A stretch of 24,000 nucleotides of DNA from Acidimicrobiaceae bacterium (GCA_905182565.1 CAJJCB010000010.1:20074-44073); one strand, 5' to 3'. Shown: positions 1 to 24,000, counted from the stretch's first letter. Made by a program: numbers and translations. Notes: generated from the sequence alone by a model not told the origin.

Positions 1-372
1 TTCCGCAGTTTGTTGTTTCCGTGGCTATGACAAAGACGCTCACGATTTCGGTGGCCTGATTGAATTTTGTCATATGTACCATTGCTGCTCCTAGGTCTAG
101 TATCTAATAGTCAGGACGCCAGTGTCACCATTATTTGCTGTGGTGATAAACAGTACCCTCTGCTTATCTATTGCCGCCAGTGTTTGCAGTTGCTCTGAGC
201 ATGGTTGAGCTAACTCTGCGATACTTAGCTTTAGTCAAAAAAACCGTGAGTTCTATATCGAATTTCCTTATTTGTTGTCCGTGGCGATTGCAGCGGAGAA
301 GATTTCATCGTCGCCGAAAATAATTGCACATTTCGAAAGAAATCGCTCTAAAAAAACTTATATTGTTGTGTC

Positions 373-2304
373 GTGAACGGATTTCGAATAGGGCTTGTTG
401 GCCTCTCCCTGTTTCTGTGCGCATGCAGTAAATCTTCGGAGGTAACGCCAACGGAGATAACCGAAAATACTGCTGGAAGTCTTGTATCGACGTCTGTTAA
501 GACTCGTGTTAGTGACAGTTCGGTGGAGCGCTCACCAGATACCTCTATTGAGGCGATTGATGAACTTATCAAGACATTTGAGCTAACAATCTCCGCGCCT
601 GAGACAGCTAATGGGTATTCAGAAATCGACATAACGGTGATTTCAGATGCAGAGGTAGCGAAGGTAGAAATTATTTCTGATCGATTAGATGTAGTCTCCT
701 CCGGATCGGATTATGTGACTGTCCGCACTCCCATTATCCAACAAAATGAAGTAATTGAATACGAGGTGCGAGTAAGCACGGTCCATGGTGCAGCAAAGAC
801 CTTGGCTCGGCGAATTAAAGTTGTTCTTTATGATCACGATGTAGATCACGCCAGACATCTCAGTCCCAAAGACCTAAGCGGAACAGTCACCGATGACTAC
901 GCTGTCTTCAACTTCGGTTTCGAGACTGTTTTTGTGAATGAGAGGTATAGCGAAACTTACTGTTACCCGACTATTGACGACTGCAGTACCCTCGATGGGT
1001 CGTTCACTGCTGACGCCCATAACTCGATGGTGGGAGATTTCAATGGAGACGGCCATCAGGACCTAGTAGTCGGATGGGTTATATTTCCTCACACGCTCAC
1101 TCATGAAGCGCAAAGTACAGTGAGGGTGTACATCAATAACGGCTCTGGGCGACTCATCGTTGACCCAACGATTTACTCGTTAGGAAAGCCGCCTGAGCGC
1201 CAAATGTCTTACCGATTAATTGTTGATGACTTCAACCTTGATGGAGTTGATGATGTGTTCGCCGGATCAATGGGCTTACTTAAACTGTTACCGACAGGTA
1301 AACGAGAATTGATCCTTGACTCCCATGTTTTGCTTTTGTCCGATAATGGAAACCTCGTTGATGCGTCAGACACTATCGATTATGGAGACACACATTTCTT
1401 TGCACATGATGCTTCATCGGGAGACATTAATGGTGATGGATTCCCTGACATACTTGCGGCTCGAACTTTGTTCTTGAATAAAGGTGGGGAAGGTTTTGTT
1501 AGCGCAATCGATGACCTACCTGAGATATGGCGCACCGACTGGTCAGGTTATGTCATGTCCTCTCTTCTTGAAGATTTCAATGGCGATGGTCTTGCGGACC
1601 CAGTGCTCTTCTGGGGTGATGAACCAGACAAAAATCTGAAACCGAGACCTCCTCAGATAGCGATCAGCGATACACAAACACCGAGCGCTGAATGGCAGGT
1701 GCACAATCTCCCTACGGGACCTTTCGGCGCTGGAACCACAAAATTTAACCACGCGGCTTCAGCAGATATCGACAATGACGGAGATATGGACATTGTCATA
1801 GGGACCACGAGATCTGCGCCTTACTACGTTGGACGATTCCTGCAGGTTCTTGTGAACGACGGCTCAGGACATTTCGACGATATTAGTGAGGGAGCACTAG
1901 GTGAACAGCCCAGAGCATTAAATCACCGAGACCCTAACCTGCAGGTTGAATGCACCGTCCAAGGTGAGGGACAGGTCATTCTCCTCGACATCGATAACGA
2001 CGGGGACATCGACATCACTGATCGAACTAACGGCGGGAAGGACGGAGCATCAGACGCGTGCCCAGGGATCAGTATCTATCTCAATAACGGTAACAGCATT
2101 TTTGTGACCGACAAAAAGACACAGCTAGCCAGCGTGCGTCAGAATCAAATCCCCGGATTCGTCGCTTTGTCGAATGACCATGAGATCGGTAACGCCATAC
2201 CTATAGACCTCGATGGGCGCCTAGGAATCGATTACGTCAGTCAAATAAAATCGCCAGGGGAAGGTGCCGGCTCATTCTTGTATCAACTTATGTCATTGCG
2301 ATAA
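373..2304 (+). CDS. FG-GAP / VCBS-repeat lipoprotein, probably a seven-bladed beta-propeller
   Basis: The N-terminus MNGFRIGLVGLSLFLCAC has a basic n-region, a hydrophobic core and a lipobox-like LCAC. Six clear Ca-binding FG-GAP motifs are present: DFNGDGHQD, DFNLDGVDD, DINGDGFPD, DFNGDGLAD, DIDNDGDMD and DIDNDGDID. A degenerate seventh is IDLDGRLGID. The start is GTG with no obvious SD, so the start position is uncertain. Confidence 0.8.
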   Translation: MNGFRIGLVGLSLFLCACSKSSEVTPTEITENTAGSLVSTSVKTRVSDSSVERSPDTSIEAIDELIKTFELTISAPETANGYSEIDITVISDAEVAKVEIISDRLDVVSSGSDYVTVRTPIIQQNEVIEYEVRVSTVHGAAKTLARRIKVVLYDHDVDHARHLSPKDLSGTVTDDYAVFNFGFETVFVNERYSETYCYPTIDDCSTLDGSFTADAHNSMVGDFNGDGHQDLVVGWVIFPHTLTHEAQSTVRVYINNGSGRLIVDPTIYSLGKPPERQMSYRLIVDDFNLDGVDDVFAGSMGLLKLLPTGKRELILDSHVLLLSDNGNLVDASDTIDYGDTHFFAHDASSGDINGDGFPDILAARTLFLNKGGEGFVSAIDDLPEIWRTDWSGYVMSSLLEDFNGDGLADPVLFWGDEPDKNLKPRPPQIAISDTQTPSAEWQVHNLPTGPFGAGTTKFNHAASADIDNDGDMDIVIGTTRSAPYYVGRFLQVLVNDGSGHFDDISEGALGEQPRALNHRDPNLQVECTVQGEGQVILLDIDNDGDIDITDRTNGGKDGASDACPGISIYLNNGNSIFVTDKKTQLASVRQNQIPGFVALSNDHEIGNAIPIDLDGRLGIDYVSQIKSPGEGAGSFLYQLMSLR

Positions 2305-2486
2305 AAGAGATATCGGTTTGTGGGAAACAGATCACCTGAAACTATATGTCGTTGATGTAAGAAGTAACTGCGCGACACCTGCAGCAAACAGCGAAACATT
2401 TAGGCAGCGCAGCTTAAGCTAGAGTAGGTCTGTCAGACAGATTCCTTAGAATCTAGTGGCTCCTTCATTGGAGAACGCAGATGCTG

Positions 2487-2509
2487 TTAGCTGTTGCATC
2501 AACAGCTAA
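2487..2509 (+). terminator. Possible weak intrinsic terminator or stem-loop downstream of the FG-GAP gene
   Basis: Perfect 9-bp stem TTAGCTGTT / AACAGCTAA with a 5-nt loop GCATC, followed by the moderately T-containing GTTGCTGGTTTGTG. It lies about 180 nt after the stop codon and the T tract is poor. Confidence 0.3.
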
Positions 2510-2555
2510 GTTGCTGGTTTGTGACAAGTATTCACTTACCGACACTAACTAATGC

Positions 2556-2747
2556 TCACGTAGTGGGATGATTCGAAGCGTTTCGGTTGTCGTATCGCTC
2601 GTCTCTTTTTTTCCCTCGAAGCTCCATCAAATAATAGCCAACGCCGAAAAAAATAGCGAGCGCCACAAGGGCAATCGCTGACCAGGTAACGGAAAGCGTT
2701 GAGTCTGTAGCCGCAGAGGTGCTAGCGCTAAGAATTGCAAGAAGCAT
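2556..2747 (-). CDS. Small hypothetical membrane-anchored protein (63 aa)
   Basis: ATG start with a weak AAAGAG about 10 nt upstream. It has one clear hydrophobic helix (WSAIALVALAIFFGVGYYLM) followed by a charged tail (RGKKRDERYD). I recognise no family. Confidence 0.4.
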   Translation of the reverse strand: MLLAILSASTSAATDSTLSVTWSAIALVALAIFFGVGYYLMELRGKKRDERYDNRNASNHPTT

Positions 2748-2943
2748 TTGCTGTCACTCTTTCACAAAAATAGGCCAAGGAGCGTTATTTGCCGTCCCCG
2801 AATCGGTATGTCACCTCATGGGCGTCTAGCCCTACAAAAATTTTACTAAAACCAAGTTCGTAATGTACTCGTCAGCACACAAAGATTATGAGAATCGATA
2901 TTTAACCAGACCCGTTTCCTTAGACACAGACACCAGCAGATAA

Positions 2944-3633
2944 CTAGCCGCCAACGCTCAAACTAATTAGTAACTCTGCGACAAGTTCGGGACGATACAC
3001 AAATGGTGAATGATCTGTATCCCATTCGACAGATGTTGTGGCTCGGGCAGCCATTTTGCGTTGGCCCTCCGCAGGCAGCGCATTATCGTAATTGCAAACA
3101 ACATAAGTTGAGGGTTTAGTTTGCCAAGCTAATTCTGATTGCCCCGCAAACGGCTTGTGGCTTTGAGGACGTAATTGCTGCGCTGCCCAGGCGAAGTCCG
3201 CGTCATTATGCCCATTATAAAACACCGCTTTACCCAACTCAGATTTCACTGTGGTTGTTCCATCATCGTGAACATCTAAACACTTACCTAATCCAGCAGA
3301 CACGTAAGGCGTAGTGTCTTCATTCGCCAAACCAAGAAAAGCTGCTAGATAAACCAGATGCCCCACTCGATCATGTGTCCCTGCTTCAGTTATGACTGTT
3401 CCGCCTCGGGAGTGACCAAGTAAGATCGCTTCCTCAGACCCAGACAAACCATCAAGAGCATCTCTGACTGCGATATCGTCTTCGGTCTGGTTTGCTCCCT
3501 CTGAGGCAGCTAGCACACTCGGCAAATCTGGGGCTACCCACCTAATATCGGCGGCATCAAGGTAAGGAGTCACGCGACCCCAACACCAAGGTCCATGCCA
3601 AGCACCGTGAACGAGTACGACTGGTTTATTCAT
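2944..3633 (-). CDS. Alpha/beta-fold hydrolase (esterase/lipase-like)
   Basis: It begins with the beta1/oxyanion region VVLVHGAWHGPWCW and has the nucleophile elbow GHSRGG (G-x-S-x-G). A late DHSPF supplies the catalytic His region. I prefer the ATG at 3633 (MNKPVVLVHG) over the TTG at 3651 used by the ORF track. Confidence 0.85.
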   Translation of the reverse strand: MNKPVVLVHGAWHGPWCWGRVTPYLDAADIRWVAPDLPSVLAASEGANQTEDDIAVRDALDGLSGSEEAILLGHSRGGTVITEAGTHDRVGHLVYLAAFLGLANEDTTPYVSAGLGKCLDVHDDGTTTVKSELGKAVFYNGHNDADFAWAAQQLRPQSHKPFAGQSELAWQTKPSTYVVCNYDNALPAEGQRKMAARATTSVEWDTDHSPFVYRPELVAELLISLSVGG

Positions 3634-3805
3634 AGCTTTACGATAATCCAAAACCCAGATTACGAAGCACTCATCTAAAGTTTCTCAATTAGTACACCCG
3701 AAAGCGGTCCCTGCACCGTCTATCTCGAGATCTAAATCCAATCCTGAAAGTCGCATATTTGATACCGTTAAAAGATCTAAAGAAGCAGGACCGAGAAGCT
3801 ATTGG

Positions 3806-4096
3806 TTAGGTAAAAATCGTGAATGCTGCAACTGTTATGCCTAAAACTTTGCGCATAGGGTTAACCCCCCGAAACAACTCATCTGCTGCGAAACCCAGCC
3901 AAAAAACTTTACCGATTACCAAAAGCAGTGCAACGTCATTGAAGAAGAAGTTGGCCACCGTCCCAGCGAAACATAAGCAAAGAATCAAGTTAGGTTTCTG
4001 AGCTACTACCAGTTGTCCAGTGGAGCGATCTTCTAACCACCATCTGATCGAAAACAGTGCAAACGACATAGCTTTTACCCTATAAGCAGAAGACAT
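3806..4096 (-). CDS. Hypothetical small integral membrane protein (96 aa)
   Basis: ATG start preceded by GGAGAG 9 nt upstream. There are two to three hydrophobic segments. I recognise no family. Confidence 0.5.
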   Translation of the reverse strand: MSSAYRVKAMSFALFSIRWWLEDRSTGQLVVAQKPNLILCLCFAGTVANFFFNDVALLLVIGKVFWLGFAADELFRGVNPMRKVLGITVAAFTIFT

Positions 4097-4448
4097 GAAA
4101 TTAGCTCTCCGAAAATAAGCTGATCAGCCACCAATACAGTCATTCAGCTGCGCTGCGACTTAGGCGAACAAGAATTTCCTGATCTGCTTACTGCCTAATC
4201 AGGACCCTGATGTTAGGACGATGTAACTACATAGAGAACTTAACTGAGAGACGTAATTCTGCTTCGCCTAGATTGTCTGCGTCGTAGTAATCAAAGCGAA
4301 AAATCATTTCAAGACTAAAATTGGACCGATGCGCTATTAGCGAGAGTCCCTATAGCCTGAAATGAGTCGCCGTTTTCGCTGCACGAGTGAACGGTTATAT
4401 AACTCTTACTGGCGGACAAATATCTGTCAGCGCGGAAGGTATCGATTC

Positions 4449-4715
4449 ATGAATTTACTAGTAGTCGTCAATGGTGTCTCTGATTATTCAGCGTGGCGAC
4501 AAATCTTTGATGAAGATGCTGCTGAACACGCAAAATTTTCGTCATCAATGATCGCAGGCCCAGTCGATAATGGCCAAGTCGCAATTGTTGGCTACGACGT
4601 AGATATGGGCGCCATGGGAGCTTTCATGGGTACACCAGAATTTGCGGATCGAACAAGTGCGATACAGGGCGAAGTAACTATTTATGAGTTGTCAGAAATA
4701 GCCCCGCCTGCGTAG
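4449..4715 (+). CDS. Hypothetical small soluble protein (88 aa)
   Basis: Internal ATG (MNLLVVVNGVSDYSAWRQIFDED...) preceded by GGAAGG about 10 nt upstream. The N-terminal extension in the ORF track (from 4362) is Arg/Cys-rich and does not look like protein. Family unknown. Confidence 0.5.
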   Translation: MNLLVVVNGVSDYSAWRQIFDEDAAEHAKFSSSMIAGPVDNGQVAIVGYDVDMGAMGAFMGTPEFADRTSAIQGEVTIYELSEIAPPA

Positions 4716-5035
4716 TAAACAAACGAACCGGAAACGGTGCCTGAAAGAAACACACATCATGTTTCTGATCGTGCAGCCCCTCTTCAGCTATTCCTATCGA
4801 TTCTGCCCCACCGATAACGATTGGAACAACCTCAGGGGAGCGAGGGCAGATGCTAGGACTGGTCCAAATGCTAGGGAAAACTCCGCTGCCTATATTCGAA
4901 ACAACAACTTGTTAGTAGTTACCAGACGCTTGTAAGGCCCTCTCGAGTGGACCCATCTGATTTTCACGAATTAATGAAACAGTGATCGAAACAGTATTCG
5001 GTTGAGTCTTGATTGCTGAATCGTGGCAGTCTTCA

Positions 5036-5920
5036 ATGATGCGACAGGGTCTTAACAGTAGAAACGGTTCTTCGCTCATTCTTTTAACGGGCGCGTTGTT
5101 TAGTTTCAGCCCTTTGTTATTTCGGTGGACTTCCAGCGAAAGCTCTGAATGGCTATTTCTTTTTTGGCGTTCAATCGGGATGCTTATCGCTTCGCTAATA
5201 GCGTTGAATGTGGGACATTATTCAAGTCTCTCCGCTCGGATCAGAACTGGTTTCGCTAAGAATCTGTTAACAGGAGCTTTGATGGCGGGTATGTCTACCG
5301 CTTTCATTGTGTCGATCTCTCGTATCGACGCTGCTACGACGCTTTTTCTGCAGAGTTTAGCTCCATTTTCTGCTGCACTATTGGGCTGGCTACTGCTACG
5401 TGAGCGAGTCGACAGTCATACATGGGCAGCTATGGGAACAGCAGTTGTTGGCGTTGCGATAATGGGAAGTAGCTGGGATTTGAGCGATGCGCTTGGGGTT
5501 AGTGCAGCGGCATCTATCGCTGTGATGCTCGGCGTGTACACGGTGCTATTGCGCAGTTCTCAAAACCGCGATCCGCGCGTACCAGTCATTTTTGCTGCAT
5601 TAATTGGAATTCTGATTGGTTCAGTTGGTGCTGCCATGGCCGGTGGGTTTGGCCTGCCGATGAGCGATGCATTGTTGGCGCTAGCCAGCGGTGGGATTCT
5701 GTTAGGTATCGGAGTGCCTATCTTTAACTTAGCTGGGCGTTACGTTCCTGCAGCGCGCGCAAGTTTGCTGTTGCTGAGCGAGATTGTTTTGGCTCCTTTC
5801 TGGGTTTGGCTGATTGTCAGTGAAACCCCAGAACGTAATACTCTGATCGGTGGCACAATAATTCTCGCAGCCTTAGTTTGGGTAGCAAGCCACCCTCTTC
5901 TACCTCAACACGAAAACTGA
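5036..5920 (+). CDS. EamA/DMT-superfamily permease (about 10 TM helices)
   Basis: Two repeated 5-TM halves are visible, with the characteristic LGWLLLRERV junction after the first half. The protein is highly hydrophobic throughout. The start could be the TTG at 5009 or the ATG-ATG at 5036. Confidence 0.8.
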   Translation: MMRQGLNSRNGSSLILLTGALFSFSPLLFRWTSSESSEWLFLFWRSIGMLIASLIALNVGHYSSLSARIRTGFAKNLLTGALMAGMSTAFIVSISRIDAATTLFLQSLAPFSAALLGWLLLRERVDSHTWAAMGTAVVGVAIMGSSWDLSDALGVSAAASIAVMLGVYTVLLRSSQNRDPRVPVIFAALIGILIGSVGAAMAGGFGLPMSDALLALASGGILLGIGVPIFNLAGRYVPAARASLLLLSEIVLAPFWVWLIVSETPERNTLIGGTIILAALVWVASHPLLPQHEN

Positions 5921-6087
5921 TTTGATAACTAAATTTTTGTTCGTTTGAAAGCTCCTTACCAAGGTGTAGGAGAGCTCGCAAAATTTAAGAACTTAATGTC
6001 TTACCATCAGGTTTCTAATAATGGCATTGAGATGTGTAACGCCGTTTTGCTTCTATTCCGTTGCGGAAAGACCAAAAATAAGAATCA

Positions 6088-7200
6088 TCAAAGTTGTGGA
6101 CAAACGAGACTTTTCCCCTGAGTACTCATTTGGGTGTACTTTTTCATCTGGTTCATATCTAATATTGACTCTAAAGAGAGCGTGTCGCTGTATGAACTAG
6201 CGAAGGTAGTGGCTAATTCCGTTGCTACGCGTTGACGCAACTCGCTACTTCGTCCCGGACCGACTTTTGCTAAGAAATTCGGGAGAAGCCAACCAGCGAC
6301 ACCCCATGCCATCCCGTAGCTTCTTTTGAGGAGAGTGGGTCCTCGGTCTAGTCCACCATATATGTACATCTGCTTATGAGTTGTGGAACCGTACCGGCTG
6401 TACTCGCCACCGTTTGAACTCGCTGCTATCTCCATGGCGTGGAGGATTTCTGTAGCTAAATCTCCGCCGCCGACAGCATCGAAACCGATTGTTGCTCCGG
6501 TTTTCGTGCACGCATCAACCAAATCCTTGCGAAAATTAGGCGAACTTGAATTTACGACGTATGACGCTCCTTGGTTTTGTAAGAGTTTGACATGCTCTTC
6601 GCGCCGCACAATGTTGACCAACTCTATTCCATCATCAACGCATATCCGGTTGAGCATCTGACCTAAGTTCGAAGCCGCTGCTGTGTGAACTATCGCCGAG
6701 TGGCCCTCAAGCCGCATGGATTCTGTCATACCTAAGGCCGTAAGCGGATTCACAAAACATGATGCGGCATCAAGAGCTTTGGTGCCTTCTTCGAGAACTA
6801 AGCAATCCCGTGCTTTCACTACGCGATGGGTGGCATACATTCCACCGGCTAGAACGGCGACAACCTTCCCATGAAGCGCTCTGGCTTGCTCTCCGCCCCC
6901 AACCTCGATAACAACGCCAGATCCTTCATTTCCCACCGGCATAGGCTGGTCCACGCGACCAGCGAGACCGTCTATTGCTCCGTCAGGAAGCGATAGGGCA
7001 AGCCCATTTCCCGACGCTGAGACAGTTGATACATCGGCACCGGCAAGAAGGACACCTAGGTCGCTTGGATTGATTGGTGATGCCCCTACTTCAATGAGTA
7101 CTTCATCTGGTCCCAGATCTGGCACCTGGAACTCTTCAATACTTAAATGGACTTTTGATCCTGAAGTAACGGTCGAGATCAGTCGTTTGCCATTAGACAT
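6088..7200 (-). CDS. MDR-superfamily NAD(P)H-dependent oxidoreductase (quinone oxidoreductase / enoyl reductase-like; no zinc-binding Cys/His ligand motifs recognised)
   Basis: It has a GroES-like N-terminal domain (DEVLIEVGASPINPSDLG) and a Rossmann region (IVHTAAASNLGQML). Length is about 370 aa. I prefer the ATG at 7200 (MSNGKRL) to the TTG at 7209. Confidence 0.85.
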   Translation of the reverse strand: MSNGKRLISTVTSGSKVHLSIEEFQVPDLGPDEVLIEVGASPINPSDLGVLLAGADVSTVSASGNGLALSLPDGAIDGLAGRVDQPMPVGNEGSGVVIEVGGGEQARALHGKVVAVLAGGMYATHRVVKARDCLVLEEGTKALDAASCFVNPLTALGMTESMRLEGHSAIVHTAAASNLGQMLNRICVDDGIELVNIVRREEHVKLLQNQGASYVVNSSSPNFRKDLVDACTKTGATIGFDAVGGGDLATEILHAMEIAASSNGGEYSRYGSTTHKQMYIYGGLDRGPTLLKRSYGMAWGVAGWLLPNFLAKVGPGRSSELRQRVATELATTFASSYSDTLSLESILDMNQMKKYTQMSTQGKSLVCPQL

Positions 7201-7279
7201 ATGCACCAATGTTCTTTCTCAAGTTGGAGAACGATTTACTAAATTGGAAGGGAAACCCTATGGTTGAGGCTAGTACCTG

Positions 7280-7308
7280 TTGACGCCCTCTCGTTCGAAC
7301 CATACAAC
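7280..7308 (+). promoter_or_regulatory. Candidate sigma70-type promoter reading toward the small ORF and heliorhodopsin
   Basis: TTGACG (7280-7285), a 17-nt spacer, then TACAAC (7303-7308). The -10 element is imperfect and lacks the terminal T. This is purely a sequence-pattern call. Confidence 0.25.
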
Positions 7309-7372
7309 AGACAGCTCTGCCCAAGTAGCAGGGCAAGAGCGTTAGCTATGTCCCGATGTGACTATTGATGCA

Positions 7373-7558
7373 ATGAAACTAAAAACTTCCCTGCACCCAT
7401 CACACTCCTCTAAGTTGCCAAATTTGGCTTTGGCTTTGGCTTTGGCTTTGGCTATGGCTATGGCTAATGAGCACCGAGCAACGCTTGAGGCGGGAATCAA
7501 TTCCTTTATGGCTCGACACCAGGCAACCTTTATCGGAGGAACTCTCGATGAGCTGTAA
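7373..7558 (+). CDS. Small ORF (61 aa) with a signal-peptide-like N-terminus whose hydrophobic core is encoded by the hexanucleotide repeat
   Basis: MKLKTSLHPSHSSKLPN-LALALALALAMAMA-NEHRATLEAG... shows a basic n-region, an (LA)n h-region and an A-x-A (AMA) motif. It is on the same strand as heliorhodopsin and ends 93 nt upstream of it. There is no SD and I know of no homolog, so it could be non-coding. Confidence 0.3.
   Translation: MKLKTSLHPSHSSKLPNLALALALALAMAMANEHRATLEAGINSFMARHQATFIGGTLDEL
7424..7465. repeat. Hexanucleotide microsatellite: (TTGGCT)x5 followed by (ATGGCT)x2
   Basis: Read directly from the sequence. There are seven contiguous 6-bp units, five identical and two with a single T>A change. 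Confidence 0.95.
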
Positions 7559-7651
7559 GCAGCAACTCGAACACCATTTTAGGTTTGCTCATTTTGTGAT
7601 CGTAATCTAAGACGGTTTTTGGAAACTGCGAGCTCCCGGTAGCCTGACAGA

Positions 7652-8410
7652 ATGGACACACAAATCGTGAAGCTTCGTAAACTGAACGTATTCGCCGGGT
7701 GTCTTCACCTTGCGTCGTTTATCGCAATTTTAGTGCTAGCGGACGACAGCTCTCTTCCCGTAGTGGCCACCTACCTTACCGAGGCCCCAGGAACTGGAAA
7801 CTTCTCAGATCCAGTAAACCTATTCAATCTGAATATCAGCTATATGGTGGCTGGGTTCTTAGCGCTCTCAGCTTTTTTCCATTTCTTTGTAAGCTCACCA
7901 CTAATTTTCCCCAAATATGTTGAGGGCCTGAGCAATCACATTAACAAGTACCGGTGGGTTGAGTACTCACTGTCGTCTTCCCTCATGATTGTCGTCATTC
8001 TCCAACTAAATGGCACCGCCGATTACATCGCCCTACTCGCGATCTTTGGCGTCAATGTCAGCATGATCTTGTTTGGTTGGCTCCAAGAGCGTTACGCCAC
8101 ACCAGGCGACGGCGACATGCTCCCTTTCTGGTTCGGATGCATCGCCGGAGCGATCCCTTGGATTGCCGTGACCCTAAGCATCATCTCGCTGAAAGGCCCT
8201 GCTGAAGCCACAGTTCCCGGCTTTGTCTATGGAATAGTGATCTCGTTGTTCATTCTCTTCAACTGCTTCGCAATTATTCAGTGGAAACAGTATCGGGCAA
8301 GGGGAAGATGGTCTGACTACTTCTACGGTGAACGTCGCTACATCCTGCTCAGTTTCATTGCGAAGTCTGTGCTCGCTTGGCAGGTATTTGCCGGAGCACT
8401 TGCGTCTTGA
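7652..8410 (+). CDS. Heliorhodopsin (HeR), a 7-TM retinal protein with inverted topology
   Basis: It aligns end to end with my recollection of heliorhodopsin 48C12. Shared blocks are YRWVEYSLSSS (counterion Glu104, codon 7961-7963), LSAFFHFFVSS (His77), CLHLASF (His19), AIFGVNVSMILFGWLQERY, MLPFWFGCIAGAIPWI, VPGFVYGIVISLF and IAKSVLAWQVF (Schiff-base Lys238, codon 8363-8365). Length is 252 aa. Confidence 0.95.
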   Translation: MDTQIVKLRKLNVFAGCLHLASFIAILVLADDSSLPVVATYLTEAPGTGNFSDPVNLFNLNISYMVAGFLALSAFFHFFVSSPLIFPKYVEGLSNHINKYRWVEYSLSSSLMIVVILQLNGTADYIALLAIFGVNVSMILFGWLQERYATPGDGDMLPFWFGCIAGAIPWIAVTLSIISLKGPAEATVPGFVYGIVISLFILFNCFAIIQWKQYRARGRWSDYFYGERRYILLSFIAKSVLAWQVFAGALAS

Positions 8411-8470
8411 CTGCTGGAAAGCTTGCAAATCGTCGCTTGTAGGAAACGCTGCATTGCTCCCGTTAGAATT

Positions 8471-8902
8471 TCAACCCAGCGTTTGATTAACTAAAACCGC
8501 CCCAAGCGGTATTCTGATGCTCCACGCTGCAGTACGGATCCAATTGACCTTAATCAGCTTTGGAATCAATTCAGATTCCCCACGTCCAATTTTCGCGTGC
8601 AATGGCACCGCCTGGAACAGGGTTACAGAAACCGCAACTACCAGGAAACAAAAGCTAATGAAAGCTATGGGAAGCGCATCGCTGGGCACGACTAAAAATG
8701 CTAAGGCGCTTGAAGCCGCCTCGATGACCATTACTGGGCCAACCACTCTAATTATCAAATTTTGGTGACGACGAGATACTTCAATAATTGACTGAACCGG
8801 GACCTCACCCAGGAGCGGATAATGAACGACTTGTATGACCCACAATACTCCCGCCATGAAAGCTGCGGAGGTAACGGATACAAGTGCTATTAGCGATTCC
8901 AT
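8471..8902 (-). CDS. DUF1772-like (anthrone-oxygenase-like) 4-TM membrane protein
   Basis: 143 aa with four hydrophobic helices. The C-terminal NWIRTAAWSIR resembles the W-x-x-x-N/W-x-x-RT motif I recall for DUF1772. It converges on the heliorhodopsin 3' end with a 60-bp gap. Confidence 0.55.
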   Translation of the reverse strand: MESLIALVSVTSAAFMAGVLWVIQVVHYPLLGEVPVQSIIEVSRRHQNLIIRVVGPVMVIEAASSALAFLVVPSDALPIAFISFCFLVVAVSVTLFQAVPLHAKIGRGESELIPKLIKVNWIRTAAWSIRIPLGAVLVNQTLG

Positions 8903-8960
8903 CGTGTGTCAACAGGTTGAGTGGCGCACTCGACACCATATGTGAATAGACGCAAACGGT

Positions 8961-9113
8961 TCATTCAGGGCTAGACCCATTGTTGGGAATAATTTGAGGC
9001 GATGAGCTTTTACTATCGGCTTCGCGCCCATTCGCGTAAGCAGCAAGAAGTACAGCCCAAATAGTTAACCCGAATACTGCTGCTCCAATGGACATCAATA
9101 CTGTTTCGTTCAT
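8961..9113 (-). CDS. Tiny single-TM protein (50 aa)
   Basis: The sequence is MNETVLMSIGAAVFGLTIWAVLLAAYANG followed by a polar tail. Its ATG overlaps the TGA of the upstream small ORF (ATGA, a 4-bp overlap), suggesting translational coupling. The longer alternative (start at 9215) would overlap the neighbour by about 100 nt in another frame. Confidence 0.4.
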   Translation of the reverse strand: MNETVLMSIGAAVFGLTIWAVLLAAYANGREADSKSSSPQIIPNNGSSPE

Positions 9114-9313
9114 TGCGAGCTTCGATCGTTCGTCAATACTAGATTGCCTAATGAAAGAATAGACGGAACCCAAAGACCGACAAAGATTCCCTGGTCTTTC
9201 GAACCGGTGTACCAAAGGGTTACTGACAGAACAAGAGACAGAAAAGCTGCCACCATGAACAAGATTTTTGGCTTAGAAAAAACAACTTGTGTCGACTCAA
9301 GATTCGAGAACAC
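9110..9313 (-). CDS. Small 2-TM membrane protein (67 aa)
   Basis: GTG at 9313 is preceded by GAGGAG (9326-9321) with a 7-nt spacer. The two hydrophobic helices are ILFMVAAFLSLVLSVTLW and IFVGLWVPSILSLGNLVL. It is the first gene of an apparent three-gene minus-strand operon. Confidence 0.45.
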   Translation of the reverse strand: MFSNLESTQVVFSKPKILFMVAAFLSLVLSVTLWYTGSKDQGIFVGLWVPSILSLGNLVLTNDRSSQ

Positions 9314-9620
9314 GAAACAACTCCTCAATTAGTGCTAAATGAAATACCATAGCAAACTATACCGACGCTCAGGCTATATCAACTCATTTACCAAATAAGG
9401 CACTTTTGTGAGGCCCGCCGATAGCGCCGGTAATTCGCTGGTGTGTTGTCAGTAGTGATCTTTGTGAAGAGGCTTCGAGCCCGTTTTGACCGAATGCTCA
9501 AATGTCCGGATGACAAAGAAACAGCGTTGTTCTGAATTCATCACCAATGGGTTAGTTATTTGTGTAAGGCGTTCCGCATTAACTTGGATCATCACGTATT
9601 GTTTAAGCCGAGGTGCCCCA

Positions 9621-10472
9621 ATGCGTGTTTTGACTGATGATGAGGTAGAGGAATTTCGCTCAGACGGCGTTGTTCACATACGTGACGCTGTAGACATTGG
9701 CTTGGTGACTGAAATACTTGCATCGGTAGAAGAACTAATTCATGCTCCTGGACGATTTGGCGGAAGTATGACTTCCCCCAATTCGGCTGGTATGTATTTC
9801 CAGGATCGATACCTTCACCCAACGAAAAAAAATTTCCGCCGATATGCGCAACAATGTGGTCTTGCGAAAAGTGCGGCAAAAGCGACAGACTCAGACGCGA
9901 TCCGTCTCTATTACGACCATGTGTTTGTGAAGGATCCAGGTACACAAGAGAGTTTTGTCTGGCATCAGGATCGACCGTATTGGGCAGTCGATGGCACTCA
10001 AATTTGTTCAACTTGGCTGGCGCTGACCGATTCAAATTCGGGTTCGAGTGCTCTGGAATTTGTGCGCGGTTCACACCTTTGGAATCGCACGTTTAAACCT
10101 GAATACCCGGCTCTTGAAGGGCTTCCTGCCAAAGAAGTCGAGGAAGCCCTCTGGGCAGGTGTAGCTAAACATATCGAGTCCTTTGAAGAAAGTTGTCCTG
10201 CTTTCGAAGAACAGCCAGATCTGTACGAAGTTCTCAAATTCGACGTGCGACCTGGAGACGTGCTGCTCTTTGACTTTCGCACCGTGCACCGAAGCGGACC
10301 CAATACCGGTAACCGACGTAGAGCCGCAATCTCGTGGCGGTGGCTCGGCGATGACGCATTTTGGGCACCAAGCGTTGGCTCGGACCCGATAATTAGAGAC
10401 CAGGACACAGTGCTCGAGGCAGGCGATCTAATTACTGATAATGAGACTTTTCCTCTCATGTTTGGTGAGTAG
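9621..10472 (+). CDS. Phytanoyl-CoA dioxygenase (PhyH)-family Fe(II)/2-oxoglutarate oxygenase, paralog 1
   Basis: The H-x-D iron motif lies in FVWHQDRPYW, the distal His in TVHRSGPN, and the 2OG-binding Arg region in RRAAISWRW. The ATG at 9621 is preceded by GAGGTG. The 45-aa upstream extension in the ORF track looks non-coding. Confidence 0.85.
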   Translation: MRVLTDDEVEEFRSDGVVHIRDAVDIGLVTEILASVEELIHAPGRFGGSMTSPNSAGMYFQDRYLHPTKKNFRRYAQQCGLAKSAAKATDSDAIRLYYDHVFVKDPGTQESFVWHQDRPYWAVDGTQICSTWLALTDSNSGSSALEFVRGSHLWNRTFKPEYPALEGLPAKEVEEALWAGVAKHIESFEESCPAFEEQPDLYEVLKFDVRPGDVLLFDFRTVHRSGPNTGNRRRAAISWRWLGDDAFWAPSVGSDPIIRDQDTVLEAGDLITDNETFPLMFGE

Positions 10473-10766
10473 CGCCGAAGATCGTCACAACAAACGAAAT
10501 CTAGTATTGAGGCCATGTCCGCTGGAAGTAATTTTTAGGAACCCCACACGAGTACCGAAACCAAGTTCGTGTTTCTAGGCGCCCGGGGCCTCCACCTGAA
10601 TGGCGGGATGATTTTGGCACCCAATCCGGGGCGATACACTTTCTTGACATCGGCTTAATCCAAGATCTCTGAATTCCTGAACCGACTAATTCTGAATCAT
10701 GCCACATTCTAAGAAATGAGCGAACAGACAAGTTGTAACCTCTACTCACTGGACGAAGGAGCATAA

Positions 10767-11591
10767 ATGGTCATCCAAAATGTTGATACAAATGTTAGTG
10801 GATACCAAAATGAAGGTTGGTGGTCTCCCATAGACGTTCTTCGACCTGATGAAGTAGCGCAATGTCGAGAAGGCCTAGAAACCTACGAAGCATCAGTTGG
10901 ACACCCGATCGAATTTCCTGAAAAATCAAAATCCTACCTCTTGTTCGAATGGGCAGATTATTTAGTGCATCACCCTAAAGTACTTGATGCAGTTGAAGCA
11001 GTAATTGGACCTGACATCCTTGTTTATCACTCAACGACATGGATTAAAGAAGCGCAAACTCCTGCATTCGTGCACTGGCATCAAGACGGAACATATTTCT
11101 TTCTAGAACCTCATCTCCATGTAACCGCTTGGATCGCACTATCAGAATGTCCGCCCGAAGCAGGCTGTGTGAGGGTTGTCTCGGGAAGTCATAAACTCGG
11201 ACAGTTTGACCACAACGATGATCCAGGCCAATGGAATATGATTAAACGAGGTCAGGGAATCTTCGACCAGTTTGATGATGATGCGGGTGTGCTTATGCCA
11301 CTCCATGCTGGGGAAATGTCATTGCATCACACTGACGTTGTTCACTCTTCAGCAGGAAATGAAACTGACCACCGACGCGTTGGCATCGGCATAAGCTACA
11401 TCCCCACAAGCGTCCGTCCGGTCGGAGAACCCACTCCTAGCGCTCTACTCGTTCGAGGTAAAGACGACTACGGGAATTTCATCGAGGAGCAACGCCTAGG
11501 GGTGGAACAGTCACCTGAAGCTATAGCTGCTCACAATGAAGCCAACACTAGGTTTAGGGCGCGCCAAGATTTAGGCGCAAATATGTCGTAA
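10767..11591 (+). CDS. Phytanoyl-CoA dioxygenase (PhyH)-family Fe(II)/2-oxoglutarate oxygenase, paralog 2
   Basis: The H-x-D motif lies in FVHWHQDGTYF, the distal His in VVHSSAGN, and the Arg region in HRRVGIGISY. A strong SD (GAAGGAG) sits about 6 nt upstream of the ATG. Confidence 0.9.
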   Translation: MVIQNVDTNVSGYQNEGWWSPIDVLRPDEVAQCREGLETYEASVGHPIEFPEKSKSYLLFEWADYLVHHPKVLDAVEAVIGPDILVYHSTTWIKEAQTPAFVHWHQDGTYFFLEPHLHVTAWIALSECPPEAGCVRVVSGSHKLGQFDHNDDPGQWNMIKRGQGIFDQFDDDAGVLMPLHAGEMSLHHTDVVHSSAGNETDHRRVGIGISYIPTSVRPVGEPTPSALLVRGKDDYGNFIEEQRLGVEQSPEAIAAHNEANTRFRARQDLGANMS

Positions 11592-11771
11592 TTAATTTTT
11601 CTTCATTCGCACCGACGTTTCAACCAAGATAAAAGTTTGTTTGTTGCCTTTAGAACCGAAACTCTTGTCATGAAGCAGATCTCTGGAGACTTTCTTATAC
11701 GAAACTTCAGAAGGGTTTGCTAGCTAAGAACGCATAGGTTAAGAAACATTATACCCATTGGAGGAATAGCT

Positions 11772-12305
11772 TTGGAAATCTTTATATCACCCAAACCTAT
11801 TTTGTCTGGATCGGTGAATCGACACTGGGTCGCAAGAATTGGGTTGGTAGTGGTATCAGTCGCAATGCTATTGGGTTGTACTTCGGAGAGCATGGAAGCT
11901 GTGTCCGAAAAGCCTGCAGTAAACCCTGAAACAGACGACGGCTGCGCACAACAAACCAGAAATAATCTTGAAGACCGGATTCTCGCACAACTTGACGCAC
12001 TCGGCCGTAGGTCATTTGGTGAAGCCCTCGACCACGCTTCGCTTTCATTCAAACAGTCAATTGATACGCGTAGCTTCGAAGCAATGATTAGATCTGGGTT
12101 TCCGATTCTTTTAGATAACGAGATTGTTTCTTTCGGGCGCTGTCAAGAATTCGGTGACGTAGCGATGATTGAAGTTTCTTTCAGAGGCCAGCCTTCTGCT
12201 GGTCTTATCTACTCTCTGGGTCTCTCCGATAGCCAGTGGTGGATTGAGGCAGCCTCGCCGTTGAGCGATACATTCCCCAGTCAAAAAGAGTTAAAAGCAC
12301 TCTAG
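11772..12305 (+). CDS. DUF4864-like (NTF2-fold) lipoprotein
   Basis: TTG start with GGAGGA 7 nt upstream. The signal peptide ends in the lipobox LLGC. The body (ILAQLDALGRRSFGEALDHAS...FEAMIRSGFPILL...WWIEAASP) matches the DUF4864 pattern as I remember it. Confidence 0.6.
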   Translation: MEIFISPKPILSGSVNRHWVARIGLVVVSVAMLLGCTSESMEAVSEKPAVNPETDDGCAQQTRNNLEDRILAQLDALGRRSFGEALDHASLSFKQSIDTRSFEAMIRSGFPILLDNEIVSFGRCQEFGDVAMIEVSFRGQPSAGLIYSLGLSDSQWWIEAASPLSDTFPSQKELKAL

Positions 12306-12365
12306 TCATCTGAAAATTTGCTCAGTAACTTTTTTGAGCGGAACCTTCTTTAGTCAAAAATTCCC

Positions 12366-12393
12366 GGGGGTCACAGTCTCAAATGTGACCCCC
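12366..12393. terminator. Bidirectional intrinsic terminator between the convergent lipoprotein and ALDH genes
   Basis: Perfect 10-bp GC-rich stem GGGGGTCACA / TGTGACCCCC with an 8-nt loop. It is flanked by AAAAATT on the left, which gives a T-run for the minus-strand ALDH transcript. GTTTCG lies on the right. Confidence 0.7.
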
Positions 12394-12408
12394 GTTTCGA
12401 ATCTCTGT

Positions 12409-13839
12409 TCAGCTTGCTCCCATAATGGCTTTAGTCTCGAGGAACTCTTCGAGACCATGTTGGCCCCACTCGCGACCATTGCCAGACTGTTTGTATCCGC
12501 CGAACGGAGCGTTGAAGTCAGGCCCGGCTCCGTTCACATGTACATTGCCGCTTCTGATGCGGCGAGCCACTGACATTGCGCGCTCTGGTGACCCCGAAAC
12601 ATAGCCCGAGAGTCCGTAGACAGTTTCGTTAGCTAAACGAACTGCGTCATCATCATTTTCATATCCAATCATGACTAAGACGGGTCCGAATACTTCTTCT
12701 GTGGCGATGCGCATGTCATTAGTTACGTTTGCGAACAATGTTGGTTTAACAAAGTAGCCGCTCTCTAGACCTTCAGGCCTGCCGGTGCCGCCGGTAACTA
12801 GAGTCGCACCCTCGTCAATGCCCGCTTGGATAAGATCTTGGATCTTGTTCCATTGGATTTCCGAGACAACTGGCCCAATAGTTGTTCCAGGAATAGTTGG
12901 GTCACCTACTGATACTGACTCCATCGATGACTTTGCTATTTCAGACGCCTCATCCATTCGATTAAGCGGCACGAACATACGAGTTGCGGCATTGCAAGAC
13001 TGTCCAGAATTAGTACACATTCCGAATGCGTCTCGTCCAATTGCTTTGACGAAATCAGCGTCATCCAAAATAATGTTAGCTGATTTGCCACCGAGCTCCT
13101 GAGCAACTCTTTTTACCGTTGGCGCTGCATTTTTAGCAACCTCAACTCCAGCTCGTGTTGAACCAGTGAATGACATCATGTCAACCCCAGGATGAGCAGA
13201 TAGATGAGCGCCGACTGATGGACCATCACCATTGACTAAGTTAAACACGCCAGCTGGAACTCCTGCCTCATCGAGAATCTCAGCAAAAAGAATGGCATTG
13301 AGGGGAGCGATCTCGGAAGGTTTCAGAACCATGGTGCAGCCTGCAGCGAGAGCAGGCGCAACCTTGCAGGCAATTTGATTTAGAGGCCAATTCCAGGGAG
13401 TTATCATGCCTACAACTCCAACAGGCTCTTTGGTTATGAGCGACTTACCGAGGCGCTCTTCAAATTCGTAGGTAGTAAGGATGTTGGCCATAGTTGCGAA
13501 GTGAGCTAATCCAGTAGGTGCCTGGGCTGCTTTTGCTAATCCAGCTGGAGCACCCATTTCGGCAGAAATTGTTGAAGCCATATTTTCAGACCGCTCGCCT
13601 AAAAGTTCTGTAATCCGGTTGAGAAGTCCGACACGGTATTCAACAGATGTTTGTGAATAGCTATCGAAAGCATCTTGAGCTGCGCTAACAGCGGCATCGA
13701 CATCACTTGGGCCACCCATAGCGATTGACGCGATCGGAGCTTCAGTGGCAGGGTTAATTACGTCTAATTTTGTGTCTGTCTTTGGTTCGACCCACTGTCC
13801 ATTGATATAAAAAAGTTCGTTATTGTTGCTCGGCTCCAT
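12409..13839 (-). CDS. NAD(P)+-dependent aldehyde dehydrogenase (ALDH superfamily)
   Basis: Canonical motifs are present: catalytic-Cys region NSGQSCNAATR, general-base Glu in ELGGKSANII, cofactor motif FTGSTRAGVEV, and C-terminal PFGGYKQSGNGRE. AAGGAG lies 7 nt upstream of the ATG. Substrate cannot be assigned from the sequence. Confidence 0.95.
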   Translation of the reverse strand: MEPSNNNELFYINGQWVEPKTDTKLDVINPATEAPIASIAMGGPSDVDAAVSAAQDAFDSYSQTSVEYRVGLLNRITELLGERSENMASTISAEMGAPAGLAKAAQAPTGLAHFATMANILTTYEFEERLGKSLITKEPVGVVGMITPWNWPLNQIACKVAPALAAGCTMVLKPSEIAPLNAILFAEILDEAGVPAGVFNLVNGDGPSVGAHLSAHPGVDMMSFTGSTRAGVEVAKNAAPTVKRVAQELGGKSANIILDDADFVKAIGRDAFGMCTNSGQSCNAATRMFVPLNRMDEASEIAKSSMESVSVGDPTIPGTTIGPVVSEIQWNKIQDLIQAGIDEGATLVTGGTGRPEGLESGYFVKPTLFANVTNDMRIATEEVFGPVLVMIGYENDDDAVRLANETVYGLSGYVSGSPERAMSVARRIRSGNVHVNGAGPDFNAPFGGYKQSGNGREWGQHGLEEFLETKAIMGAS

Positions 13840-13998
13840 GAGACATCTCCTTCGTCGGTTTAGATAGATTTACATAAATTATGAAGCTATCCTACCGATT
13901 TCTCGTTTGCATAAATTAGTTCAGACCGTAAGAAAATTTAGTTACAGTTCATGGACCTGAAAAGAAAAACGGCGTAGATTGTAACCAGATTTTTGTTT

Positions 13999-14613
13999 AT
14001 GAGAGGTTTGCCGGTGGCCGTAGAAATCAGACTTGTCGAGTCCGCTGATGTGCAGGAGTTGAGTGGGTTGTTAGCTCGGGCTTTTGAGGAAGACCCTTGG
14101 ATGTCGTGGATGTTCCAAGAACCGAAATTTCGTGCGACCCTGGCAGCAGCCTGGATGAAAGTCGAGATTCAATGCGCTAGAAATATGGGCTCGAGCTGGC
14201 TTTCCCTAGAAAACGGTGAGGTTGTTGCTGGAAGCATTTGGGCTCCACCGGGTAAAGATCTTCATGAAGGCAATACATTTCGCCAGCTGTGGTACTTGGT
14301 GCTGGGTGCGAACCCAGGCCGTGCTGATGAGTTACTCAAAGGTCTATCCAAAATCGGCGAAATGCACCCGAAACAGCCTCATTATTACTTGAACACTGTG
14401 GGGGTTGAACCAGAACTAGTAGGGCGAGGCCATGGCGGCGATATAATTCGTCATACATTAGATCATGCTGATCAACAAAAAAAACCCTGTTACTTAGAAA
14501 GCTCCAGCGAGCGAAACATTCCGCTATACGAGCGCTTGGGGTTTAAAATCATTCATGGAATTGAGATGCCAGATGGGCCAACGATGTGGGGTATGTGGCG
14601 ATCAATTAGCTAA
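13999..14613 (+). CDS. GNAT-family N-acetyltransferase
   Basis: The acetyl-CoA binding motif A region is VGVEPELVGRGHGGDIIRH. The C-terminal end is CYLESSSERNIPLYERLGFK. The start is ambiguous: TTG 13993, ATG 13999, or GTG 14014 with GAGAGG upstream. Confidence 0.8.
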   Translation: MRGLPVAVEIRLVESADVQELSGLLARAFEEDPWMSWMFQEPKFRATLAAAWMKVEIQCARNMGSSWLSLENGEVVAGSIWAPPGKDLHEGNTFRQLWYLVLGANPGRADELLKGLSKIGEMHPKQPHYYLNTVGVEPELVGRGHGGDIIRHTLDHADQQKKPCYLESSSERNIPLYERLGFKIIHGIEMPDGPTMWGMWRSIS

Positions 14614-14838
14614 TTGTTGAACTGCGTCTTTAGACCTGGCTTATTAAAAATGGCGATGCGAAACCCAGCGGACGTAATCGGTGCGTCAGATAATACATCT
14701 AAAACAAATAGTGAAACCTCTTCCCACGCCTAGTTTCGCTTATGCTCGAAGACGCTGTTAGCCATTGCTGTAAGCTAGAAAGTTGAAAGCTTAAGGAACT
14801 AGCTAACTGGCGATGTGACCAGAAAGGTGACCTGATTT

Positions 14839-15342
14839 ATGTCTGAGTGTCGAATCGAAGTTCAACGAGCAATTGCAGCTTCACCGTCAAAAATTTTTGC
14901 ACTGCTCAGCGACCCTAGAGGACACGTAGAAATTGATGCCTCGGGCATGCTGATGTCAGCGACCGATCCTAGAGTGACTGCAGTCGGTGATCGTTTTGAT
15001 ATCGAAATGGACCGTGACTCATTGCGAGACTTTGATCTAGGCGAGTATCGTGTCACTGTCGTCATCGAAACCTTCATTCAAGACCAAGAGATCGCATGGA
15101 GCATTGACGGGGTTACTCAACCCCCGATCGGGCACATTTACGGGTATCGCCTGCAAGAAACTGAGGGGGGAACGCTCGTGTCTTCCTACTATGACTGGGC
15201 GAACACGCACCCAGCACATGATGAGCTCGTGAATAAAAATTTCCCGATCATCTCTGAAACTACCTTATTAGCAACACTGGGTATTCTTGCAAGAACTGTG
15301 GCGCCAGGAAAATCTCGGCCTGGAGCTCACCGATCAAATTAA
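14839..15342 (+). CDS. SRPBCC-superfamily (START/polyketide cyclase-dehydrase-like) protein
   Basis: The N-terminus IEVQRAIAASPSKIFALLSDPRGHVEID is typical of the SRPBCC ligand-binding fold. Length is 167 aa. AAAGGTG lies about 10 nt upstream of the ATG. Confidence 0.7.
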   Translation: MSECRIEVQRAIAASPSKIFALLSDPRGHVEIDASGMLMSATDPRVTAVGDRFDIEMDRDSLRDFDLGEYRVTVVIETFIQDQEIAWSIDGVTQPPIGHIYGYRLQETEGGTLVSSYYDWANTHPAHDELVNKNFPIISETTLLATLGILARTVAPGKSRPGAHRSN

Positions 15343-15458
15343 GTATCTTGCGTTACTCGTTAGACGAGATGAGCCTGAAGCTAACTCACTTCAGTTGAAG
15401 TAACCGGCGAACCAATAGTTATTGTCTCCGTTGGCGATTGACGAAAATTCGGCAATTC

Positions 15459-17810
15459 TTAGTACAGAGCTTCAGCAGCTGCGAGGTCTGCGATCTGATC
15501 TCCGTTATAGCCCAACATATCGCTTAACACTTCAAAGGTATGCTCACCGATTGGTGGCCCGCCCCATAAGGTTTCAGAAGGCGTTCTACTCAATTGATAA
15601 TGTGAACCTTCAACGATTGTTTCACCAGCATATGTCTGAGGAACACGGCGAAAGTGATTTCGGTGAGCGAGCTGAGGGTCAGCAACCGCATCAGCTGAGT
15701 CAACAACGACATGGGCTGCGATATCATGGCTCTGAAGCATCTCTTGAAGCTCGAATCGGTCTTGGGTGATCGTCCACCTTCCAATTACCAGGTCATCTAG
15801 GCCCTCAACTCCTATGAGCTGACAGAGGCGATCTTCGGCTTCTTCGCTCTGGCATACTATCGCTACCCATTTGTCATTGCCTTGAGTCGGATATACCCCA
15901 TGGATTGAGTACCGGTCGCTAGCATTACCGGCTCGGGTACCAACTCTTTCATTTACTATCTGGTCTAATAAAGCCGGGCCAAGTAGATGCAAGGCTGACT
16001 CGTGCTGGCTTAGATCGATATAACAACCTTCACCCGTTCGACGTTTCTGATCTAGAGCTGAGACAAGAGCTGTTACTGCGAAACGTGGGCCGGTGTAGTC
16101 GGTGTACGCCAGGAATGGACCCGTAGGTGGGCGATCTGGCCAGCCAGTGATTTCGTAAAACCCGCTCAAGGCACCTGCTAGATTTCCAAAACCGGGATAC
16201 ATATTCATTGGTCCGGTTTGCCCCATGAGACAACTAGACAACATCACGATCTCTGGCTTTCGCTTCTTGACAGATACGTAGTCGAAACCCCAATTCGCCA
16301 TTGCCTTGGGCGTAAATGATTCGACAATTACGTCAGCCCAATCGACCAGGTCCCAGATGACCTGCCGAGCGGCCTCCTTTGAAAGGTCAAGGCTCATCAA
16401 ATATTTGCCTGCATTTATCGAGTGGTACTGAGCCGTATTGTCTGGGTGAGTTACATCGTTGACAAATGGGCCAGCATTTCGAATTACGTCCATTCGCCCC
16501 TCTGATTCAATTCTCACGACTGTTGCGCCGTGATCAGCAAGACTTCGCGTGGCCATTGGGGCTGCTACGGCCCAGGTAAAATCGAGAACTTTAACTCCTG
16601 CTAGGGGAGCACCTGTTGGTGGTGTCCCCGCAGGCTGCGAGCATGCTGGTTTCCGCCGTAAATCGTCGAGTATCTCTTTTGTGTGTTGACCAAGTTTGGG
16701 AGGCGCCCCAAGAATTTTTAGCGGTGTGCTCGCTTTAGCGAAACGACCTGGGAATTTGTACCCAAGCTGATCGACTTCTTCAAAAAACTCTCGAGACTTT
16801 AGATGGTCAGACTCAACTATGTCTTTGGTAGTTGCTACAGGAGCGATGAGTAGACGACGTTCGCTGTTCGCCGACATCAGCTCTTCTTTGGATTTAGTAG
16901 CGGTGAGAGCGGCTATAGCATCTTGAGCACGGTACAGAGCAAGGGGATCAGCTTGCCCTGAAAAAATCATCATAAAAAAATCGACCCAGTTCTGGTCACG
17001 AGTTTCTTTGTCGCAATACCCTTCCTCGTATACCCAATTCATCAGTCGCTGGCTATAAGGCCCAAGCATCGAGCCGAACATGAAGGTGATTGACACGAAC
17101 CCGTCAGTTGCCGGGTAGACAGTCCTAAGCACGTACTCTCCGGCTTTAATGCCTCCCCCTGCGCGAGCGACTGGGGGAGCGCCAACAGCAGTTGTCATGA
17201 GATAAGTTTGTGTGCACTGGGTCACTGCTTGTTGCGCCGATACATCGATATGTTGCCCGAAACCTGAAGCGCTGCGCTCATAAAGGGCTATTGTCGTCGC
17301 TTCAGCAGCTTCCAAAGCTCCATGCAACCATCCTTGAGGAACTGCGCCGACTTGGACGGGAGCTCGATCTGGATCACCTGTAAGACCTAGCTGCCCGCCG
17401 CTGGCTAACAAAGTCAAATCTGTCGCCAACCAGTCATGCTTTGGGCCTGATGCCCCGAAAGGGGAAAGCGTAACAGTCAGAAGCGAAGGGTTTTTCTTAC
17501 GTAAGGCTGACAGGTCAAGATTTTTGAAAGCGCCACAATCAAGAATCACATCTGCTGTGCTAGCTAAAACTTCTATTTCTGGGATACCTCCAATTACAGA
17601 TTTCTTACCGCGATTCCAAGCCCAATGAGTGAGTGAACCCTCGACATTTGGCGAATCGTCGGCAAAAGGACCTAGGTGTCTAGCACGCGTTCCTTCCGAA
17701 GGTTCTATGGCAATTACTTCTGCTCCGAGCTGAGCCAATAAAAGCCCAGTCAAATTAGACCTTTCGTCAGTGAGGTCCAGTATTCGATACGGAGAAAGCA
17801 TGAAGTTCAT
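15459..17810 (-). CDS. Tandem-fused family III (CaiB/BaiF-type) CoA-transferase, two complete domains in one 783-aa polypeptide
   Basis: Domain 1 runs from YRILDLTDERSNLTGLLLAQLGAEVIAIEP to PPKLGQHTKEILDDL. A Pro-rich linker RRKPACSQPAGTPPTGAPLAG follows. Domain 2 runs from VKVLDFTWAVAAPMATRSLADHGATVVRIES to GPPIGEHTFEVLSDMLGY. A normal family III enzyme is about 400 aa. Confidence 0.9.
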   Translation of the reverse strand: MNFMLSPYRILDLTDERSNLTGLLLAQLGAEVIAIEPSEGTRARHLGPFADDSPNVEGSLTHWAWNRGKKSVIGGIPEIEVLASTADVILDCGAFKNLDLSALRKKNPSLLTVTLSPFGASGPKHDWLATDLTLLASGGQLGLTGDPDRAPVQVGAVPQGWLHGALEAAEATTIALYERSASGFGQHIDVSAQQAVTQCTQTYLMTTAVGAPPVARAGGGIKAGEYVLRTVYPATDGFVSITFMFGSMLGPYSQRLMNWVYEEGYCDKETRDQNWVDFFMMIFSGQADPLALYRAQDAIAALTATKSKEELMSANSERRLLIAPVATTKDIVESDHLKSREFFEEVDQLGYKFPGRFAKASTPLKILGAPPKLGQHTKEILDDLRRKPACSQPAGTPPTGAPLAGVKVLDFTWAVAAPMATRSLADHGATVVRIESEGRMDVIRNAGPFVNDVTHPDNTAQYHSINAGKYLMSLDLSKEAARQVIWDLVDWADVIVESFTPKAMANWGFDYVSVKKRKPEIVMLSSCLMGQTGPMNMYPGFGNLAGALSGFYEITGWPDRPPTGPFLAYTDYTGPRFAVTALVSALDQKRRTGEGCYIDLSQHESALHLLGPALLDQIVNERVGTRAGNASDRYSIHGVYPTQGNDKWVAIVCQSEEAEDRLCQLIGVEGLDDLVIGRWTITQDRFELQEMLQSHDIAAHVVVDSADAVADPQLAHRNHFRRVPQTYAGETIVEGSHYQLSRTPSETLWGGPPIGEHTFEVLSDMLGYNGDQIADLAAAEALY

Positions 17811-17963
17811 CTTGCACGATGCAGGCCATGAGGTCCAGTAGCTAATAACTAAACTTACTTTACAGGTATCTAAATTTTAGTCCGTTAGTTATGGAACTAT
17901 CTGAACTGGGATTAGTTGTGAGCTGCTAGAGATAGAAGCATTTGGCGCTAAACCACTTATAGA

Positions 17964-17993
17964 CAAAAAAGAGCGATTCCGCATCGTGCTCTG
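17964..17993 (-). terminator. Probable intrinsic terminator of the MFS gene
   Basis: On the minus strand the sequence reads AGAG-CA-CGAT-gcgga-ATCG-CTCT followed by TTTTTTG. It lies 17-45 nt downstream of the MFS stop. The stem is interrupted by a 2-nt bulge. Confidence 0.45.
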
Positions 17994-18009
17994 AGATTTG
18001 TTTTAATGT

Positions 18010-19467
18010 TTAAGAATTGGTTTTACCTATGAAGCAGATAGCTAATGCCGCAATTGGGCCGGTTCCGGCTGTTATCAACCATGCGTTGCGAAATGATTCT
18101 AAATCAGAACCCTGCCCAACGACGGTGATTAGAACCGCAACACCAATGGTAGCTCCGATTTGTCTGCCCACTTGGTTCAAGGAGCCACCAACTGAGAACT
18201 CAGATGGTGGTACTTGACTTACCGCTGCTGCGCTCACGATTGGGAAAGTTGTTACAATTCCGATTCCAATCAGAATTGATGCGGGAAACCAAAGACCCCA
18301 ATAATTTGGGCTTTCGGTAACGAAAAGAGCGTACATCAGAACCCCTGCTCCCCAGAAGAAGGAACCGGGCACAGCAATAATACGTACACCATATCGCGCC
18401 CCCAGTTTCCCAACCCATGGAGCAGTTAACGCCACAAAAATTGGAACCGGAGCCGATGCTAACCCTGCGGTCCGAATGGAGTAGCCCCAACCTTGAGTAA
18501 GCCATAAAACGTTGATGATTAGTGATGCTGAGAGGCCAGCAGCTTGAATAGTGGTAGCTAAGTTAGCCATCGATAAGGAACGTATGCGAAAAAGGTGGAT
18601 AGGCAGTGCTGGAGCTTTATGGCGACGACCTTTAATCAAAGTGATCATCAGGAAAATCAAAGAGATGCAGGCAGCACTGAGAACTCCCTTAGATGACCAG
18701 CCCCACGGCCCGACTTGGACAATCGAAAATGCTAAGAGCGCCATTGACGTCGCAAGAAGAATGGCCCCAACAATATCCGGAAATGGAGCGTTCGCATCTG
18801 CTGGTGTTTCAGGAAGAGTATTTTTGCCGGCTAGATAGCTTAGAAGACAGAAGGGAGGCAACACGACAAATGCCCAACGCCAGCCATGAGAGTTGACAAT
18901 CAAAGCTCCCAAAACTGGTCCTGTAGCAACTCCGAGAGCTGTAAGTGAACCCCACTTAGCAACTACAGCCATCCTCTCTGAGGGAGGAGTTCCTGCGAGC
19001 AAAAGACCCAACGATGCTGGAGTGAGCAGAGCGCCCCCAACTCCTTGAGCAACACGCGCAGCGACAAGTATTGGAAAAGTCGGTGCTGCTCCAACAAGGA
19101 GAGATGAGACAGCAAACAAGCTTAGACCTGCGGTAAACATATGACGTCTGCCGAACCGATCAGCTAATCGTCCAGCAGGGATTAGCAGAGCAGCGAACGA
19201 AATCGTATACGCGTTAAGTACCCACGTAAGCGTGCCTCTGTCTGTATCAGGGAAAGTCTGCTCTAAGTCTGGAAAAGCCACATTCATTGTCGATACGTTG
19301 GCGGTCACAAGGAAAGCCCCTAACGCCGTCGATAAGAAAACAAGTCGGGTGCGTCGCAGGTCGTTGGCTTCGGCGCAAGAGCTCGACCCATTACTGGGAT
19401 CGAGGGGCCTAACGTTGAAGACAAAAGACTTGGCAGCGTCACGAATGTTGGTGTCTCTATCTGCCAC
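18010..19467 (-). CDS. MFS transporter, DHA2 (EmrB/QacA-like, 14-TMS) drug/metabolite:H+ antiporter family
   Basis: The motif-A-like loop is LIPAGRLADRFGRRHMF. The N-terminal TM1 ends in VSTMNVAFPDL. About 14 hydrophobic segments occur over 485 aa. The start is a GTG and is uncertain. Confidence 0.85.
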   Translation of the reverse strand: MADRDTNIRDAAKSFVFNVRPLDPSNGSSSCAEANDLRRTRLVFLSTALGAFLVTANVSTMNVAFPDLEQTFPDTDRGTLTWVLNAYTISFAALLIPAGRLADRFGRRHMFTAGLSLFAVSSLLVGAAPTFPILVAARVAQGVGGALLTPASLGLLLAGTPPSERMAVVAKWGSLTALGVATGPVLGALIVNSHGWRWAFVVLPPFCLLSYLAGKNTLPETPADANAPFPDIVGAILLATSMALLAFSIVQVGPWGWSSKGVLSAACISLIFLMITLIKGRRHKAPALPIHLFRIRSLSMANLATTIQAAGLSASLIINVLWLTQGWGYSIRTAGLASAPVPIFVALTAPWVGKLGARYGVRIIAVPGSFFWGAGVLMYALFVTESPNYWGLWFPASILIGIGIVTTFPIVSAAAVSQVPPSEFSVGGSLNQVGRQIGATIGVAVLITVVGQGSDLESFRNAWLITAGTGPIAALAICFIGKTNS

Positions 19468-19829
19468 TGCGACGTGTCTTCTGGACTAGCAAGGATGTCC
19501 TTTGCGGTTCTACCCAAAGTAGAAATGCATCTGAGCGTATCCGGAGACGGTAACACCATAAAAGTTTGAGTGTGCAGAAGCTACGCCCTAATGATTTTCG
19601 TTAACCATGTTCAACAAAGTTTGCAATTGCACAAATCTCTAGAACCGAACTCCGCAGCGCTTAGCCAGGGATCAAAAAGTGAACTTCGTTTAACCGGTGA
19701 CTCCTTGAGAACCATCACAAGAGCTTTGATTTCCCTTGGCTAGGCGAAGCAGCACTAACAGACCGGCCGCAATACGGCTATCCTGAAGCTTGGTCTCTGT
19801 TGCTCGCCGCTTCGGAGACCATTTTAGAC

Positions 19830-19870
19830 GAACCCTTGTTGCTTCACGGCAACAAGGGTTCTTTCTATTT
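19830..19870 (+). terminator. Strong orphan plus-strand intrinsic terminator (or attenuator) with no annotated plus-strand gene upstream
   Basis: Perfect 13-bp stem GAACCCTTGTTGC / GCAACAAGGGTTC (19830-19861) with the 6-nt loop TTCACG, followed directly by TTTCTATTT. On the opposite strand the trailing sequence is not T-rich, so the orientation is plus. Confidence 0.7.
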
Positions 19871-19975
19871 GGAAGGAAAGCGAATTTGAGTCCGAAATCC
19901 CTGAGTTTTACATAAGCGGATAGACAAAAGTCGATTTTATGTCTCGACGCAATCAAACTTTGTTAAATTTTTTAG

Positions 19976-21079
19976 ATGGAACTTGGATTTGGGCCGAGAG
20001 TGCGTTTATCTCCCTTCTTGGGTCGCGCTATTTCTTCTGGCATAGAAGTCGCGTCGGTATACAACCACATGGTTATGCCTGTCGCCACATCAGACCCAGA
20101 AGCAGATTATGAAGCGCTCACTGAACGAGTAGCAATTTGGGACGTCGGCTGCCAACGCCAAGTCCAGGTTCAAGGACCTGATGCAATCGAGTTTTGTTGC
20201 TATCTAAGTGCCAGGAACCTCAGCGATTTAGAAATAGGGACGGCAAAGTACGCGCCGCTATGCGATTATCAGGGTTATCTGATAAACGACCCTATTGCGT
20301 TGAGAGTTGCTCCAGATACCGTTTGGCTTTCGATCGCAGACTCAGACATCGGGCTTTGGGTTCGTGCTATCGCTGGTGAAAACGGAGCGAATGTGAATGT
20401 GTCGGAACCAGATGTATCACCATTAGCGATCCAAGGTCCCAAGGCCGAAGACACTGTGGCTGATGCATTGGGAACCTGGGTTCGAGACTTGAAGCTGTTT
20501 CAGTTCAAACGGACTATCTCTGAAGGTATCCCTCTAGTCGTATGTCGGTCCGGGTGGAGCAAACAGGGAGGATTTGAACTATTCCTAGAAGATGGCTCCA
20601 AAGGAAACGATTTATGGGATCTTCTCTGGGAATCTGGAGAGGGATATGGCATTCGAGTCGGTGCCCCGAACAACAGGGAACGTATCGAAAATTTTCTCTT
20701 GTCTCACCGTTCTGACACAGGTAACTATCTTGATCCATTCGAAAGTGGGATCGGACAATTTGTTGATCTTGACTCCCCGCACGAATTCATTGGGAAAAGT
20801 GCGTTAATTGCTAAAAGTGGATTACCAAAATTACGGGAACTCAAAGGCCTATACATCGATGGTGATCAAATGGGGCCAAATCATCAGCCATTAAGAATTG
20901 AAACACTTGAGGGCGATTTCGCCGGGCAAATCAGAGTCCTCAATTATTCCCCCAAGTTTCGCCAAAATATTGGGTTAGCTATTATTGAGTCTCCTCACAA
21001 TATTTCCGGAGTTTCCCTAAAGTTCCAGAGCGAAAATGGCTTAAGAAACGCAACGGTTTCAGATCTACCATTCATCTGA
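19976..21079 (+). CDS. GcvT-family aminomethyltransferase (tetrahydrofolate-dependent), DmdA-like (DMSP demethylase-like) subfamily
   Basis: Blocks I associate with DmdA rather than canonical GcvT are SVYNHMVMP, AIWDVGCQRQVQVQGPDA, INDPIALRVAPDTVWLSIADSDIGLWV, VSPLAIQGPKAED, CRSGWSKQGGFELF, GAPNNRERIENFLLS and QNIGLAI. Length is 367 aa. There is no SD, and TAAATT lies 6 nt upstream of the ATG, so the mRNA may be leaderless. Confidence 0.85.
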   Translation: MELGFGPRVRLSPFLGRAISSGIEVASVYNHMVMPVATSDPEADYEALTERVAIWDVGCQRQVQVQGPDAIEFCCYLSARNLSDLEIGTAKYAPLCDYQGYLINDPIALRVAPDTVWLSIADSDIGLWVRAIAGENGANVNVSEPDVSPLAIQGPKAEDTVADALGTWVRDLKLFQFKRTISEGIPLVVCRSGWSKQGGFELFLEDGSKGNDLWDLLWESGEGYGIRVGAPNNRERIENFLLSHRSDTGNYLDPFESGIGQFVDLDSPHEFIGKSALIAKSGLPKLRELKGLYIDGDQMGPNHQPLRIETLEGDFAGQIRVLNYSPKFRQNIGLAIIESPHNISGVSLKFQSENGLRNATVSDLPFI

Positions 21080-21187
21080 GTACGACCACTTTCAGTATGA
21101 CAATCATAGGGTGCTCATAACATGCGTGATTAGCCGAATCAGGTTCACATACGACAAACGAGTTAACTAATTTTGTAATTTATTTTG

Positions 21188-21235
21188 TCTTTGCGAACGC
21201 AAAGAAGGGGCGGAGCCGAAGCCCCGCCCCCTCTT
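21188..21235. terminator. Dual-hairpin bidirectional terminator between the convergent aminomethyltransferase and opuAC genes
   Basis: Hairpin 1 is TCTTTGCG-AA-CGCAAAGA (21188-21205). Hairpin 2 is GGGGCGG-A-GC-cgaa-GC-C-CCGCCCC (21207-21230) with flanking AGA/TCT extension. T-rich sequence follows on the minus-strand reading (CTTCTTTG...). Confidence 0.6.
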
Positions 21236-21279
21236 AATTACGTATCAAAGATAACAATTTCTACATTGGATGTTAGCTA

Positions 21280-22440
21280 TCAAGCGCCTCGTGCAGTTGA
21301 AAGCCAGCCATCAACAGTAGCCCTATTAGCAGCAATCCACTCAGCAGCAATATCTTTAGGATCTGCACCGTCGCCTTGGGCAACGTTAGCTACTGATACA
21401 TCCATAACCGAAAGCTTGATTTGCTTCAGCAGCTCTTCAGCAGATGGGTTAGCAGCAAGGAAATCGTTGTTTGCCGCAGCTTGAATGTCCGCAGCAGCCC
21501 ATCCGATCATGCACTGACCATCAGCATTTTGAGCAGGACACATATCTGCACCAATTGCGGCGACACCTGGTCGCTGATCCCATTCTGCGCCACCCTCTTC
21601 ACCAGTTGGATTGGAATCATCAAGGATGTATTCCATTCCAAGCCAGTAGGCGTTGTCACCTGGGCGAATCTGAGTGATGTATGCAGATGGGGTCCAAGTG
21701 TAAGCAATGACTGGTAGACCTTCTTTTACCATGTCTACAGCTTGCGCCCACATTGGGTCATAACCCGCTTTTACCTGTACTAGCTTTTCGTAGCCAGCAC
21801 CTGCGAATTGTGCGTTGATGATGTTATCGCATGTCCAGTCCTCTGGGCAGCCCATGATGTCTACCAACCCATTGTTTGGGTTGGCGTCAGTAGCGTCGTA
21901 CGCTGCTATTGCATCGGCATTACCTTCGAGGTCTTCGAACGTTTTGATCCCGTATTCGTCGGCGAATGTCTTTTCTATTAGGTAGCCCTGAAGCCCACCT
22001 GACATCATTTCTTCACCAACTACGGTTACAGCTTCTCCAACAAGGGAGCCGTCTGTGCGTTCTGCTTCAAGCCAACTTTGGTGCCCTGGCATCCACGTAT
22101 TTGCCCAGAAGTCCATTTGGCCTTCAGCCATTGCCATAAAGGCTTGCTGAGGTCCAAGTTCCATGTCACCAGACTCGGAAACTTCGTATCCGAGCTCTTC
22201 CATTAGAGCGGTATAGATTTCCGCCTGAACGTATCCGGTACTCCAGCTAGCGCGACCAACGGTAACGCTGATGCCTTCTCCTGGAGTCATGGTTGCTTCA
22301 CTCGAAGTTGCTTCAGTCGTATCCGAGCTATCGCTAGCACTGGAGTCGTCATCACTTCCACAAGCGCTTAGCAGCAAGAGTGCACTAACGGCAATACCGC
22401 AAGCGCGAAGAATTAGTTTCTTTTCTGATTTTTTATTCAT
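21280..22440 (-). CDS. opuAC: Glycine betaine/proline betaine-type ABC transporter substrate-binding lipoprotein (OpuAC/ProX family)
   Basis: The signal peptide carries the lipobox LLSAC, followed by a Ser/Asp/Thr-rich tether (CGSDDDSSASDSSDTTEATSSE). An aromatic-box region is present (DFWANTWMPGHQSW). GGAGG lies about 9 nt upstream of the ATG. Confidence 0.9.
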   Translation of the reverse strand: MNKKSEKKLILRACGIAVSALLLLSACGSDDDSSASDSSDTTEATSSEATMTPGEGISVTVGRASWSTGYVQAEIYTALMEELGYEVSESGDMELGPQQAFMAMAEGQMDFWANTWMPGHQSWLEAERTDGSLVGEAVTVVGEEMMSGGLQGYLIEKTFADEYGIKTFEDLEGNADAIAAYDATDANPNNGLVDIMGCPEDWTCDNIINAQFAGAGYEKLVQVKAGYDPMWAQAVDMVKEGLPVIAYTWTPSAYITQIRPGDNAYWLGMEYILDDSNPTGEEGGAEWDQRPGVAAIGADMCPAQNADGQCMIGWAAADIQAAANNDFLAANPSAEELLKQIKLSVMDVSVANVAQGDGADPKDIAAEWIAANRATVDGWLSTARGA

Positions 22441-22548
22441 AAATCGGGCCCTCCTCAGAGTCCCTTTCGCTGGCAGAGGCCTTAGTGGCTATTCAACAGC
22501 ACTAACGACCTTAGCCGAATGAGAGCGCATGGCAAGCGTATAGCGAAA

Positions 22549-24000
22549 TTATACTTTTTCGTAGACTTCTTTACGCGTGAATTCAGCGAGCGTTTGACGC
22601 ACCGAAGAGGCAATCGAAACGCCCCCTAATAGTACGAATAGGGACCCGACACCAGAAACGAGATTTGGGTCTGCGACTCGGGTGATGCTTGCAATCCAAC
22701 CAACAGCAAGTGCAAATAATCCTAAACCCAGACCACCAACGATGGTACACCAACGATATAGGTAATCTTCTTCTCGAGAGAAGAGGCCGGAGGCAGGCAA
22801 CGCACATGCGAGGGCTATGAGCCCAAGGATAAGAGCAATCCAGCCGAGCCCTGCTCCTTGACGAGTGAAGCCATCGAAGATCACGTCGCCAGTTCGTTGT
22901 GCTTGAGAGATCATTGCCGTGTATTCAGCAGCTAGACTTCCTGCTTTTCCTAGATCTCCAGCGGCTTCTGCCTGCCTACTGAGCAACTCTACGGCATCTA
23001 ATCGTGCCTGTAGATCCGGCCCGATTACCGATTCTGCTCTGGTGTCGAACGTCCATCCTGAATAGCCGCCCATGACTATGAAAAGTAAACCAAAGGTTAG
23101 CGAAATAAGACGTCCAGAACGAACTCCCGAAGGCAGCGGACGTGTAGCCCCCATGGGAGCTTGCCATAGCCATAAGATGCTGCCCAGCGCCATCAAAAAC
23201 GCGCTTACGACAGCAATATATGCACCTAAGCCCCTCGTGAGTATTGTGACGGCGTCGGGCTGGTTCGTCAGGAGATTAGTAACGGCTAGTACTAGAGCGG
23301 TAAGACTAGCTAAAACAGCTCCGTCCGGACCTAGCCATCTATTCCCCCGTCCTGGGTATCTGATGGTTGAATAAACGCTACTTGCGCCCACAACAGCGCA
23401 GACAATAAGAAGAATCCCGGTCCACGATCCCCCCGATGCCTCAATTCCGTTAAAGCTTTGGCCGAGTAAGTTAGTGTCAGCGCTGCGAGCATATGCCGAT
23501 ACAAGACCCGAGTTTTTTGTCCATGGCAACAGCAGAGCGAACAGGATTCCTATGATCCCAATTGTGGTCAGCATGATTGCTTTGCGCTCTTTGATTTCTA
23601 ATGGAGCGTAGACAGGGGTTGTGTCATCAGGAGAGGAGAAGTCCTCAGAGGCTCTCGCAGGTATTAACAACTCAGGAGTTTTCGTGTTTTGCCACGCTGC
23701 AATAATTCGGGGAGCGAGTCCTTTATTTTTTGTGCCATTGGGTTGAGTGAGTCGGTCCAGAACTACTGCGACTATAAAGAAAGCGAGACCACCTGAGCCC
23801 GCTAGTGCAATATCTTGATTAGCTATAGCTCGGTATAGAAGTCTGCCTAATCCTCCAGCACCCATAATGGCAGCGATTCCAAGCATCGAGATAGCTAGCA
23901 ATAGTGTCTGGTTGATACCGGTTAAAATAGCTGCTCTCGCTAGTGGAAGCTGGACGTCTGTTAGGACCCGTCTCTCAGACGCTCCGTATGCTCTCGAGGC
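22549..24000 (-). CDS. opuAB: OpuAB/ProW-type ABC permease (5' end outside the window) fused in frame to a roughly 395-aa, 8-TM C-terminal extension
   Basis: The minus-strand frame is open from base 24000. It reads ASRAYGASERRVLTDVQLPLARAAILTGINQTLLLAISMLGIAAIMGAGGLGRLLYRAIANQDIALAGSGGLAFFIVAVVLDRLTQ, which is the canonical C-terminal end of ProW/OpuAB. It then continues without a stop through 8 more hydrophobic helices to 22549. The 'M' at 23901 in the ORF track is an internal TTG, not the start. Confidence 0.85.
   Translation of the reverse strand, partial: ASRAYGASERRVLTDVQLPLARAAILTGINQTLLLAISMLGIAAIMGAGGLGRLLYRAIANQDIALAGSGGLAFFIVAVVLDRLTQPNGTKNKGLAPRIIAAWQNTKTPELLIPARASEDFSSPDDTTPVYAPLEIKERKAIMLTTIGIIGILFALLLPWTKNSGLVSAYARSADTNLLGQSFNGIEASGGSWTGILLIVCAVVGASSVYSTIRYPGRGNRWLGPDGAVLASLTALVLAVTNLLTNQPDAVTILTRGLGAYIAVVSAFLMALGSILWLWQAPMGATRPLPSGVRSGRLISLTFGLLFIVMGGYSGWTFDTRAESVIGPDLQARLDAVELLSRQAEAAGDLGKAGSLAAEYTAMISQAQRTGDVIFDGFTRQGAGLGWIALILGLIALACALPASGLFSREEDYLYRWCTIVGGLGLGLFALAVGWIASITRVADPNLVSGVGSLFVLLGGVSIASSVRQTLAEFTRKEVYEKV

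Follow-up and report, generated by a model that had tools for sequence, protein, structure and literature searches.

The heliorhodopsin (HeR) with solved structures that most resembles the one studied here is 48C12, which comes from a freshwater actinobacterial fosmid (PDB 6su3 and 6uh3). Several other HeRs have been described together with candidate partner genes: TfHeR with a photolyase (PMC9769723), the 'photolyase', 'MerR', and 'SDR' groups among the ten published groups of HeR neighbors (Cho et al., 2024; PMC11109279), and actinobacterial HeRs with glutaredoxin and oxidative stress (Bulzu et al., 2021; PMC8612252). At the same time, co-transcription with neighboring genes is predicted for only 38.6% of HeR genes (Cho et al., 2024; PMC11109279), and the full retinal pathway is found in only 1 of 381 HeR-only genomes (Bulzu et al., bioRxiv 10.1101/2021.02.01.429150). 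Missing partners and missing retinal genes are thus the default state of HeRs and not the sign of a special context. Here, we compare with these systems a HeR locus from an abundant marine Acidimicrobiia bacterium (Candidatus Poriferisodalaceae), using the whole 24-kb stretch of DNA in which it lies (the window). As in the TfHeR-photolyase pair and the published operon groups, genes for photolyase, DPRP, SDR, or a LitR-like (MerR-type) regulator are found a few kb at most from the HeR of close relatives; unlike in those systems, the window itself holds no photolyase or MerR-type gene and its HeR is in no operon. The photo-oxidative theme is likewise common to this locus and the glutaredoxin-associated HeRs, whereas the window has no glutaredoxin and carries a different gene set.

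The original prediction, which had read the gene as a heliorhodopsin with all its hallmark residues, was confirmed by HMM searches and by alignment to 48C12. In a Pfam scan, the protein matched PF18761 (Heliorhodopsin) across the whole profile (1-242 of 242; E 1e-91, 307 bits against a cut-off of 26.7), and it passed the NCBIfam equivalog model NF038020 ('heliorhodopsin HeR') with 311 bits against a cut-off of 100. The best PDB-chain matches found by phmmer were the 48C12 entries 6su3, 6uh3, and 9ljj (E ~6e-87), and the next best was TaHeR (E ~2e-49). The window HeR and 48C12 are 55.7% identical across 246 amino acids, fall in the same length class, and have in common the Schiff-base lysine, the counterion glutamate, and the histidine pair. 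Specifically, H19, H77, E104, and K238 of the window protein are all in register with H23, H80, E107, and K241 of 48C12 in the phmmer alignment, with neither K238 nor E104 misaligned. The two proteins are also identical at the equivalents of N16, S76, Y92, N101, R104, W105, N138, M141, E149, Q213, E230, and S237; the first extracellular segment of the window HeR is longer by one residue, seen as a gap in 48C12 at G48. Among 59 full-length Acidimicrobiia HeRs, the predicted hallmark residues and about 15 further pocket residues of 48C12 show little or no variation. In a crude hydropathy scan, ten overlapping hydrophobic segments merged into about six regions and left seven helices unresolved; from its near-gapless alignment with the solved chain of 48C12, the window HeR would be expected to have seven transmembrane helices. 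When compared with the congeneric MAGs L001 and L002, the gene has a dN/dS of 0.04 at a dS of about 1.1 in the coding region. This is a real and intact gene, on which purifying selection acts strongly. Marine Acidimicrobiia HeRs were catalogued earlier as phylogenetic clusters (Bulzu et al.), and by its sequence the window protein is a canonical full-length member of this clade, with nothing new as a HeR.

The gene had been described as looking monocistronic, and this impression is supported by the convergent gene downstream (the two stops are 60 bp apart), by the ORF remnant upstream, and by the -10-like TAGCCT in front of the start codon (Table 1). The 46-nt segment directly 5' of HeR has about 37 of its 46 columns invariant among the window, L001, and L002, despite the coding dS given above, and is far more conserved than synonymous sites across these three congeners. 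In addition, 37 of 55 loci have a TAnnnT hexamer 6-7 nt 5' of the HeR start codon, whereas the hexamer is so placed at 1.9% of random positions and before 15% of the starts of other ORFs, and this placement persists even where another gene ends 23 bp upstream of HeR. The conserved segment and the fixed spacing of TAnnnT fit a dedicated leaderless promoter: HeR probably has its own promoter abutting the start codon, which would give a leaderless mRNA. A generic sigma-70 promoter and terminator scan of positions 7150-9550 found nothing over the shuffled expectation, and an Rfam scan of 7000-9600 found no match, for example to a cobalamin riboswitch.

The small ORF upstream of HeR, which the original prediction had listed among the neighbors to be compared, is not an intact gene but a remnant. 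DNA alignment of the window with L001 and L002 revealed that a deletion of ~330 bp removed the C-terminal half of a 130-aa gene, which remains intact upstream of HeR in sister species (positions 1805-2197 in L001), and the 66-aa ORF was therefore rejected as a genuine small gene. The sole Pfam match of the intact 130-aa ORF is weak (NTF2-like DUF6841, E 0.05). The TTTGGC repeat inside the remnant varies in length across strains, and one strain (L070) has a scaffold gap of Ns there.

Table 1. Features of the HeR locus, in window coordinates
Feature	Position	Strand	Description	Evidence
HeR gene	7652..8410	+	252 aa, ATG start	PF18761, NF038020, and 48C12 matches
Conserved 46-nt segment	7606..7651	+	Putative promoter of a leaderless transcript, directly 5' of HeR	Alignment of congeners
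-10-like TAGCCT	7640-7645	+	6 nt before the HeR ATG	
66-aa ORF	7358..7558	+	What is left of a truncated 130-aa gene	Comparison with L001 and L002 DNA
Hexanucleotide tandem repeat (TTTGGC) x7.2	7423..7465	.	Inside the 66-aa remnant	Tandem Repeats Finder score 72
mem143	8471..8902	-	143 aa, four TM helices, convergent with HeR	Remotely DUF1772/Anthrone_oxy-like
mem50	8961..9113	-	50 aa, single-pass membrane protein	Gene calls in L068-L072
mem72	9110..9313	-	Two-helix membrane protein, first gene of the operon; probably 67 aa from GTG at 9313	Mechanical ORF to 9328
Shine-Dalgarno-like GAGGAG	9321-9326		7 nt before the mem72 GTG	
Operator-like quasi-palindrome TTAGCACTAA	9329..9338	-	Just upstream of the mem operon Shine-Dalgarno	

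To place HeR among its neighbors, every window ORF not nested within a larger gene was included in Pfam and NCBIfam scans. Upstream, these identified an FG-GAP protein, an alpha/beta hydrolase, an EamA transporter, and an MDR/quinone-oxidoreductase-like protein, followed by HeR itself; past HeR, on the opposite strand, lie three small membrane proteins. The further genes of the window encode two PhyH-family dioxygenases, DUF4864, an aldehyde dehydrogenase (ALDH), GNAT, a weak SRPBCC match, a double CoA-transferase III, an MFS transporter, a GcvT-like protein, OpuAC, and a membrane protein whose N-terminal part is ProW-like. The scans bore out the expectation that the flanks lack the reported partners and that the window lacks blh/brp and crt: none of the scanned ORFs in the 24 kb encodes glutamine synthetase, photolyase, blh/BCD, crt, or RPE65, and no published partner gene (glutamine synthetase, photolyase, or ABC transporter) adjoins HeR on the same strand. 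The sole ABC-transporter parts in the window, OpuAC and the ProW-like end, are located ~13 kb from HeR. Genes for LitR (MerR-HTH and B12-binding), SOD, and sigma factors are also absent from the window.

The three small membrane proteins (mem72, mem50, and mem143) form an operon that runs toward HeR, which makes co-transcription with HeR impossible. Its last gene, mem143, had been named a DUF1772 protein, an assignment that did not hold: mem143 has no Pfam or NCBIfam match over threshold and no match to PF08592 even at E<=10, and the likeness is a remote one, with PF08592 weakly matched by 8 of 23 mem143 relatives (best E 4e-4). With the DUF1772/Anthrone_oxy family (PF08592), mem143 has in common a length of ~140 aa and four TM helices, and it is at most a distant, unclassified relative. 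The family to which mem143 does belong is large, with at least 7371 homologues at E<=1e-3, of which the best 120 are all without a Pfam domain. It has 18 invariant columns, including W20, Q23, H26, Y27, P28, M57, E60, T93, P99, H101, N119, R122, T123, W126, and R129. An AF2 model of mem143 is a four-helix transmembrane bundle (pLDDT 95.8), for which a fold search against the PDB returned generic four-helix bundles only (best E 0.47). By helix position, most of the invariant polar residues would lie near one membrane face, which suggests a putative binding or catalytic site.

The other two genes and the region in front of them are conserved as well. The ATG of mem50 overlaps the stop of the gene upstream of it (ATGA), and mem50 is conserved in L001, L002, L073-L081, L007, and L087. 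Three sister Poriferisodalaceae species (L073-L081) keep the whole three-gene operon (identities of 71-73%, 46-60%, and 54-61%), with the first of these ranges referring to mem72, which shares 54% identity with its counterpart at the head of the L087 and L007 operons. The quasi-palindrome TTAGCACTAA is kept in the window, L001, L002, and L073-L081, with two copies in L076 as well as in L079, and within the island of the sister species it is also found before the SOD or sigma-factor gene; besides this motif, the operon has a conserved promoter in front of it, both in the window and in the sister species. The intergenic region between LitR and mem72 in L087 bears at most a loose resemblance to the motif. 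Upstream of HeR the motif was found in no locus, and co-regulation of HeR and the mem operon through it was rejected for this reason.

We examined the linkage between mem143 and HeR from both sides. The HeR-centered sample comprised 67 genome loci (777 kb) with HeR relatives of 46-92% identity, almost all from Acidimicrobiia. In L001 and L002, mem143 is convergent with HeR at a distance of 76 bp. Relatives of mem143 lie 0.9-2.3 kb from HeR in L007, L008, and L009 (in L008 in the order HeR, DUF2071, a 139-aa ORF, SDR, mem143) and 6-7 kb from HeR in L026 and L040, with genes for DPRP (photolyase-related) and a 1-Cys peroxiredoxin next to them. Two further cases, reached from mem143 homologues and not from HeR, belong to one high-GC lineage: in L091, a mem143-like gene lies directly upstream of HeR on the same strand with a 55-bp gap, and this HeR is full-length and 46% identical to that of the window; in L087, the mem143-like gene overlaps HeR by 4 nt on the same strand, and the HeR breaks off after TM3. 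A LitR-like gene stands divergent to the L087 operon, which also includes genes of the mem72 and mem50 type as well as glycosyltransferase, DUF2071, and amino oxidase genes. An RPE65 oxygenase is found near it. Overall, mem143 is near HeR in about four independent lineages, twice directly 5' on the same strand. By count, mem143 occurs in 7 of the 67 HeR loci, from ~3 lineages, where ~0.3 would be expected assuming one copy per 2.5-Mb genome. Within these 67 loci, the presence of mem143, DPRP, DUF2071, photolyase, and epimerase/DUF2867 is limited to those in which HeR is at least 72% identical to the window's; in one of these (L006, HeR 81% identical), a photolyase is 1.3 kb off and an epimerase/DUF2867 gene is directly upstream of HeR.

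Reverse look-ups were seeded with mem143 homologues and not with HeR. In the three sister species, the operon is followed by SRPBCC, sigma-70-type factor, DNA photolyase, and acyltransferase genes (3 out of 3 species), with SOD and a THAP4 heme-binding gene also in the island in 2 out of 3, and facing it in convergent orientation are genes for DUF1295, epimerase/DUF2867, and a LitR/CarH-like regulator (MerR-HTH and B12-binding domains). In these three species, HeR is absent within 8 kb of the operon. One other mem143 homologue and a type-1 rhodopsin gene are divergently oriented, in the vicinity of blh and a photolyase fragment, one lies behind a pair of ECF sigma and zf-HC2 anti-sigma genes, and three are in unrelated contexts. 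A metagenome scan with a mem143 profile then provided an unbiased sample of 80 loci (662 kb). None of these 80 loci carried HeR. Near mem143 they carried DPRP photolyase-related genes (8 loci), amino oxidase (8), epimerase/DUF2867 (8), ECF sigma or anti-sigma (6), photolyase (4), DUF2071 (4), LitR-like regulators (3), and a type-1 rhodopsin with blh (1), and where light or stress genes were present, they were mostly no more than a few hundred bp from mem143. Because HeR is missing from all 80 loci, the link between mem143 and HeR is an occasional one, and it could reflect both genes drifting within light-related neighborhoods. Our reading of these gene neighborhoods is that the mem143 family primarily belongs to light/photo-oxidative-stress surroundings and that HeRs of this subclade tend to be located within such surroundings or close to them. 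A LitR/CarH-type regulon is a comparable system, in that the regulator stands beside the homologous operon in L073-L081 and is divergent from it in L087; in the window it is absent.

Taken together, we favor, with moderate confidence, the explanation that the window encodes a canonical photosensor of the 48C12 type that is transcribed alone, amid reshuffled pieces of a light/photo-oxidative-stress neighborhood. By homology to 48C12, the protein would bind all-trans retinal at K238, with E104 as the counterion. Homology and the literature together make it most likely that it is a slow-cycling, non-transporting photosensor that modulates other proteins, and not a pump. Its mRNA would be leaderless and would start from a promoter at the start codon, separately from the mem operon. 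From the gene neighborhoods we infer that HeR may be functionally tied to a light-stress regulon, as it appears to sit beside the remnant of a light-stress island, and its function would most plausibly fall in the sphere of photoprotection and photolyase (PMC9769723, PMC8612252, PMC11109279). The context agrees with the published ideas that HeR helps photolyase or acts in oxidative stress. Since the operon that borders HeR is tied to photolyase, MerR-type regulators, and oxidative-stress contexts, the surroundings of this HeR represent a reshuffled form of a known association and not a new one. The DUF1772-like family itself falls outside the ten published groups of HeR neighbors (Cho et al., 2024; PMC11109279), and a literature search for a link between HeR and LitR, or between DUF1772 and light, found nothing relevant.

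A closer connection is conceivable, in which mem143, perhaps together with mem72 and mem50, is a direct partner or effector of HeR, forming a light-regulated membrane module, much as the OmrDE ABC transporter is regulated by OcHeR. We consider this unlikely. The same-strand tandems speak for it and come from a lineage with a HeR just 46% identical to the window's, yet one of the two (L087) ends in the truncated HeR, and in the window the genes are convergent. Similarly, mem143 adjoins HeR in the window clade and is near it in two further lineages, whereas it is missing from 60 of the 67 HeR loci, sister species keep the operon without an adjoining HeR, and the metagenome loci carry no HeR at all. 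The clustering of the 18 invariant polar and aromatic residues near one membrane face, as for an enzyme or a binding site, is also consistent with an effector role. A direct partnership could exist, and the data do not require it. The broader proposal would be that the mem143 family, usually encoded after two mini membrane proteins, is an unrecognized component of bacterial regulons for light and photo-oxidative stress under the control of LitR/CarH or ECF sigma factors, as well as a direct membrane partner or effector of HeR in several actinobacterial lineages; this is a long shot. Nonetheless, the operon is a modest but concrete lead. It is the sole neighbor with recurrent linkage, a widespread and unannotated three-gene membrane operon that is found repeatedly with photolyase, DPRP, LitR/CarH-like regulators, and ECF sigma/anti-sigma genes, and occasionally with HeR or type-1 rhodopsin. 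If the operon is truly light-regulated, it offers a concrete and cheap candidate for what heliorhodopsins signal to.

A photosensor also has to be weighed against a HeR that works as a transporter or as a light-harvesting device, either by proton transport of the viral type or by phototrophy with a carotenoid antenna. Precedents exist for both, as the viral V2HeR3 transports protons and a 2025 preprint proposed a conserved carotenoid-antenna site in HeRs. 48C12 is not known to show any transport. The window protein has 56% identity to 48C12 and every checked pocket residue in common with it, and we see nothing in its sequence that would separate it from the non-transporting bacterial HeRs, so that a transporting or light-harvesting role seems improbable for this protein.

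The photosensor explanation assigns no role to the remaining neighbors. The original prediction had regarded the locus as a distinct genomic context for HeR function and had pointed to the MDR and PhyH genes among its neighbors. Together with ALDH, these might, for example, form a pathway for oxidizing retinoids or lipids, either to provide the chromophore or under its control. Physical proximity is in line with this, as is the fact that the arrangement is kept in same-species contigs and in two congeneric MAGs, and dehydrogenases near HeR genes have been speculated to be retinol dehydrogenases (Bulzu et al.). However, when the 22 window proteins were searched by tblastn against the 67 HeR loci, MDR, PhyH1, and PhyH2 accompanied HeR only in same-species contigs and in L001 and L002 (HeR 91-92% identical), whose contigs stop before ALDH and the genes beyond it would be reached. 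MDR, PhyH, and the farther window genes tested were absent from the other 65 HeR loci, all outside the genus. With conservation confined to the genus, the window neighbors were rejected as conserved HeR partners. The MDR protein is nearest to quinone-oxidoreductase models and far under their cut-offs, PhyH2 is split in one strain (L070), and the window PhyH is not orthologous to the PhyH beside the sister-species operon. A link of these enzymes to HeR is largely refuted by synteny and very unlikely; MDR, the two PhyH genes, and ALDH appear to be lineage-specific bystanders that are uninformative on HeR function. Of the distinct context, what stands is the recurrence of the DUF1772-like operon only. 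At the level of single genes, the window PhyH and SRPBCC proteins gave no match at E<1e-3 to those flanking the operon in the sister species, and the window MDR gave no match to the ADH-family gene beside LitR in L087.

Finally, one could suppose that HeR is a functionless, decaying relic in an organism without retinal, given the lack of a retinal-synthesis gene in the window and the truncated gene upstream, but this reading is already refuted by the selection signal (dN/dS of 0.04 at a dS of ~1.1), together with the intact functional residues and the identical protein in many ocean samples.

More distant HeRs, mostly from freshwater, have recurrent flanks of their own, which we identified by unbiased clustering of flanking ORFs: a fatty-acid-desaturase-family gene (24 loci), a GH1 glycosidase immediately 5' of HeR (18 loci), a glutaredoxin immediately 3' of HeR (15 freshwater Acidimicrobiia loci), a nitroreductase (9 loci), and DoxX, DUF2889, and SRPBCC genes. 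The glutaredoxin case reproduces what Bulzu et al. (2021) had published. The desaturase, GH1, glutaredoxin, nitroreductase, DoxX, and DUF2889 genes have no counterpart in the window.

The HeR itself is of low novelty, being already deposited and annotated in near-identical form. It was found in 74 blocks of an assembly collection that includes Tara Oceans samples, always with identical neighbors. The exact protein is present in NCBI MAGs of Candidatus Poriferisodalaceae, on public contigs of up to 667 kb, where it is labeled 'hypothetical protein'; within its cluster at 90% identity or more, one member bears the name 'heliorhodopsin HeR'.

We observed that two thirds of the Acidimicrobiia heliorhodopsin genes (L001-L067, genome loci carrying relatives of the window gene) have a TAnnnT hexamer placed exactly 6-7 nt before the start codon, a placement that holds even where the end of another gene lies only 23 bp upstream. 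This spacing suggests that heliorhodopsin genes generally have a dedicated promoter and a leaderless transcript. Upstream of the heliorhodopsin gene, the window retains only an N-terminal remnant of a gene whose intact counterpart in the sister species is weakly NTF2-like (see the table below). The hexanucleotide repeat within this remnant differs in copy number from strain to strain, and the assembly of the same-species contig L070 has a scaffold gap at the same spot.

Features of the window and comparison loci, with their positions
Feature	Position	Remark
TAnnnT hexamer, heliorhodopsin start region	window 7640-7645	
N-terminal gene remnant, upstream of heliorhodopsin	window 7358-7558	intact 130-aa counterpart in sister species (L001 1805-2197)
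(TTTGGC)n hexanucleotide repeat	window 7423-7465	within remnant ORF
Quasi-palindrome TTAGCACTAA (TTAGnnCTAA)	window 9329-9338; L076 7511-7537, 8922-8931; L079 7525-7550; L073 8929-8938	conserved
Truncated heliorhodopsin beside mem143-like gene	L087 7447-7890	also L088
Divergent type-1 rhodopsin and mem143-family pair	L083 5837-7498	also L155
Second PhyH-family gene	window 10767-11591	L070 13116-13940
CoA-transferase family III fusion	window 15459-17810	
Multi-pass membrane ORF	window 22549-23901	

The small-membrane-protein operon (mem72-mem50-mem143) carries the quasi-palindrome TTAGCACTAA between a -10-like TATAGT and its Shine-Dalgarno sequence, in two copies at some loci. We regard this element as a candidate operator for some regulator because it recurs, in the light-stress island that the homologous operon heads in sister species, ahead of either the SOD gene or the sigma-factor gene.

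The mem143 family also adjoins rhodopsin genes elsewhere. In a high-GC actinobacterial lineage (L087 and L088), a mem143-like gene lies upstream of a truncated heliorhodopsin gene, whose 147-aa product ends after TM3 and has no Schiff-base lysine; an amino-oxidase gene follows directly. The cluster further encodes two glycosyltransferases, a LitR-like regulator, DUF2071, and an RPE65 carotenoid oxygenase. At L083 and L155, the divergent partner of a mem143-family gene is a type-1 rhodopsin; blh, a photolyase fragment, and a Fapy-DNA glycosylase gene all lie no more than 5 kb away.

In Acidimicrobiia mainly from freshwater (Ilumatobacteraceae and unclassified Actinomycetota MAGs; L015-L024, L030-L032, L042-L044, and others), heliorhodopsin commonly has a GH1 glycosidase immediately upstream on its own strand (18 loci) and a glutaredoxin immediately downstream (15 loci), and 24 loci have a fatty-acid-desaturase-family gene at a distance of up to about 1 kb. 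Of these three links, the published discussion, in the text accessible to us, covers glutaredoxin only (Bulzu et al., 2021; PMC8612252).

As for other window genes, the second PhyH-family gene is labeled 'non-heme Fe2+, alpha-ketoglutarate-dependent halogenase' by JGI, has the sub-threshold 'chlorinating enzyme' as its top NCBIfam match, and is broken into two ORFs in strain L070. Two tandem-fused CoA-transferase family III units form one 783-aa protein. A 450-aa multi-pass membrane ORF without a Pfam domain, adjoining an OpuAC binding protein, matches the C terminus of ProW/choline ABC permeases over only its first ~60 residues, and may represent a wrongly called start or a fusion.
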